Positions 1-64,000 of a stretch of 64,000 nucleotides of DNA are shown here, piece after piece. This DNA is from a virus. The notes beneath the pieces are model-generated. The model was not told where the DNA came from, made no database searches, and worked only from the letters and a program-made list of their open reading frames with translations. The first letter of the stretch is position 1, and every line of letters starts with the position of its first letter. The position numbers and the translations under genes were made by a program. The stretch lies in IMG/VR virus record IMGVR_UViG_3300028840_003906. One strand, 5' to 3'.

Positions 1-360
1 TTCAAGGGGGCTGACTATCTCGGCGGATCCACCGTCGAGTGGATCATCCCCAGGGACGAGGCGGTTATTGATCAGATCAAGGACCGGCTGAAAGAAAGCG
101 TGGACACTGTTCGGTCTCTGCACGAGGAGAGAGATCGGATTGTTCCGCTTGTCTGTGAGGAGATGCGTCCGGGTGAGGAGGTTCTTCCGTTTGTGGATTT
201 GAATGGAGATTTGCGGGAGGAAGTTGGTCGAAGGCTGAAGGTCGTCGCGCAGGGGATCGAGAAGCTTCCGGAGTGCAAGCTGAAGTCGAAGGGGCGCCCG
301 AAATATTGCGATGGGCGAGACCTCTGCTTCGGGGTGAGGAAGAGAAAAAAGAAGATCTGA
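1..360 (+). CDS. C-terminal end of a probable PD-(D/E)XK / Cas4-like exonuclease (5' end outside window)
   Basis: Frame 1 is open from base 1 (FKGADYLGGSTVEWIIPRDEAVIDQIK...). It ends in a Cys cluster, PEC...KYCDGRDLCF, like the Cas4/AddB C-terminal cluster, and lies next to a RuvC-like gene. Confidence 0.5.
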   Translation, partial: FKGADYLGGSTVEWIIPRDEAVIDQIKDRLKESVDTVRSLHEERDRIVPLVCEEMRPGEEVLPFVDLNGDLREEVGRRLKVVAQGIEKLPECKLKSKGRPKYCDGRDLCFGVRKRKKKI

Positions 361-434
361 CGGATGTAGCAGCTGTCCGCTGGTGTTATAATACTCCTGC
401 TGAATTGCGTTCTCAATCTGATGCAGGAGTCCAC

Positions 435-665
435 ATGAAAACCGAGGACAGCGGGAAATTCGTTAGGCATGTCGAGACCCCCATGGGGGGAGGATACAAG
501 GTCGTTCAATCGAAGAAGAGCGGCGAGAATCTGATCGAGGTTTCGTATTTTGATAGGTATGGAGTTGAGCACAAGGAGCGGCATCTCGTTAAAGGAGAGA
601 GCTTCTGGAGAAGGTTGCTGGATGGTTTTTTGGCGATTCTGAAGTGGATCGCGAGAAGGTTGTAG
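435..665 (+). CDS. hypothetical protein
   Basis: ATG at 435 after an AGGAG RBS; in frame with track ORF 273..665. Confidence 0.65.
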   Translation: MKTEDSGKFVRHVETPMGGGYKVVQSKKSGENLIEVSYFDRYGVEHKERHLVKGESFWRRLLDGFLAILKWIARRL

Positions 666-1196
666 ATGAAATACTACATGGGGTTGGATCTTTCGGTCAC
701 AGCATGCGGTTGCGTGCTCATGGATGAGGACGGGGATGTCCTTGAAAGCGGGGCGTGGGGCTGGAAGCTCCCGAGAGATGCCTCGGTCAAGGAGAAGGTC
801 GAGCGGCTCGTTTATATCGCAGGTGAGATCCTGTCGATTGGAAACAAGGCCAACGATCGCGGGGAGCTGTTTGCTGCGATCGAGAACTACGCCTTCGGTG
901 CCCGGGGTGCCCAGAACGATCTCGGCGAGATCCATGGAACCGTGAAGACGCAGTTGTACTTGTCGTTGAGCTTGTACCCGGAGATGGTTTCTCCCGCGTC
1001 TGCCAGGAAGCGGGTCCTTGGAAAAGGGCGATTCTCGAAGGGTACGAAGGGGAAGAAGGAAATCGTTGCTGCCGTGCAGGAGCGCGGCTTTTGTGTGGAT
1101 GACCACAACATTGCAGATGCATGGGTGGTCGCTGAGTTTTTGCGGTTGAAGCAAAAGGAGATGAAAGATGGCAAAGGGAAAAGCGAAGAAGGTTGA
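666..1196 (+). CDS. ruvC: RuvC-like Holliday junction resolvase
   Basis: N-terminal YMGLDLS, central AIENY and C-terminal HNIADA acidic motifs of the RuvC/RNase H fold. Confidence 0.85.
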   Translation: MKYYMGLDLSVTACGCVLMDEDGDVLESGAWGWKLPRDASVKEKVERLVYIAGEILSIGNKANDRGELFAAIENYAFGARGAQNDLGEIHGTVKTQLYLSLSLYPEMVSPASARKRVLGKGRFSKGTKGKKEIVAAVQERGFCVDDHNIADAWVVAEFLRLKQKEMKDGKGKSEEG

Positions 1197-2016
1197 CGAA
1201 GGAAAGAAGGCGGACCTGGCGGTTGTCGGCGAGGGCCAGGAGGATGGGCAGGTTGTCGAGCATGCCGAAGTCAGGGAAACGATCCTGAACCTTCTCAAGG
1301 AGACGGAGAACAAGACCTGGGATCTCGGTGTGGCCATGGAGATGGCGTACTCGAACGACATGTACCGGAGCTGGGGTTTCGAGAGCTGGAAGAAGTACGT
1401 CGAGGATGAGCTGCAGATTCATATTCGGAAGGCGCAGTTCTTGCTGAAGTTGCAGAAGTGGTTCAAGGACATGCCGTCTCAGATCCAGGAGTGGATCCGG
1501 GGGCTCGGGTGGACCAAGGCTCGTATGCTCATGCACGCTGTGACCGTCGAGAACGCCGCCGAGTGGCGTGACAAGGTCGAGGGCAAGACGGTGTCCGAGA
1601 TCGACAAGATGCTCAAGGAGGCGAAGGTATCCGGCGAACTCGAAGAGGAAGAAGGTGAAGATGGGGATGGCGGCAAGAAGAAGGAGGATGTTGCCAAAAA
1701 GAAGAGCTTCAGCTTGTTTCCGCAGCAGGACGAGAACGTCGATCGCGCGCTGGACAAGGCGATGGAGATCTCTGGCAGTGAGAAGCCAGGAAACAATCTG
1801 GATCTGATCTGCACCGAGTTCCTCGCAAACAACGTCGACATCAACTCTGTCCAGGAGCACCTCAAGGCGCAGGAGCGCATGCTCGGCCTCAAGATCGTCG
1901 CGTATTCCGAGGCGGAAGATCGTATCGTCTTCGGTTCCGATCTCATCAAAGCGATGGAAGAGATGGACAAGCGTGACGAGGCCCGTGAGACGGACGCCGA
2001 CTACGCGGACCAGTAG
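1168..2016 (+). CDS. hypothetical phage protein, possibly DNA-binding (DUF3102-like)
   Basis: WDLG..YRSWGFESWKKYVEDELQIHIRKAQFL pattern; strongly biased codon usage. Confidence 0.6.
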   Translation: MAKGKAKKVDEGKKADLAVVGEGQEDGQVVEHAEVRETILNLLKETENKTWDLGVAMEMAYSNDMYRSWGFESWKKYVEDELQIHIRKAQFLLKLQKWFKDMPSQIQEWIRGLGWTKARMLMHAVTVENAAEWRDKVEGKTVSEIDKMLKEAKVSGELEEEEGEDGDGGKKKEDVAKKKSFSLFPQQDENVDRALDKAMEISGSEKPGNNLDLICTEFLANNVDINSVQEHLKAQERMLGLKIVAYSEAEDRIVFGSDLIKAMEEMDKRDEARETDADYADQ

Positions 2017-2115
2017 TCCTTTCCGGTTTTCGGTTGCGCCTGGAATCTATTCCTGATAAAGATCGATCTAGAAGGTTGATGTCTGGGCTTCGGCCCGTGC
2101 TTCAGGGAGGATGTC

Positions 2116-2586
2116 GTGGGAGAACCGACCGGGTCGATTTCAGTCCAACCAGGGGCCGCTATTGCAGGGGCGGAACCGATCGCATCAGCGCCACAGGGCA
2201 CCCACGAATGTACAGGATGTAGGTACGAGGAGAAGATCGACAAGGGTCCTCTGGGCCTCACTCGTGATACCTGGGCGAAGCTCATCATCTGGTTCATTCC
2301 CATGGTGTTCTTTGCCGGTGGGACCTTCGTTTCGATGAGGAACTTGACCGAGAAAGTTGGGGACCACGGGGATGCGATCGAGAATGTTCGATCCGCCCAA
2401 ACTGATGTCGAGAAGACGCAGGTCCAGCACGAAGCCACCATCAGCGCAATCCAAGAGACACAAAAAGAATTGAAGGGGTCGGTCAAGGCGATCGACAACA
2501 AGCTCGACAACCATGGGAAGATCCTGAGCGCCATGGAGGTTCGCTTCAAGTTGGATACGGGGCGAGCCGGGGGTAGTGTCGAGTAG
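2116..2586 (+). CDS. membrane protein with one TM helix plus coiled coil, holin-like
   Basis: AGGGAGG RBS and GTG start; hydrophobic LIIWFIPMVFFAGGTFV followed by heptad repeats. Confidence 0.55.
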   Translation: MGEPTGSISVQPGAAIAGAEPIASAPQGTHECTGCRYEEKIDKGPLGLTRDTWAKLIIWFIPMVFFAGGTFVSMRNLTEKVGDHGDAIENVRSAQTDVEKTQVQHEATISAIQETQKELKGSVKAIDNKLDNHGKILSAMEVRFKLDTGRAGGSVE

Positions 2587-2587
2587 G

Positions 2588-2603
2588 GCGAACTCAAGTT
2601 CGT
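2588..2603. repeat. 16-bp near-palindrome, copy 1
   Basis: gCGAACTCAAGTTCGt; 1 nt after a stop codon, about 8 bp before a -35 box. Confidence 0.95.
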
Positions 2604-2610
2604 TTTTCCA

Positions 2611-2639
2611 TTGTAAGAAGGTTGGCTGGATGCTACGAT
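2611..2639 (+). promoter_or_regulatory. sigma70-like promoter
   Basis: TTGTAA-17 nt-TACGAT with extended -10 TGn, upstream of the methyltransferase gene. Confidence 0.55.
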
Positions 2640-2722
2640 GCTCCTGGGTTGAGGAGTGTCCATGTTGATGTTTGACCGTTCATTGCCCGGGATCCCGGGC
2701 GATCCAAAGACAGGAGAATGAG

Positions 2723-4087
2723 ATGGGTGATGCGTTTGAGAAGCGCGGGGATCGCTGTTTTCTGAAGGGCTCGAAGCATGACGTCGAGATCTTGGAGGAT
2801 CTGACTGGGTTTTTGACCCCGGTTGGGGATGTAAAGGCAGACCCAGCGAATCCGAGGAAGACGGTCCTGATCGGGGATCTGGTCGCTGGCATTCGGAGAT
2901 TTGGGATCCGGTGGCCGATTCTCGTGAACAAGAGGACCGGGATCATTGAGGCTGGGCATCAGCGGTTGTTTGCGGCCCAGGAGCTGGGTCTTAGTCATGT
3001 TCCTGTGATATGGGCGGATGATGATAATGTCACTGCGACGAGCTTCAACATTTCGGACAATCGTCTCGGAGAGATTGTGGCCGAGTGGGACGACGAGGCC
3101 CTGGCCAAGCAGCTGAAGGCAATGATGGATGATGCCGACGATGCGCTCGACGCGCTCGATGGACTCGGGTTCGACGAGGAAGAGGCTTCGTGGATGATCT
3201 CCGAGTATCTGGACGGCCAGGGAGGGGGCACGGAGCCGCCCGAGCCGCCATCCCCGGACGAGGTTCCGGCTATCACTCAGCTGGGCGACGTTTGGGAGCT
3301 GGGGCCGCACAGGTTGATCTGTGGGGATTCTACCCAGAGGGCTGTCCTGGACAGGGTTCTGGATGGCGAGCAAGCAAAGATGATCTTCACAGATCCTCCG
3401 TACAATGTGGCGTACGGGAACGGTGCGGTGAAGATGGACAAGCACCGGGAGATCGAGAACGATGATCTGGGTGAAGACTTCAGGCCGTTCCTCCTGGATG
3501 TGATGCGCGCGATGCTCCCGGTGTGTGAGGGGGCGATCTACATTTGCATGTCCTCGTCGGAGTTGGATACCTTGCAGAGCACTTTCCGGGAGGCCGGGGG
3601 GCACTGGTCCACGTTCATCATCTGGTCGAAGAATACGTTCACTATCGGGCGCTCGGACTACCAGAGGCAGTACGAGCCAATCCTATATGGATGGCGCGAG
3701 GGGGCAAAAGGAAGGCACTGGTGTGGGGATCGGGATCAGGCTGACGTGTGGCACTACGACAAGCCGAAGAGGAACGACATCCATCCGACGATGAAGCCGA
3801 TCGAATTGGTCGAGCGCGCGATCAAAAACAGCTCCCTGCGGGACGACATCGTTTTTGATTCGTTCATGGGGAGTGGGACCACCATCATGGCTGCCGAGAA
3901 GCTTGGACGGCGTGGGTATGGGGTTGAGCTGGACACTCGGTACTGCGATGTGATTTGCCAGCGCTACCATGAGATGACGGGAACATCCCCGGTGCGAAAG
4001 TCGGACTCGGCGAAGTGGGCTGAATTGGCTCTGGATCAGGACGTCAAGACCGGCAACCCGAAGAAGAGGAAGCCCAAGAAGGAGTAG
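2723..4087 (+). CDS. ParB/Srx-like domain fused to an N4/N6 DNA methyltransferase
   Basis: N-terminal ADPANPRK...PILVN...IEAGHQRLFAA (ParB-like). Catalytic IFTDPPY, HPTMKP and SAM-binding DSFMGSGTT. AGGAG RBS before ATG 2723. Confidence 0.92.
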   Translation: MGDAFEKRGDRCFLKGSKHDVEILEDLTGFLTPVGDVKADPANPRKTVLIGDLVAGIRRFGIRWPILVNKRTGIIEAGHQRLFAAQELGLSHVPVIWADDDNVTATSFNISDNRLGEIVAEWDDEALAKQLKAMMDDADDALDALDGLGFDEEEASWMISEYLDGQGGGTEPPEPPSPDEVPAITQLGDVWELGPHRLICGDSTQRAVLDRVLDGEQAKMIFTDPPYNVAYGNGAVKMDKHREIENDDLGEDFRPFLLDVMRAMLPVCEGAIYICMSSSELDTLQSTFREAGGHWSTFIIWSKNTFTIGRSDYQRQYEPILYGWREGAKGRHWCGDRDQADVWHYDKPKRNDIHPTMKPIELVERAIKNSSLRDDIVFDSFMGSGTTIMAAEKLGRRGYGVELDTRYCDVICQRYHEMTGTSPVRKSDSAKWAELALDQDVKTGNPKKRKPKKE

Positions 4088-4089
4088 GA

Positions 4090-5178
4090 GTGCCGAGCGA
4101 GATCCTCCCTGCCCCGAAGATGGGGGTGTGCACGATATGTGGCACGTCGATCGATCTGAACGAGCTGCCTGGGGGGACGTGCATTGCGCACTTCGGGAGA
4201 ACTCTTCTCGATCTTTGTTGGAAGGCTTTCCCGAGCAGGCATTTCAAGGTTCACAAGGCGTTCAACCCTCTCGTCAAGTTTTCGGGTATCATAAAGGCGG
4301 AGAAGCTTCCAGTTGGGGTCCGGGAGTGGGTGTTCGCTAGAACGTTTGGTAGGGTTGGGATCGCTGCAGAGTTCGTTTTCTTGTTGCCGGGTACATTTGA
4401 TGAGCAGCCGACGGACGAAGAAGTCCTTGAGTTTGCGAAGGCGCAGATCGAGGCTGATCACCGGTTCGTTCATCTTCTTGTTGAGAGGATCATGCAGCGC
4501 GATCCATCGGAGTGGATTGCAGAGAGTATGGTTGGGGTGCCGGTGTTTGACCGGTTGGAGATGAGCGATTGGGACACATCTGTGATGCCGAAGATCACGA
4601 ACTTGAAGCGTGCGATTCGGTATGTTGATGAGATGTTCGGGGTGCCGGAGAAGATGCAGAAGTACCGCGCGGACCTTGAGCGAGAGCTTTCGCGTGCGAG
4701 AAGGATCTACGAGGACGCTTCCAAGAAGAAGCAGGAGGCCAACGAGGAGAGGAGCTTCTCCGCTGTGTTCAATGTGATTTCTCCTGCGCTAGACGAAGTG
4801 GATCTGCAGAGGTACCAGGAGGGGAGGTTCTCGGAGGAGGACGTCATCTTCTTCCTAAAGAAGGTGATGCTTGATCCGTTGGACTCGGAGTTCGAGAGGG
4901 TGGACAGGGGGCTCATGTACGGGATGGAACACGATGAGCTTTGTGTGGGGGCTCCTGTTGAGTCCGAGCAGAAGTACGACGGGTCTTTGACCCGGGAGGA
5001 GTTTGTCTCTTTGGAGGCGATCCGGGATGTGTTTGGCAGCAAGTTCGAGATATCGGTGCGGGAGTTCTCAGTCGGTTGTTCGGATTGCAAGGCCGGGGAC
5101 AGCGTGAGGTTTGCCAGGGTTTCTGCTGTTGTTGGGAAGCATCGTTTTTATGGGGAGTACATTCTCGGAGACCGTTGA
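4090..5178 (+). CDS. hypothetical protein
   Basis: 362-aa ORF with GGAG RBS and genome-typical codon usage. Confidence 0.75.
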   Translation: MPSEILPAPKMGVCTICGTSIDLNELPGGTCIAHFGRTLLDLCWKAFPSRHFKVHKAFNPLVKFSGIIKAEKLPVGVREWVFARTFGRVGIAAEFVFLLPGTFDEQPTDEEVLEFAKAQIEADHRFVHLLVERIMQRDPSEWIAESMVGVPVFDRLEMSDWDTSVMPKITNLKRAIRYVDEMFGVPEKMQKYRADLERELSRARRIYEDASKKKQEANEERSFSAVFNVISPALDEVDLQRYQEGRFSEEDVIFFLKKVMLDPLDSEFERVDRGLMYGMEHDELCVGAPVESEQKYDGSLTREEFVSLEAIRDVFGSKFEISVREFSVGCSDCKAGDSVRFARVSAVVGKHRFYGEYILGDR

Positions 5179-5309
5179 CAAACTGGCCGAATTAGTTTAT
5201 CAGAATGGTTCGATGGTCGGGTTTTGATTCCGGCATGGAGGAAGTGGTGTTCCAGAATTCGGTCAACAAGTATGTCGGAAGCATTCTCTTCTGATGTGGT
5301 GGAGGTGAG

Positions 5310-5993
5310 ATGCCTGGATCGAAAATGAAATCGAGCCTGTTTACGAGAGCTGTGCGCGAGAGGCTGAAGCGCGGGATGAGCAGGACTGAACTTTCGGGGA
5401 TTGTTGGGTATCCCGTTCCTACTGTTTCTGCTTGTGAGTGGCTCGGGTGTGATGGGCATGACACGGCAAGTCCGGACTGTATGGATATGATTGCAGCGTT
5501 GTACGGGATGGACACAGAGGACCTTTTTCCTATCAGTGGCTCAGCCATGAAGAGGTATGGGATCCCGGATTTTGATGTCATTTTTGATGATGGATTGCTT
5601 TTTCATGACAGTATGTCCTCTGACTGTGAGGTGCGCGAGATGCTTGAGATGTCGTTTGTTGGGTATTGCAACTTTTACAACTGGGATGAGTATTGCGTAG
5701 GGTTAAATAGGCATTCCCGGTACGCCAGGAATCTTGGTATTTCCCGGCACGCCAGGAATCTTGGTATTTTAATTGACAGAGTTGTATTCAGAAAGACGTT
5801 GAGTGAGATTGGAGATGAGCACGAGATTTCGAACGATCGTGTTAGTCAGGTTGTTAAGAAGGTTCGGGATGAGATGCCTTGGAAGCTGCGTGCTTTGTTC
5901 GGGGATGACTTCTTGCGTGACGCGAGAGAGCATCGGATGAGCGACTGGACACCGATCGATTTCGATCGTGAATCAATGATGCTAACCCGATGA
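5310..5993 (+). CDS. putative transcription regulator (N-terminal HTH; C-terminal sigma70 region 4-like HTH)
   Basis: GMSRTELSGIVG (XRE-like) and KTLSEIGDEHEISNDRVSQV (sigma region 4-like); GGAGGTG RBS. Confidence 0.55.
   Translation: MPGSKMKSSLFTRAVRERLKRGMSRTELSGIVGYPVPTVSACEWLGCDGHDTASPDCMDMIAALYGMDTEDLFPISGSAMKRYGIPDFDVIFDDGLLFHDSMSSDCEVREMLEMSFVGYCNFYNWDEYCVGLNRHSRYARNLGISRHARNLGILIDRVVFRKTLSEIGDEHEISNDRVSQVVKKVRDEMPWKLRALFGDDFLRDAREHRMSDWTPIDFDRESMMLTR
5714..5767 (+). repeat. 27-bp in-frame tandem duplication
   Basis: ttcccggYacgccaggaatcttggtat twice, encoding SRYARNLGI/SRHARNLGI. Confidence 0.9.
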
Positions 5994-6056
5994 TCAAAAG
6001 AGATGATCATGCGAAAGAGGCTGGATGCGGAAGTAGCTTTAGAAGGGTGATCTGAC

Positions 6057-6350
6057 ATGCAAGACGGATTTTTCACACACAAGTTTGAGGGCGTCGAGTT
6101 CACGATGAAGTACGAGGCTCTTGCCTTTGCGTCTATGGTGAGCGCGCGCGAAGGATTCAGGTTGATCCAGGTCCTTTACGAGAATCACTTGTACACGGTC
6201 TTGTTTGAGATGGAGGGCAGATTCTCTACGAAGGACGTGCAGAGGATGGTGCGGGAGATCAGCTTCAATGCACTGGCGAAGAGGCAGAACATGAAACGCG
6301 CGATCGAAGAGATCAGGAATCCGCGAGGAGATCAGCAAGATGAACAATGA
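6057..6350 (+). CDS. hypothetical protein
   Basis: ORF track; overlaps next gene start. Confidence 0.7.
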   Translation: MQDGFFTHKFEGVEFTMKYEALAFASMVSAREGFRLIQVLYENHLYTVLFEMEGRFSTKDVQRMVREISFNALAKRQNMKRAIEEIRNPRGDQQDEQ

Positions 6351-6603
6351 GAGACCTCTCCCGCATAATGCGGTGTTGATCGGGGCAAAGAACTGGGATG
6401 AGTACGAAGAAGAATGCAACATGCAGGGGTACAATTACTTCAACAGAAACGGTGACTACATAGAGAACTCACCCCATGTAGAGACATCTGACGCAAAGCT
6501 ATTCGCAGGGATCTTTGCAGGGGTGATCGGGTTGATCCTCCAAGCAGCATTCTGGATGATAGTCGCCATGGCTGTACTCTACGTGATCAGAGAGCTTGGG
6601 TAG
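6340..6603 (+). CDS. small membrane protein
   Basis: C-terminal hydrophobic segment; A/C-richer than neighbours. Confidence 0.6.
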   Translation: MNNERPLPHNAVLIGAKNWDEYEEECNMQGYNYFNRNGDYIENSPHVETSDAKLFAGIFAGVIGLILQAAFWMIVAMAVLYVIRELG

Positions 6604-6654
6604 ATCCAAACCTGCTGTTGACATAACGAACAAACAAACAAAAAGAGTTGACAA

Positions 6655-7170
6655 ATGGAAGAAAACGACAATAAAAAGAATAACACGCCTGACGATCTAT
6701 CTATCGAACTGGCCCAGGATACCCCTGAGGACTCAGAAAACTCAGAAAACCTCTGCGAAACGGATGATTTTCTTCTCCCAGAATTTACGCCCGAGCAGAA
6801 GGCGGAGGCCGAGCAGCACTTCAAGGAGTGCGTGGCGAAGCTGAAGTCGGAGCATCCAGGGGATATCGGTATGGTGAACCTGCTGACGGATTCCTTGGTT
6901 GTCAGGGCAGTGGCTGCGTGGCCCAACGTGGAGAGGGACGTGCTGTATGATGCCACGAGGACGGAGAACCCCTGGGCGCAGATCTGGTACGCGGCAGAGA
7001 CATGGATGATGGCGGCGAGGATCCCGAAGGATCATCGCGAGGGGGTGAGGGTTTGTGTGATCCAGAATCACCTGGTGTACCCGGATGGGGATATCCCTCA
7101 GCCGGTGAAGGCATTTTTGGCTCAGGCAGGCAGGGATCTGCTGGGTCTACCACAAAGAGGTGGGCGATGA
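6655..7170 (+). CDS. hypothetical protein
   Basis: ORF track; ATGA overlap with next gene. Confidence 0.65.
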   Translation: MEENDNKKNNTPDDLSIELAQDTPEDSENSENLCETDDFLLPEFTPEQKAEAEQHFKECVAKLKSEHPGDIGMVNLLTDSLVVRAVAAWPNVERDVLYDATRTENPWAQIWYAAETWMMAARIPKDHREGVRVCVIQNHLVYPDGDIPQPVKAFLAQAGRDLLGLPQRGGR

Positions 7171-7379
7171 GTGTCTCGGAAGAGCAGAAGAGGAATGCAA
7201 AATGGATCGGTCTCGGGTTGGCCTGCACGGCGACGAGTTCTTTCTTCATTTGGGCTATTGATGATCCCGACTGGTTCACCTGGGTGGGGCTGGGAGCTGC
7301 GATTGGGATCGTCGTGATCGGAGTTGCCTCTGCGTTCATCGATTGGAGGAAAGAGAATTGCAAAAGGGGAAAAGGGTGA
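7167..7379 (+). CDS. small two-TM membrane protein
   Basis: GAGGTG RBS; two hydrophobic stretches. Confidence 0.65.
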   Translation: MSVSEEQKRNAKWIGLGLACTATSSFFIWAIDDPDWFTWVGLGAAIGIVVIGVASAFIDWRKENCKRGKG

Positions 7380-7582
7380 TGTCAAGAGGATCCTCGCGCC
7401 ATGATCCAGAGAAGAGGCAGAACAGGTGCCCGGGTGGGGAGTGGACCTGTCCGTACTTTGATGGGGAATGGTGTGAGAAGATCCTTGCTCCCAAGCATGT
7501 TCTGACGAGTTGTCGAGGGGACCGTCATAGCTGCAAGAAGCAGATGGTCCGGGATGATCGTCACAGGTGGAAAAAGAGATAG
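7379..7582 (+). CDS. small Cys-rich protein
   Basis: CPGGEWTCPYFDGEWC...C..C; coupled start/stop. Confidence 0.55.
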   Translation: MSRGSSRHDPEKRQNRCPGGEWTCPYFDGEWCEKILAPKHVLTSCRGDRHSCKKQMVRDDRHRWKKR

Positions 7583-7584
7583 AT

Positions 7585-7971
7585 ATGATGAAGACACGGT
7601 ACGTGAAGAGCTTTGGCCGGAGGGACGGTCTCATTGCTGCGGGCGATCCAGATGCTGAGCGATGCGTCGATTGCGAGAACTCCTTCGATGTCCCGCTTCT
7701 GTGCAGGGAGTTCGTGGATGCGGTTGGCAAGTACGAGTACTGCAGCATCGTGAGGAAACGGATGGAGCACAGCGGTGCTGACAAGAGGTTCTGTGAGAAG
7801 TTTCGTCGAAAAGGTGAGGCCGAGGCTGAAGAGGAACCGGTGGTTGTAGGGAGGGGAGCAGGTGCGAAGCGCGGAGTGCCAATCCTGGCCCAGATCTTCG
7901 CTTTCTTCAAGTGTGGCGGATCCGGAGTGCACGTCCGGGCTCTGCCGGAAAATAAGGAGGATACAGAATGA
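7585..7971 (+). CDS. Cys-rich hypothetical protein
   Basis: CVDC, LLC, YCS, FCEK motifs. Confidence 0.6.
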   Translation: MMKTRYVKSFGRRDGLIAAGDPDAERCVDCENSFDVPLLCREFVDAVGKYEYCSIVRKRMEHSGADKRFCEKFRRKGEAEAEEEPVVVGRGAGAKRGVPILAQIFAFFKCGGSGVHVRALPENKEDTE

Positions 7972-8381
7972 TTATGGTTGCGTTTGGTGTTGTGGCAACT
8001 TGGGTGATGATTGTCCTGGGTGGGCATCCGGTGCTTTTGGATAAGGACATGGAGAGCTGGAATTATGTGATCCTTGTTCTTTCTTTGTTCATGGGATGGA
8101 CGACGATCCAGGCTTACAAGGTGAACAAGGTCGCCAAGCAGTATGCTGCTGAAAAGAGGACGGTGTGTGATGATCGGCGCGAGATGTTCGGCAAATGGCC
8201 TATGCCCGAGCCTGCCATCGTCATCTACCCCAAGGAGGTCTCCGAGGATAGCTGGATCGTTGAGACCAACTACTATGACGACAGGTGCGGTGGTGGCTTC
8301 ATTGGGCGCGGGAAGACCAAGAGAGAGGCGATGAAGGATCTTTGGTCGTTCTTGTACAAAGAGGAGGGCGGCGATGAGTGA
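7968..8381 (+). CDS. membrane protein
   Basis: AAGGAGG RBS; two N-terminal TM segments. Confidence 0.7.
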   Translation: MIMVAFGVVATWVMIVLGGHPVLLDKDMESWNYVILVLSLFMGWTTIQAYKVNKVAKQYAAEKRTVCDDRREMFGKWPMPEPAIVIYPKEVSEDSWIVETNYYDDRCGGGFIGRGKTKREAMKDLWSFLYKEEGGDE

Positions 8382-8766
8382 GTCGATATTTGACAAAAGC
8401 GTGGAGGAGCTTGCGGATGCTCGCCGGATGATCAGAGAGGGATCGGATATCCTTGGTGAAGCTTGTGTTCGGTATGTAGATCTTCGTCGCAAGAACGAGA
8501 GGATGGCCGAGGAGATCGAGAGGTTGGAGGCTCGGGTGAAAGATCTGGAGAACGCGAACTCAAGTTCGTCCTGTCCATCTGATGGAAGTGCTCGGCGGAC
8601 AGAGGAGCGTGCTCTTCGTGCGTTTGCTCTGTGGCTGGATGGCATAAATGGGCCGATGAAGGTTCGTGTCAGAGGTGAGGAAGGGGGGGCGCCGTACGAT
8701 CGGGAGGTTTCCCTCTCGGACGCGGTGACTGACTTCCTGGCGGAGCTGAAGGAGTACCCGCAATGA
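8374..8766 (+). CDS. hypothetical protein
   Basis: GGAGG RBS; coiled coil; contains one copy of the 16-bp palindrome. Confidence 0.7.
   Translation: MSESIFDKSVEELADARRMIREGSDILGEACVRYVDLRRKNERMAEEIERLEARVKDLENANSSSSCPSDGSARRTEERALRAFALWLDGINGPMKVRVRGEEGGAPYDREVSLSDAVTDFLAELKEYPQ
8554..8569. repeat. 16-bp near-palindrome, copy 2
   Basis: gCGAACTCAAGTTCGt; mid-CDS. Confidence 0.95.
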
Positions 8767-9494
8767 GCGATCCAAATCCGGTATGGAAAGACGGTATGCC
8801 CCGGTGCAACCCATCTGAGTGCGATTGTGACTTGAAGCCGATCTGTTTCCCGTACAGCAGGGAGCATGGCATGTGCGCGTTGGCTCTTCTTGAGGAGGGC
8901 CGGAAGAATTTCATCAACCTGACGAAAAGCAAGCGTGTCGTCCAGGAGTTGTACGACGAGGTCATCAAGCTGAAGGAGAGGATCAGGAACACGCCACAGG
9001 TGGTCCATCTGACGCGCGAGGACATCGATGGGGAGGTTTGGTTCTGGGATCCGGGCGGGGAGAACAATCTCGAATCCATGGGTGAGGACATGAAGGTCCT
9101 GATCTGCGCTCGGGATCTGAGGAAGTTGGTGGGTGAAAGGTCTGATGGGTATCGCTACTGTGATGTGTGTGGCGAGAGGATGACTCTGGACCAGGATACC
9201 TGGGTTTGTTTCCACGATCACAGCGAGATGTATCTTCTTCACTGTGATGAGGAGACGGGGAAAGTGAAGAGGATTCCATTGGAAACGAACTCAAGTTCGC
9301 CTCTGGAGGATCCGGCGCCGCACTTCTGCAAGAAGGATGAGCTTGTCGGCGAGGAGCATGATCCGTCGAGCGATCCGTTTGCACCTGGCGGGGATGGGCC
9401 TGTGTTGAGCGAGCAGGACATCAAGGACGCCATGGAGGAGGGCTGGAAGGCTTACAACGCTTTGAGGCCAAAGCCTAAGAGGGGTAGGTTCTGA
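8763..9494 (+). CDS. hypothetical protein
   Basis: AAGGAG RBS; several CxxC motifs; contains one copy of the palindrome. Confidence 0.7.
   Translation: MSDPNPVWKDGMPRCNPSECDCDLKPICFPYSREHGMCALALLEEGRKNFINLTKSKRVVQELYDEVIKLKERIRNTPQVVHLTREDIDGEVWFWDPGGENNLESMGEDMKVLICARDLRKLVGERSDGYRYCDVCGERMTLDQDTWVCFHDHSEMYLLHCDEETGKVKRIPLETNSSSPLEDPAPHFCKKDELVGEEHDPSSDPFAPGGDGPVLSEQDIKDAMEEGWKAYNALRPKPKRGRF
9285..9300. repeat. 16-bp near-palindrome, copy 3
   Basis: aCGAACTCAAGTTCGc; mid-CDS. Confidence 0.95.
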
Positions 9495-9652
9495 AGTGTG
9501 GAGAGCTGAATGAAATTGCTTTTGGCCGTGATTGATGTTGTATGGGACGCCCTGGATGTTTTGGATTGGTTCCTGTTGTGCTGGCCGTTGGTGTTGGCTC
9601 TTTGCGTGGAGGACAGGATCTTGAAGGAGAGCAAGATGAGGAGGAGGTGGGA

Positions 9653-10204
9653 ATGAGTTATTGTGCAACGATGGTTTTGAAGAAGGGCGATGTTTCCGAT
9701 CTGAAAAAGTACAAGAACTCGTGGGGGTTCTTCGCGTTTGTCTGGGACAAGCTCTGGGACAAGTACATCGAGAAGAAGCACGAGTATGACAACTGGCTCA
9801 GTGCCGGTGCGACAGGTGACACGCGTCTGTGGGATCTTCATGATGACGATCGGCTCAAGGACTACGAGCGCCAGGTGTTGAAGATGACCCTCGACTATGC
9901 TGCTGTCAGGTTTGAGGATCTCCAGAATGCTGCGGATGCATTGTGGGCGTTCTTGCGGAAGTATCCGGCGATGGATCGCGTCTGTCATCTGGAGGGGATC
10001 GCAGACGATCTGGTGGAACTTTCGGAGTCGGGCAGCACGGATGTCGTTGGGGTCGGTTTCTACGGGACGTCGGTGGTGGAGAATCCTTGGTATTCGTACG
10101 ACGAAGAGTTGGATAGGTACACAGGAGTCGACATCACCGATCCGGATGGTCCTGGGTGGTTTGTTGATTTCTCGGGGGATCAGGATGAATCCTCCGATTC
10201 GTGA
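9653..10204 (+). CDS. hypothetical protein
   Basis: GGAGGTG RBS before ATG 9653. Confidence 0.72.
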   Translation: MSYCATMVLKKGDVSDLKKYKNSWGFFAFVWDKLWDKYIEKKHEYDNWLSAGATGDTRLWDLHDDDRLKDYERQVLKMTLDYAAVRFEDLQNAADALWAFLRKYPAMDRVCHLEGIADDLVELSESGSTDVVGVGFYGTSVVENPWYSYDEELDRYTGVDITDPDGPGWFVDFSGDQDESSDS

Positions 10205-10361
10205 CGCCAGGTACAAGTGCTGCTCCTGTGGATGGCGCTGGAAGGGCGTACGAGGCCCGGGAGGGGGTCCCTGTCCGAAGTGTGGCAGTCTGTACTGGGA
10301 ATGGACCAACAGGGGTGCCTCTCGGCGCGGTGGCGGCAGGAAGCCAAGGAGGAAGAGGTGA
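10185..10361 (+). CDS. small zinc-ribbon protein
   Basis: KCCSCGW...CPKCGS. Confidence 0.55.
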   Translation: MNPPIRDARYKCCSCGWRWKGVRGPGGGPCPKCGSLYWEWTNRGASRRGGGRKPRRKR

Positions 10362-10678
10362 TCGACAAGACTATATCTGACAAAGTGGACTGCGTGCTGA
10401 AGGTCTTGATGGCGAATCGGCCGGGAGATGCGATCGAATACCTGACGGCGATCAAGGAACAGTCCGCCGAGATGGAGAAGGAATTGGAACGTGCGAAGCA
10501 GCAGCAGTGCTCTTGGGCGACAGGCCCTCATGATGATTCATGCGACATTGTGAAGGGGCTGGAGAGGCAGAGGGATGCTGCGCGTTCGGAACTGTCGAGG
10601 ATCAATGAGCGTGTTGACGATCTGGAGCAGAAGCAGATGATCGCAAATGGTGTATACGGGCCTATTGATGATGATTAA
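10358..10678 (+). CDS. hypothetical coiled-coil protein
   Basis: AAGGAGG RBS and GTG start. Confidence 0.65.
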   Translation: MIDKTISDKVDCVLKVLMANRPGDAIEYLTAIKEQSAEMEKELERAKQQQCSWATGPHDDSCDIVKGLERQRDAARSELSRINERVDDLEQKQMIANGVYGPIDDD

Positions 10679-10679
10679 C

Positions 10680-10695
10680 GCGAACTCAAGTTCGC
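10680..10695. repeat. 16-bp near-palindrome, copy 4
   Basis: gCGAACTCAAGTTCGc; between stop codon and RBS. Confidence 0.95.
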
Positions 10696-10712
10696 TCTAC
10701 AAGGAGGAAGAG

Positions 10713-10997
10713 ATGGAAGAAGAGCTGTTGATGTGGTGTCCGCATTGCGAGGACATGGAAGATGTGGGTCCTGGGCTTTGCTGTGTTGAGTGTGGAACTC
10801 CGATGGTGATCAAGCATTCGTACGCAACGAACATGATTCAGTCTCTTCGGAAGGCTGAGCGTCAAAGGGATGAGTTGAGGAAGTCTCTGCAGGGGGCGAA
10901 TGCTTCGCTCCGAAGTGTCAAGGAGGCGATTCTAGAGATCGAGCAGGACGGGTGCAAGCAGGAGCACCTGAAGAAACTGCACGAGGCTCTCCTGTGA
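10713..10997 (+). CDS. zinc-ribbon plus coiled-coil protein
   Basis: AAGGAGG RBS; WCPHC...CVECG. Confidence 0.7.
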   Translation: MEEELLMWCPHCEDMEDVGPGLCCVECGTPMVIKHSYATNMIQSLRKAERQRDELRKSLQGANASLRSVKEAILEIEQDGCKQEHLKKLHEALL

Positions 10998-11260
10998 TCG
11001 CAGAATTCTTGATGCACGTGGCCGGGTTCGATGCGATCTGGTACGCGCATCCCGGGAAGTACAGCTTCTTCTCGGATGGCCGCTGGCACGCAGGACACTG
11101 GTCTGGGCCGGACGGGGATCTCGTGTGCGTCAGAATGTGCGCAACGAAGGAAGTCGCCGAGAAAAGCCTGTCTCCTGGCTCTCACACCGTAGTTGGAGCG
11201 CTCTTGAAGGCTTTGGTTGTCAGGAGGCACCCTGAGGTCGGGCGGATTCTTTGGAGGTGA
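10994..11260 (+). CDS. hypothetical protein
   Basis: GTGA overlap with upstream stop. Confidence 0.55.
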   Translation: MIAEFLMHVAGFDAIWYAHPGKYSFFSDGRWHAGHWSGPDGDLVCVRMCATKEVAEKSLSPGSHTVVGALLKALVVRRHPEVGRILWR

Positions 11261-11262
11261 AT

Positions 11263-11278
11263 GCGAACTTGAGTTCGT
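11263..11278. repeat. 16-bp near-palindrome, copy 5
   Basis: gCGAACTTGAGTTCGt; between stop codon and RBS. Confidence 0.95.
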
Positions 11279-11296
11279 TTTTGAAGGAGGTTGCAG

Positions 11297-11698
11297 GTGG
11301 ATACACCGATTCCGAAGCGGATACTTGAGATGGCGGAGAAGTACGATGTCAAGGTTTCCCGGGACACTGAGATGTGCGACAGGAACCAGGCTGCGTATGC
11401 GCACGAGATCTGGCTTGGTGAGTTCGATGATCCCGGGATAGAACTCGCGGCATTCTTTCACGAGCTGGCGCATCTCAAGGCGAACAAGATGGTGATGAGG
11501 CGCGGTTCGTCCCTGTCTCAGCTGTCCTGCGAGGGATTGGCCTGGGAGCTAGGGTTTGGCCTCGCCTTCGAGAACGGGTATCATTGGGGGTACGACAGCA
11601 AGCAGGCGAAGTATGCCCGCAAATGTCTGTTCAGCTACCTTGGTCATGAGGTGACAGAGCAGGAGATTGAAGAAGTGGAGAAGAACGATGAAGAGTAA
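11297..11698 (+). CDS. putative zincin-like (ImmA/IrrE-type) metallopeptidase
   Basis: FFHELAH (HEXXH) and downstream CEGLAW; GAAGGAGG RBS. Confidence 0.65.
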   Translation: MDTPIPKRILEMAEKYDVKVSRDTEMCDRNQAAYAHEIWLGEFDDPGIELAAFFHELAHLKANKMVMRRGSSLSQLSCEGLAWELGFGLAFENGYHWGYDSKQAKYARKCLFSYLGHEVTEQEIEEVEKNDEE

Positions 11699-11900
11699 AG
11701 TCGTTGTGAAGATGAAGGATTCGTATCACGCGAGGAAGCTCGCGGAGGCCCTCAAGAAGTGGCTCAGCATGTCGGATGCTGGTGGGGATGCGCACCTGGC
11801 GTTCCTGTCTGGACGTGGAGAGAAGCCCGTCGACATGGGCTTTGTGGGGCACGATGTTCGAGTTGGAGACGTCTCTGTGGAGGATGACGAGGAGAAGTAG
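11688..11900 (+). CDS. hypothetical protein
   Basis: GGAG RBS; packed in operon. Confidence 0.6.
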   Translation: MKSKVVVKMKDSYHARKLAEALKKWLSMSDAGGDAHLAFLSGRGEKPVDMGFVGHDVRVGDVSVEDDEEK

Positions 11901-11901
11901 T

Positions 11902-12090
11902 GTGTGGTTGACGAGGGTGTTTGATCTTTTGTTTCCTCCTCCAGATGTTGGCCCGGACCCAGAGGAGCTTCGGAGGAAGCGGGATGAGAAATGGGAGCGC
12001 CGCAACAAGGAGCCATACCTGGAGAGAAGGCTGAGGATCCGGAGGATGTTGAAGGATGCTTTCGTGGAAAGAGGTGATCTGGATGACTGA
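11902..12090 (+). CDS. hypothetical protein
   Basis: GGAG RBS and GTG start; fills gap. Confidence 0.5.
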   Translation: MWLTRVFDLLFPPPDVGPDPEELRRKRDEKWERRNKEPYLERRLRIRRMLKDAFVERGDLDD

Positions 12091-12532
12091 TGTTTGGGAG
12101 AAGAAAGAGTTGACTTTGCTGCAGAAGGTCTTCGGTCCTCCGCTGATCCTGTTCATGGTTCTGGCGTCGTGGATGCATTCATTGGTGAAGTTGGCGACGT
12201 TTAAGCTTCCATGGAACCAGTTCGCGTACAGGATCTTGTACCCTCAATTCTGGCTCGTTCGTCCGCACTTCATGTGGAGACAGGTGCAGGATGTCTGCGA
12301 CGTGTTCGTCGGCCATGAGCTTTCGGAGACCGAGTGGGGATACGGTGGAGGAGAGTACGCGGATCTGCACTGCCGGTGGTGCGACAGGTGCTTCCAGGTT
12401 CGGCTTGAGGATACGTACGACAAGTTTCCTCACGCGCGACAGATGGCCTGGAAGATGAATCAGCTTGGTGGATGTGAGAGCAAGGATGAAGCGGTGAAAG
12501 AGATCCGAAATTTCGCTGACAAAATTGGTTGA
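12083..12532 (+). CDS. hypothetical protein
   Basis: GAGGTGA RBS; C..GH..CRWC motif. Confidence 0.7.
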   Translation: MTDVWEKKELTLLQKVFGPPLILFMVLASWMHSLVKLATFKLPWNQFAYRILYPQFWLVRPHFMWRQVQDVCDVFVGHELSETEWGYGGGEYADLHCRWCDRCFQVRLEDTYDKFPHARQMAWKMNQLGGCESKDEAVKEIRNFADKIG

Positions 12533-12557
12533 CAAACGCTCTTTTCTGCCACATTAT
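12529..12557 (+). promoter_or_regulatory. sigma70-like promoter
   Basis: TTGACA-17 nt-CATTAT. Confidence 0.55.
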
Positions 12558-12599
12558 GCTGTGAAAGATGCCTGGCGCGATGCTGGGAGGAGGGTTTCG

Positions 12600-12857
12600 A
12601 TGATAGTTCAGATGAAAAGGTTTCGAGAGTGCGAGGAGTCTTTGTTGGATCGGGAGGCTTACGAGGATATCTTCGGCCCATGTGATGGGAAGCATTGTGG
12701 TGGTGGACCTTGTCGTGTGCAGAAGGACAAGAGTTCCAGTGTTGAAGATAAGTCGCTCCATGATCTTCTGAGAGAACAGGAGGAGAAACTTGGGTGTCGT
12801 ATTGTGGCAACGTCTGGGGACTTCATCCTGTTCGGCAAGGAGTACCTAGATGAGTGA
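12600..12857 (+). CDS. hypothetical protein
   Basis: GGGAGGAGG RBS before ATG 12600. Confidence 0.6.
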   Translation: MIVQMKRFRECEESLLDREAYEDIFGPCDGKHCGGGPCRVQKDKSSSVEDKSLHDLLREQEEKLGCRIVATSGDFILFGKEYLDE

Positions 12858-13209
12858 GAGGTTCTACGAGAAGGTTTGCGAGCTGATAGAGAAGGGCTGG
12901 TACCTTGAGTTCGCCAGGATCGATGATGACATTCAGGTAATAGCGACGTCAGGTAGCACAGAGATTTGTATTTCGGGGGGTGAGACCCGGGGTGTCGTGG
13001 ACGACCTGCACAATCGAATTACACGCCCGGATGCGCATGCTGATGTTGTTGTTGTCTGCCTGAATTGTGGGGGGAACGGAACCATGGGGAGCGATCGTGT
13101 TGAATTGGGGGAGATCAGGGTGTGCCCCATATGCGACGGCGACGGGACGCTCGATATGAAGAAGCACAATCTGGAAGAAGACGAACTCAAGTTCGTCAAG
13201 GAGGAGTAG
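12850..13209 (+). CDS. protein with DnaJ-type CxxCxGxG zinc-finger repeats
   Basis: CLNCGGNG and CPICDGDG. Confidence 0.65.
   Translation: MSERFYEKVCELIEKGWYLEFARIDDDIQVIATSGSTEICISGGETRGVVDDLHNRITRPDAHADVVVVCLNCGGNGTMGSDRVELGEIRVCPICDGDGTLDMKKHNLEEDELKFVKEE
13181..13196. repeat. 16-bp near-palindrome, copy 6
   Basis: aCGAACTCAAGTTCGt; 3' end of a CDS, before the next RBS. Confidence 0.95.
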
Positions 13210-13211
13210 AA

Positions 13212-13859
13212 GTGTCGAAGCATCCACACCTGTGTGAAAAGCATGGTTTCATCGACCAGATCGACGGAGGTGGAATCAAGTCATTCGTGGAGTGCCCGCT
13301 GTGCGAGCTGGAGGAGGCAAGGAAGCAGATCCAAGGCATGAAGGTTGCTTTGGCTGCATGGTCGAACGGGAAGCACGCGGAGTGGTGTGCGTCTGGCTGT
13401 GGGTACGATTGCAACTGTGGGCTTTCGTTTTTGGAGGGAGATCTGCAAAAGGGGCTGGATGATTTCAAGGCTGGCCGTACGTCGCGGAAGGCGGTCGAGG
13501 AGTTGCTTGGCGATGAGACTGGGTCGATCGAGGCCCCGATCGCTCAGGAGTCTTGCGTGAGACCGTCGACGTTGGCCCATGTCTTCCCCTGCATGTCTGT
13601 GGAGGGTAAGTATGAGCCTGAAGGTGTTGCCCAGAGGATCATGCAGGCACTTGCTCTGAAGGGGGACGTTTTCAGGATCCTTTCCTGGGAGGAGTATCGC
13701 GACTATGTTGGACGTACCAGGACGATCGACGAGAGGTACTTCCTGGGAGTGGTAGATGATTGCGCATCTGAAGAGCGTGCGCGAGCGTTCTCGGGCGTGT
13801 GGAACAAGACCGCCGAGGAGGCTGAGAAGAACGAGACGATGGCGAGATTCGCCGAGTGA
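13212..13859 (+). CDS. hypothetical protein
   Basis: GAGGAG RBS and GTG start; CEKHG...CPLC. Confidence 0.65.
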   Translation: MSKHPHLCEKHGFIDQIDGGGIKSFVECPLCELEEARKQIQGMKVALAAWSNGKHAEWCASGCGYDCNCGLSFLEGDLQKGLDDFKAGRTSRKAVEELLGDETGSIEAPIAQESCVRPSTLAHVFPCMSVEGKYEPEGVAQRIMQALALKGDVFRILSWEEYRDYVGRTRTIDERYFLGVVDDCASEERARAFSGVWNKTAEEAEKNETMARFAE

Positions 13860-13866
13860 GGGTGAC

Positions 13867-14040
13867 ATGGGTTACACAACGACAGAGCACTACATCAAGC
13901 AATGCGCGGGGAAGGTTGGTCACTACAGCAAGTGGAGGGCTGACATCGCCAGGGCCAGGTCCGAGATCAAGTTCGGAACGAGGATGAACACGTACCGCTG
14001 CCCGTACTGCAACAGGTGGCACGTCGGGAGCGCGAAATAG
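13867..14040 (+). CDS. small zinc-binding phage protein
   Basis: YRCPYCNRWHV motif; GAGGGTG RBS. Confidence 0.65.
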   Translation: MGYTTTEHYIKQCAGKVGHYSKWRADIARARSEIKFGTRMNTYRCPYCNRWHVGSAK

Positions 14041-14051
14041 GAAGAGGTGAA

Positions 14052-14438
14052 ATGATGAAAAAGCTGAGTGAAAGGGTTCATATTTCAGAGGCATCTCCAG
14101 GGGTCGTCGAGGAGATACGGAAGCTCGAATCTGAACTTGTCGCGATGACAAAAAGAGTTGAAGCTGCTGAGACCGAGATCGTGGAGAGCGAAACGAAGCT
14201 TGATGCGATGGCGGAGCGGCAGGAGTCGGCGGAGAGAAACCTTGAGTCTCTGACCATCCGATACTCTGCAGAACATGGTCGCGCCGAGTCCGCCGAGAAG
14301 CAGCTTAAGGCGGTCAAGGAATTGGACTGGGAGCAGATTGAAGCGTGGGCTATCGGGCACAGGGATGCGCTGATTGGCACGGATCATTTTGACAAGGCTC
14401 AAGAACATCTCGAAAAAATACGCGTCCTGCGCGGATAG
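14052..14438 (+). CDS. coiled-coil hypothetical protein
   Basis: GAGGTGA RBS. Confidence 0.68.
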   Translation: MMKKLSERVHISEASPGVVEEIRKLESELVAMTKRVEAAETEIVESETKLDAMAERQESAERNLESLTIRYSAEHGRAESAEKQLKAVKELDWEQIEAWAIGHRDALIGTDHFDKAQEHLEKIRVLRG

Positions 14439-14443
14439 GTGAC

Positions 14444-14749
14444 ATGATGAGTCCTGCGATGACTGGCACGAAAACGCACCCGGAGCCGAGGCGGGTTGTG
14501 TGTCGATTTACAGGGAAGGTGATTACAAAATACCCGGCTCCCGTTGAATGGATCATTCCGGACGGAGACTACTGCGACGATCGATGTGAAGGCCACACAA
14601 GGAAGGCGCACCCGTTGCAGAAGGTTCCGATTTCGTGTCGGATCTTCAGGAAGGACAACAGCCGGGAGTGGGATACGTATTCACGAACATACCTTCGCTG
14701 CTCTGCGTGTGTGGCGTGGACGAAGCAGTTTGATGGGGAGGTAGGATGA
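14444..14749 (+). CDS. Cys-rich hypothetical protein
   Basis: AGGTGA RBS; five Cys. Confidence 0.6.
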   Translation: MMSPAMTGTKTHPEPRRVVCRFTGKVITKYPAPVEWIIPDGDYCDDRCEGHTRKAHPLQKVPISCRIFRKDNSREWDTYSRTYLRCSACVAWTKQFDGEVG

Positions 14750-14925
14750 CTAAGTATATCTACGCAGTGGGTATTTTTTTTGCTGGGGCCGTGATGTCAA
14801 GCAATGTCGTGCATTTGATCGGGACGAGTTCCACGTACAACGCTGCATGGTGGAAAGTCGTGGCCTCGATTGTGGTTGCGATTTTCTTGATCAGAGAAGT
14901 GATACTGGAGTCTTCTCATGGATAG
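14746..14925 (+). CDS. small two-TM membrane protein (59 aa, not in ORF track)
   Basis: GGGGAGG RBS; MTKYIYAVGIFFAGAV...WWKVVASIVVAIFLIREV. Confidence 0.6.
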   Translation: MTKYIYAVGIFFAGAVMSSNVVHLIGTSSTYNAAWWKVVASIVVAIFLIREVILESSHG

Positions 14926-15055
14926 CACGAGAACAGCACCTGCGCCGCCACGGGATATTCTTTAGGGCGCAGAGGGCGCAGAGGAATCCCCCAATGACTA
15001 ACGCGAAAAATATGAGGCGTATCAACAGATAGACACAAACCTACGGAGGTACAGA

Positions 15056-15328
15056 ATGAAAAAACAAATCGAAAAAATCATACTAGAAGCCCTAGACATA
15101 CTAGAAGCGAGCGCAACGCGCCCCGGCGACCGCGAGCGAGCCGAGAGAATCGCCGAGGCGCGGGCGGTGGTGGAGGCGTTGGGCGAACTAGATCTAAATC
15201 TATACTCTGAGATGCTCGGAATTGAGTCGGATTTCCAAGATCTTGTCGGCAGAAATCTTATCAACCGTGACTACTACGAAAAACAACGAGAAATAATCCG
15301 ACGCATCACCGGCAGTGAGGAGGAGTAA
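15056..15328 (+). CDS. hypothetical protein
   Basis: GGAGGT RBS; atypical A-rich codon usage. Confidence 0.68.
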   Translation: MKKQIEKIILEALDILEASATRPGDRERAERIAEARAVVEALGELDLNLYSEMLGIESDFQDLVGRNLINRDYYEKQREIIRRITGSEEE

Positions 15329-15329
15329 G

Positions 15330-15572
15330 ATGGGACGAAGAATAAAGAAGAGGACGTACCTGAAGAAGCTGGAGGATCTGATTCTGAAGGCGAAGAAGGA
15401 TGGGTACACCATGTTTGTGGATTGTGACCGTGGGTTCGTGATTGCTGACACCGAGGACTTCGTCGGCGCCGAGGATCTCAGGGAGGTAGAAGGTGAGAGC
15501 ATTTCTCTTGACAGGCTCGCCATGTGCGGTACGCCTGCTCTCCCTCGGATGACGCAAAGCGGGAACGGGTGA
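15330..15572 (+). CDS. hypothetical protein
   Basis: GAGGAG RBS. Confidence 0.65.
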   Translation: MGRRIKKRTYLKKLEDLILKAKKDGYTMFVDCDRGFVIADTEDFVGAEDLREVEGESISLDRLAMCGTPALPRMTQSGNG

Positions 15573-15575
15573 AGC

Positions 15576-15821
15576 ATGGCGTGTTCGGTGATTGTGGATG
15601 GGAAGGTTCTTGACTTCGTGTACAGGAAGTCGCTGGAGTTTTCCTACAACTTCTACATTGGTGATGTTTTGGTTGGGCAGGTTTTCAGGGCAGGACGTGG
15701 GAATTGGACTGCTGTCTCATGGAAGAAGCCGAGCAAGCTGTGCCCGGTGGAGGGGTTCAGGAGTCGATATCATGCGAGCGAGTTCCTGTTGAAGCTGAAC
15801 GGGTACTGTGACAGGGGATGA
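15576..15821 (+). CDS. hypothetical protein
   Basis: ORF track; packed in operon. Confidence 0.65.
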   Translation: MACSVIVDGKVLDFVYRKSLEFSYNFYIGDVLVGQVFRAGRGNWTAVSWKKPSKLCPVEGFRSRYHASEFLLKLNGYCDRG

Positions 15822-15997
15822 CGATGATTGAATATATTTTATGGATATTGGGTTCTTCGTTGGCAATCGCAGTGGTGGGGACTGTGGTGATTTGGCTCTG
15901 GGGTAAGCTCGCGGACATTTTCGAGTCATAGGTGGATTCGAGTCGGAACGCGAGAAGAAGAATCCGGGAGAGAGGGTACATGGAAGCGGAGGGTTAG

Positions 15998-16594
15998 ATG
16001 CTGCCAACAACACTTGACATCGAGAGCATCGGGAAGAAGGTCTGGTTGACTTCGGATCTCCACTTCGGGCATGAGACGGTTTGGGAGGGGTGTGATCGGC
16101 CCGGTAAGAACGTCGACAAGATGGACGCCCTGTTGCTTCGGAACATGCGAGAGAAGGTCGGGGAGAAGGATGTGCTCATCGTTGCCGGAGATCTCACGCT
16201 GTTCGGGGAGAACAAGCAGCGGTTTGTTGAGCGGATGATCGAGCAGATGCCTGGAACGAAGATCCTCGTCTACGGGAACCACGATCGGTTCAAGCCGAGG
16301 TGGTACCTCAACCGTGGGTTCGTCCTGGCGGCGACGTCGTTGGTCCTTCCTGGTGGGGTTCTGGTGACCCACGACCCGGTGGACGCGACGGTCTGGCCGC
16401 ACGACAGGCCGGTGCTGTGTGGGCACGTCCACAGGCTGTTTCGAAAGATCGAGAATGTGGTGAATGTTGGGGTTGACGTCTGGAACTACGAGCCGGTCTT
16501 GCTGGAGGATGCGCTTGAGCTGGCGGGAGATGAGCCAAGGGAGCCTCGTGACTGGGGGATGGTGTCCAAGAATAGGCACGGCGAGTCACGGTGA
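15998..16594 (+). CDS. calcineurin-like metallophosphoesterase
   Basis: SDLHFGH, AGD, GNHD, TH and GHVH motifs. Confidence 0.9.
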   Translation: MLPTTLDIESIGKKVWLTSDLHFGHETVWEGCDRPGKNVDKMDALLLRNMREKVGEKDVLIVAGDLTLFGENKQRFVERMIEQMPGTKILVYGNHDRFKPRWYLNRGFVLAATSLVLPGGVLVTHDPVDATVWPHDRPVLCGHVHRLFRKIENVVNVGVDVWNYEPVLLEDALELAGDEPREPRDWGMVSKNRHGESR

Positions 16595-16607
16595 TGGTTG
16601 CTGAAAA

Positions 16608-16623
16608 GCGAACTTGAGTTCGC
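16608..16623. repeat. 16-bp near-palindrome, copy 7
   Basis: gCGAACTTGAGTTCGc; just before an AGGAG RBS. Confidence 0.95.
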
Positions 16624-16636
16624 TAGGAGATGGTTG

Positions 16637-17080
16637 ATGCTGAAGAGAAGATGTCAGGGTGTCACGAAGAGCTGGCCGTGGAGGGGATCCCAGTGTGCCA
16701 ACGAGGCCAAGATGGAGAAGGACGGTGTCTGGTACTGCCCTGTCCACTACGGCATTGAGGTGGATTCCCCGGGAGAGATGGCGGAGATCAAGGGGAAGAG
16801 CAAGTACAAGGACTGCGATTTCCGTGAGTTTCACGAGGACTGGAGCACCGATTCTGATGTGAAGAATATCGATCTCGTTGGCAAGCGAGTGTTCTCGAAG
16901 ATCGAGCTGAAGTGGGATGAGGGTGAGCGTGTGGAGCCTGGATTTACGGGTGAGATCGTCGAGGAGGATGGTTCTGTCTTCTTCTGGATCGACGGTGAGG
17001 ACAAAAAGGAGTGTGCGTGGCGCCTCCGTCTGGATCCTGATGCGGAGGCTCACTTTGGGATCTCGGAGGACGAGCGATGA
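16637..17080 (+). CDS. hypothetical protein
   Basis: AGGAG RBS before ATG 16637; RCQG...QC...WYCPVH. Confidence 0.65.
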   Translation: MLKRRCQGVTKSWPWRGSQCANEAKMEKDGVWYCPVHYGIEVDSPGEMAEIKGKSKYKDCDFREFHEDWSTDSDVKNIDLVGKRVFSKIELKWDEGERVEPGFTGEIVEEDGSVFFWIDGEDKKECAWRLRLDPDAEAHFGISEDER

Positions 17081-17397
17081 CGGTACCTACTTTCAAGGGG
17101 TTGCGGGGGAACATGGAGTTCTGGATTGTTCTCTCGTTGATATTCTTCGGTGTCCTCGGCTGGGTGGGGCATGAGTTCAGCTCTGAGTATGATGCTCAGA
17201 GGTGTGTCGCGGGGGAGAACCTGCTGGGGTTCAAGTTGCCTGGTTACAAGTATGATGAGGACGGTACCTGCTGGAGCTGTTGCGGCACGACACGGGCCAT
17301 GAGCGATTCTGCTCTTATGGTTTGCGATAGGAAACGCCAGGAAGCCTTCGATCCGGAGTGGTACGAGATGGAGAGAGAGTGCAGGGGTGGAAAATGA
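17077..17397 (+). CDS. membrane-anchored Cys-rich protein
   Basis: N-terminal TM segment and four Cys. Confidence 0.62.
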   Translation: MTVPTFKGLRGNMEFWIVLSLIFFGVLGWVGHEFSSEYDAQRCVAGENLLGFKLPGYKYDEDGTCWSCCGTTRAMSDSALMVCDRKRQEAFDPEWYEMERECRGGK

Positions 17398-17771
17398 GAC
17401 GACCGCCGATGAGGATTGAGCCGAAGTGCCTGCGCGACCACACGATGGTCCGATCGAAGCGATTTTTGTGCCGTGGGGTGTTGAACAGGAGGTCGATGAT
17501 TCTTTCAGATTGTCGGCTTTGTGCAATGTACTCTCTGGCCCAGCGTCGCGACAGGGGGCTTGCGAAGCTTGGACATTTCGTTGAGGACAGTGAGCCCAGG
17601 AAGCACTTCTGGTGCTGGTCGGATACGGCGATCGAGCACGATTGCCTGGGTGGTTTCGTTGCGTGCCATGGGTGCAAGCGCAAGGGGGATCGGCTGGAGA
17701 TGGAGATTCAGCGCGATGGGTTTCTCAAGTTTATGCTGCGGAAGTTCCGTGGTTTCATGATGGAGGGGTAG
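17394..17771 (+). CDS. Cys-rich protein, paralog of 23500..23973
   Basis: LNRR...CW..DC.GGF.ACHGC shared with 23500..23973. Confidence 0.65.
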   Translation: MRRPPMRIEPKCLRDHTMVRSKRFLCRGVLNRRSMILSDCRLCAMYSLAQRRDRGLAKLGHFVEDSEPRKHFWCWSDTAIEHDCLGGFVACHGCKRKGDRLEMEIQRDGFLKFMLRKFRGFMMEG

Positions 17772-17773
17772 GG

Positions 17774-18223
17774 ATGAAAATCGAGGAGATGCGGAGAGAG
17801 TTTGATACGTGGGTTTCGTCTCATTGTGGGGCTCTGATGAGTTGCCCGGCGTCGAAGTATTGTGGTAGTGACAGTTGCTTCGAGGCTTTCGAGAGGTGGC
17901 AGGCGACAGCTGAAGATGCGGGACTTCGGCTGCAGAGCGCCTGTGCGGACTGTGGTGCCCCGTTCTTCCCAGGTTCCAGCTTCTGTGCGAAGTGCGGGGC
18001 CAAGCGGGAGAAGGCGGCCCAGGGGAGCCCTGAGTGCGGTTGTGGGTGCGGTTGCCATATACTTGATCCGGTTGTGTCCAATGAGGAGACGATGGAGGAG
18101 ATGTATTTGCCTGGAGTGAAGGGCAAGAAGTGCCTCGATTATCACAAGCTCGGAGAGCATGCGTGTAATTCGTGCTTCTACAACGGGCGTTGTGAGTACC
18201 TGAAAGGGGAGGGAGAGAGATGA
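17774..18223 (+). CDS. multi-zinc-ribbon protein
   Basis: CADCGAPFFPGSSFCAKCG (double zinc ribbon) plus further Cys clusters. Confidence 0.68.
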   Translation: MKIEEMRREFDTWVSSHCGALMSCPASKYCGSDSCFEAFERWQATAEDAGLRLQSACADCGAPFFPGSSFCAKCGAKREKAAQGSPECGCGCGCHILDPVVSNEETMEEMYLPGVKGKKCLDYHKLGEHACNSCFYNGRCEYLKGEGER

Positions 18224-18570
18224 GTCCAGAAGAACAGAGGGAAATCGAAGAGAACGTGGTGGCCAAAGACACGTTTGTCACGGACACGAGCTGTGAGGGG
18301 ATCGTGGATGCCGCCAACCGGCTGAGGTACATTGCTGCCAGCCTGGAGGGTGTCGGCATGGATTCTCTGTCTGAGAGGATCTGGATGATCATCGAGGACC
18401 TCGACGCCGGGGTCAAGAAGGTCCGGGATGCTGTCAGTGAAGAGATCGGCCGACAGGTGAAAAGAACCAGCAGCATGTCGAAGACGGTGTTCGACTCTGT
18501 TTTGGCTGGCATAGAGCTTCAGTCTCGTGCGTATGAGGATGGAGTCGAATCCGGAAAGGATCAGGTCTGA
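18220..18570 (+). CDS. hypothetical protein
   Basis: GGGAGGGAG RBS. Confidence 0.7.
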   Translation: MSPEEQREIEENVVAKDTFVTDTSCEGIVDAANRLRYIAASLEGVGMDSLSERIWMIIEDLDAGVKKVRDAVSEEIGRQVKRTSSMSKTVFDSVLAGIELQSRAYEDGVESGKDQV

Positions 18571-18809
18571 TGGAGTGGTTGCAAGCCTGGGGTGCGCCAT
18601 TGATCATCGGAAGTGTGTTTACGTTCTTTGGGATCACGGTGGTGGGGGTCGGTGTTCATGTGATGCTTCCGATATTTGATAGCAGGATTGGTCGTCCAGA
18701 TCCGGTCCGTGTCACAGTTGGCATCGTCACATTCTTGGTTGGAATATGGGCAACAGCGCTCATGGGGATTCGTGGGATTTGCATCGCGATTGAGCTGATG
18801 AACTGTTGA
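18570..18809 (+). CDS. small two-TM membrane protein
   Basis: Two hydrophobic helices; TGATG overlap. Confidence 0.65.
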   Translation: MEWLQAWGAPLIIGSVFTFFGITVVGVGVHVMLPIFDSRIGRPDPVRVTVGIVTFLVGIWATALMGIRGICIAIELMNC

Positions 18810-18834
18810 CAAAACAGATTTTCTAGAGTAACTT
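18806..18834 (+). promoter_or_regulatory. sigma70-like promoter
   Basis: TTGACA-17 nt-TAACTT in an intergenic gap. Confidence 0.55.
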
Positions 18835-18881
18835 GCCTCGCGAAAGATGTTCAGCTAGATGCTGGGAGAAGGAATTTTCAA

Positions 18882-19253
18882 ATGTCGAAGTGGGACAAGC
18901 CGAAGAAGGTCACGGATGCGGAGGTGTCGTTTTCTTTCAGGGACATCCGGGGGAAGATTCCTGCCTGGGAGAGCTTGTCGAGCAAGTACTGGAACGGCAC
19001 GAGGGCGTCCGAGCGTTTGATTGGTAAAGTGTTCTATGAGGGGCTGCCCAATGGCACGGAGTTCCATCCCCGGGAGGGGGTTGATCCGGGTGACGGCACG
19101 CGGTATATCGCTGCCATCATGAGGAGCTTCCAGCCGAGGCACGAACACAAGTTCGCTGCGGCGTCTTTCCTCCTGGAGAAGTGGTTCGAGAAGGTGGTTG
19201 TTGATGGCGTCGAGTACGTCATGGACGAACCTATTGAGGTGAAAGATGGATGA
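18882..19253 (+). CDS. hypothetical phage protein
   Basis: AAGGA RBS. Confidence 0.72.
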   Translation: MSKWDKPKKVTDAEVSFSFRDIRGKIPAWESLSSKYWNGTRASERLIGKVFYEGLPNGTEFHPREGVDPGDGTRYIAAIMRSFQPRHEHKFAAASFLLEKWFEKVVVDGVEYVMDEPIEVKDG

Positions 19254-19581
19254 GAGTCTGGTCAGGAATGTGATCGATTGGCAGGGTGAGTACAACGAAT
19301 TCCGTGAGGGTAAGTACTTGCTCTATGCCGCGCAGGTCTACGCGGAGAGCGATGGGACCTACACCGTCACGGTGTGGTACGACGAGGAGAAGGTCTTCGG
19401 TCTCGAAGAGGTGTCTTCCGCGCATATTGGCGAGATGATCTGCGAGATGGCGGTCGAGATCCACGAGCGGCGCCTCTGGGAGAAGAGGTCTGCGGAGGTG
19501 AGACGCGAGGTGGAAGAGCGTGTTGCCGGGATCGAGGACGCCTACGAGAAGTCGAAGAAGGGGAATATTCAGTTTCCCTGA
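19246..19581 (+). CDS. hypothetical protein
   Basis: GAGGTGA RBS. Confidence 0.7.
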   Translation: MDESLVRNVIDWQGEYNEFREGKYLLYAAQVYAESDGTYTVTVWYDEEKVFGLEEVSSAHIGEMICEMAVEIHERRLWEKRSAEVRREVEERVAGIEDAYEKSKKGNIQFP

Positions 19582-19594
19582 CAGGGGTTGATGA

Positions 19595-20173
19595 ATGGGA
19601 AAGTGGATCAGAAATTGGTTTTCGAACTTCCTTCCGTTGGATGAGCCGTACAAGTACGACGGAGAGGTGTACGTCACGCCGGAGCACTTCTACCAGGCAA
19701 TGAAGTCGACGGACAAGGGGGAACGGGCTTTCGTCCCGAGGACCGGAGCCAGTGCCTATGCGTTCGTCCGGGACAACTTCTACGACGTGAAGTGCTGCGT
19801 GATGTCCGAGATCCCGATCGAGATCCCGATGGGGTTCGCCCACAGGGAGGTGGACGAGGAGTGGATCGAGAAGGAGATCGAGTCTTACACTGGGTACAAG
19901 AAGAGGCCGCGTCCCGAGGGGGACGAATGGTACAAGGGCTGGTCTTCGGGGGAGATTATCCGGTTGGACGGAAGGATCTACCGTGCCTCGACCGTGCATC
20001 ATGTGTATTGCGAGGGCATAGGTGAACTCGGACTGCCAGAGGAGGTGTTCAGAGTGTACCGGCCTGGGATGAAGCGGTTCTCGGTGTCGCTCTGGTCGGT
20101 CGCGCGTCTTGCTTTCGTGCTGGAGTGCATTGACAGGTCCGTAGAGGTCCATGGGTACAGGAGGGAAGAATGA
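19595..20173 (+). CDS. protein with an N-terminal NADAR-like segment
   Basis: NWFSNF...YKYDGEVYVTPEHFYQAMKS matches the NADAR N-terminus; the rest does not. Confidence 0.55.
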   Translation: MGKWIRNWFSNFLPLDEPYKYDGEVYVTPEHFYQAMKSTDKGERAFVPRTGASAYAFVRDNFYDVKCCVMSEIPIEIPMGFAHREVDEEWIEKEIESYTGYKKRPRPEGDEWYKGWSSGEIIRLDGRIYRASTVHHVYCEGIGELGLPEEVFRVYRPGMKRFSVSLWSVARLAFVLECIDRSVEVHGYRREE

Positions 20174-20424
20174 GCGTTGTCTGGATGTGTGTTCTTGGTG
20201 TCTTGGTTGCGCTGGTAGTCTTTACTCTCGCAATCAGCCTCTTGATGGGGCTTGGGGTTCAGTGGGCCTGTGTGTTTGGATGCAGGGTGTTCAAGTGGCA
20301 CAACGGCGACGGCGGTAGGACGTATTCTGATGGGGTGAGTCTTCACGGAAGGTGCTCAGTGTGTGGGCAGGAGGTGATGATGGACAGCCAAGGGAACTGG
20401 TTCACCTGCGGTGGAAGCCGATGA
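20170..20424 (+). CDS. membrane-anchored DUF1660-like prophage protein
   Basis: TM segment, then CVFGCRVFKWH...CSVCG. Confidence 0.55.
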   Translation: MSVVWMCVLGVLVALVVFTLAISLLMGLGVQWACVFGCRVFKWHNGDGGRTYSDGVSLHGRCSVCGQEVMMDSQGNWFTCGGSR

Positions 20425-20756
20425 TGTTTCATGAGTTCGAGCATACGGATACGGTCATGGCGGCAACAAACGATCCGGAGCATCAGTTGGTGATCGTTCG
20501 GGTGGTGCCTTTGCCACCGAACTCCGTCGGCGTGACGAGGCTTCACCAATGGAGGCTCTACCTGGTCTACTACTTCTCCGGGGATGGGTTTCAGTACTAC
20601 GAACAAATGCTCCATCAGGAGTTCAAGGAGAAGAAGAAGAAGCGTGCATGGAACCTGAGCGTGGTCGAGGGAGAGCGGGCTTTGAGATTGGATCACTATG
20701 CACAGGGATCCGCCATGGTGGCGCTTGCGGAGGCGCAGAAGAAATCGGTGTTGTGA
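20421..20756 (+). CDS. hypothetical protein
   Basis: ATG overlapping upstream stop. Confidence 0.6.
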   Translation: MMFHEFEHTDTVMAATNDPEHQLVIVRVVPLPPNSVGVTRLHQWRLYLVYYFSGDGFQYYEQMLHQEFKEKKKKRAWNLSVVEGERALRLDHYAQGSAMVALAEAQKKSVL

Positions 20757-20903
20757 TGCGATACGATGTGCAGTCGAGAAGCACGATGAGTAGGAATTGC
20801 CACAAGCTCCCTCCGTGGTGGGTGCGGCTGTTTCTACGTGTCAAAATAAGTTTCAATTTCTTGCTGATTATGCTGAGACATCACATGAGAGGGTGAACGT
20901 AGC

Positions 20904-21410
20904 ATGGTCTTCGAGAAGATAGATGGACAAAGGATCCATGCTTGTCGACAGTTCAAGCATAGGTTTGGTGTCGACATCTCCCTGGATCAATATGTGGATT
21001 GCAAGGATCAAATTGTTTCAGGTGAGGCTGAGTTCCTTGGAAAGCGAACGAATAGGATCAGCTTTTTTTCTGTGAAGGTGGGAGAGTTCGAGCCTGTTGC
21101 GGTGTATGACAGGCGTCGTCGTTCAATTGCATCTTTTTTGACCCAGGAGATGGCTCACAGGGTGCTCGGGAGGAAAATAAAACCAAATCCGGAGAGCAGT
21201 GATTGTGCTCGCTCGTTTTCGGAGATGTCGCTTAAGAGGCTCGTCCGGCTGTTGCAGAAGCCAAAATGCAGCAGTTGTCCCGTTCAGGCTATGTCATGTC
21301 AGTGGGTTTGTGGTTCTGATTTGTGTTGCAAAGAGATAGCAGACGCTGCAGTCAGGGTGTTGGAACATATGGATATGTCCGGGATGAGCTGTGCGATGTT
21401 TGGTGAGTGA
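20904..21410 (+). CDS. hypothetical protein
   Basis: GAGGGTG RBS. Confidence 0.68.
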   Translation: MVFEKIDGQRIHACRQFKHRFGVDISLDQYVDCKDQIVSGEAEFLGKRTNRISFFSVKVGEFEPVAVYDRRRRSIASFLTQEMAHRVLGRKIKPNPESSDCARSFSEMSLKRLVRLLQKPKCSSCPVQAMSCQWVCGSDLCCKEIADAAVRVLEHMDMSGMSCAMFGE

Positions 21411-21425
21411 CGAACTCAAGTTCGC
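21410..21425. repeat. 16-bp near-palindrome, copy 8
   Basis: aCGAACTCAAGTTCGc; abuts a stop codon, about 6 bp before TTGACA. Confidence 0.95.
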
Positions 21426-21430
21426 AGAGG

Positions 21431-21459
21431 TTGACAAAACGGGGTTCGGAAGGTAAAAC
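21431..21459 (+). promoter_or_regulatory. sigma70-like promoter
   Basis: TTGACA-17 nt-TAAAAC, 6 bp downstream of a palindrome copy. Confidence 0.55.
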
Positions 21460-21506
21460 AACTCTTCGAAATGATCTGGGGCGCGGTGCTCCATTGGAGG
21501 ATGAAG

Positions 21507-21812
21507 ATGGGTGTGAAGAGGTACTTTGAGGTTGGGGTTACCGTCTTGGATCTGGATTGTGTTCAGGCGGTCGAGAAGAGCGCGGGTGATATCGCAGAAA
21601 TGGTGGAGCACCCAAGATATAGGATTCATGGAACTTTCGGGAGGCTTGATTGTGTCGAGGTGCCTGGTGACACTGCCAAGAGTGTCCCGTGCGAGATGTT
21701 CGTAGCGGCCTGGAAAGAGTGGCTGGACATCAAGCTTGCAAAGATGCTCCTTGTCACTAGAGATGGTGCCGTTGATCAGATTGTCGGAGTGGATCACGGG
21801 GGTGGTGTATGA
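21507..21812 (+). CDS. hypothetical protein
   Basis: GGAGG RBS. Confidence 0.62.
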   Translation: MGVKRYFEVGVTVLDLDCVQAVEKSAGDIAEMVEHPRYRIHGTFGRLDCVEVPGDTAKSVPCEMFVAAWKEWLDIKLAKMLLVTRDGAVDQIVGVDHGGGV

Positions 21813-22459
21813 GGATTCGAAGGAGCCAGCAATCTGCTTTTACTGGAGACGTGGACATTGATGGGAATGAGGTTGTGCTCTACATCTACCCGAACGGTGG
21901 TCCGGAGGGGATGACCTTCACGAGCTTTCAGGACTACGCGGGGAGGGCAGAAGAGATAGGCATCAAGACACCGTACTGGTCTGGGCTTCGAGATGCTGTC
22001 TATTCTGCTTTCAGGGAAGGTGCGTTCGTGGTCAGGATCAAGAACGTCTCCGAGATGAAAGATGAAGACATGGTGTTGTTCGAGGGTGTCATTGAAGAGA
22101 TCGAGCGCACTGAAGGTGGCTTGTTGGGGAAGTTTGAGGCCATGTTGAACTCTGGTGGGGACGGGTACGAGATTTACAGAAGAATCCGGGAGATCGAGGA
22201 CAAGGGCGAGGTACCAGACGGGGCGCTGAAGAGTTCACGGAAGCATCTCATGGAGGATGTCGCCAGGGTACAGATGTCCATGGAGCTTATTGGCGTTTTC
22301 TTTGGTGATCCTGTTGGGATGAGGATGGCCCGAGACGAGGTTCGGAAAGAGTGGACGATGTTTCTTCGTGAGGGAAGGATAAAGCGGGATGTGCGACGAC
22401 GAAAAGAGCAAGAAAGCGGAGATCGAGAGACTCGAAGCGGAGGTGAAGAAGCTCCGTGA
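21809..22459 (+). CDS. hypothetical protein
   Basis: ATGA overlap; 216 aa. Confidence 0.7.
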   Translation: MRIRRSQQSAFTGDVDIDGNEVVLYIYPNGGPEGMTFTSFQDYAGRAEEIGIKTPYWSGLRDAVYSAFREGAFVVRIKNVSEMKDEDMVLFEGVIEEIERTEGGLLGKFEAMLNSGGDGYEIYRRIREIEDKGEVPDGALKSSRKHLMEDVARVQMSMELIGVFFGDPVGMRMARDEVRKEWTMFLREGRIKRDVRRRKEQESGDRETRSGGEEAP

Positions 22460-23519
22460 GGTGATCGATCGTCAGAACGCGTTCGACGATGAGCTTCTTG
22501 CGAAGGTCAAAAACGAGGTGAACATCGATCACCCGTTCACGGTCGACATGTTTGATGGGACCGGGCGCACTGGGATGTATATCGAAACGGGGTACCTCCG
22601 GAGCCTTCTTGATCGGATTGAGCTGGAGGGGACCGATGGTGCGGCCAATGAGATGTTGCCCCAGGAGGCCGTGACTGGAGCCCAGGAGATGAACGAGCAG
22701 TACGGGGATCTTCGCAAGGAGAAGAACCTTGTGCAGGCGGAGCTTGATGCCGTGATGCATTCCGTGGACAAGTGGCTGGACGGGGATGACCTGAAGAATA
22801 ATCCGGCCACGAGAGCCGCTGACGCCCGAGAGATTGCGCTTCGGTTGATAGATGCGCAGGCGATTGCGTATAAGGGGGTGGAGGGCGAGGTGGATCGCTT
22901 GCGCGCGCGTACGCACGAGATCCAGGAGAGGGCTGACCGCAGGATTGCAGAGCGCGACAAGAAGATCGAGAACCTGGAGATCCAGTTGGGTGCTTGGAAT
23001 GGGTATGTGCGTGATGGGGAGGCGTACTTTTTCGATGTGGCGAAGACGTCGCTGAGGCCGTTCAATCTCTCGCGGTGGGACGCTGGGAAGTTTGGTATCC
23101 TGGTGGACCAGATCCGGAGACTGGAGCTTTCAGAGGCTCGGCTCTACAGCTGGTTCAGATCCGTTTTGAACGACCTGCGGAGAGAGAAGCCTGAATTTGC
23201 TGCGATAGAGATCGAGAGTGTCTTGGCCCGGGAGGGCCGAGAGCGCGAGGGGAGCGACGATTACATAAAGAATGTCTTCGCTGCACTTGATACTGACGAC
23301 AAGGATGTGGTTGAGAGGATCTCGAAGAGTTGCTACGAGGCGGTGATGCTGGACATGCACGGTGGCGAGGATTGCTTCCCGGTGTGGAGAATTCCGGGTG
23401 TCGAGTGGGACATTTCGGATCAGGAGTTGGCGGAGCATCAGCGGGACGACTGGAGAAGTCACACGGTGTACGCGATGGAAGAGATCAAAAGGGTGATCGA
23501 TGAAGAAGAGAAGGCATAG
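22389..23519 (+). CDS. coiled-coil hypothetical protein
   Basis: 376-aa ORF with genome-typical codon usage. Confidence 0.72.
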   Translation: MCDDEKSKKAEIERLEAEVKKLREVIDRQNAFDDELLAKVKNEVNIDHPFTVDMFDGTGRTGMYIETGYLRSLLDRIELEGTDGAANEMLPQEAVTGAQEMNEQYGDLRKEKNLVQAELDAVMHSVDKWLDGDDLKNNPATRAADAREIALRLIDAQAIAYKGVEGEVDRLRARTHEIQERADRRIAERDKKIENLEIQLGAWNGYVRDGEAYFFDVAKTSLRPFNLSRWDAGKFGILVDQIRRLELSEARLYSWFRSVLNDLRREKPEFAAIEIESVLAREGREREGSDDYIKNVFAALDTDDKDVVERISKSCYEAVMLDMHGGEDCFPVWRIPGVEWDISDQELAEHQRDDWRSHTVYAMEEIKRVIDEEEKA

Positions 23520-23973
23520 GCCCAGGTGCTTCCGTAATGGCTTCGGGAAGGGGGCGTGCGGAGGTGCTCTGAACAGGAGGCACACGCGTCTGTATCTCTG
23601 TCATTCTTGCGAGATGTTCGCTTTGGACTTCGCGATACAGAACCCAGGGTGTTCTCTGATGAACCGGGATGCTCGGCACAGTGAGCCGCAGGAGAAGTTC
23701 AGGTGCTGGACGAACGTTGTCGGAGAGAGGGATTGTGCTGGCGGGTTTGCTGCTTGTCACGGATGTGTCCTGAAGGTGGACTGCGATCATCCGGGGCGTG
23801 GTAGGCAGAGGGGAGGCCCGACCGGTAGGAGAAAAAATTGGTCTCTCCTGGTTGATTCGTGCCTTCGATGCGGAAACATTCGTCCTGTACACAAGGGAGG
23901 GATGACGCGGGAGCAGATCAGTTGGGTTCGAAGGTGGAACCGGCGGTGTGAAGAGGATTATGCGCGAACTTGA
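23500..23973 (+). CDS. Cys-rich protein, paralog of 17394..17771
   Basis: Shared LNRR and CW..DC.GGF.ACHGC; its TGA stop lies inside a palindrome copy. Confidence 0.65.
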   Translation: MKKRRHRPRCFRNGFGKGACGGALNRRHTRLYLCHSCEMFALDFAIQNPGCSLMNRDARHSEPQEKFRCWTNVVGERDCAGGFAACHGCVLKVDCDHPGRGRQRGGPTGRRKNWSLLVDSCLRCGNIRPVHKGGMTREQISWVRRWNRRCEEDYART

Positions 23974-23979
23974 GTTCGC
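23964..23979. repeat. 16-bp near-palindrome, copy 9
   Basis: gCGAACTTGAGTTCGc; contains the TGA stop of 23500..23973. Confidence 0.95.
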
Positions 23980-23997
23980 TTGGAAAGGGGTGCCGTG

Positions 23998-25035
23998 ATG
24001 AGTAAAGAGGCAGAGTTGCTTGGTTGGTTGGAGCGGAATGGTTGGACGTCGCTCTCCGAGTGCGAGAGGAGAGGTTTTCGGCACGAGGATCTCCTGCAGG
24101 CGTACGGAGATCGGCTTGTCAGGAGAGATGGGTTCGGCGAGGATGGAGCGGTGTGTGTCATTCCGGTTCTGGGCACAGATGATGCCATTGGGTTCGCCAA
24201 GAAATGTGGAATGGAGCCAGTCCCTGGGCGAGAGTATTTTGCTTGTGTCCAGGTTTCCATTCGGAACGAGGACTGGGTGGACATATTCGGGGATCCGTTT
24301 AGGTCAGAAAACAGGGAGATGTGGAAGGAGCGTAGCTCTTGTTTGGGGGTCGTGTTGACGAGGGGCGAAGATGGTATGCGGATTGATCACAATCCATTCA
24401 TGCAGATGATTCAGGGGGGAGTTGGGATTGACGGGATGCTATGGAAGACAGGTGACCCGATGCCGTGGCGCGAGAAGTGCTTCGAGCCGAATGTGCATGT
24501 GGAGAAGGATCCGGATGATCCTGGCAAGCTCATGTGCCATGTCAGCATTAGCGCTGGGGAGATGACAGGCGATTTGGCTCATGCGACGATTGGGCCGGTT
24601 GACAGGATTGAGAAGGTGCATCCGGTGGATCATATGGAGATCAGTTTCTCGGTTGATAATTCCACCGGTGATGATCTGAGGAAGATGGCCAGGCTGTTCG
24701 GGATGTATGAGTATCATACCTCGGTGGTATACATCGACTCCGAGACGGGTAGGGCGGTCGAGAAGCACGGACCGGACGGGGATGGCTGGGAGGAGCAGTT
24801 CGATCCATACTTGGATGCGATCCCGAAGCGGATAGATGCGGTTCATGAGGAGCTGGTTGGATGCTTTGGCCGTGAGAAGGTCTGGTACCGACAGTATCGG
24901 CGTGTGAGCCCGAAGAGTCAGCGATACGGGCACGAGTCCCTGTTGAGGGAAGAATGCCGAAACACGGGCACTCCTGCGGGCGTGTGGCCGGAGAAGCATC
25001 CTGGTGGGGCTGTGAAGTACAGGAAGGAGGACTGA
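23998..25035 (+). CDS. hypothetical protein
   Basis: GGAAAGGGG RBS; about 345 aa. Confidence 0.72.
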   Translation: MSKEAELLGWLERNGWTSLSECERRGFRHEDLLQAYGDRLVRRDGFGEDGAVCVIPVLGTDDAIGFAKKCGMEPVPGREYFACVQVSIRNEDWVDIFGDPFRSENREMWKERSSCLGVVLTRGEDGMRIDHNPFMQMIQGGVGIDGMLWKTGDPMPWREKCFEPNVHVEKDPDDPGKLMCHVSISAGEMTGDLAHATIGPVDRIEKVHPVDHMEISFSVDNSTGDDLRKMARLFGMYEYHTSVVYIDSETGRAVEKHGPDGDGWEEQFDPYLDAIPKRIDAVHEELVGCFGREKVWYRQYRRVSPKSQRYGHESLLREECRNTGTPAGVWPEKHPGGAVKYRKED

Positions 25036-25038
25036 TCG

Positions 25039-25575
25039 ATGAAGGATATGAATGGTTCAATTGGGTCTTTGTACCTCGAAGAACTCAAGTTCATCAATGT
25101 GCACATGGACAGGAACTTGATCTTTGAGTTCGCGAAGAAGGATGGAATTGCGAACGACAGGAGGGAGCTGGGGTTCGAGTCGAGGTGTGTCACGAGCGCG
25201 TACTACGCCAAGGACAAGGGGCAGACATTCCTGTCCCGTCTGGTGAAGGAAGACCCTGATGACGGTAAGCTGTTGGAGTTTAAGATCAGGGAGGGGCGTG
25301 GTGAGGTCGGTGGGTTCATGGGGAACATGAAGGAGGGATCTGCTGCCATTAGCAAGGTGAAGGGCGGTGAGGAGGGGCAGGATTACGAGGTTTTCGTGCG
25401 AGGCGTATTCGTAGTTCACAGTGCGCAGCTGGCCCATATTCATCTCGGAGAGGTGGCAGGTGACCTTGGTCTGAAGTGCTGCGATTCAACTATGGAGTTC
25501 ATCGGGGAAGCTGGGGGTGGTGCTATCTTCGGGTGTCTGAAGTGTGGAAAGAGCAAAACGGTAGAGGTGAAATGA
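25039..25575 (+). CDS. hypothetical protein
   Basis: AAGGAGG RBS; C-terminal zinc ribbon. Confidence 0.7.
   Translation: MKDMNGSIGSLYLEELKFINVHMDRNLIFEFAKKDGIANDRRELGFESRCVTSAYYAKDKGQTFLSRLVKEDPDDGKLLEFKIREGRGEVGGFMGNMKEGSAAISKVKGGEEGQDYEVFVRGVFVVHSAQLAHIHLGEVAGDLGLKCCDSTMEFIGEAGGGAIFGCLKCGKSKTVEVK
25081..25092. repeat. degenerate copy (12-bp core only)
   Basis: GAACTCAAGTTC without the outer RC/GY bases. Confidence 0.6.
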
Positions 25576-25835
25576 TGGAAGACATGTACAATGCGTTTGT
25601 AAGAGAGAACGAGTGGGATGGAGATACCATGACACACTCCATGTACTTGGAGATGTTCTTTGAGTGGCTCATGAAGAAGACATCGAAGCCGTCTGAAGGG
25701 TTGAGGACTCTTCGTATGCATGCCGGTGGGGCGAGATCTGATTTCGACAACTACCGGAGGGGGCTGAACGAGGAGCAAGACCGGGTTATGGAGCTGGAGG
25801 AGTTTGTGTCGCACGTCTCCGATACGGAGTGTTGA
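25572..25835 (+). CDS. hypothetical protein
   Basis: GAGGTGA RBS. Confidence 0.62.
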   Translation: MMEDMYNAFVRENEWDGDTMTHSMYLEMFFEWLMKKTSKPSEGLRTLRMHAGGARSDFDNYRRGLNEEQDRVMELEEFVSHVSDTEC

Positions 25836-25905
25836 TAAACCTGAAGTTTGATGCGATATAGCTCCGGCAGATACTGGCCGAGGATGGCCGGAAAAATGGG
25901 ATGAA

Positions 25906-26538
25906 ATGAAGAAGTATTCAATCAGTGATGTGGATGATGTCTTTGGGGGAGACGACTATGTAAACCGGGGGAAGATTGCCGTGGCGTTTGGCGGCCGGGA
26001 CCTGACTGCTTGTGAGATCCTGGATCTGGACATTTCGGACCAGGACAAGCTGCATATCACGCTTGGAATCGGCGAGTTGACGGACAGGGAGGTTCAGGAA
26101 ATATCCTTCAGGTTCGCAGAGAGGGTCCTCCCGGAGTTCGAGTCTCCCATGGGCGATGACACATTGAGGAAGTGTCTGCGCACGGCACGTGAATACCTGG
26201 AGGGCGACATCGTCATCGGGGTGCTGGACAAAGAAACTCGGGCGCTGGAGAAGAGGGCGGATGATCTCCAGGGCGAGATCGCCGAAGGTGGCGGTGATGA
26301 TATTCGAAAAGAGATCATTCATAGCTGCATGTGGGCGGTGATCTGGGCGATGTACGCCTGGAATGTCGAGGCAGGGCCGCAGTCGATGTACGCGTGCAAT
26401 GCTTCGCATTCTGCGTGCTGGGTGAAGAGCTGGCATGCTGATGACGACGAGTTCGAGCGCCTTTTCGGCGAGGAGGAGAAGGTTCACGTTCAGATCGTCC
26501 GTGAGTACCTGCATTGGAGGGAGGCGAAAGTTGGGTGA
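25906..26538 (+). CDS. helical protein, Imm5-like
   Basis: FRFAERVLPEFE...LRKCLRTAREYLEG pattern. Confidence 0.55.
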   Translation: MKKYSISDVDDVFGGDDYVNRGKIAVAFGGRDLTACEILDLDISDQDKLHITLGIGELTDREVQEISFRFAERVLPEFESPMGDDTLRKCLRTAREYLEGDIVIGVLDKETRALEKRADDLQGEIAEGGGDDIRKEIIHSCMWAVIWAMYAWNVEAGPQSMYACNASHSACWVKSWHADDDEFERLFGEEEKVHVQIVREYLHWREAKVG

Positions 26539-26548
26539 CAAGAAGAAT

Positions 26549-26818
26549 ATGAGCGCTTCGAAGATGAACGATCGGAGGGCGTTGTACGTGGTGTTGTCGA
26601 TCACGTTCTGGTTCGCGGCTATGATGGTGTTGGGGTACATGTACTTCTTTTCGAAGGAGATCAGCACTCCGATGTTTTGGTTTCTCCTGCTGATCCTGGC
26701 GAACTTCTCCATGGAGTCGAGGTCGACGGTGCATGGGATGAACTTACTCAATCGGTCGATCAATTCTCAGCTTTGGATCCTCAGGAGATCGATGGGAATG
26801 GAGGAGAAGGATGGGTGA
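26549..26818 (+). CDS. small two-TM membrane protein
   Basis: Two hydrophobic segments. Confidence 0.62.
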   Translation: MSASKMNDRRALYVVLSITFWFAAMMVLGYMYFFSKEISTPMFWFLLLILANFSMESRSTVHGMNLLNRSINSQLWILRRSMGMEEKDG

Positions 26819-27212
26819 TGCACCGAGGCCGAAAAAGGACGACGGGACCTTTTGGTGTTCCTTTGACGAGTGTCCGTGTTGGGACGGGTATTGCTCGGTT
26901 ACGCACTACAGGTGCAAGCGTAGCGATGATCCTGTCCTGTGTGGAGGGATTGCTGTACACTTCGAGAAGCAGATCGAGGCGTATCAGATGCATCTCCGCG
27001 ACCGGCTACTCGTGGACGCTACGCCTGATGAGGAACTCCCACTCCGAATCCTGGAGGCGTACATCGATCACAGCGAGACGACAGACAACCTGCTCGGGCT
27101 TCCCCCGGAGAACCCTCTGATTCAGAGGATGGAGGAGGCGCGCAAGGAGCGGAATGTGATCCTGAGTAATGCGATGACGTGTGTTCGGTTTTTCGAGAAG
27201 GACAAGTCATGA
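26811..27212 (+). CDS. Cys-rich hypothetical protein
   Basis: GGAGAAGG RBS. Confidence 0.65.
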   Translation: MGDAPRPKKDDGTFWCSFDECPCWDGYCSVTHYRCKRSDDPVLCGGIAVHFEKQIEAYQMHLRDRLLVDATPDEELPLRILEAYIDHSETTDNLLGLPPENPLIQRMEEARKERNVILSNAMTCVRFFEKDKS

Positions 27213-27613
27213 AGAAGAAAACCAATAAGGTTGTGAAGGATCTCCCTGATGGGTTTGTGGAGATTTTTGCTTTGGAGAACGGATGGATCGGGACCGTGGA
27301 GAACGTTGCATTCAGCAGGGAGGATCAGCTTGCTGTTGCGGACATCGGTGGAGGTGAATGGACGGTGCTTCCTGTCGGGCGCGACATCGGCGGGTACAGC
27401 CCGTTTGGAGCGATAGGTGGGTACAACATAAGCGCGCCGGTTGTTGGCCGTTTGCTGGCCCTTCTTGGCTTCTGGAGCGAGGAGGAGGCTGACTCTTTTG
27501 GAGTTTGGTACTGGGAGGAGACCAGACGGCGTACGGCGAAGTACGAAATCAACAGGCACAAGGAAGCTTTGGAGAGAGCCGGTTACACGGTATCCAAGAA
27601 GAAGTCCTCCTGA
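27209..27613 (+). CDS. hypothetical protein
   Basis: AAGGA RBS; ATGA overlap. Confidence 0.65.
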   Translation: MKKKTNKVVKDLPDGFVEIFALENGWIGTVENVAFSREDQLAVADIGGGEWTVLPVGRDIGGYSPFGAIGGYNISAPVVGRLLALLGFWSEEEADSFGVWYWEETRRRTAKYEINRHKEALERAGYTVSKKKSS

Positions 27614-27621
27614 TTTTCCTG

Positions 27622-27650
27622 TTGAAAAAATCTCTTTTTTGATGTAAATT
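27622..27650 (+). promoter_or_regulatory. sigma70-like promoter
   Basis: TTGAAA-17 nt-TAAATT in an AT-rich intergenic gap. Confidence 0.5.
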
Positions 27651-27668
27651 CTCAGCCCTGTTTGATCG

Positions 27669-28172
27669 ATGGGGAGATCCCAAAGGAGGATGGTTTTGAG
27701 CGATATCGTGAGCGTTATCATGGTTGGAATGTTGGGATTGGGGGTGATTTGGGCATTTTGGGGGATGTTCAGGGACAGGAAAGAGCCGGTTGGGGGCCTG
27801 ATTTATGTGGCTTCTCCGTTCACCAGTCCGAGCAAGGAAGTCGAGCGTGCGCGGTACCAGGATGTCGTTGACGCGTGCGCGCGAATGTTCGAGGACGGCT
27901 TCCATGTCATGTCTCCGATTGCACACTGCTATCCGATGTTTGAGCGTGGGAACATGCCAGGCGACTTTGAGTTCTGGAGGGCGTACAACTACGCCGTTCT
28001 CTCCAGGTGCGAGGAGCTGTGGGTCCTGACGATAGATGGATGGAAAGATTCCAAAGGTGTCCAGGGGGAGATCGAGTTCGCGAGGAAACGAGGGATCCCG
28101 ATCGGTTACGTAATATGCGATGTAGGTGGAGTTTGGGAGCTGAGTGATGAAGATGGAAGAAGAACTGCGTAG
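27669..28172 (+). CDS. DUF1937 family (nucleoside 2-deoxyribosyltransferase-like fold) protein with an N-terminal TM segment
   Basis: IYVASPFT, SPIAHC and LSRCEELWVL..GWKDSKGVQGEIEFA motifs. Confidence 0.82.
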   Translation: MGRSQRRMVLSDIVSVIMVGMLGLGVIWAFWGMFRDRKEPVGGLIYVASPFTSPSKEVERARYQDVVDACARMFEDGFHVMSPIAHCYPMFERGNMPGDFEFWRAYNYAVLSRCEELWVLTIDGWKDSKGVQGEIEFARKRGIPIGYVICDVGGVWELSDEDGRRTA

Positions 28173-28503
28173 GCTGAAGGAAGAGAACGAGAAGCTGAAA
28201 GGGGCCGCTATTGAGTCCGTGTTCGCGGACTTGATCCTGAATGTGGCGGCGAGGCACCCGGGGGCGAGAATTTGGATCGATGTCCCGAGTGATAGCTTCA
28301 AGGCGATCGTCCTTCATGTTGGCGTTCAGAGGGACGGGAAGATTTACAGGGCTCAGAGGGCCGTGACGGCTGAAGAGATTGGTGAATGTAGGGTTAACAT
28401 CTGGGCTGATACCGTCGATCAGGTTTGCGAGGATCTTGAGGTGGAGATCAATAGGGCGAACTCAAGTTCGTCAAACGGAAGTGATGGAGGACTAAGGGAA
28501 TGA
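28144..28503 (+). CDS. hypothetical protein
   Basis: GGGAG RBS. Confidence 0.65.
   Translation: MMKMEEELRRLKEENEKLKGAAIESVFADLILNVAARHPGARIWIDVPSDSFKAIVLHVGVQRDGKIYRAQRAVTAEEIGECRVNIWADTVDQVCEDLEVEINRANSSSSNGSDGGLRE
28456..28471. repeat. 16-bp near-palindrome, copy 10
   Basis: gCGAACTCAAGTTCGt; 3' end of a CDS. Confidence 0.95.
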
Positions 28504-29084
28504 TCATCTACGGTGGAACGAGGGAGCAGATTGAGCAGCAGCTGGAGTGCGATCACGATTGGCACGGACCCTGTATGGACGACAAGTACCGTTACATGAA
28601 GTGCGGGAAGTGCTTCTGCGTGGATCGGGACATCATGGTGAACGACGAGAAGGGTGCCCTGGAGCATATCCCGGCCACGGCTAGAGAGGTCGAGGAGACG
28701 CACGATCTTATTCATGAGGTTGAGCAGCTACGCGCGCGCAGGAAGGAGACCTTGGTTCTGAACGAGAAGCTCCGCGAGGAGCGGTATGAGTTGCTGGCGG
28801 AGATTGATCGACAACTCGGAACGTTCAATGCGGAGAAGATGACCAAGCAATTGAAGGCCCCTGCCGAGAATGCTCTCTACGATCTGATTGACGAGAACCT
28901 GAGAAAAGATGCGGTCATCGAGGAGCTGAACAAGCATGCCGTGAATGCATCGATCCGGAGTTGGGTTGATGAGAATTGGCAGCCGTGTCCGAAGTGCAAC
29001 ATGCGTGGTTTCACGTTCGGTATTCGGTGCCAGGAGTGCAGCGGCATCGGGCGTGTGAAGGGTGAACCTGTTCCTGTTGATTGA
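28500..29084 (+). CDS. hypothetical protein with zinc-binding motifs
   Basis: CDHDW...CGKC and CPKC...CQECSG. Confidence 0.68.
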   Translation: MIIYGGTREQIEQQLECDHDWHGPCMDDKYRYMKCGKCFCVDRDIMVNDEKGALEHIPATAREVEETHDLIHEVEQLRARRKETLVLNEKLREERYELLAEIDRQLGTFNAEKMTKQLKAPAENALYDLIDENLRKDAVIEELNKHAVNASIRSWVDENWQPCPKCNMRGFTFGIRCQECSGIGRVKGEPVPVD

Positions 29085-29497
29085 TCCAGAAGGGCGGTGG
29101 TGCCGTGACAGATGTCCGCTCTCAGAGGATTTGGAAATGGGCAAGCTACAAGGTTAAGAGCGGCAAATGCAGGTTCTTGGGCTGTGAAAATGATGAGGTT
29201 GCAGAAACAGCTGAGGGTGACATGTGCCTGGATCACTACATTGGGCTTCCGGCCTGTGAGGAGTGCGGTGGTCCTGCATGCGGATCAATGGAACCGATCC
29301 GGTGCATGTCTTGCCAGGATATGAGCGAGACAACCCGGGCACTCACTGCAACGTTCTCTTCGCTGGAGAACGAGGGTGGGTTGTTGGATTCAGCGTATGG
29401 GGTGCGGAAGGAGATCCGGCCCTTTGAGAAAAGGATAGGACGTGCAGAGTTGGTTTCGTGGGCGAAAGCGATCATGCGGAGATCTGAAGCAGGATGA
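29081..29497 (+). CDS. Cys-rich protein, tandem paralog 1
   Basis: W.+YKV..GKCR..C...CL.HY..LP.C.ECG motif. Confidence 0.68.
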   Translation: MIQKGGGAVTDVRSQRIWKWASYKVKSGKCRFLGCENDEVAETAEGDMCLDHYIGLPACEECGGPACGSMEPIRCMSCQDMSETTRALTATFSSLENEGGLLDSAYGVRKEIRPFEKRIGRAELVSWAKAIMRRSEAG

Positions 29498-29506
29498 GGT
29501 GGAGAA

Positions 29507-29872
29507 TTGAGCGAGAAGAGGTCGGAGCGGGTGCGGGAGTGGGCGCGATACAAGGTGAGGATGGGTAAGTGCCGGGAGCAGTCTTGTAATGTGGAGATCG
29601 TTTCAGAGACGCCAGAGGGGCGCCTGTGCCTCGAACACTACTGCAGGCTCCCGTCATGCGTGGAGTGTGGAAAGGCGGCCTCAGGAGGGGCTCGTCTTTG
29701 CGCTGAGTGCGAGAAGAAGAGGGATGAAGCGCTTGGGATGACATCCTCTTTGAGCTACCACGAGGAGGTGTCCGGGCATGATACGATTGGAATGGGTGGC
29801 ATGAATCAGATGCGAAGGAGAATGTGGGGAACGAACCCCGATGGGTCGAAGAAGAAAAAGAAAGCGAGTTGA
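29507..29872 (+). CDS. Cys-rich protein, tandem paralog 2
   Basis: Same motif as 29081..29497. Confidence 0.68.
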   Translation: MSEKRSERVREWARYKVRMGKCREQSCNVEIVSETPEGRLCLEHYCRLPSCVECGKAASGGARLCAECEKKRDEALGMTSSLSYHEEVSGHDTIGMGGMNQMRRRMWGTNPDGSKKKKKAS

Positions 29873-29875
29873 AAT

Positions 29876-30139
29876 ATGGCACGGGCTATTGTTGGCGCTG
29901 CTGATGCGATTGCACAGAAGGACGAGTCCGATCGTAAGATGAGGCAGGCGGTTTTGGATGCGTTGAAGGAGGAGTTTCCGTGGGGGTGCAGGGTCATGTC
30001 GGAAGATATGACTGCAACGGTTGTGGGTTGGTATGCAGATCGTCTTGTCGTTCTGGATGGTGACAATGGGCTCGGGAGTATTCAGGTGACTCAGCATGAT
30101 GGGCGTCTGAGTGTCGCGAAGCTGGATGATGGAGAGTGA
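29876..30139 (+). CDS. hypothetical protein
   Basis: ORF track; packed in operon. Confidence 0.6.
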   Translation: MARAIVGAADAIAQKDESDRKMRQAVLDALKEEFPWGCRVMSEDMTATVVGWYADRLVVLDGDNGLGSIQVTQHDGRLSVAKLDDGE

Positions 30140-30140
30140 G

Positions 30141-30377
30141 ATGCTCTACAGAAACAAGACGTGCATCGTTTGTCGGGAGAGGGGCACCTGGGAGGACTTT
30201 GGGTCGACGTGCCCATCTTGCAGGCGGGAAGCCGAAGAAGAGAAGAAGAGGGAGCACCTTGAGGCGCTAAAGAAGCTCTCGGTTGAGGAGCGTCTCGCGA
30301 GGATCGAGGAGCAGTTGTACGACCGTCCGTGGTCGAAGATGGGCTGGAGACCAGAGCCAAGATTGGGTGGACAATGA
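30141..30377 (+). CDS. small zinc-ribbon protein
   Basis: CIVC...CPSC; GGAGAG RBS. Confidence 0.6.
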   Translation: MLYRNKTCIVCRERGTWEDFGSTCPSCRREAEEEKKREHLEALKKLSVEERLARIEEQLYDRPWSKMGWRPEPRLGGQ

Positions 30378-31342
30378 GCAAGCATCACATCATTTATCAC
30401 AACGACGCGGATGGGTACGCTTCGGCTGCGATTGCGTATCGTTTCCTGACAATGGAGAAGGATAACAGGGTTCCCGAGGATGACGTTGTCTTTCATCCGT
30501 TCACCTATGGTATGCGGTTCCCTGGCGAGATCGACAGAATGAGAGATCTTGTCTACATACTCGACTTCAGTTTTCAGCCGGAGGGATTGATGGTGGAATT
30601 GGCTGAAGATTTTGGTGGTCGATTGGTTTGGATCGATCATCATCAGACGAGCTTGGATGCAGAAGAGGAGCACCATGAGCTGGGGAGGGTTCCTGGGATG
30701 CGACGTGTAGTCTGGTCGGAGTCTGTGCCGGATCCGATTTCTGGGTGCGAATTGGCGTGGGCTCACTTTTTCATGTTGGACAATCCTCCGTTCGTAATCA
30801 GGATGATTGGGGACTGGGATGTCTGGAGGTGGAAGGAAAAGGATGAGTTGACGCAGAAGTATGTGCAGGGGCTGCAGTATTACTTGAAGGCGTCTGGTGC
30901 GGACCCCAAGGATGATCATGCTCTTGGCATGTGGCTCGGGATGATGGAGTTGACGAAAACTGACATTGTTCGATCTTGTTGTGAGCCAGGGATCAAAGTG
31001 ATGGAGTACCAGAAGCGGGAATGGCGCAAGATGATGGGGGAGAGATCCTTCGAGGCAACGTTTGCCGGGATGAATGCGATCGTTGTGAACGAGAAGGGGA
31101 ACTCCACCATGTTCGACGGGTTCTACGATCCGGAGAAGCACACCGTCATGGTCGCATTCCATATGACCGGGCTCAATGTGACCGTTTCGATGTACACGGA
31201 GAAGACCGAGGATCTTCGCCTTGGAAGGATTGCGAAATCACTCGGGGAGAAGGCTGGGAGCAAGTCCGGTGGTGGACATGCTGGCGCTGCTGGGTTCCAG
31301 TGCGACCTTCAGTTTTTTGAGAAGATCTGCCAGGTGAAATAG
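30374..31342 (+). CDS. DHH/DHHA1 family phosphoesterase
   Basis: YHNDADG, ILDFS, WIDHH and GGGHAGAAGF motifs. Confidence 0.92.
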   Translation: MSKHHIIYHNDADGYASAAIAYRFLTMEKDNRVPEDDVVFHPFTYGMRFPGEIDRMRDLVYILDFSFQPEGLMVELAEDFGGRLVWIDHHQTSLDAEEEHHELGRVPGMRRVVWSESVPDPISGCELAWAHFFMLDNPPFVIRMIGDWDVWRWKEKDELTQKYVQGLQYYLKASGADPKDDHALGMWLGMMELTKTDIVRSCCEPGIKVMEYQKREWRKMMGERSFEATFAGMNAIVVNEKGNSTMFDGFYDPEKHTVMVAFHMTGLNVTVSMYTEKTEDLRLGRIAKSLGEKAGSKSGGGHAGAAGFQCDLQFFEKICQVK

Positions 31343-31351
31343 GAGGGTGAA

Positions 31352-31585
31352 ATGGGAAGGGGATATTCGGACGAGAAGGGCTCGTATCCTGGGTTGGCGG
31401 GGTGGATGGAATGGCTTTTTTGGAGGAAGCTATGTGTTCGGCCAGACTGGGGGTGTGAGTGGGATGGGCAGAAGTGGTTCGAATTCCTCCGGATCAGGAG
31501 CCTTGTCGGGTGGTGGTACAACTTCACCGGAAGGATCGCGTCCAAGTTTCACAAGATGAATTGTCCGAAGTGCGCGGGCCGTTGA
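31352..31585 (+). CDS. hypothetical protein
   Basis: GGAGGGTG RBS. Confidence 0.55.
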   Translation: MGRGYSDEKGSYPGLAGWMEWLFWRKLCVRPDWGCEWDGQKWFEFLRIRSLVGWWYNFTGRIASKFHKMNCPKCAGR

Positions 31586-31601
31586 GGCCCAGGAGGAAGA
31601 G

Positions 31602-31922
31602 ATGTATTTTTGTGGTGAGTACGTTTTCGACAAGACGCATTGGTTTGTGGAGATCCCGGCCCTGGGAGTGCAGAGCCAGGGGTTCACTCCCGAGGATGCG
31701 ATGGTCATGGTGTGCGATGCCGTGATGAACCTGGTGAACGAGGACGGGTTCGTGGTCGAGGCGTACCGCGATCCGAGCCTGGGTGAAAGGAACTTCCGGA
31801 TCAAGGCGAACAATCCGGACCTCTTGGCGTTGTTCCATACGTTCAGGGAGTCGATCGGCAATCCGGATGTGCCGGTGCGGCGCTGGGAAGATGTGAAGGC
31901 TGAGTTTTTTGAGCGAACTTGA
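31602..31922 (+). CDS. HicB-like protein
   Basis: WFVEIPALGVQSQGFTPEDAMVMVCDAV matches the HicB N-terminal fold pattern. Confidence 0.65.
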   Translation: MYFCGEYVFDKTHWFVEIPALGVQSQGFTPEDAMVMVCDAVMNLVNEDGFVVEAYRDPSLGERNFRIKANNPDLLALFHTFRESIGNPDVPVRRWEDVKAEFFERT

Positions 31923-31928
31923 GTTCGC
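31913..31928. repeat. 16-bp near-palindrome, copy 11
   Basis: gCGAACTTGAGTTCGc; contains the TGA stop of the HicB-like gene. Confidence 0.95.
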
Positions 31929-31941
31929 GGGAGGTTGAGAG

Positions 31942-32211
31942 ATGGCGGCTGCAATTGATAGAGTTGTCGAAATGGTCGAGAGTGCTCGTGAGCTGAGGAC
32001 GAGTGATCTGATTGATCTGATCACGGGAGTTGGGTCCATCCTGAAAGGGAGGGAAGGGGCCATACTTTCTGAGTCGTACGTGTCAGTTGAGGTCCCAGAT
32101 GAGCACTCGGGTGTGGTTGGGATGTATATTCAAAGGAGGCCCGGGCCAATAAAGACGGTGAAGATCAATCTCATGTTCAACAGGAAGCACATAGGGGAAG
32201 GTGGAGATTGA
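31942..32211 (+). CDS. hypothetical protein
   Basis: GGAGG RBS after a palindrome copy. Confidence 0.65.
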   Translation: MAAAIDRVVEMVESARELRTSDLIDLITGVGSILKGREGAILSESYVSVEVPDEHSGVVGMYIQRRPGPIKTVKINLMFNRKHIGEGGD

Positions 32212-32498
32212 TGCCGAAGTATAGAAAGAAGCCGGTGGTGATTGAGGCGTTTCAGTTCACCGAGGATGCGTCGCATGATCGGGACAATTGGCCGGAGTGG
32301 CTCAAGATGGCGTGGTTTGATTATGGGTATGGTGCTCCTGGCGGTCTGTGGTTAATGGGTTCGACGTGGTACTGTGGAACACTGGAGGGGCAAAACAAGA
32401 TAACGCTTGGTGATTTCATCATCCAGGGGGTGGATGGCGAGATCTATCCGTGCAAGCCGGATATCTTCCACCGGACATATGAGGCTGTTGGTGGGTGA
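32208..32498 (+). CDS. conserved phage hypothetical protein
   Basis: YRKKPVVIEAFQF...GDFIIQGVDGEIYPCKPDIFHRTY, a widespread phage family. Confidence 0.8.
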   Translation: MMPKYRKKPVVIEAFQFTEDASHDRDNWPEWLKMAWFDYGYGAPGGLWLMGSTWYCGTLEGQNKITLGDFIIQGVDGEIYPCKPDIFHRTYEAVGG

Positions 32499-32811
32499 CG
32501 GTGTTGTTTCTGTCGTTGACTTCAAGAACAAGCAGGCGATTGATCTGAAGGACAAGCCGGTCGGCGGATGCAACCACATGCGGCTGAGCGTTGATCCTGT
32601 GCTCCGGGTGGTTGAGTGCTCTCTGTGTGGGGCAAAGCTGGATCCTGTTCAGGTGCTTGTTGAGTTCGCGAAGCGAGAGAGGCGCATGAGTTATACGCGC
32701 CAAGCCTACGAGGATGCTCGGAAGAAGACCCAGGATCTGTCTGCGGAAGAGAGGCGCATCAAGGCTAGGATCCGTCGCGCGGAAAAGAAGCTGAAGGGGA
32801 TCGAAGGTTGA
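32491..32811 (+). CDS. zinc-ribbon plus coiled-coil phage protein
   Basis: CNH...VECSLCGAKLDP. Confidence 0.68.
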   Translation: MGDGVVSVVDFKNKQAIDLKDKPVGGCNHMRLSVDPVLRVVECSLCGAKLDPVQVLVEFAKRERRMSYTRQAYEDARKKTQDLSAEERRIKARIRRAEKKLKGIEG

Positions 32812-33272
32812 GTGAAATCCAGTACAAAATAGAACATCAGATGCAACCGGATCAGAAGTCCTGCGTGTCCACATGCGTGGCTATGCTGTTGGGGGTCCCG
32901 GCCACGGGTCAGCAGCTTGTCAGATTCCAGGGCGACTACTTCGATGATAGAGAGACGGCGTCCTCGTTTCTGCGCAGGAAGGGCATGAAGAACCGGGCGC
33001 TCTTGACCGAGGATCGCACGATGAACTTCGGGCGCGTCTACATCCTGTCGGTCCCATCGCTGAACAACGTTGGTGGAATGCATGCGATCGTCGTTGACAT
33101 GCGGGACGTGATGGAGATCTATGACCCGCAGAAAGGGACCGGGAAGAAGTACTACGGGACGGACGGCGACGGGCAGGAGTTGGTTTCGTACAACCTGGAT
33201 GTGGTCGTGGATTGCTACGATCACTACCGGGATAAGATGGATCGTGAAAAAAGGAGAATGCAGGATGAGTAG
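32808..33272 (+). CDS. C39-like papain-fold peptidase
   Basis: Q...SCVSTCVAMLLG catalytic Cys, then MHAIVVD and IYDP. Confidence 0.7.
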   Translation: MSEIQYKIEHQMQPDQKSCVSTCVAMLLGVPATGQQLVRFQGDYFDDRETASSFLRRKGMKNRALLTEDRTMNFGRVYILSVPSLNNVGGMHAIVVDMRDVMEIYDPQKGTGKKYYGTDGDGQELVSYNLDVVVDCYDHYRDKMDREKRRMQDE

Positions 33273-33537
33273 TGGAGTTGAGAGCAGAAGTGTTGCGACG
33301 TTGCATGGTGTTCTTCGTGTTGAGAGGGATGAACCTTTGCCGAGGGTGATGTTTGTGGTTGCGAAAGATGGAGATGGAGAAGTTGATGCACGCAATTTTG
33401 TTTTGTTGTCGGCGCTTTCTCCTGAGCTGCAGAAGGCTGTGAGAGATGAGTTCCGGGAGAAGTCGGTTACGTCAAGGGATATGATTGATCAGCTTCATCC
33501 GGAAACGCAGGAAGAACTCAAGATGGGAAGGATCTAG
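33265..33537 (+). CDS. hypothetical protein
   Basis: AAGGAG RBS. Confidence 0.58.
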   Translation: MSSGVESRSVATLHGVLRVERDEPLPRVMFVVAKDGDGEVDARNFVLLSALSPELQKAVRDEFREKSVTSRDMIDQLHPETQEELKMGRI

Positions 33538-34059
33538 ATGGAAGGCTGTCAGAGATGCATCATGTTTGATGGTGGTGTTTCGGGTGCTCGTTTTAGCGAG
33601 GACAGGATCTACAGATACAAGCTCTGGAGGATGTGGGATCCGGCGAAGGACTCTGTGGTGTTCGTTGGTCTCAACCCTTCCACGGCTGATGAGAATGTCG
33701 ATGATCCAACGGTGAGACGGTGCATTGGATATGCGAAGGATTGGGGGTACGGGTCGATTTTCATGCTCAACATCTTTGCTTTTAGGGCGACAGATCCACG
33801 GGAGATGAAGTTGTCAGAGGATCCTGTTGGGGCAATGAATGATTCGTTCTTGGTAGAGGCGTCCAAGGGTTCTGGGTTGGTAGTTGGGTGCTGGGGGGCG
33901 CATGGTGGTCATCTCGGGCGCGGGAGAGCTGTTCTTGAAATGATGAGAGAAAACGGGATTCGAGTTCATTGCCTCGGGTTGACAAAGGCAGGTCATCCGA
34001 AGCATCCGCTGTACCTGAGAAAAGACTTGGTTCCTGTTCTGATGAATGGAGAAGGTTGA
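33538..34059 (+). CDS. DUF1643 family protein
   Basis: YRYKLWRMWD, FVGLNPSTAD..DDPTVRRC, NIFAFRATDP and HPKHPLY motifs. Confidence 0.92.
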   Translation: MEGCQRCIMFDGGVSGARFSEDRIYRYKLWRMWDPAKDSVVFVGLNPSTADENVDDPTVRRCIGYAKDWGYGSIFMLNIFAFRATDPREMKLSEDPVGAMNDSFLVEASKGSGLVVGCWGAHGGHLGRGRAVLEMMRENGIRVHCLGLTKAGHPKHPLYLRKDLVPVLMNGEG

Positions 34060-34697
34060 TGACTGGAAGGAACATTGTTGTTTGGTCGGGAGGGGCGGAC
34101 TCGACGCTCGTGTTGAACGACTACGCAGGCGTTTCATCTGAGGATTACCCGGTGGTGGCTCTTTCGGTTGCGGGGCACCGTTTTCTGGGTTCTGAGTTCC
34201 TGAAGGCCCAGGGGAAGGCGCAGGCGGAGTACCTGAAGCTGGCGAAGAAGCGCGGGTACCATATCAGGCACGAAAAGATCCTGTTCTCCGGGAACTACGA
34301 TTGGGGGGTGAAGAAGAACTGCCGTGATGATGGGGCTCCTTCAGCGCAGTCGGTGATGTGGCTCTCTGCCGTGATGAACGTTGTGGGCGAAGGAGACAAG
34401 GTCCATTTCGGCTACATCAAGGGGGACTGCTTCTGGCACTACCGGGAGCAGTTCGAGGCCGCGTTTGGCGCCCTGTGCGCCCTGAAGGGGGTCAAGGCGA
34501 AGTTGAACTATCGCCTGGAGTGGGAAAGGAAGGGGGACGTCTTGAGGAGGCTGAAGGGGGCAAAGATTCCGCAGAGGTGTTGGTTCTCGTGCGAGTATAC
34601 GAAGAATGGAAAGCCGTGTGGGTCGTGTGCGAAGTGCGATGAGATCAAGATGGCGAAGTTGGACTGGCGGTTCAAAAGCAGCAAGAGGCCGGAGTGA
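34059..34697 (+). CDS. queC: QueC-like PP-loop enzyme (7-cyano-7-deazaguanine synthase-like)
   Basis: SGGADS PP-loop and SC.......PCGSCAKC zinc site. Confidence 0.75.
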   Translation: MTGRNIVVWSGGADSTLVLNDYAGVSSEDYPVVALSVAGHRFLGSEFLKAQGKAQAEYLKLAKKRGYHIRHEKILFSGNYDWGVKKNCRDDGAPSAQSVMWLSAVMNVVGEGDKVHFGYIKGDCFWHYREQFEAAFGALCALKGVKAKLNYRLEWERKGDVLRRLKGAKIPQRCWFSCEYTKNGKPCGSCAKCDEIKMAKLDWRFKSSKRPE

Positions 34698-34903
34698 CAA
34701 TGATCAGGGTCGAGACGGGTTGCTACCATGTTACTGTCGAGAATGGGGTTGCGTCGATGCCACCGCGCCCGTATCCAGAGGCTGTGGTTCCGAAAGGTGA
34801 GGTTGTGATCGAATGCGATGGTGTATATGACTGCTTTGTGTTCTCTGGTGGGGATGTTGATCCCAGGAAAAGGGCTGTTGAGCTGGTCGAGGAGAGGTTT
34901 TGA
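34694..34903 (+). CDS. hypothetical protein
   Basis: GTGA overlap. Confidence 0.55.
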   Translation: MTMIRVETGCYHVTVENGVASMPPRPYPEAVVPKGEVVIECDGVYDCFVFSGGDVDPRKRAVELVEERF

Positions 34904-35403
34904 AGATGGGTGATGTGAAGAAGTCAAACATTGGGACGTCGTTTGATTCCTTCCTGGAGGAAGAAGGGATCATGGATGATGTAGATCGGGATGCGCAGAG
35001 GCGAATCAAGAAGATGAAGGGACTGCGATTTAGGATAGTAAAATGTGGTCCTGGTGCGTATTTTGTGCAGCGCAGAAGGTGGTTTGGATGGGAAACGCAG
35101 TGCGGATATCATCGTGGTGCGCCGGGCGACTTTGCATATCGGTATTGTGAGGCAGCGAATCCGTATGCATTGATCGATCACACGATCCCAGATCTGATAA
35201 GTGAGTTTGAGAAGCCGACCTTGCCGAAGGCGAGGGTTAGAGAGATGAGAAGAATGAGGGCGTATCGCCTGAGGGGCATTACAGGTGTTGTCGATCTTGA
35301 AAGGGCAACGAGGAAGCTCCTTGATCATCAGGCCACGAATCCTCCGCATACAGAGTTCGTCCCGCCTGGAGATATTCCTATGGAGTGGGAAGTGTCAATG
35401 TAA
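34900..35403 (+). CDS. hypothetical protein with an antitoxin-like N-terminus
   Basis: NIGTSFDSFLEEEGI resembles the N-terminus of XRE/HigA-type antitoxins. Confidence 0.55.
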   Translation: MKMGDVKKSNIGTSFDSFLEEEGIMDDVDRDAQRRIKKMKGLRFRIVKCGPGAYFVQRRRWFGWETQCGYHRGAPGDFAYRYCEAANPYALIDHTIPDLISEFEKPTLPKARVREMRRMRAYRLRGITGVVDLERATRKLLDHQATNPPHTEFVPPGDIPMEWEVSM

Positions 35404-35452
35404 CGCGTGTCGGGGTAGCAAGATGGTGGATCCTGGGATTCAGGAGAGAGTA

Positions 35453-35782
35453 ATGGCTGATAGTTTTTGGAAGATCATGGCGAAGAAGCGTCGTGAGCAA
35501 CGGCAGGCTCCTGCGGAGTCAGAGGTTCCGCGCCACAAGAGGCGCAAGCCGAAGAGGAAGCGGTACACGGTCGAGATGAAGCGTAGGCCGGAGCAGAAGT
35601 GCTGGTTCTCTTGGCACAAGGAGTGGAGCTGCCACGGGAAGTACGAGACTTTGAAGAGCGCGAAGCAGGCGATGAGGAGTCTGAAGAAGGATCGGCTGTG
35701 GGGGGAATACCTGCACCGGATCGTGGATGATGGGACCGGCCAGGTCCTGGTGACGAATGAAGAGGAGATGCCAGATGAGTAG
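35453..35782 (+). CDS. basic hypothetical protein
   Basis: AGGAG RBS. Confidence 0.62.
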   Translation: MADSFWKIMAKKRREQRQAPAESEVPRHKRRKPKRKRYTVEMKRRPEQKCWFSWHKEWSCHGKYETLKSAKQAMRSLKKDRLWGEYLHRIVDDGTGQVLVTNEEEMPDE

Positions 35783-36080
35783 TGAAGAGAAGCCAAAGAT
35801 TCAGCGACCGAGTGTCAGGCCAAAGGGGCAGGGAATGCGGGGTGAAAATGCGTCATTTGCGATGAATAAAAAGGTGATTCCCATTGCCACGTACAGCACC
35901 ATTGAGAGGGAAGGCGCGTTTCTGGAGGTCTCGCACGGATCTGAACGGGTGCTGGGGCTGAATGTGGTTTTTGCGGACGTGGATCAGATGTGTGCGAGTG
36001 GGGGTTGTGAGTGGTGCGATCGCCTCCGTTCCAGGATTCGATCTCGTGTCGATCCGTCGATGATGAGAGTGGGCAACTGA
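35775..36080 (+). CDS. hypothetical protein
   Basis: GAGGAG RBS. Confidence 0.6.
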   Translation: MSSEEKPKIQRPSVRPKGQGMRGENASFAMNKKVIPIATYSTIEREGAFLEVSHGSERVLGLNVVFADVDQMCASGGCEWCDRLRSRIRSRVDPSMMRVGN

Positions 36081-36132
36081 CGCGGGACTGGCAGAGAACA
36101 GCAAGGGCATGCAAGTGCTCCGGCAAAGGAGA

Positions 36133-36498
36133 ATGAAAATGGTGACAGTTGAGATGATGAAAGAGGCCCTGGAGGGTCATGTCGATGAGCTTCGGAAGAG
36201 CCTGAGCCGGAACAGGAAGCTCCTGAAGTCAGTGGGGAGGTGGCGAGCGACAGTCGATGCTCATCTGGATGCTGCCCGGGTATGCTTTGATGGGTTGGCC
36301 ACAGGTGATCCCGTGGAGGAGATCGAGTACGAGCCGGAGACTGGGAAGCCATACGTGTGCATCGTCCTTCCTGTGAAAGAGGACCTGGAGGCGGTCCTGG
36401 CGGCGAACCAGGAGTACTACAAGAGGATCAGCCGTCACAACTTCTCCGACATGGTTGTGCTCAGCGTGGTTCCCGGGAAGGATGGAGAGGATGGTTGA
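36133..36498 (+). CDS. hypothetical protein
   Basis: AAGGAG RBS. Confidence 0.65.
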   Translation: MKMVTVEMMKEALEGHVDELRKSLSRNRKLLKSVGRWRATVDAHLDAARVCFDGLATGDPVEEIEYEPETGKPYVCIVLPVKEDLEAVLAANQEYYKRISRHNFSDMVVLSVVPGKDGEDG

Positions 36499-37033
36499 TG
36501 TGAACGCTGAAAAGGAAGAGTTGTTCTTCGAGGCGGAGACGAGGAAGCATCAGCAGGAGGTCTCAAAGAACATGGTCTCTTTTGCGATGGAGATCCTCCG
36601 GAGGGCCACGGTGCATGATGCTTCGAAGTTGGTGTCGCCGGAGCGCGAGATCTTCATCCGGATGACTCCGAGGTTGCGCGAGCTGACCTATGGCTCGGAC
36701 GAGTACAAGGCTGCGCTGGAGGAGCTGGGGGAGGCGCTGACGCACCACTACAGCAAGAACTCTCATCACCCTGAGCACTTTGGCACCGATCCGAGTAGCA
36801 GCGTCGATGGGATGAGCCTGTTCGATGTGGTGGAGATGCTCTGCGACTGGATGGCGGCTACAAAGCGGCACGCTGACGGGAGCATTCAAGAGAGCCTGGA
36901 GATTAACCAGGATCGGTTCAAGATCCCCTCTCAACTCGTGGGCATCATGCGCAACACTGTGCCGGAGATCGGGATGGACGAGGGGTACGAAGACCCAATT
37001 CAAAAGGCGAACTCAAGTTCGCAGGAGGGATGA
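36491..37033 (+). CDS. DUF5662 family HD-like protein
   Basis: RKHQ, HDASKL, YGSDEY, HHYSKNSHHPEH and EMLCDWMAA motifs. Confidence 0.85.
   Translation: MVDVNAEKEELFFEAETRKHQQEVSKNMVSFAMEILRRATVHDASKLVSPEREIFIRMTPRLRELTYGSDEYKAALEELGEALTHHYSKNSHHPEHFGTDPSSSVDGMSLFDVVEMLCDWMAATKRHADGSIQESLEINQDRFKIPSQLVGIMRNTVPEIGMDEGYEDPIQKANSSSQEG
37007..37022. repeat. 16-bp near-palindrome, copy 12
   Basis: gCGAACTCAAGTTCGc; abuts an AGGAGG RBS. Confidence 0.95.
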
Positions 37034-37950
37034 AAATGCCTTTTGACTACAAGGATGGTGTGTTCAATATTCCGGAGAACGAGTTCAACGAGTTCGAGGA
37101 GAGGGATATCTATGTGCCATGGAGTGTGGACCTTCGTGTTGGAGGTGTGGTGAACCTTTCTGCTGTTGGGTACGATGGGTACTATGCCGTAAACAAAATT
37201 GAGGAATTGGGTGAGGACAGATCGCACTGCAAAGTCACTGTTCAAAAGGTCGCCAATGTGAAGGATGTGGATGAGGCGAGGAAGGGATTTGACGGGATCC
37301 CTGTGTCTTTCAGTGATGAGATGATCGAGCGATTTAGTACTCCTGCAATGGAAATGGCGGAGCAGCTCGTGCCTCCACCGGAGAAGGATCTGAGGATCCA
37401 CAGAGACGGGACAGTGATGGAGGGGATGCGGTCGGCCAAGACGCATGAGGCGGCCAAACGTGCAGTGACGAAGTTTCTGCGCGAGCAATCCTGCCTTGGA
37501 ATGTTCATGGACCCGCCCAAGCCTGTGTATGCTCCGTATATTCCGCTGCAGATATCGGAGAGTCCTTTTGCGTCTCCGGATGGCTGGAATGGAGATCTGC
37601 TCTTGTCCAGTCGTCAGCAGCGCGAAGAGGGGCCGAGGATCAAGAAGGAGAAGCTTCACGAGTACTTCAACCAGATTGTGATCGAGTTCGACGGAGAGAG
37701 GATCGAGTCTCCTGCTCCGCCAGGCGGATTCGAGTGCTATGCGGCTCAGTCATTTGGGCCTTACCCTATTCGTGTCTTGGACTATTGTGCAGACAGCGCC
37801 ATATCAGAATCGATCGTCGATCTGAGGAGGTTTGTCGGGATAGATGACTCTGGCGCTTGCTGGGCACACGACTGGCTTTGTGATGCGAGGGTGAAGAATG
37901 GTTTGTACCTTGTCCAGAAAAGGCAATTTGAGCGCGTCACGGAGAGGTGA
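37030..37950 (+). CDS. hypothetical protein
   Basis: AGGAGG RBS; 306 aa. Confidence 0.72.
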   Translation: MKMPFDYKDGVFNIPENEFNEFEERDIYVPWSVDLRVGGVVNLSAVGYDGYYAVNKIEELGEDRSHCKVTVQKVANVKDVDEARKGFDGIPVSFSDEMIERFSTPAMEMAEQLVPPPEKDLRIHRDGTVMEGMRSAKTHEAAKRAVTKFLREQSCLGMFMDPPKPVYAPYIPLQISESPFASPDGWNGDLLLSSRQQREEGPRIKKEKLHEYFNQIVIEFDGERIESPAPPGGFECYAAQSFGPYPIRVLDYCADSAISESIVDLRRFVGIDDSGACWAHDWLCDARVKNGLYLVQKRQFERVTER

Positions 37951-38387
37951 GGATGGCCAAGAAGAAGATCACGGCCCAGGATGCCGTCGATGTCCTAAAC
38001 CGCGCCCTGGAGGCCGACAGGGGCGCTGTGATGGCGCTTCGTGACGCCAAGGTCCCATGCAATGATGCCCTGGCGCTCGATCCAACGATTCAGGTCTCGT
38101 CGACAAACGATCCTGCGATTGTCCACGATGCGTACCAGGGCGGTGAGCTGATCACGGTTGGGGGCGGCAAGCGATACCAGGTCGGGTTCCTGGGGATGCT
38201 GAATGGCATCTTTGGGATCTTGCCGTCTGGGCAAGGTAGGATTGCGGCGGTGTACGAACTCGTGTGTGCGAATTGCACCCTGGATGAGAAGGACGTGAAG
38301 GGGCTTGTTGCCGGGAGCAAGTGTCCGTCCTGCGGGATGCCGCTGAGGATTGGGAGATTGATGAAATTCGTAGAGGTCAAGAGGTAG
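37947..38387 (+). CDS. hypothetical protein with a C-terminal zinc ribbon
   Basis: GGAGAGG RBS; CANC...CPSCG. Confidence 0.7.
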   Translation: MRMAKKKITAQDAVDVLNRALEADRGAVMALRDAKVPCNDALALDPTIQVSSTNDPAIVHDAYQGGELITVGGGKRYQVGFLGMLNGIFGILPSGQGRIAAVYELVCANCTLDEKDVKGLVAGSKCPSCGMPLRIGRLMKFVEVKR

Positions 38388-38388
38388 G

Positions 38389-38404
38389 ACGAACTTGAGT
38401 TCGC
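38389..38404. repeat. 16-bp near-palindrome, copy 13
   Basis: aCGAACTTGAGTTCGc; between stop codon and RBS. Confidence 0.95.
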
Positions 38405-38418
38405 TCCAGGAGGGGAAG

Positions 38419-38712
38419 ATGGCTGAGAAGAAGGTCGCCGCGACACAGCAGATGGAGATCAGCCTCAAGGACATGCAGTCGATGACGATCGATGTTCAGC
38501 ACGTCGGGACCGGGGTGATTCTTGGGGTGATTGATCCGAGCGGGGGTGCCATTGCTGAGGGCGCTGTGATCCCGACGCTGATGTACGCGTTGGCCTTCGC
38601 TGCGAAGGAGCGGGGCTTTCACATGTCTCGATTCGGGGATGCGATGAAGGAGTTCCTGGAGAAGGTTGACGATAGCCTGGACCGAGAGAAGGCTAACAGA
38701 GTGTTGAACTGA
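38419..38712 (+). CDS. hypothetical protein
   Basis: AGGAGG RBS directly after a palindrome copy. Confidence 0.7.
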   Translation: MAEKKVAATQQMEISLKDMQSMTIDVQHVGTGVILGVIDPSGGAIAEGAVIPTLMYALAFAAKERGFHMSRFGDAMKEFLEKVDDSLDREKANRVLN

Positions 38713-39077
38713 TGATCGACGGGCTTCTCGACATTCTCAAGGACATCCGCATCCCCCCCGCGCCGAGTGAGAACTTCGTGGTGGAGGAGATCTCCAAGAG
38801 GCTCACAGGTGCGGGCATCTCATTCGAGCGTGAGGTTTGGGTCGCGAAGCGTTCCAGGGTGGATTTCATGCTCGAAGATGGGGTGGTGATCGAGGTCAAG
38901 CGCGGGAAGCCAAACTCGAAGACGGTGGCTGCGCAGCTGAAGAAGTACGCGGCGAGCGTGAATGTTTCGGAGATTATCCTAGTGTCGGAGCGTGGACTTG
39001 TCTGGCATATCGAGGAGTCGAATGGTAAGCGTGTCCACTACGTTTCTCTCGCGCGAAATTGGGGGCTGACTATATGA
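38712..39077 (+). CDS. small PD-(D/E)XK nuclease
   Basis: FEREV...RVDFM....VIEVK...QLKKY motif. Confidence 0.75.
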   Translation: MIDGLLDILKDIRIPPAPSENFVVEEISKRLTGAGISFEREVWVAKRSRVDFMLEDGVVIEVKRGKPNSKTVAAQLKKYAASVNVSEIILVSERGLVWHIEESNGKRVHYVSLARNWGLTI

Positions 39078-41983
39078 TGATTCCTGACTACCTCAAAGAG
39101 CCGACGCTGGGTGGCCACATCTTCGGAAAGCTTGAGTATGACGACGAGGATGATGTCTTCGTGCTGACCGGAGAGCCTCTTGTGCTGCAGTACGCTAAGA
39201 GGATCTTTCCGGGCGCGCGTGTGACGCGAGGTGGCGGTGGGAAGATGATGTTCCATCGGACGCGGCGCGAGGTGGCAGACCTGAACTGGCTTCTGATGCG
39301 GTTCCCGCTGAACATCGACCAGTGCAAGCCGATCCTGGATCGCGCACGGGATGATGCGGTGTTCCAGATCAAAAGCCGGATGTCTGGGATGGACAAGGCG
39401 AGGACGAAGCCCCCGGAGAGCTTCCTTGGGAAGTTGTACCCGTACCAGGAGGTTGGGACCACGTTCCTGAAGACCAACCAGCGGTGTGTGCTCGGTGATG
39501 GGATGGGGCTTGGAAAGACGTGGACTGCCCTGGCGGCTGCGGCTGCTGCGGGGGACTATCCGGTGTTGGTGGTTTGCCAGACGCATGTGCAGAATCAGTG
39601 GCAGCGCATGATCGGAACGCTGTTCGATCTGGCCGGTGCGACAGTCACCGAGGGGATGAACCCATTCAGGGTGGCGAAGGAGCGCGGGAAGAAGATGGCA
39701 CCGATTCTGAAGTCGCAGACGCCGTACAAGATCCCGGACACACCGTTCGCGATCATCCACTATGGGTTGATTGCGTATTGGGAGCGGGCGCTGAGGAAGC
39801 GTGGGTTCAAGACGGTGATCTTCGATGAGGTTCAGGAGCTTCGCCACACGGGCACTGCGAAGTACTCTGCTGCATCGAACCTATCGACGGTTGCCGAGGA
39901 CGTGTGGGGGCTCTCGGGGACCCCGGTGTACGGGTATGGTGCGGAGATTTGGTCAGTGATGAACGCGATCGACTTCCACTGTCTGGGGTCGCACGAGGCT
40001 TTCACGCGCGAGTGGTGCACTGGGTACGGGGAGAAGATTGTCTCGGATCCACAGGCCCTGAATGGCCATCTGTCGCGCGAGGGGTTGCTTCTTCGAAGGC
40101 GTGCCGACGATCCGGATGTTGCGATTGATCTGCCGCAGGTGGTGCGGAAGGTCGAGGACCTGAACCACGACGAGATCCTGTACGACAAGCTCATTGGATC
40201 GGCGCGGGAATGCGCGAAACGGTATGATGGAGCGGGTTTTACGACCAAGGGACGCTTGGCTCGGATGATGGACACGCAGGGGCGGAAGGCGACTGGCGTT
40301 TCGAAGGCGGCCTACGTTGCGGAGTTCGTGGAGAGCCTGATTGAGGCCGGGGAGAGGCCGCTTGTGTACGCGTGGCATCACCAGGTGCATGACATCTACA
40401 AGGAGCGGCTGGGGAAGTACAATCCAGCCGTCTTCACAGGAAAAGAGACGCCGAAGCAGAAGGAGTACTTCCTGGAGAAATACTCTGAGGGCGAGATGCC
40501 GATGGCCCTCCTGAGCCTTCGGTCTGCTGCTGGTTTGGATGGGCTCCAGCATCACGCATCGATGTGCGTGTTCGGGGAGTTGGACTGGTCACCTGCTATA
40601 CATTGCTTTGATGAAAAGACGGAGGTTTTGACACGGGATGGGTTCAAGGGGGTGGACGATGTTTCGGTTGGAGATGTCGTTGCTGGATTTGATGTAGGGA
40701 GCGGAGAGATAAGATGGGTTCCGGCTCTTGGGAAAGTGGACCGGATGCTTGATGATGATGAGAAGTTGTACAGGACGAAGACCGTCACTCTTGATCTTTG
40801 TGTTACCGGAGATCACAGGATGGTTTATCGTAGCAACCGGAGGACGAATAAGGGGACCGTTAGGTCTGAATGGAGAGTTGATACGGCTGAGAACTTGTCA
40901 GGTGTGAAGAGGAGATACGTTCCTGTCTGTGGAGTGCAAGATGCCACAGGGGTGAGCTTGTCAGATGACGAGTTGAGACTGATCGGTCTCTTTGTGAGCG
41001 ATGGGAGCTTTAACGGTAGGCAGGTTACTATTTACCAGTCAGAGGATCAGCCCTGGAACAAGGACATCGTCGAGATCTTGAACGGTGCAGGGGTTCAGTG
41101 GTGGGTCAACCGCGTTCGTGGAATGCTTTGGTATGGGATCCCGACCGGGGCAAGAAAGAGCAGATTGGACCACGATAAGCCACTGAAGGGGTGGCGTGAC
41201 TTGGCTCCTTATCTGGACAAAGACATGAGTCCTCTCCTTGATGATTGCACGAGGGATCAGCTTGAGTGTTTCATTCATGGACTTTGGCTTGGTGACGGGG
41301 CGAAGAAAAAGTGGAACTCTTCTGTCAGGAGGATAACGAATACGAATATTGTTATGCTTGAGAGGCTTCAGTCGCTTTGTGTCCGTAGGGGGTTCTGCGC
41401 GAATATATCGACTAGGAAATCGAGAACATCTGCTGGGAATGTTGTGTACGATATCTACATCAGTGACAGGCAGGATGCGTATCTGCAGGACAACCCAAAG
41501 AGGCTGAATTCGTTTAAGGAGGATTTGGATTGCGAGGGTGAGAGGGTATGGTGTTTGAACAATGAGCTTGGCACGCTCGTGGTGAGGAGAAATGGGAAGG
41601 TTTGCATCACTGGGAATTCCCAGTGCGAGACGCGGATTGCACGAATTGGTGTCGACAAGACGCTGGAGGATGTGCCGAGCTACTACTGTGTTTCGAGCGT
41701 TGGTCACGACGAGATCATGATGGATGTCCTTGGCGTGAAGACAGGCCAGTTTGTCGGTATCATGGGGGATGAGCCCGAGTCGTACGAAGAGCAACGAGAG
41801 GCAGAGAAGCGTGCCACGCTTCGGATAAAAAGACTCGCCAACAAGCTGAAGAGCGAAAGCAGGGAATTGCCAAGCCCACCGAAAGAGGATAGGATAGTAG
41901 AGCAACCGTTGGCCAAGGGTCGCCCGAAGGGTGCTCGCGGCAAGTTGATCTGTGCTTTTGGTGGGAAGTTGGGTGATGGCTGA
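39074..41983 (+). CDS. SNF2-family (SF2) helicase containing an intein
   Basis: GDGMGLGKT (motif I), FDEVQE (II), LSGTP (III), LLRR and ELDWSPAIH/SQCETRIARIG (VI, split by the intein). Confidence 0.92.
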   Translation: MMIPDYLKEPTLGGHIFGKLEYDDEDDVFVLTGEPLVLQYAKRIFPGARVTRGGGGKMMFHRTRREVADLNWLLMRFPLNIDQCKPILDRARDDAVFQIKSRMSGMDKARTKPPESFLGKLYPYQEVGTTFLKTNQRCVLGDGMGLGKTWTALAAAAAAGDYPVLVVCQTHVQNQWQRMIGTLFDLAGATVTEGMNPFRVAKERGKKMAPILKSQTPYKIPDTPFAIIHYGLIAYWERALRKRGFKTVIFDEVQELRHTGTAKYSAASNLSTVAEDVWGLSGTPVYGYGAEIWSVMNAIDFHCLGSHEAFTREWCTGYGEKIVSDPQALNGHLSREGLLLRRRADDPDVAIDLPQVVRKVEDLNHDEILYDKLIGSARECAKRYDGAGFTTKGRLARMMDTQGRKATGVSKAAYVAEFVESLIEAGERPLVYAWHHQVHDIYKERLGKYNPAVFTGKETPKQKEYFLEKYSEGEMPMALLSLRSAAGLDGLQHHASMCVFGELDWSPAIHCFDEKTEVLTRDGFKGVDDVSVGDVVAGFDVGSGEIRWVPALGKVDRMLDDDEKLYRTKTVTLDLCVTGDHRMVYRSNRRTNKGTVRSEWRVDTAENLSGVKRRYVPVCGVQDATGVSLSDDELRLIGLFVSDGSFNGRQVTIYQSEDQPWNKDIVEILNGAGVQWWVNRVRGMLWYGIPTGARKSRLDHDKPLKGWRDLAPYLDKDMSPLLDDCTRDQLECFIHGLWLGDGAKKKWNSSVRRITNTNIVMLERLQSLCVRRGFCANISTRKSRTSAGNVVYDIYISDRQDAYLQDNPKRLNSFKEDLDCEGERVWCLNNELGTLVVRRNGKVCITGNSQCETRIARIGVDKTLEDVPSYYCVSSVGHDEIMMDVLGVKTGQFVGIMGDEPESYEEQREAEKRATLRIKRLANKLKSESRELPSPPKEDRIVEQPLAKGRPKGARGKLICAFGGKLGDG
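40604..41617 (+). mobile_element. intein with LAGLIDADG homing endonuclease (338 aa)
   Basis: Starts CFDEKTEVLT, has block B TGDHRM, LAGLIDADG blocks LIGLFVSDGS and FIHGLWLGDG, ends VCITGN followed by Ser+1. Removing it restores helicase motif VI. Confidence 0.93.
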
Positions 41984-43067
41984 TCTGGCGTCAAAGAAGA
42001 AATCTCAGATAAAATTCAAGCGTGTCAAGGCACTCCGGTGCTACGATCAGGTCGTTGATCTCCTATACGCGGGATACCCCCTCTCTACGGTGGCGAATTT
42101 CATCCAAAAGAGGATGAAAGAGAGCACTGACATCACGCACCAGTCGATGATTGTGCTGCTGAGTCGCTTCCGGAGCGAGATGAACACGGGGGAGATGATC
42201 AAGGGGACGCTTCCTCGGGTGTTCTCGAAGGCGGAGCAGAAGTTTTCCAACAAGATGCAGGAGTTGGAGCGTCTGGAGGATCAGTATCAGATGATGCAGT
42301 TCCGGCTGGATGTCGCGCACGGGGAGGAGCGTCTGAGCGGGGAGATCAACCCCAATGTGGACAAGGTTGCGAAGTCCATCCTCGGAATCATCGACAAGAT
42401 GCACGCCATCAAGATGGATCTGGGGCTGATCGGCTCCCGGGACCTTGGGACGATTACGGTTTCGGCGGAGAATGTTGAGCGCATCAAGGAGAAGTATGGG
42501 TCTGGGGCCGCGCGGGCCTTCGAGGATCCGGTTTCTCGTGGACGCGTCCTGGCTGCTCTCAACGCGATGCGGAAGGCTGGGCGGCTGCGTGACAAGGATG
42601 GGAACCCGCTGGACATTGAGAACAAGATGAATCTCTCGGACGAGGAGAGGGGGAACATCATCGACGCTGAGTTCGAAGAGACTGTCGGTTCTGGCGCCGA
42701 AGATGAAGATCTGTACGACGGGTCGGATGACGGGGAAGACGGGGAACCTGGGGGCGATTTCATGCCACAAGGGGAAGATTTCTCTGAGCCGATGGAGGAC
42801 ATGACTGATGAGACGGTCGTGGCCCTCGATCCTGCGATGGATGATGAAGAGGAGCCAGAGGAGGAGCCAGAGGAGCCCCCCAAGAAAACGAAGCCGAAGC
42901 CGAAGTCGGAACCGAAGGTTCGACACCCGGATTCGGACAAGACGGAGATGGAGCCGGTCCGTAGGCCGACGAGGCCCAACATGCCACCAGGGCCAGCGAA
43001 GCCCAGTGTTCGTGGGAACATCAAACAGAGAACGACATCTACTCAGAGACGCAAAAAGGACGAGTAG
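41976..43067 (+). CDS. candidate terminase small subunit / DNA-packaging protein
   Basis: N-terminal HTH-like region, helical middle and acidic/Pro-Lys tail; immediately upstream of TerL. Confidence 0.55.
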   Translation: MADLASKKKSQIKFKRVKALRCYDQVVDLLYAGYPLSTVANFIQKRMKESTDITHQSMIVLLSRFRSEMNTGEMIKGTLPRVFSKAEQKFSNKMQELERLEDQYQMMQFRLDVAHGEERLSGEINPNVDKVAKSILGIIDKMHAIKMDLGLIGSRDLGTITVSAENVERIKEKYGSGAARAFEDPVSRGRVLAALNAMRKAGRLRDKDGNPLDIENKMNLSDEERGNIIDAEFEETVGSGAEDEDLYDGSDDGEDGEPGGDFMPQGEDFSEPMEDMTDETVVALDPAMDDEEEPEEEPEEPPKKTKPKPKSEPKVRHPDSDKTEMEPVRRPTRPNMPPGPAKPSVRGNIKQRTTSTQRRKKDE

Positions 43068-45119
43068 ATGATCATCGTAACCAAGCAAGGACGGAAGAAG
43101 TCCGTCCTGACACCAGATGAAATAGAAGAGCGGGCAGGGGACATCGTCTCGAATTTGACTCCGCAAGAGCAGGAGCTTTTCTTCGGGCTCTTGGATGACG
43201 ATGTGGAGGAGCAGGCCAAGGTCGAGGAGACGATGATTCAGCACCGGTATCACACGAGGCCGGTGTCGATGGAGCAATTTATCGAGGATCCGTACTACCT
43301 TGGTGAGTCGTGCACGACGATTTACCCGCAGCTGAAAGAGGACCTGATCAACCTGTTTGAGCATCCCTACCGGGAGGTGGTTCTCACAGGTGGTATCGGA
43401 GTCGGAAAGACGTATAGCCTTTCGATTGCCCTGTGTCGGGTGATCTATGAGCTGTCCTGTCTGGTGAACCCGCAGAAGACGTTTGGCCTGTCCTCTGGTA
43501 CCGAGATGGTGATCCCACTGATCTCGAAGAACCTGATCCTGGCCCGGGAGGTCATGAAGACGGCTGTCGATGACAAGCTCAAAGAGAGCCCGTACTTCAT
43601 GGAGAAGTTCACGCCGAAGATCTCAAAGGATGCGACGGTGTTTCCGAATAACATCCGTGTGGTCATCGGTTCGTACGGCTCGGAGCGTATCCTGGGATCG
43701 AACGTTTTTGCATGCGGGCTGGACGAGACGAACTTCCCGCCGACCCGCCGGTCCCAGCAGATCACCACGGCGATCGGGCAGCGGAAGACGGCGGCTCACT
43801 TCGATCCAGTCGAGAAGGTCTACAGGAACCTTTTGCGTCGTATCAAATCCAGGTTCCAGAAGGCCGGTGGGGACTTCCCGGGGATGGTCATCCTGGCTTC
43901 TTCGGCAGCGACCCTGGAGAGCTTCACCGAGCGGAAGATGCGTGAGAGCGCGAATGATCCACAGGTCTTCGTGCGGGACCATACGGCTTGGACGGCGAAG
44001 CCAGAGACAGAGTTCTGCGGCGAGAAGTTCTGGGTCATCTGCTCTACATCCTCCTTGAGAGCGCGGATTCTCGAAGAGGAAGAGTACGACGACATCACGG
44101 ATGAGTACCTGGAGGAGAACGACGCTTGGCTGATCGACATCCCGATCGAATACCTCACGGACTTCGAGACGGATATCGAGAATGCTTTGAGGGATATTGC
44201 TGGTATTTCAACACAGGCAATCTCGTCGTTCATCCAGCGGCCCGAGGCTGTTGATGCGTGTGCGGTTGAAGAGCTTCCTCATGCGTTCTCGATGGGGGAA
44301 TGGACCGCTGGTGGGCCGGGATCGTTCCTGTGGCGCCAGATGTGCAAAGAGTTTGAAAGGACGATTCCTGGCGGGTACAAGGAGACGGCGTGGGCACCGA
44401 AGATCAACCCCAAGAAGATGCGGTGGTGTCATATTGATACGTCGTTGTCCGGGGACGCGACTGGATTCTGTGTTGGGCACATCGACAAGTGGGTGGAGGT
44501 CGTGCGCCGTTCCGAGAAGGGGGAGCACTTCGCCGAGCTTGCACCGTTCTACATCATCGACGTCTTATTGAGGATCAATCCGCCTCCAGGGGAGCAGATT
44601 TACATGCCGGACCTTCGGAGGTTGGTGTACGAGTTGCAGGCGCACGGGTACACATTTGCGGGGCTTTCCACGGATACCTACCAGTACGTCGAGATGCATC
44701 AGCAGATACGAAGGCGGGGAATCACACCTCACATCGTTTCGATGGATGTGAAGACCGATCCGTACGATGAGCTGAAGAGGGCCATTTACGAGGATCGGAT
44801 CCGGTACCACAAGTACGATCCGTTTATTGAGGAGCTGAAGTTCCTGGAGTACGACAGGCTGAAGGGGAAGATCGACCACCCTCAGGCGGGGTCGAAGGAC
44901 GTCTCTGATGCGGCGGCAGGTGTGGTATATTCTTTGTTGGAACATTCGACACGCTTGCCAATTGGTCTCGGGTCTGATACCTCTAAAAAGAGCATGCATG
45001 CGAATTCTTGGGTGAGTACCCTGGTTCCGGCATCTCAGGTCGACCTGGAAGAAGTGAGAGAAGCTGCTGATGATGCAAGAGACGACTCCGAGTTTGTCCC
45101 CATCCTGTTTGGAGATTAA
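43068..45119 (+). CDS. terL: terminase large subunit
   Basis: Walker A TGGIGVGKT, Walker B GLDETN, nuclease HIDTSLSGDATG and KIDHP..GSKDVSDA. Confidence 0.93.
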   Translation: MIIVTKQGRKKSVLTPDEIEERAGDIVSNLTPQEQELFFGLLDDDVEEQAKVEETMIQHRYHTRPVSMEQFIEDPYYLGESCTTIYPQLKEDLINLFEHPYREVVLTGGIGVGKTYSLSIALCRVIYELSCLVNPQKTFGLSSGTEMVIPLISKNLILAREVMKTAVDDKLKESPYFMEKFTPKISKDATVFPNNIRVVIGSYGSERILGSNVFACGLDETNFPPTRRSQQITTAIGQRKTAAHFDPVEKVYRNLLRRIKSRFQKAGGDFPGMVILASSAATLESFTERKMRESANDPQVFVRDHTAWTAKPETEFCGEKFWVICSTSSLRARILEEEEYDDITDEYLEENDAWLIDIPIEYLTDFETDIENALRDIAGISTQAISSFIQRPEAVDACAVEELPHAFSMGEWTAGGPGSFLWRQMCKEFERTIPGGYKETAWAPKINPKKMRWCHIDTSLSGDATGFCVGHIDKWVEVVRRSEKGEHFAELAPFYIIDVLLRINPPPGEQIYMPDLRRLVYELQAHGYTFAGLSTDTYQYVEMHQQIRRRGITPHIVSMDVKTDPYDELKRAIYEDRIRYHKYDPFIEELKFLEYDRLKGKIDHPQAGSKDVSDAAAGVVYSLLEHSTRLPIGLGSDTSKKSMHANSWVSTLVPASQVDLEEVREAADDARDDSEFVPILFGD

Positions 45120-45121
45120 GC

Positions 45122-46786
45122 ATGGCGTGGCTTGACTGGATAGGTACCTTCTTTTCGAAGGAAAAGGAGCAACAGGTCGCAAAAGAGGCTCGCGGAGTAT
45201 CGGTCGGGACCCCCGGACAGGCGGGGCAGGTCGGTAGCGGAAACCTGGAGTCCGAGCCGGGCTACGGGAATCTTTGCGATTCGCTTGGTGTCGATCAGGA
45301 CCTGATGCGTCGGTATGCCGACTACGAGAACATGGACGACTATCCCGAGACGTCCATGGTTCTTGATCGCTATGCGGACGATTCGACGATTCCGGACTCC
45401 ATTCACAACAAGACGATCTGGTCCATCTCCAGAGACAAGGTTTTCAGAGATCTGATCGATGACTGCATGCACAGGCGCGTGCAGATCGAGGAGGACATCT
45501 GGGTCGCGGTTCGGACGCTCTGCAAGTATGGAAACCTCTTCGGTGAGGTCCTTGTGAACGAGACCGGTGTGGTCGGTATCAACTGGCTGCCGGTTGCCAC
45601 GATGCGGAGAATTGTTGACGAGAAAGGTGCCCTGATTGGGTTCGTCCAGGACATGACGGGGACTTTCAACTTCGATTACAAGGAATCGATCGATGCGTTG
45701 AAGGCCCACCAGCTCCCGGAGGTTCACGACACCGACAACCACAAGAAGGTGACGTTTTTCAGGCCCTGGGAGGTTGTCCATTGGAGGCTGCGCAGCAAGA
45801 TGATGCGCGCTCAGTACGGGTACAGCGTGCTGGATTCGTCCCGGTGGGTTTGGAAGCGTCTGATTCTGATGGAGGACACGGCGCTCGTACAGAAGCTCAC
45901 TCGATCACCTGGAAGGTATGCCTTCTATGTGGACACGGGGGATCTGCCGCCCAAGGAGGCGATGGCTCTCGTCAAGAAGGTGAAGCGGGGTTACAAGAAG
46001 AAGAAGTTGGTGGACCCGAGCACGGGTCAGCTGGATTTCAGATACAACCCGCTCTCTCCGCATGAGGATTTCTGGGTTCCAACCCGTGGGCAGAAGGACT
46101 CGACGAGGATCGAGGTAGTTTCTGGCCCAGATGTTCAGATGATGGACGACGTCGAGTACTTCCGCGAGAAGCTAAGGAAGGCTTCTGGGGTTCCGGACGA
46201 GACGGAAGACGCATCCAAGCCGTTCAGCGAGGGGAATGCACGGTTTGCGCGCGCGTGTATGCGTGTGCAGCGTGAGTTCATGACCGGGATGAGAAAGGTC
46301 ATTAAGGTCCACCTGGCGGCACTGAACATCGATGCCGATTCGGTGAAGTGGCATCTGAAGATGACCATCCCGTCTCCGGTGTTCGAGATGCAGCAGATCG
46401 AAATCATGAATGCGCGGGCGGCCCTTGCTGACTCGATGACTGAGTGGACGACCAAGACTTGGATTCTGCAGCACGTCTTCAAGTTCCCAGAGGACGACGC
46501 AACAGCGATGTCGCGGGACAAGACCGATGAGGTTGACGAGGTCATGAAGCGTGAGGCTGCGACCCAGGCGGATATCATCAGGCTGTACCCACAGTTGCAG
46601 GATATGCCGGTGCCGGAGGGGTCCGAGCCGGTGAAGGAAAGTATCAAGAGTGAGATTGCTGGGCTGAAGAAGATCTATGAAGAGACTAGTCAAAGCTCTT
46701 CAGAGGTGATAAAAAGATTCGAGAGGCTGGATTCGAGATTGGGTCGCGTTGAAAAGACCATCAAGACTTCGGCTATCTCGGGATAG
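45122..46786 (+). CDS. gp20: portal protein (T4 gp20-like)
   Basis: LMEDTALVQKLTRSPGRYAFYVDTGDLP and EDFWVPTRG...TRIEVVSG match gp20 motifs. Confidence 0.93.
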   Translation: MAWLDWIGTFFSKEKEQQVAKEARGVSVGTPGQAGQVGSGNLESEPGYGNLCDSLGVDQDLMRRYADYENMDDYPETSMVLDRYADDSTIPDSIHNKTIWSISRDKVFRDLIDDCMHRRVQIEEDIWVAVRTLCKYGNLFGEVLVNETGVVGINWLPVATMRRIVDEKGALIGFVQDMTGTFNFDYKESIDALKAHQLPEVHDTDNHKKVTFFRPWEVVHWRLRSKMMRAQYGYSVLDSSRWVWKRLILMEDTALVQKLTRSPGRYAFYVDTGDLPPKEAMALVKKVKRGYKKKKLVDPSTGQLDFRYNPLSPHEDFWVPTRGQKDSTRIEVVSGPDVQMMDDVEYFREKLRKASGVPDETEDASKPFSEGNARFARACMRVQREFMTGMRKVIKVHLAALNIDADSVKWHLKMTIPSPVFEMQQIEIMNARAALADSMTEWTTKTWILQHVFKFPEDDATAMSRDKTDEVDEVMKREAATQADIIRLYPQLQDMPVPEGSEPVKESIKSEIAGLKKIYEETSQSSSEVIKRFERLDSRLGRVEKTIKTSAISG

Positions 46787-46795
46787 GGGTGAGAG

Positions 46796-47653
46796 ATGTA
46801 CATCCAAGGTTCTGCGATCGACAAGAAATTCAAAGGGAGTCTGGAGCACCAGGCCCAGCTCATCGGCGAGGCGATTGCTGAGCATTTCGGTGATTCTCCC
46901 GTGAGTGTGCTCGCTACTCAGGCGAAGCATGCGTTTGTTGTGGATGGGTCCGGATCCATTCTGAAGGTCTCCTACAAGGTCGAGGGCAAAGAGGTGAAGG
47001 TCACCCGAGCCAAGAAGACCGACGAGATTCCCGTGATCGAGGACAAGGATGTCCCACGGTTTGTCTCCGATCAGCTGCGCTCTTTGGCGGAGGCTGTGAT
47101 GAGTGGAAAGCCGATGGAACGAACTCAAGTTCGTGAACTCGCGCAGCTCATCGACAAAGACGAGGCGTATTGGGTCTCTGATGTGATCGAGGGGATCGAC
47201 GAGGCTGTCGAGAACGGCACCTGGTTCGGGATGTACGAAGCGAACCAAGAGCAGATTCGGACGACCATGTACGGTCGAATCCGTGAGATTGAGTCTCCAT
47301 TCACTTCCACAAAGTTTTCGAAGATCGCACCGTCGAAGCTCTCGAAGTTCGAGGGTGAACTCCGTGAAGCGGTGAGCGTTTTGTCCGGTTTGGTCAACAA
47401 GGTAGTTGACGAATGCTCAGGGATGGTGTTTGATCAGGATCAGGATGATTTTTTCAGTGCTATCTGTGAATCGTTGAAAGTTGAAGCGCAGGCCATTGGT
47501 GGCTTGCTCGGCAAGGCCGAAAAGTTGATGCGATCTGACGATGTCGGTCGCGTTGCAGAAGCACATGACAGGCTTGCTGAGCGAGCGAAGACAATGGCCG
47601 TCGTGACCGAGTACATGAAGACTAGGTCACAACCAACAGGAGACGAGGAGTAG
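46796..47653 (+). CDS. putative head-assembly protein
   Basis: Lies between portal and protease; GGGGTGAG RBS. Confidence 0.7.
   Translation: MYIQGSAIDKKFKGSLEHQAQLIGEAIAEHFGDSPVSVLATQAKHAFVVDGSGSILKVSYKVEGKEVKVTRAKKTDEIPVIEDKDVPRFVSDQLRSLAEAVMSGKPMERTQVRELAQLIDKDEAYWVSDVIEGIDEAVENGTWFGMYEANQEQIRTTMYGRIREIESPFTSTKFSKIAPSKLSKFEGELREAVSVLSGLVNKVVDECSGMVFDQDQDDFFSAICESLKVEAQAIGGLLGKAEKLMRSDDVGRVAEAHDRLAERAKTMAVVTEYMKTRSQPTGDEE
47119..47134. repeat. 16-bp near-palindrome, copy 14
   Basis: aCGAACTCAAGTTCGt; mid-CDS in the head module. Confidence 0.95.
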
Positions 47654-47657
47654 AAAA

Positions 47658-48725
47658 ATGGCACAGAAGAAGGTCACGACAACCCTCAATGAGGACATGC
47701 AGGTTCTCGGCATCCCGGGTGTCAACATGGCAGAGCAGGCGCGTCTTGGTGGCATCCCTCTGAGCGAAGACAAGGACGAGGGACCGGCCGATGACGAGCT
47801 TCAGGAGATGATGAAGGAAGGGTACAAGGAGGGCATGACGTGCCCGAAGTGCAAAAAGGGCAAGATGTCCAAGCACAGGTGCCCGGACTGCGGATTCGAG
47901 GTCAAGCCAGAGTATCGCCAGGATCCTGGGAAGCAGGTTGCTGCTTCCACGAACGAGGAGGCCGAGGGCGACGATGAGGTTCATCCCCTCGACGCACCTG
48001 AAGTGAACGAGGACCTGTTCACTGCGATCATGGACCTTCCGTTTGACGACATGAAGGCCGAGGACGTGGAGGAGGTTCTGGAGGCTCTCAAGGAGAAGGA
48101 CCTTCCGGAGGATGCTTCTGACGGGCTGAAGGAGCGTGCCGAGGAGGTCGTGGACTTCCTGATCGAGGCTGTGGCGAAGAAGACCCGTCGGGCGAAGGCT
48201 GGATCGATGGCGAAGAAAGCCTCCTTCCAGTGCCCTCCCGGAACCCGGAAGGACCCAAAGGACAAGGCTGGCCGTCGGTGTATCCGCGCCGCGAAGGCCG
48301 CTGGTGGATCAGGCAAGCTCGCCAAGGAGACCCGCAAGAAGGGTCGCTGGGCGAAGTCCGGCAAGGGCAAGAAGTCTGCTCGCAAGTCGTCTCGTTGGGC
48401 TGCCCGTCGTGAGGACATCCAGTCGCCGTTCGCTGCTGAACTGCATGGACTCCTAGAGGATACGCAGGAAGAGATCCAGGAGAGCGTGCGCGACGAGATC
48501 ATCGAGCGCATTGGCGACATCCTGGAGATGTTCTGCGAGGAGTTCAACGATGAGGCCGTGACGCGCGTCTTCGAAGAGGCGTACGAGCCGGTGCTTTCTT
48601 CCATGGAATCCGGGCGTCTGGACGAGGACGTCATGGACGAGGACGAGTTTGTCGCTGAAATCAAGCCACTGGTGACGCTGATCCACAAGTCGATCGAGCG
48701 CATCGGGGCCGACTCGGGAAACTGA
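47658..48725 (+). CDS. putative prohead core protein (acidic and basic blocks; T4 gp67/gp68 position), short isoform
   Basis: GAGGAG RBS; zinc ribbon, acidic blocks and a K/R-rich block; highly biased codons. Confidence 0.75.
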   Translation: MAQKKVTTTLNEDMQVLGIPGVNMAEQARLGGIPLSEDKDEGPADDELQEMMKEGYKEGMTCPKCKKGKMSKHRCPDCGFEVKPEYRQDPGKQVAASTNEEAEGDDEVHPLDAPEVNEDLFTAIMDLPFDDMKAEDVEEVLEALKEKDLPEDASDGLKERAEEVVDFLIEAVAKKTRRAKAGSMAKKASFQCPPGTRKDPKDKAGRRCIRAAKAAGGSGKLAKETRKKGRWAKSGKGKKSARKSSRWAARREDIQSPFAAELHGLLEDTQEEIQESVRDEIIERIGDILEMFCEEFNDEAVTRVFEEAYEPVLSSMESGRLDEDVMDEDEFVAEIKPLVTLIHKSIERIGADSGN

Positions 48726-48782
48726 TAAGTCGTCTCGGCGAGGCGGTGTGGCGTCGTCGCACCGGTACTACGTCGGGACGAC
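48716..48782 (+). promoter_or_regulatory. -1 programmed ribosomal frameshift signal
   Basis: In-frame slippery heptamer G GGA AAC (48716-48722), 6-nt spacer, then a stem-loop at 48729-48782 with a 12-bp basal stem. The -1 frame stays open to 48943. Confidence 0.78.
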
Positions 48783-48947
48783 AGGAGCTGGTTGGTTTTG
48801 AGTCGCTTAAAAAAGCTGCTAGGCCCGATGGCAAGAAAACGGATAGACGAGTCTCCCCGGAGGCCAAGAGGAAACTCGACCGCAATCCGCTTGGAAGAAC
48901 ACGTTTCAGGCGGTGGCGAAGCAAAACCGGCAAGAGAGGGTGATGAG

Positions 48948-50585
48948 ATGCCGAATCTGCTGATTGAATCGAATCCAGTAACCATGACACTCCATGAGAG
49001 TGCCGGTGGTAAGGTGATCGCTCGCGGCGAGTATGGTCGTGTTGGCGTTGCGACTCAGAACGGGCGCATCTACCCCGAGAAGCTGATGGAACGGGAGATC
49101 AATAGGCTGAGTGCCGATCTTTCGAGCCGTCGCGTACTCGGGGAACTGGATCATCCGACGGATGGGAAGACGAGCCTGAAGCGAGTCTCCCACGTCATCA
49201 CCGGTCTCAAGATCAAAGATGGTATCATCATTGGCGAGGCCGAGATCCTCAACACACCTGAAGGGCAGACTCTCAAGGCTCTGATCGAGGCGAAGGTTCA
49301 GATCGGCGTTTCGTCCAGGGGGTTTGGATCCACTCGTCCCTCTGAGGACCCGAAGATGGAAGGTGATGTGGTCCAGGATGACTTCGTTTTGAAGACCTGG
49401 GACTTCGTTGCCGACCCGGCTGTCAAGACGGCCATTCCCGGGATTTTCACCGAGGACGTGGACGAGAACCAGCCTGACATCGCAGAGATGTTCCTGGCCG
49501 AGTTTCCTGACATCGCATCGAAGCTCCAGGAGGACGCTCTCGATCGTGCGAAGCTGAAGGTCAACAAGGGCGTCGAGGAGGCCGTAAAAGAGGCCGAGGA
49601 TCGTGTCCGGGCGGAGTTGTCCGAGAAGTTCGAGAAGGGCCTTGCTGAGGCCATCGTGGACGCCAAGGAGCAGCTTAGCGAGGAGCTGCGCGAGGAGTTC
49701 GAGTCCGATCCGGAGATTGGCGGAGCGAAAGCTGCGCTGTCTGCCATCTGGGAGATGGTTGCGCCGTTCAGGGCCACGGATGATGAGGTAGCATTGGCAG
49801 ACGCGGAGAAGGCACGGGAGCTGGAGGTTTCCGAGGCCAAGGACGCGGCTGTGCAGGCGGAGGATCGTGCGGTTCAGGCCGAGTGCATGGCGTACATCGA
49901 GCGTGAGATCAACGGTCATCCGATGGCGGAGTCGATCCGGGGGTTGGTCAAGAAGGCCAAGTTCGACGGGCTCGACGATGCAAAAGAGAAGCTCGCGGCA
50001 ATTCTCTCCGATCTTCCGGAGAGGACGGACGAGAACTTTGTCTCCCGCGAGGAGGCTGAGTTGCGCGAAGAAAATGCCGCGATGAAAGAGAAAGTATCCC
50101 TCCTCAGTGAGAGGGTGAATTCGCTGGATAGTAAACTGCGGAGAGCTGTAGAGGTTGGTGACGAGCTGGATGCTCAGCGAGTAGATGCTGAGGCTCGGGC
50201 GCATGAGCTGGAGGAACAACTCAAGGAGACATCTTCGAAGGTTGACTCGATGAAGGGACAACTGGAAGAGGCCGACAAGATGTTGGAACTCGAAGCGTAC
50301 AAGCGCGACAAGGTTGCTGGGATGCCAAATGGTAGAGAGCTGAGTAGTCTCCTGGAGGACATCACCTCCAAGGACAAAGTTGATGAGTTGGTGGCGAAGA
50401 GGGGCTATCGGGAGGTCTCCAGTCAGGAGCTGGCCGAGGCGAGGAAGACCCTTGCTCGGGGTGCCGGTGAAAGGCAGGAGGAAGAGAGGCCGCTGGCCGA
50501 AGGAACTGTGTCAACGAGACCGACATCTGACGATCTCGGGAATGACATGTCCTTCATGAAGCGGTTGGCAGGCGTCGGCGAGTAG
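48948..50585 (+). CDS. gp21: prohead protease (T4 gp21/S77-like) fused to a coiled-coil scaffold region
   Basis: GELDHP, GVSSRGFGS and WDFVADPA motifs, then about 370 aa of acidic coiled coil; GAGAGGGTG RBS before ATG 48948. Confidence 0.92.
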   Translation: MPNLLIESNPVTMTLHESAGGKVIARGEYGRVGVATQNGRIYPEKLMEREINRLSADLSSRRVLGELDHPTDGKTSLKRVSHVITGLKIKDGIIIGEAEILNTPEGQTLKALIEAKVQIGVSSRGFGSTRPSEDPKMEGDVVQDDFVLKTWDFVADPAVKTAIPGIFTEDVDENQPDIAEMFLAEFPDIASKLQEDALDRAKLKVNKGVEEAVKEAEDRVRAELSEKFEKGLAEAIVDAKEQLSEELREEFESDPEIGGAKAALSAIWEMVAPFRATDDEVALADAEKARELEVSEAKDAAVQAEDRAVQAECMAYIEREINGHPMAESIRGLVKKAKFDGLDDAKEKLAAILSDLPERTDENFVSREEAELREENAAMKEKVSLLSERVNSLDSKLRRAVEVGDELDAQRVDAEARAHELEEQLKETSSKVDSMKGQLEEADKMLELEAYKRDKVAGMPNGRELSSLLEDITSKDKVDELVAKRGYREVSSQELAEARKTLARGAGERQEEERPLAEGTVSTRPTSDDLGNDMSFMKRLAGVGE

Positions 50586-50619
50586 CCGATCGTCACATCA
50601 ATTTTGAGGAGAATTACTC

Positions 50620-52245
50620 ATGAGTAATCAGGCAACCGAAGCGCGTGCTCTTCTGGAGCAGGCAGGTCCGAAAACCGTTCACGATCAGAGCTACGCTGGC
50701 GCATGCATGGCCAAGTGGGGCGAGCTTCTGGAGGGGATTCCCACCAAGGGCGACAATGGGTACACCAAGAAGGTGACCGCGCTTCTGCTCGAAAACGAGA
50801 TGGAGCACATCAAGTCCTTCACTGAGGACACTCTGTCGACCAACGCTGGCGCGTTCACCAAGTACGTGTTCCCGATCCTGCGCCGGGTTTTCCCGAACCT
50901 GATCGCGAACCAGCTCGTGTCGGTTCAGCCGATGACGTCCCCGGTCTCGGGCATCTTCTACTACGAGAAGAAGTACGACGATCGGAAGGGCACGAAGATC
51001 CCGCAGGGGTCCATCAGCAACAACCCGACCGACATGAACTACGACGGCAAGCTGAATGCCGACGACAACGTCAACCAGAACTTCGCGAAGTACTACAGCA
51101 GCGAGTTCATCGATTACGATGACACCTGCACCGACACCGGAACCAGTACTGCGACCCTGAACCAGGGTTCCGCGAACTGCCGCGTGACCGAGTGGAGCCC
51201 GATCCGTGCGAACGGAACGGCTGGCCAGCGGACCTTCTACGTGAAGGCGTACTACCGCTGCAACGACGCGGACAACGCGAACACCCCGACCGAGGTCATC
51301 GCCACGATGGACGACTCGGGCAACCTGATCGACGACCTGAACCCGTCCGGGACGCAGAACGTCGGTTCCTTCGACGTCACCACAGGAAACTGGGCGATCA
51401 CGCCGCTGGGATCCGGTGGTTCGGCATCGAACTTCACCAACAACACCGTGATCTACTTCCAGTACTTCGTGAACTGGGAGCTGGTCGGCTACACCGATGG
51501 CGCCGAGATCCCGAGCATCAGCCTGGACATCGCTCTGCACACCGTGCAGGCCGAGAGCCGCAAGCTGAAGGCCCGCTGGACGGTCGAGGCTGTCGATGAC
51601 CTGCGCGCCCTCCACGGTCTGGATGCCGAAGCCGAGCTGGTTTCGACGTTCTCCAACGAGGTCATGCTGGAGATCGATCGCGAGATCGTGACCGAACTCA
51701 TCAACGGTGCGGCCCACTCGGCCAACTACACCTACAGCTCGACCACGCCGGGCGAGGTGGAGAGCATCCGCCAGATGGTGACGCAGATCTCCGCGATTTC
51801 CGCTGAGATTCACCGCACCTCCGGTCGTGCTCCGGCCAACTTCCTGGTCGTGTCCCCGGCAGTCGGCGGACTCCTGGACCAGCTCTCGACGCACGGCGAC
51901 TTCGCCAGCATCGAGCAGAACGTCCAGAGCCCGAGCTACGGTCCGCTGACCAGCAACTTCGGCATCGCGCGCATCGGTACGCTGCTCCGCAAGTGGGCGG
52001 TCTACCAGGATCCGTACATGACCGGAGACCAGGTGCTGATCGGCCTGAAGGGGAACAACTTCCTGGATGCCGGTTATGTGTACGCTCCGTACGTACCGCT
52101 GCAGGTCACCCCGACGTTCCTCGACCCGAACGACTTCACGTTCAGGAAGGGCGTCCGGACCCGCTACGCGACACGCATGCTCCGTCCGGAGTACTACGGC
52201 GTGCTCAACGTGAGCGGCCTGCCGACGGTCACCTCCAACCTGTAA
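50620..52245 (+). CDS. gp23: major capsid protein (T4 gp23-like)
   Basis: VQPMTSP, RKLKARWTVEAVDDLRALHGLDAEAEL...EIDREI, YAPYVPL and GVRTRY motifs; extreme C-ending codon bias. Confidence 0.96.
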   Translation: MSNQATEARALLEQAGPKTVHDQSYAGACMAKWGELLEGIPTKGDNGYTKKVTALLLENEMEHIKSFTEDTLSTNAGAFTKYVFPILRRVFPNLIANQLVSVQPMTSPVSGIFYYEKKYDDRKGTKIPQGSISNNPTDMNYDGKLNADDNVNQNFAKYYSSEFIDYDDTCTDTGTSTATLNQGSANCRVTEWSPIRANGTAGQRTFYVKAYYRCNDADNANTPTEVIATMDDSGNLIDDLNPSGTQNVGSFDVTTGNWAITPLGSGGSASNFTNNTVIYFQYFVNWELVGYTDGAEIPSISLDIALHTVQAESRKLKARWTVEAVDDLRALHGLDAEAELVSTFSNEVMLEIDREIVTELINGAAHSANYTYSSTTPGEVESIRQMVTQISAISAEIHRTSGRAPANFLVVSPAVGGLLDQLSTHGDFASIEQNVQSPSYGPLTSNFGIARIGTLLRKWAVYQDPYMTGDQVLIGLKGNNFLDAGYVYAPYVPLQVTPTFLDPNDFTFRKGVRTRYATRMLRPEYYGVLNVSGLPTVTSNL

Positions 52246-52281
52246 AGCAGGTAGGGGGCGTCTGTTGACGCTGTGAACCCA

Positions 52282-52321
52282 GGGGCCGGGTCGGTGGCTA
52301 ACCGGCTCGGCCCTTTTTTTT
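52282..52321 (+). terminator. rho-independent terminator after the MCP gene
   Basis: 13-bp stem gggccgggtcggt/accggctcggccc, 5-nt loop, followed by T8. Confidence 0.9.
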
Positions 52322-52338
52322 GCAAGGAGAAAACCAAA

Positions 52339-52914
52339 ATGAAAACCGGATACATCATGACGAGGCGGTTCAATAGGCCGACGACCTTCCAGGGTACCCG
52401 TATCGTGAAGCGTCCTGGGAATGTGCCGGACGGTATCGAGAGGATCGACATCCCGTTCAAGCCGATGCAGGTCACATACGTGGACGATGACATCGACATG
52501 AGCGCTTCTGTTGAGAGTGGGTGGATTTTCAAGAGTAGGGCGCCGAAGGCTGTAGAGCCAGAGGAGATCCCGGAGAGCCTCAAGGATCTGGAAGAGGAGC
52601 CCGACAAGGAGCCAGAGGATCCAGAGGATGAGGATCCCGGAACGGAAGTGGGCGACGACACGGATGTGGAGGCTGATGCGGACACGGAGACCGACGGTGA
52701 GACCGATGCGGATGCCGAATCCGATGACGATGGCGCGGATGCCGATGACGACACCGACGTGGACGACGTGGACGACGATGATGAAGACGAAGCTGCGTAC
52801 GAGTTGCTCGAAGATGGCAGCTATCAGTGTCTCATCTGCAAGGCTCAGGATGAGGAGAAGATCCTGAAGACCGAATCTGGTATGCTGGCTCATATCGAGA
52901 GCAAGCACCAGTAG
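52339..52914 (+). CDS. acidic protein with a C-terminal C2H2-like zinc finger
   Basis: AAGGAG RBS and ATG 52339; long D/E tract; YQCLIC...AHIESKH. Confidence 0.72.
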   Translation: MKTGYIMTRRFNRPTTFQGTRIVKRPGNVPDGIERIDIPFKPMQVTYVDDDIDMSASVESGWIFKSRAPKAVEPEEIPESLKDLEEEPDKEPEDPEDEDPGTEVGDDTDVEADADTETDGETDADAESDDDGADADDDTDVDDVDDDDEDEAAYELLEDGSYQCLICKAQDEEKILKTESGMLAHIESKHQ

Positions 52915-52926
52915 AGGGGTGGTGTC

Positions 52927-53556
52927 ATGAGGGATTTAATGGAGAGGATGCGGTATCTTTCTGGTGTCAGCCAGGACGGATCGCTCGATGATGTTGTGCT
53001 ATCAGAGGTAAAGCATACGGTTGACGGTAGGACCAAGAACGTTATGACTAATCCGGAGGATGTTCTTGGGGCTGTTCTCAGGAATGCTGGGTTGAATCCG
53101 CGCAAGAATGATGTTCACGAATACGAGTCTGACGTCGACGCTCCAAATGTTGATGCAATAAGGGTTTCGTACTCGATTCTTGGCGGAAGAGGTGGGGCTG
53201 TATCTGGAAAACAGAAGTCGATCGTTATCACGTCGCTTGATCCGGGAACGAACAAGGAGAAGGAGATCTTCCGGGTTGCGTTTCCGAATGCGGTGTACAA
53301 TTCATGCAGGATGCAGAAGACATGGTGGTATGACGGAGAGCCGTCGTTCAAGAATCCTGATGGAGCGAAGAAGGCGATCGACCAGGCTGTGTCTAGTGCT
53401 TCTCGGTTCCTCTCAAGGTACGTCAGCAAGGCAAAGAAGGCGAAGCCGTCTGCGGGTGTTGGTATGCTTGGCAAGGCAATGAAGGCGAATAAAAAACTCA
53501 AACTCGGAATTGACGAAGGTGCTCTCCAGAAGCTCTTCGCCGAGATTGAGAGGTAG
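52927..53556 (+). CDS. hypothetical virion-region protein
   Basis: ORF track; within the structural module. Confidence 0.7.
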   Translation: MRDLMERMRYLSGVSQDGSLDDVVLSEVKHTVDGRTKNVMTNPEDVLGAVLRNAGLNPRKNDVHEYESDVDAPNVDAIRVSYSILGGRGGAVSGKQKSIVITSLDPGTNKEKEIFRVAFPNAVYNSCRMQKTWWYDGEPSFKNPDGAKKAIDQAVSSASRFLSRYVSKAKKAKPSAGVGMLGKAMKANKKLKLGIDEGALQKLFAEIER

Positions 53557-53565
53557 GAGGGGCTA

Positions 53566-54288
53566 ATGCTTGAGCACGAGAAGCGTTTGGATGATGTGGT
53601 TCCGGCTGGGAAGTTTGGCGATGGTGAGGCTGTCGAGGTGAGGACCAAGATGGGGGCCGTCGTGACTTCTGGGCAGGTGATGTCCGTCACTCCGTTCGGC
53701 CTCACTGTCCGAGAGGAAAGTGGCGACACGAAGTTCTACCCGGAGAGGTTGTACCTTTTCGCCTCGCTGGTGGAGGATCCGCCGACTGTTGTGGCGAACC
53801 AGCTGCATGACATGTCTCTCGACGCCCGTGTTCAGGAGAAGTTGAGAACTATGGGGGAGGCCGGTGATCCGACTCCTTCCGAAACTGGCGCGAAGCCGAT
53901 CGATCCGAACGCGAAGCCTGACGAGTACAAGGACAAGGACGGGCGCAAGGATGTCGATATCAAGCAGAAGGGCGACGACGAGAAGGGCAAGAAAGAGCCC
54001 GAGAAGAAGCCTGAAAAGAAGCCCGAGAAGAAGGACGGAGCTGTTGCGGATCCTGAGTCATCGATCGACATGAAGAACCTGCCAGACGATGTCAAGCAGG
54101 CGATCGTGACGACCCAGGATATGGACGAGTCGCAGCTAAATGGTGTCTTGAGTGACATTTCCGACGCGGCCATGAAGGCCCTCAAGCGGACGTCTGTCGC
54201 CGAGACGGAGCTGTACGACGTTGTTCAGAAGATCAACGATGCGTCTTACGAAGTGCTGACTGGGAAAAAGCCGCCCAAGAAGGAGTAG
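53566..54288 (+). CDS. hypothetical virion-region protein
   Basis: AGGAGG RBS; KKPE repeats. Confidence 0.72.
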   Translation: MLEHEKRLDDVVPAGKFGDGEAVEVRTKMGAVVTSGQVMSVTPFGLTVREESGDTKFYPERLYLFASLVEDPPTVVANQLHDMSLDARVQEKLRTMGEAGDPTPSETGAKPIDPNAKPDEYKDKDGRKDVDIKQKGDDEKGKKEPEKKPEKKPEKKDGAVADPESSIDMKNLPDDVKQAIVTTQDMDESQLNGVLSDISDAAMKALKRTSVAETELYDVVQKINDASYEVLTGKKPPKKE

Positions 54289-54291
54289 GTC

Positions 54292-55014
54292 TTGAGGTTC
54301 ACAGAAGCCCAGGTCAAAGAGTGGATTTGCAGGCGACTCGGAAAGGGCGTCATCAAAGTCGAGCTGACCGATGATCAGGTTGACGATGCCGTCAACGACG
54401 CAAAGGAGTGGTGGCAGATGTGGGTGGGGCAGGCGAAGAGCGTGCTCTACACCCTGACGGGGAACACCGAAGTCCCAGAGGCTCTGATTGCGAGTGACAT
54501 CGACTCCGTCGTGGACGTTGTGTTCGAGATCGAGTCGGAGAGTTTTCAGAACCTGTTTGCCTGGGCGGACGTTGAGATCAACCCGTACACGTGGATCTAC
54601 TCCTGTGGCGAGGCCGGTGGGTATTCCACGCTTGTCCAGTACATGCAGTATCGGGAGCTTGCGAAACAAATCACGTCATCGGAGAAAGATTGGGATTGGG
54701 ATCGGGCGAAGCGATCTGTTATCATTACACCGAAGCCGGACGCCGGATCGCGTGTGCTGATCACGTACATTTCGACGACCATGGAGATGAGTTACTTGAC
54801 GAATTATGAGATGAGGGTCTTTCGGAACTACGCGCTTGCGCAAGCGATGAAGACGCTCGCTGTGATTCGGATGAAGTACTCTGGGAAGCCGTCGGCGACC
54901 GGAGAGTTCTCCATGGATGGAGACGCGATGTGGGCAAATGGAGAGGCCCTGGAGGGTGACATGGAAGAGAAGATGCGCCAGCTCCAGGCTCCTGTTGGAT
55001 TCTTTGCAGAGTGA
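54292..55014 (+). CDS. gp13: neck / head-tail adaptor (T4 gp13-like)
   Basis: RRLGKGVIKVELTDDQVDDAVNDA..W resembles the gp13 N-terminus; C-terminal YALAQAM...KYSG. Confidence 0.78.
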   Translation: MRFTEAQVKEWICRRLGKGVIKVELTDDQVDDAVNDAKEWWQMWVGQAKSVLYTLTGNTEVPEALIASDIDSVVDVVFEIESESFQNLFAWADVEINPYTWIYSCGEAGGYSTLVQYMQYRELAKQITSSEKDWDWDRAKRSVIITPKPDAGSRVLITYISTTMEMSYLTNYEMRVFRNYALAQAMKTLAVIRMKYSGKPSATGEFSMDGDAMWANGEALEGDMEEKMRQLQAPVGFFAE

Positions 55015-55029
55015 CGAACTCAAGTTCGT
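55014..55029. repeat. 16-bp near-palindrome, copy 15
   Basis: aCGAACTCAAGTTCGt; between the gp13-like stop and the next RBS. Confidence 0.95.
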
Positions 55030-55046
55030 TTTGAGGAGAGGGTAAA

Positions 55047-55928
55047 ATGGATTTCAATGAGCTGAAGGAAATGGCCAAGATCTCTGATCGGATCGCGGAT
55101 GAGGACGAGCGCAGGCTCTTGGAGCACAGTCATGTGGATGACTCTCGTCTGGTGCAGACCGTCAAGAACCTGGAGGAGGCCGGGATCGGGTCGACCATTT
55201 TGACTCCTCTTGTCCGGATGATGGACCGCAAGGACATCTTCCCTGTTCAGGGCAAGGAGTCTGACGGCGAGATCATGTTCCGGTTCGAGGATCTGATGGA
55301 CGCCCAGAACCTCTACGACTTCATGGTCAATCTGGGGCTCGTGGAGCCGGGCGAGATCAAACTGCACGTCTCTGAGCACCAGGTTTCGGTCCATTTCCAG
55401 TCTGGTGTCCTGATGTCGAAGCCAGAGGCGATCCAGGTTGCCTTGATGGCCTATGAGGAGAGCCGGTACGGGGACGAGGAAAACGATGAAGCGTTTGAGT
55501 CCCTGGTGCAGGATGTCGAGGAAGTCCTGATGGAAAGGACCAAGGTTTCCGGTGCTCCGAAGAAGCGTGCGAAAGGGAACCCGTTCCATGACAAGGACGG
55601 GCGCCTGGCGGGCGCGGATGCGATATCCGGGTCCAAGGGTGGGTCCTTCTCGATGGGCAAGACGAAGCTCAAGTTCACTGGGGACAAGAAGGCCAAGAGC
55701 GGAGACAAGGTGGTCAACTTCGCCTCGACGAAACGACCGTGCGGGCGCAACGCGCGTACGAAGGGCAAGAACATCCGCTGCTGGGACGGGTCTGCGATGG
55801 AGGCTGTATCCACGATTCTCGTGAAGAAGAACGGGATGCAGCAGATCGAGGATGCGGAGCTGGAGATGATGATCCGGGTGCTTGACGGCATCGAAGAGGA
55901 TCGCAAGCTCATCGCTGCGAAACAATGA
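55047..55928 (+). CDS. hypothetical virion-region protein
   Basis: GAGGAG RBS; contains the GNPFHDKDGR motif seen in phage head-associated proteins. Confidence 0.7.
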   Translation: MDFNELKEMAKISDRIADEDERRLLEHSHVDDSRLVQTVKNLEEAGIGSTILTPLVRMMDRKDIFPVQGKESDGEIMFRFEDLMDAQNLYDFMVNLGLVEPGEIKLHVSEHQVSVHFQSGVLMSKPEAIQVALMAYEESRYGDEENDEAFESLVQDVEEVLMERTKVSGAPKKRAKGNPFHDKDGRLAGADAISGSKGGSFSMGKTKLKFTGDKKAKSGDKVVNFASTKRPCGRNARTKGKNIRCWDGSAMEAVSTILVKKNGMQQIEDAELEMMIRVLDGIEEDRKLIAAKQ

Positions 55929-55931
55929 TTC

Positions 55932-56480
55932 ATGGCTCGCGTCTACTTCAACGAGGAGGCTGAGTACCTTCGGTCTCTCGAAGAGGAGCGGATAGAGCTT
56001 GTCGGCCCCGATTGCGAATACTACACGCTGAATCGCGGGAAGAACGTAGACGCGCTCTACGGCGAGCCGACGAATGATCCGCTCTATGGGGGGTCCTCTC
56101 CGCGTGGGAGCGATTCTGACTCCAACGAGTCCTGGAACTTCTGTCCTGACATTTTGGTTGGGGAAGAGCCGATCACGTTTCCGGTGGCGATCGAGTATCA
56201 AGAATCTGACAATCGAACTCCGATGGTGAGAACGGAGGGTTTTCACTATGAGTACGATGCGATCGTTGCGATTTCGAGAAATCACTGGGAGTGCGCGTGG
56301 GAAGACACGACGTGCGCAGGGCGAGAGCCCAAGGAAGGGGATGTAATTTATCTCTTTGGTGAGTGGTGGGATGTTGTGAAAGCCGGGCGAAGCGGGTATA
56401 TTTTGGATTCGCCGGACTTCGTTGGTTACAAGCTGGAGCTGAAGAAACGCACACAATTCACTCCAGACAGAAAGGTCTGA
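55932..56480 (+). CDS. gp14: neck / head completion protein (T4 gp14-like)
   Basis: IELVGPDCEYY...DALYGEP and PKEGDVIYL match gp14 patterns. Confidence 0.75.
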   Translation: MARVYFNEEAEYLRSLEEERIELVGPDCEYYTLNRGKNVDALYGEPTNDPLYGGSSPRGSDSDSNESWNFCPDILVGEEPITFPVAIEYQESDNRTPMVRTEGFHYEYDAIVAISRNHWECAWEDTTCAGREPKEGDVIYLFGEWWDVVKAGRSGYILDSPDFVGYKLELKKRTQFTPDRKV

Positions 56481-56481
56481 G

Positions 56482-62156
<5,675 letters not shown>

Positions 62157-62165
62157 GAGTTTGAA

Positions 62166-63608
62166 ATGAGTAAGCCCGACATTAGTTCTGACGTTCTACA
62201 ATTCATCGATGCAAATGTGATTGTCACAGATCCTGACACCGGAAAGAAGGGGACATTTGCAATGATGCAGATGCTCGTGAATCGTCGCGAGTTATTTAAT
62301 GATGCCCAGAATCCATTGCATGTTGATGGCTTTGTCCCTCTGGTAGGTGAGAATGGATCTGTGACAAATCTGAACGCCATCCACGGGAAGCTCGGGTGGC
62401 ACAACCAGCAGGTGCATGGGGCTCTCTGGCAGAAGCCGTCTGATCTCTTGATCTTCTACGGGTATCCCAACTCGTTCAATAGTGCGGTCAACGGGTGGGA
62501 CAATGAGAAGGTTGCCAGAGACATGGCTCAGTACGGGTTGATTGTCCTGGGTGATGGTCTCCAGACTCTTCTGGCGTCCGGGTCGCATGATGGTTCGAGT
62601 GGGGCCTCCACGCTCACTGACTCAACGGCAAGTTGGACAACTGATGAGTTCGTTGGGAAAAAGATTGTGAATGTGACCGACGGGAGCACTGGATCGATTA
62701 CAGCCAACACGGCTACCACGATCACAGCAACCCTTTCTGGTGGAACGGAGAACGACTGGGACGCTGGGGATGAGTACCGTGTGGCCAACCATGCCGACTA
62801 TGCAAATGTCTTCAAGATCGTTCCGAGGATCAAGCAGTACAACCCATCGGCGAAGATCTTTGGGTACGTGACTGTGAACCAGACGCTCGCGAACTTCGAA
62901 GACAAGGCTGACGATTGGGATGCTCTGGGTGTAGATGGCATCTTTATGGACGAGGCCGGGTACGACTACGGGACGACAGCTACGAATGACCGGGACGCAT
63001 TCAACGCCAAGGTGGACTACGTTCATGCGTTGAGCAGTGCGAGCACCTGCTTCGCGAACGCCTGGAATATGGATCACATTATCGGAACCGCGAACGATCC
63101 TAGTAAGCCGAACACGACGTGGAACCCAGATCTGGAAGAGTCGAGTCTCACGGCAGATGACTGGTACCTGCTTGAGAGCTGGCCGGTCAATACGGATTCG
63201 TATACCTCTAGCACTCCGGTGGGATACGAGGCGAAGGCGGACTGGGCTGCGCGAGGAGTGAAGGCACAGGGGCACAGGGCGACGTACGGGATCAACCTTG
63301 CGGCGTCTGGCATTATCAACAACAGCAACACGGGTGGTCAGGACCTCTTCGACTTCCTGTTCGTGAGCGCGATGATGTTTGCGATGGACGCTGTTGGTTC
63401 GAGTGACGCGAGCTACGCATCTTCGAGTTCTGCTGTGGACTGGTGGACCAGACCTGACGTCAGTAAGATGGGGGCATTGTATTCCCTGAACGCATCTGTC
63501 ATAGAGGACTCTGGGGATGCAGATGTGTACTGGCGGTACACGGAGTTCGGGCGCTTCAAGCTGGACTTCTCTAGCAGTGCCCAGGACGCGACGGTCGAGA
63601 AAAGGTAG
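62166..63608 (+). CDS. glycoside-hydrolase-like TIM-barrel protein (GH114/spherulin-4-like) with an inserted Thr/Ser-rich module
   Basis: LLIFYGYP, KIFGYV, GVDGIFMDEAGYDYG and DWYLLES motifs. Confidence 0.68.
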   Translation: MSKPDISSDVLQFIDANVIVTDPDTGKKGTFAMMQMLVNRRELFNDAQNPLHVDGFVPLVGENGSVTNLNAIHGKLGWHNQQVHGALWQKPSDLLIFYGYPNSFNSAVNGWDNEKVARDMAQYGLIVLGDGLQTLLASGSHDGSSGASTLTDSTASWTTDEFVGKKIVNVTDGSTGSITANTATTITATLSGGTENDWDAGDEYRVANHADYANVFKIVPRIKQYNPSAKIFGYVTVNQTLANFEDKADDWDALGVDGIFMDEAGYDYGTTATNDRDAFNAKVDYVHALSSASTCFANAWNMDHIIGTANDPSKPNTTWNPDLEESSLTADDWYLLESWPVNTDSYTSSTPVGYEAKADWAARGVKAQGHRATYGINLAASGIINNSNTGGQDLFDFLFVSAMMFAMDAVGSSDASYASSSSAVDWWTRPDVSKMGALYSLNASVIEDSGDADVYWRYTEFGRFKLDFSSSAQDATVEKR

Positions 63609-63629
63609 GCTGAATCTGGGAGGTTGTTG

Positions 63630-64000
63630 ATGCTGTCTTTGGCGATGGTTGTGAAGGATGAAGTGCTGACGATTGAGCGTGTGATCGAGTCGGTCAGCGG
63701 GGTGGTCGACGAGATCGTCGTCGGCGTGGACACTGAATCCTCAGACGGAACCCGGAAAATTGTAGAGAGGCTTGCCGATAAGGTGATCGATGTCGACCTG
63801 TCCAGGGAGCTTCGGGAGAAGGGGTCTGTTTGTGGGGATGAAGACTGGGGGTTCTCGAAGGCTCGGAACACAGTGATCGAGGCATGTGATCCGGAGAACT
63901 GGAAACTGATTTTGGATGGTCATGAGTTTGTCAGGAACCCGGATGTGCTCATGGGCGAACTTGAGTTCGCTTTCGGGCGCTTTGACGGGGTCACTGTGTC
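63630..64000 (+). CDS. GT2-family glycosyltransferase (3' end outside window)
   Basis: SLAMVVKDE, VDEIVVGVDTESSDGT, FSKARN and LILDGHE motifs; GGGAGG RBS. Absent from the ORF track because it is truncated. Confidence 0.85.
   Translation, partial: MLSLAMVVKDEVLTIERVIESVSGVVDEIVVGVDTESSDGTRKIVERLADKVIDVDLSRELREKGSVCGDEDWGFSKARNTVIEACDPENWKLILDGHEFVRNPDVLMGELEFAFGRFDGVTV
63955..63970. repeat. 16-bp near-palindrome, copy 16
   Basis: gCGAACTTGAGTTCGc; inside the GT2 CDS. Confidence 0.95.

Follow-up and report, generated by a model that had tools for sequence, protein, structure and literature searches.

A probable programmed -1 ribosomal frameshift in the last codons of a head-module gene of a T4-related phage, and the basic tail that it would add

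In the head module of a T4-related phage, the gene of a 355-residue protein is followed by a stretch that gene callers either leave as a 220-nt gap or fill with arbitrary short open reading frames (ORFs), so that a 428-residue isoform, if it is made, is missed. The question raised by this locus is whether all of the gene product ends at the first stop codon, or whether some of the ribosomes slip into the -1 frame and read on towards the next gene. The latter had been proposed in a preliminary description of the window (the whole 64,000-nucleotide stretch of DNA that was analysed), which placed an in-frame slippery heptamer of the X XXY YYZ type just before the stop codon. The coordinates given there for both the gene and the heptamer are correct. 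The 3' end of the gene reads TCG GGA AAC, and the in-frame codons TGA and TAA come next (Table 1).

Table 1. Head-module genes and elements of the putative frameshift cassette, in window coordinates
Feature	Position	Strand	Basis or remark
Large terminase	43068-45119	+	Part of the T4-like head module
Portal_T4 protein	45122-46786	+	Pfam/PHROG
Unassigned gene, 285 aa	46796-47653	+	Between the Portal_T4 gene and the 355-aa gene
Zero-frame gene, 355 aa, pI 4.8	47658-48725	+	ORF list; head-module protein without a known family
Slippery heptamer G GGA AAC, X XXY YYZ phase	48716-48722	+	Covers the last two zero-frame sense codons
-1 frame extension, 73 codons and TGA	48722-48943	+	Very basic; best-conserved part of the cassette
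Zero-frame stops TGA TAA	48723-48728	+	Form the 6-nt spacer; read from the sequence
Stem-loop, outer and inner helix	48729-48782	+	Minimum free energy, covariation, RNAalifold
Leu-Gly-Glu in the -1 frame, five residues past the shift site	48734-48742	+	Candidate prohead-protease cleavage site
S77 (gp21-like) prohead protease, Peptidase_S77	48948-50585	+	Pfam PF03420, PHROG 207
Gp23-type major capsid protein	50620-52245	+	Pfam/PHROG

The gene has the portal (gp20) on one side and the prohead protease (gp21) on the other, and is situated upstream of gp23. The C-terminal half of the protease is a long acidic coiled coil, fused to the S77 part. The Shine-Dalgarno sequence of the protease (GAGGGTGA, 48935-48942) lies within the 3' end of the -1 ORF, and the N-terminus of the protein, MPNLLIE, is kept in the relatives. 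The best match of the capsid protein was found in a 595-kb uncultured phage and has an identity of only 31%, which places the virus in a deep T4-related lineage.

The 355-residue protein is composed of acidic, basic and acidic blocks, in this order, and is mostly helical. The N-terminal part is acidic and variable, and in the window and some of the relatives it contains a Cys4 zinc-ribbon insert. The middle block is strongly basic, and the C-terminal domain is acidic and conserved. An AlphaFold (AF2) model built with 32 homologs is mostly helical as well, having a mean pLDDT of 78 and a pTM of 0.31. At E<=0.01 the sequence cannot be assigned to a family in either Pfam or PHROG, and it finds no match in the PDB by profile search, while the ESM Atlas was uninformative. 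The modelled fold has no Foldseek counterpart in the PDB or BFVD at E<=0.001. No relevant match to the gene was obtained among 50,697 phage records by blastn or tblastn, so that no cultured relative came to light, and the gene at the equivalent position in Caulobacter phage Cr30 shows no similarity to it.

Relatives of the cassette were collected by scanning IMG/VR and JGI metagenome contigs. This gave 18 distinct loci, the window included, on contigs of up to 195 kb. A protein database yielded 44 homologous clusters with lengths of 286-389 residues. The contig of one relative had been binned with a Dehalococcoidales MAG, which is a weak lead to the host and may be a result of mis-binning. The preliminary description had named three properties to be looked for in homologous genomes, namely a conserved heptamer, covariation in the hairpin and an open -1 frame, and all three were found.

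By itself, the heptamer is not rare, having seven copies in the 64-kb window where nine are expected. The case for its use therefore rests on where it lies, on the phase in which it lies and on its being conserved among the relatives. A slippery heptamer is present in phase at the end of the zero-frame gene in all 18 loci. It is G GGA AAC in 17 of them and A AAA AAC in the remaining one (L017), which is a swap between two canonical heptamers. A zero-frame stop codon, be it TGA, TAA or TAG, follows the heptamer after 0-1 codons in these loci. The residue preceding the glycine varies between Ser, Leu, Glu and Met, whereas the third base of its codon is always the X of the heptamer, showing that the constraint acts on the nucleotides.

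Nearly all of the protein clusters end with Gly-Asn plus 0-1 residue, and one ends with Lys-Asn. The one exception, P0031 (locus L044), reads GGG GAA AAG TAG at this place. There too the tail lies in the -1 frame and the site is followed by a hairpin; it could be a variant with slippage on A AAG. The fused form of about 430 residues, in which carrier and tail would share a single frame, is absent from all 44 clusters. An upstream stimulator resembling a Shine-Dalgarno sequence (G-rich, about 6-12 nt upstream) shows a weak trend at most, with a median at the 14th percentile over loci that are not independent of each other. In the window itself the element is at the 37th percentile.

The hairpin begins 6 nt past the heptamer. 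Its extent, its spacer and its 12-pair basal stem with two G-U pairs had been described correctly in the preliminary description; the inner stem, however, has nine pairs and not five. In the predicted minimum-energy fold there are 14 outer pairs in addition to the nine-pair inner helix. The minimum free energy predicted for the segment 48716-48800 is -39.6 kcal/mol (z = -4.2), a stability that none of 200 shuffled sequences attains. When the structure is superimposed on the alignment of the 12 close relatives, 85% of the cells are paired, as against 37-51% if the 3' side is displaced by 1-3 columns. Among the 12 close sequences, compensatory changes are seen in seven of the pairs, and all five measures that were used exceed those of nearly all shuffles. 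RNAalifold, which was not given the structure, recovers the same two-helix fold. Some of the conservation of the hairpin must nevertheless be due to protein constraint, because both of its arms also encode conserved residues, and a conserved sequence would by itself be weak proof of the structure.

A stable hairpin is found about 6-8 nt downstream of the heptamer throughout the 18 loci, with the exception of L042, in which the predicted stem starts only 1 nt past the heptamer. In the distant relatives L018, L019, L038, L040 and L041, unrelated GC-rich hairpins are situated 6-7 nt past the heptamer. In 13 of the 18 loci, the 60 nt that follow the heptamer rank no higher than the 2nd percentile for folding among windows of 60 nt, and in most relatives the hairpin is the most stable 60-nt window of its own locus. 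The non-homologous hairpins of the distant relatives are likewise stability outliers within their loci. The vicinity of the shift site matches no Rfam family.

No stop codon interrupts the -1 frame between the heptamer and the TGA at 48941-48943. The extension thus has the 73 codons claimed for it earlier and, as also claimed, stops four bases before the ATG of the protease at 48948. The product of the slip would have 428 residues and a mass of 47.9 kDa, 73 of these residues being added by the -1 frame. The tail contains 24 Lys and Arg against 7 Asp and Glu, giving a pI of 12.0. Its identity among the close relatives is 79-91%, compared with 51-65% for the carrier proteins, and over the 18 distinct loci it is 40-91%. 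The core D-G-K-K-T is invariant.

The change of reading frame is seen directly in the pattern of substitutions. Among the 12 close sequences, the pairwise differences after the heptamer are distributed over the first, second and third codon positions of the -1 frame as 696/404/1999, and the hairpin segment alone gives 185/150/603. Upstream of the heptamer, the differences by zero-frame codon position are 290/114/905. The third-position substitutions accordingly switch from frame 0 to frame -1, and the frame under selection shifts back by one base at the heptamer. This offset is the same throughout the relatives.

A profile of the tail was searched against 1.8 billion representative proteins. 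It found only gene calls of 43-92 residues with arbitrary starts, and never the tail as an in-frame C-terminal domain of a larger protein. Two long matches (P0058 and P0060) turned out to be unrelated repeat proteins and were discarded. There was no relevant match by tblastn among the 50,697 phage records, and no relatives of the tail outside the cassette were found in Pfam, PHROGs, a PDB profile search or the ESM Atlas. It also shows no significant similarity to the internal basic block of the carrier, and the idea that it is a duplicate of that block was given up. An AF2 model of the tail alone is of low confidence (pLDDT 53). The tail is apparently unstructured, and with such low confidence in the fold, the structure does not constrain its function.

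The locus thus combines an in-phase heptamer, a stable RNA structure within 5-9 nt downstream and a coding -1 ORF without a start of its own, which together characterize a canonical -1 frameshift cassette. Because the heptamer and the hairpin are conserved, the tail has no start codon of its own, the selected frame switches at the heptamer, no fused form occurs and no assembly error is involved, it is very likely, judging by these sequence comparisons, that a programmed -1 ribosomal frameshift yields two isoforms of 355 and 428 residues.

Assuming that this is so, most ribosomes translating the gene would stop at the TGA at 48723 and release the 355-residue head-module protein. A fraction of them would pause with tRNA-Gly on GGA and tRNA-Asn on AAC (48717-48722), being held there by the stem-loop 6 nt further on. 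Both tRNAs would then re-pair one base back, on GGG and AAA. Decoding would resume at the CTG at 48722 and continue for 73 codons of the -1 frame, giving the 428-residue product with the junction ...D-S-G-N-L-I-S-R-L-G-E..., followed by the tail of pI 12. The adjacent stop codon may also aid the slip. In E. coli, ribosomes shift far less readily with AAC than with AAG in the A site (Atkins et al. 2016, PMC5009743). The frameshift efficiency may therefore be low in the host, or the host tRNA-Asn may differ.

Other readings of the locus, namely an independent small gene, reinitiation, an indel, an extended protease, a terminator and transcriptional slippage, are unlikely even when taken jointly. 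Transcriptional slippage was rejected because the runs at the site are no longer than G3 and A3. The -1 ORF could be an independent gene for a basic protein of about 65 residues, started for instance from the GTG at 48746, with the heptamer being a coincidence. This GTG is present in the window, and public gene callers do call ORFs of 43-92 residues here. However, as was stated in the preliminary description, the codon lacks a well-spaced ribosome-binding site, the only candidate being a GAGG at a spacing of 2 nt. The GTG is missing in L029, L013, L014 and others, and in L013 and L019 the whole ORF is devoid of ATG, GTG and TTG codons. The called starts fall at arbitrary positions, while the third-position pattern and the amino-acid conservation set in at the heptamer and precede every candidate start. 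Many loci have a stop codon in the -1 frame 1-3 codons before the heptamer. As the heptamer and the preceding wobble base are moreover fixed at the nucleotide level, a separate gene is highly improbable. The chances are just as slim for ribosomes that terminate at the TGA at 48723 and then make a separate peptide by initiating anew close by, on a non-canonical codon of the -1 frame. The stop codon is directly adjacent and the near-cognate codons CTG and ATA come next in the window, but the codons after the stop vary in the relatives (CTA ACG in L015, CGA GTA in L019) and no restart codon is conserved. Reinitiation would also leave unexplained the strict conservation of the X XXY YYZ pattern, including the swap to A AAA AAC, and the presence of a hairpin at frameshift spacing.

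The hairpin might instead serve mainly the downstream protease gene, as a terminator, as a processing site or as part of an extended protease starting from a TTG at 48792 or 48798. The protease frame is indeed open from 48792, and past the hairpin there is a conserved AGGAG, which a TTG in the protease frame follows at a distance of about 10 nt. Nevertheless, the hairpin is not followed by a U-tract, and neither a terminator nor a promoter was called in 47400-49200. The protease frame varies most at the second codon position in this region, its translation is poorly conserved, and in L017 it is closed by a stop until ~3109; the N-terminus and Shine-Dalgarno sequence that belong to the start at 48948 are conserved. 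A role mainly in the control of the protease is thus extremely unlikely. Finally, the offset between the frames could be an error of assembly or sequencing, or a recent pseudogenising mutation, the true gene being one frame of 428 codons. No support for this was found in the assemblies and relatives compared. The exact 355-residue protein occurs on 11 contigs, seven of which were compared (two ENA, two JGI and three Logan assemblies), and all seven are identical to the window over the 360 nt of 48601-48960. L019 similarly recurs, without a difference, in an independent co-assembly (L045). Furthermore, the -1 offset is retained in the 18 diverged loci and the 44 protein clusters although the stop codons vary, and no fused form is among them. 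There is therefore practically no chance that the single-base indel, against which the preliminary description had cautioned, accounts for the two frames.

A programmed -1 frameshift at this locus can be compared with several known systems. Virion proteins extended by frameshifting include T7 10B, A2 gp5B, SPP1 gp17.1* (by a +1 shift) and the lambda G/GT family (PMC5009743, PMC5221750). For phage A2 gp5A/5B, an X XXY YYZ heptamer with a downstream stem-loop is reported by Garcia et al. (2004), as cited in PMC5009743 and PMC5221750. In T7/T3 10A/10B and in gp5A/5B of the Lactobacillus phage A2, as is proposed here, slippage into the -1 frame near the end of a head gene yields two isoforms with a common N-terminal body, of which the longer one is presumably the minor one. 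The genes of T7/T3 and A2 encode the major capsid protein, whereas the present gene encodes an unrelated non-shell protein between the portal and the protease. The extension also differs in being small, highly basic and apparently unstructured, and in standing behind a protease-type motif. The sequences share no homology.

The lambda G/GT genes, with the near-identical heptamer G GGA AAG, are likewise a case of deeply conserved programmed -1 frameshifting in a morphogenesis gene that has no unshifted fused relatives. For the G/GT homologs of two haloarchaeal viruses, HCTV-1 and HCTV-2, the recorded heptamers are G GGA AAC and A AAA AAC (PMC5009743), the same pair as is found here. However, the G/GT genes have the tail tube and tape-measure genes as their neighbours, the present site is in the head module, and the protein families are unrelated. 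Unlike in lambda, there is a strong downstream hairpin, and the shift takes place at the very last sense codons instead of internally. The 355-residue gene matches no tail assembly chaperone family in Pfam or PHROG, and its location is that of a head gene. The E. coli dnaX tau/gamma site (A AAA AAG) is similar in being a bacterial-type -1 frameshift with a stem-loop 6 nt downstream. It has an upstream Shine-Dalgarno-like stimulator, for which there is only a weak tendency in the relatives and little sign in the window. The dnaX shift leads to a truncated protein, the present one would lead to an extended one, and the A-site codon is AAG in dnaX and AAC here.

The mechanism would thus be textbook programmed -1 frameshifting, and it is the gene family and the context that appear to be new. 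What distinguishes this case is a non-shell protein of a T4-related head module whose gene would be recoded at the final two codons, none of whose relatives is unshifted, and which would acquire a small basic peptide with a protease-type motif in front of it. Full-text literature searches, with subscription journals mostly outside their scope, gave no report of a frameshift in a prohead core gene of a T4-like phage. The site adds a well-supported case of recoding outside the usual tail-chaperone context and corrects the annotation of a whole clade. It also offers a natural signal that combines G GGA AAC with a hairpin, in a host that is presumably bacterial. Since the tail is the most conserved part of the cassette and yet is not called, a functionally important virion component may have been overlooked throughout this clade of 150-195-kb sediment phages.

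The identity of the carrier protein bears on what the tail might do. In the preliminary description it was considered to be a core protein in the position of T4 gp67/gp68. The position, between portal and protease, is as described; a relationship to the T4 proteins was not borne out, as Pfam, PHROG and PDB searches and the Foldseek comparison of the fold revealed no homology to gp67, gp68, gp22 or the internal proteins (IPs). Leu/Ile-x-Glu is the motif cut by T4 gp21. The carrier has Leu-x-Glu at residues 10-12 in all 44 clusters, and there are several further conserved sites. Together with the position between the portal and the S77 protease, these motifs suggest that the 355-residue protein is a prohead core protein.

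The tail carries such a motif as well. Leu-x-Glu occurs within the first dozen residues past the shift site in 16 of the 18 tails, and it persists in distant relatives even though the surroundings and the hairpin differ (RLGEA, SLYEG, RLNEG, RLSEK, RLVEG). Although Leu-x-Glu is short for a motif, the S77 protease encoded by the next gene may release the basic peptide inside the head. In such a scheme, the carrier would enter the prohead core and take the tail along. The S77 protease would cut at the Leu-Gly-Glu just past the junction, as at the other Leu-x-Glu sites of the carrier, and the free basic peptide of about 65 residues would stay in the capsid with a stoichiometry set by the efficiency of frameshifting.

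The frameshift might then be a dosing device, by which the carrier brings in a small, fixed number of copies of the conserved pI-12 peptide, the protease frees them, and the peptide stays with the DNA or the portal, as a DNA-binding or an ejected peptide. This proposal is a tentative one and is somewhat more likely to be wrong than right. It would nevertheless provide a model of how T4-like phages could control the amount of a basic peptide that ends up inside the head. The release would be analogous to that of the T4 internal proteins, which are delivered by means of a cleavable targeting sequence. The T4 prohead core and internal proteins (gp67, gp68, IPI-III and Alt) are processed by gp21 at Leu/Ile-x-Glu, and the present gene shares with them the gp20/gp21/gp23 context and conserved Leu-x-Glu motifs. 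However, the T4 core proteins have no detectable homology to the 355-residue protein, and T4 uses no frameshift. Like the T4 internal proteins, the basic peptide could remain associated with the DNA. The targeting sequence of T4 is a leader of 10 residues, whereas here the whole 355-residue protein would act as the carrier.

The sequence AGGAG immediately follows the 3' end of the hairpin; it occupies this place in all loci, and its nucleotides hardly vary. It codes for Lys/Gln-Glu of the tail, the basic extension that would be reached by the proposed -1 frameshift. No frame has a conserved start codon after AGGAG. On the other side of the slippery heptamer, about 6-12 nt upstream, most relatives carry GAGG, GGAG or GGTGA in a G-rich stretch that resembles a Shine-Dalgarno sequence. 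This stretch is weak in the window itself, and the trend across the relatives is modest overall, the loci not being independent.

One related contig, L044 (homolog cluster P0031), has GGG GAA AAG TAG in place of G GGA AAC. The altered site is followed by a hairpin with the arms CCCCTCC/GGGGAGG, and the -1 frame is still the one that encodes the tail. GGG GAA AAG TAG could be a variant slip site, with slippage on A AAG. The difference could also be an assembly error in this contig of 1.7 kb.

Another phage contig of the window's clade, L045 (CAYRYW010000002.1, 150 kb), has the same sequence at the proposed frameshift site as the related locus L019. It was binned in an uncultured Dehalococcoidales MAG, which is either a hint at the host or a case of mis-binning.

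Features of the head-module genes
Feature	Position	Remarks
Zinc-ribbon-like insert, Cys-x2-Cys ... Cys-x2-Cys	window 47838-47900	in the variable acidic N-part of the 355-aa protein (residues 61-81)
Shine-Dalgarno-like stretch	window 48698-48713	
CAGGAG (window form of AGGAG)	window 48783-48788	adjoins hairpin 3' end
S77 prohead protease and acidic coiled-coil	window 48948-50585	~300 residues of coiled-coil fused to protease
Leu-Leu-Glu motifs	window 50620-50800	gp23-like capsid protein
GGG GAA AAG TAG	L044 1560-1571	

The zinc-ribbon-like insert of the 355-aa protein, which is encoded between the portal and protease genes, occurs only in some homologs (for example P0005, P0009, P0020 and P0031) and is missing from most.

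The next gene looks like a protease-scaffold fusion. In T4 and Caulobacter phage Cr30, gp21 and gp22 are products of separate genes, whereas here the S77 protease and the acidic coiled-coil share a single gene. The protease N-terminus, MPNLLIE, contains Leu-x-Glu. The gp23-like capsid protein has three Leu-Leu-Glu motifs within its first 60 residues, a pattern consistent with a T4-type propeptide that would be cleaved off by the S77 protease.
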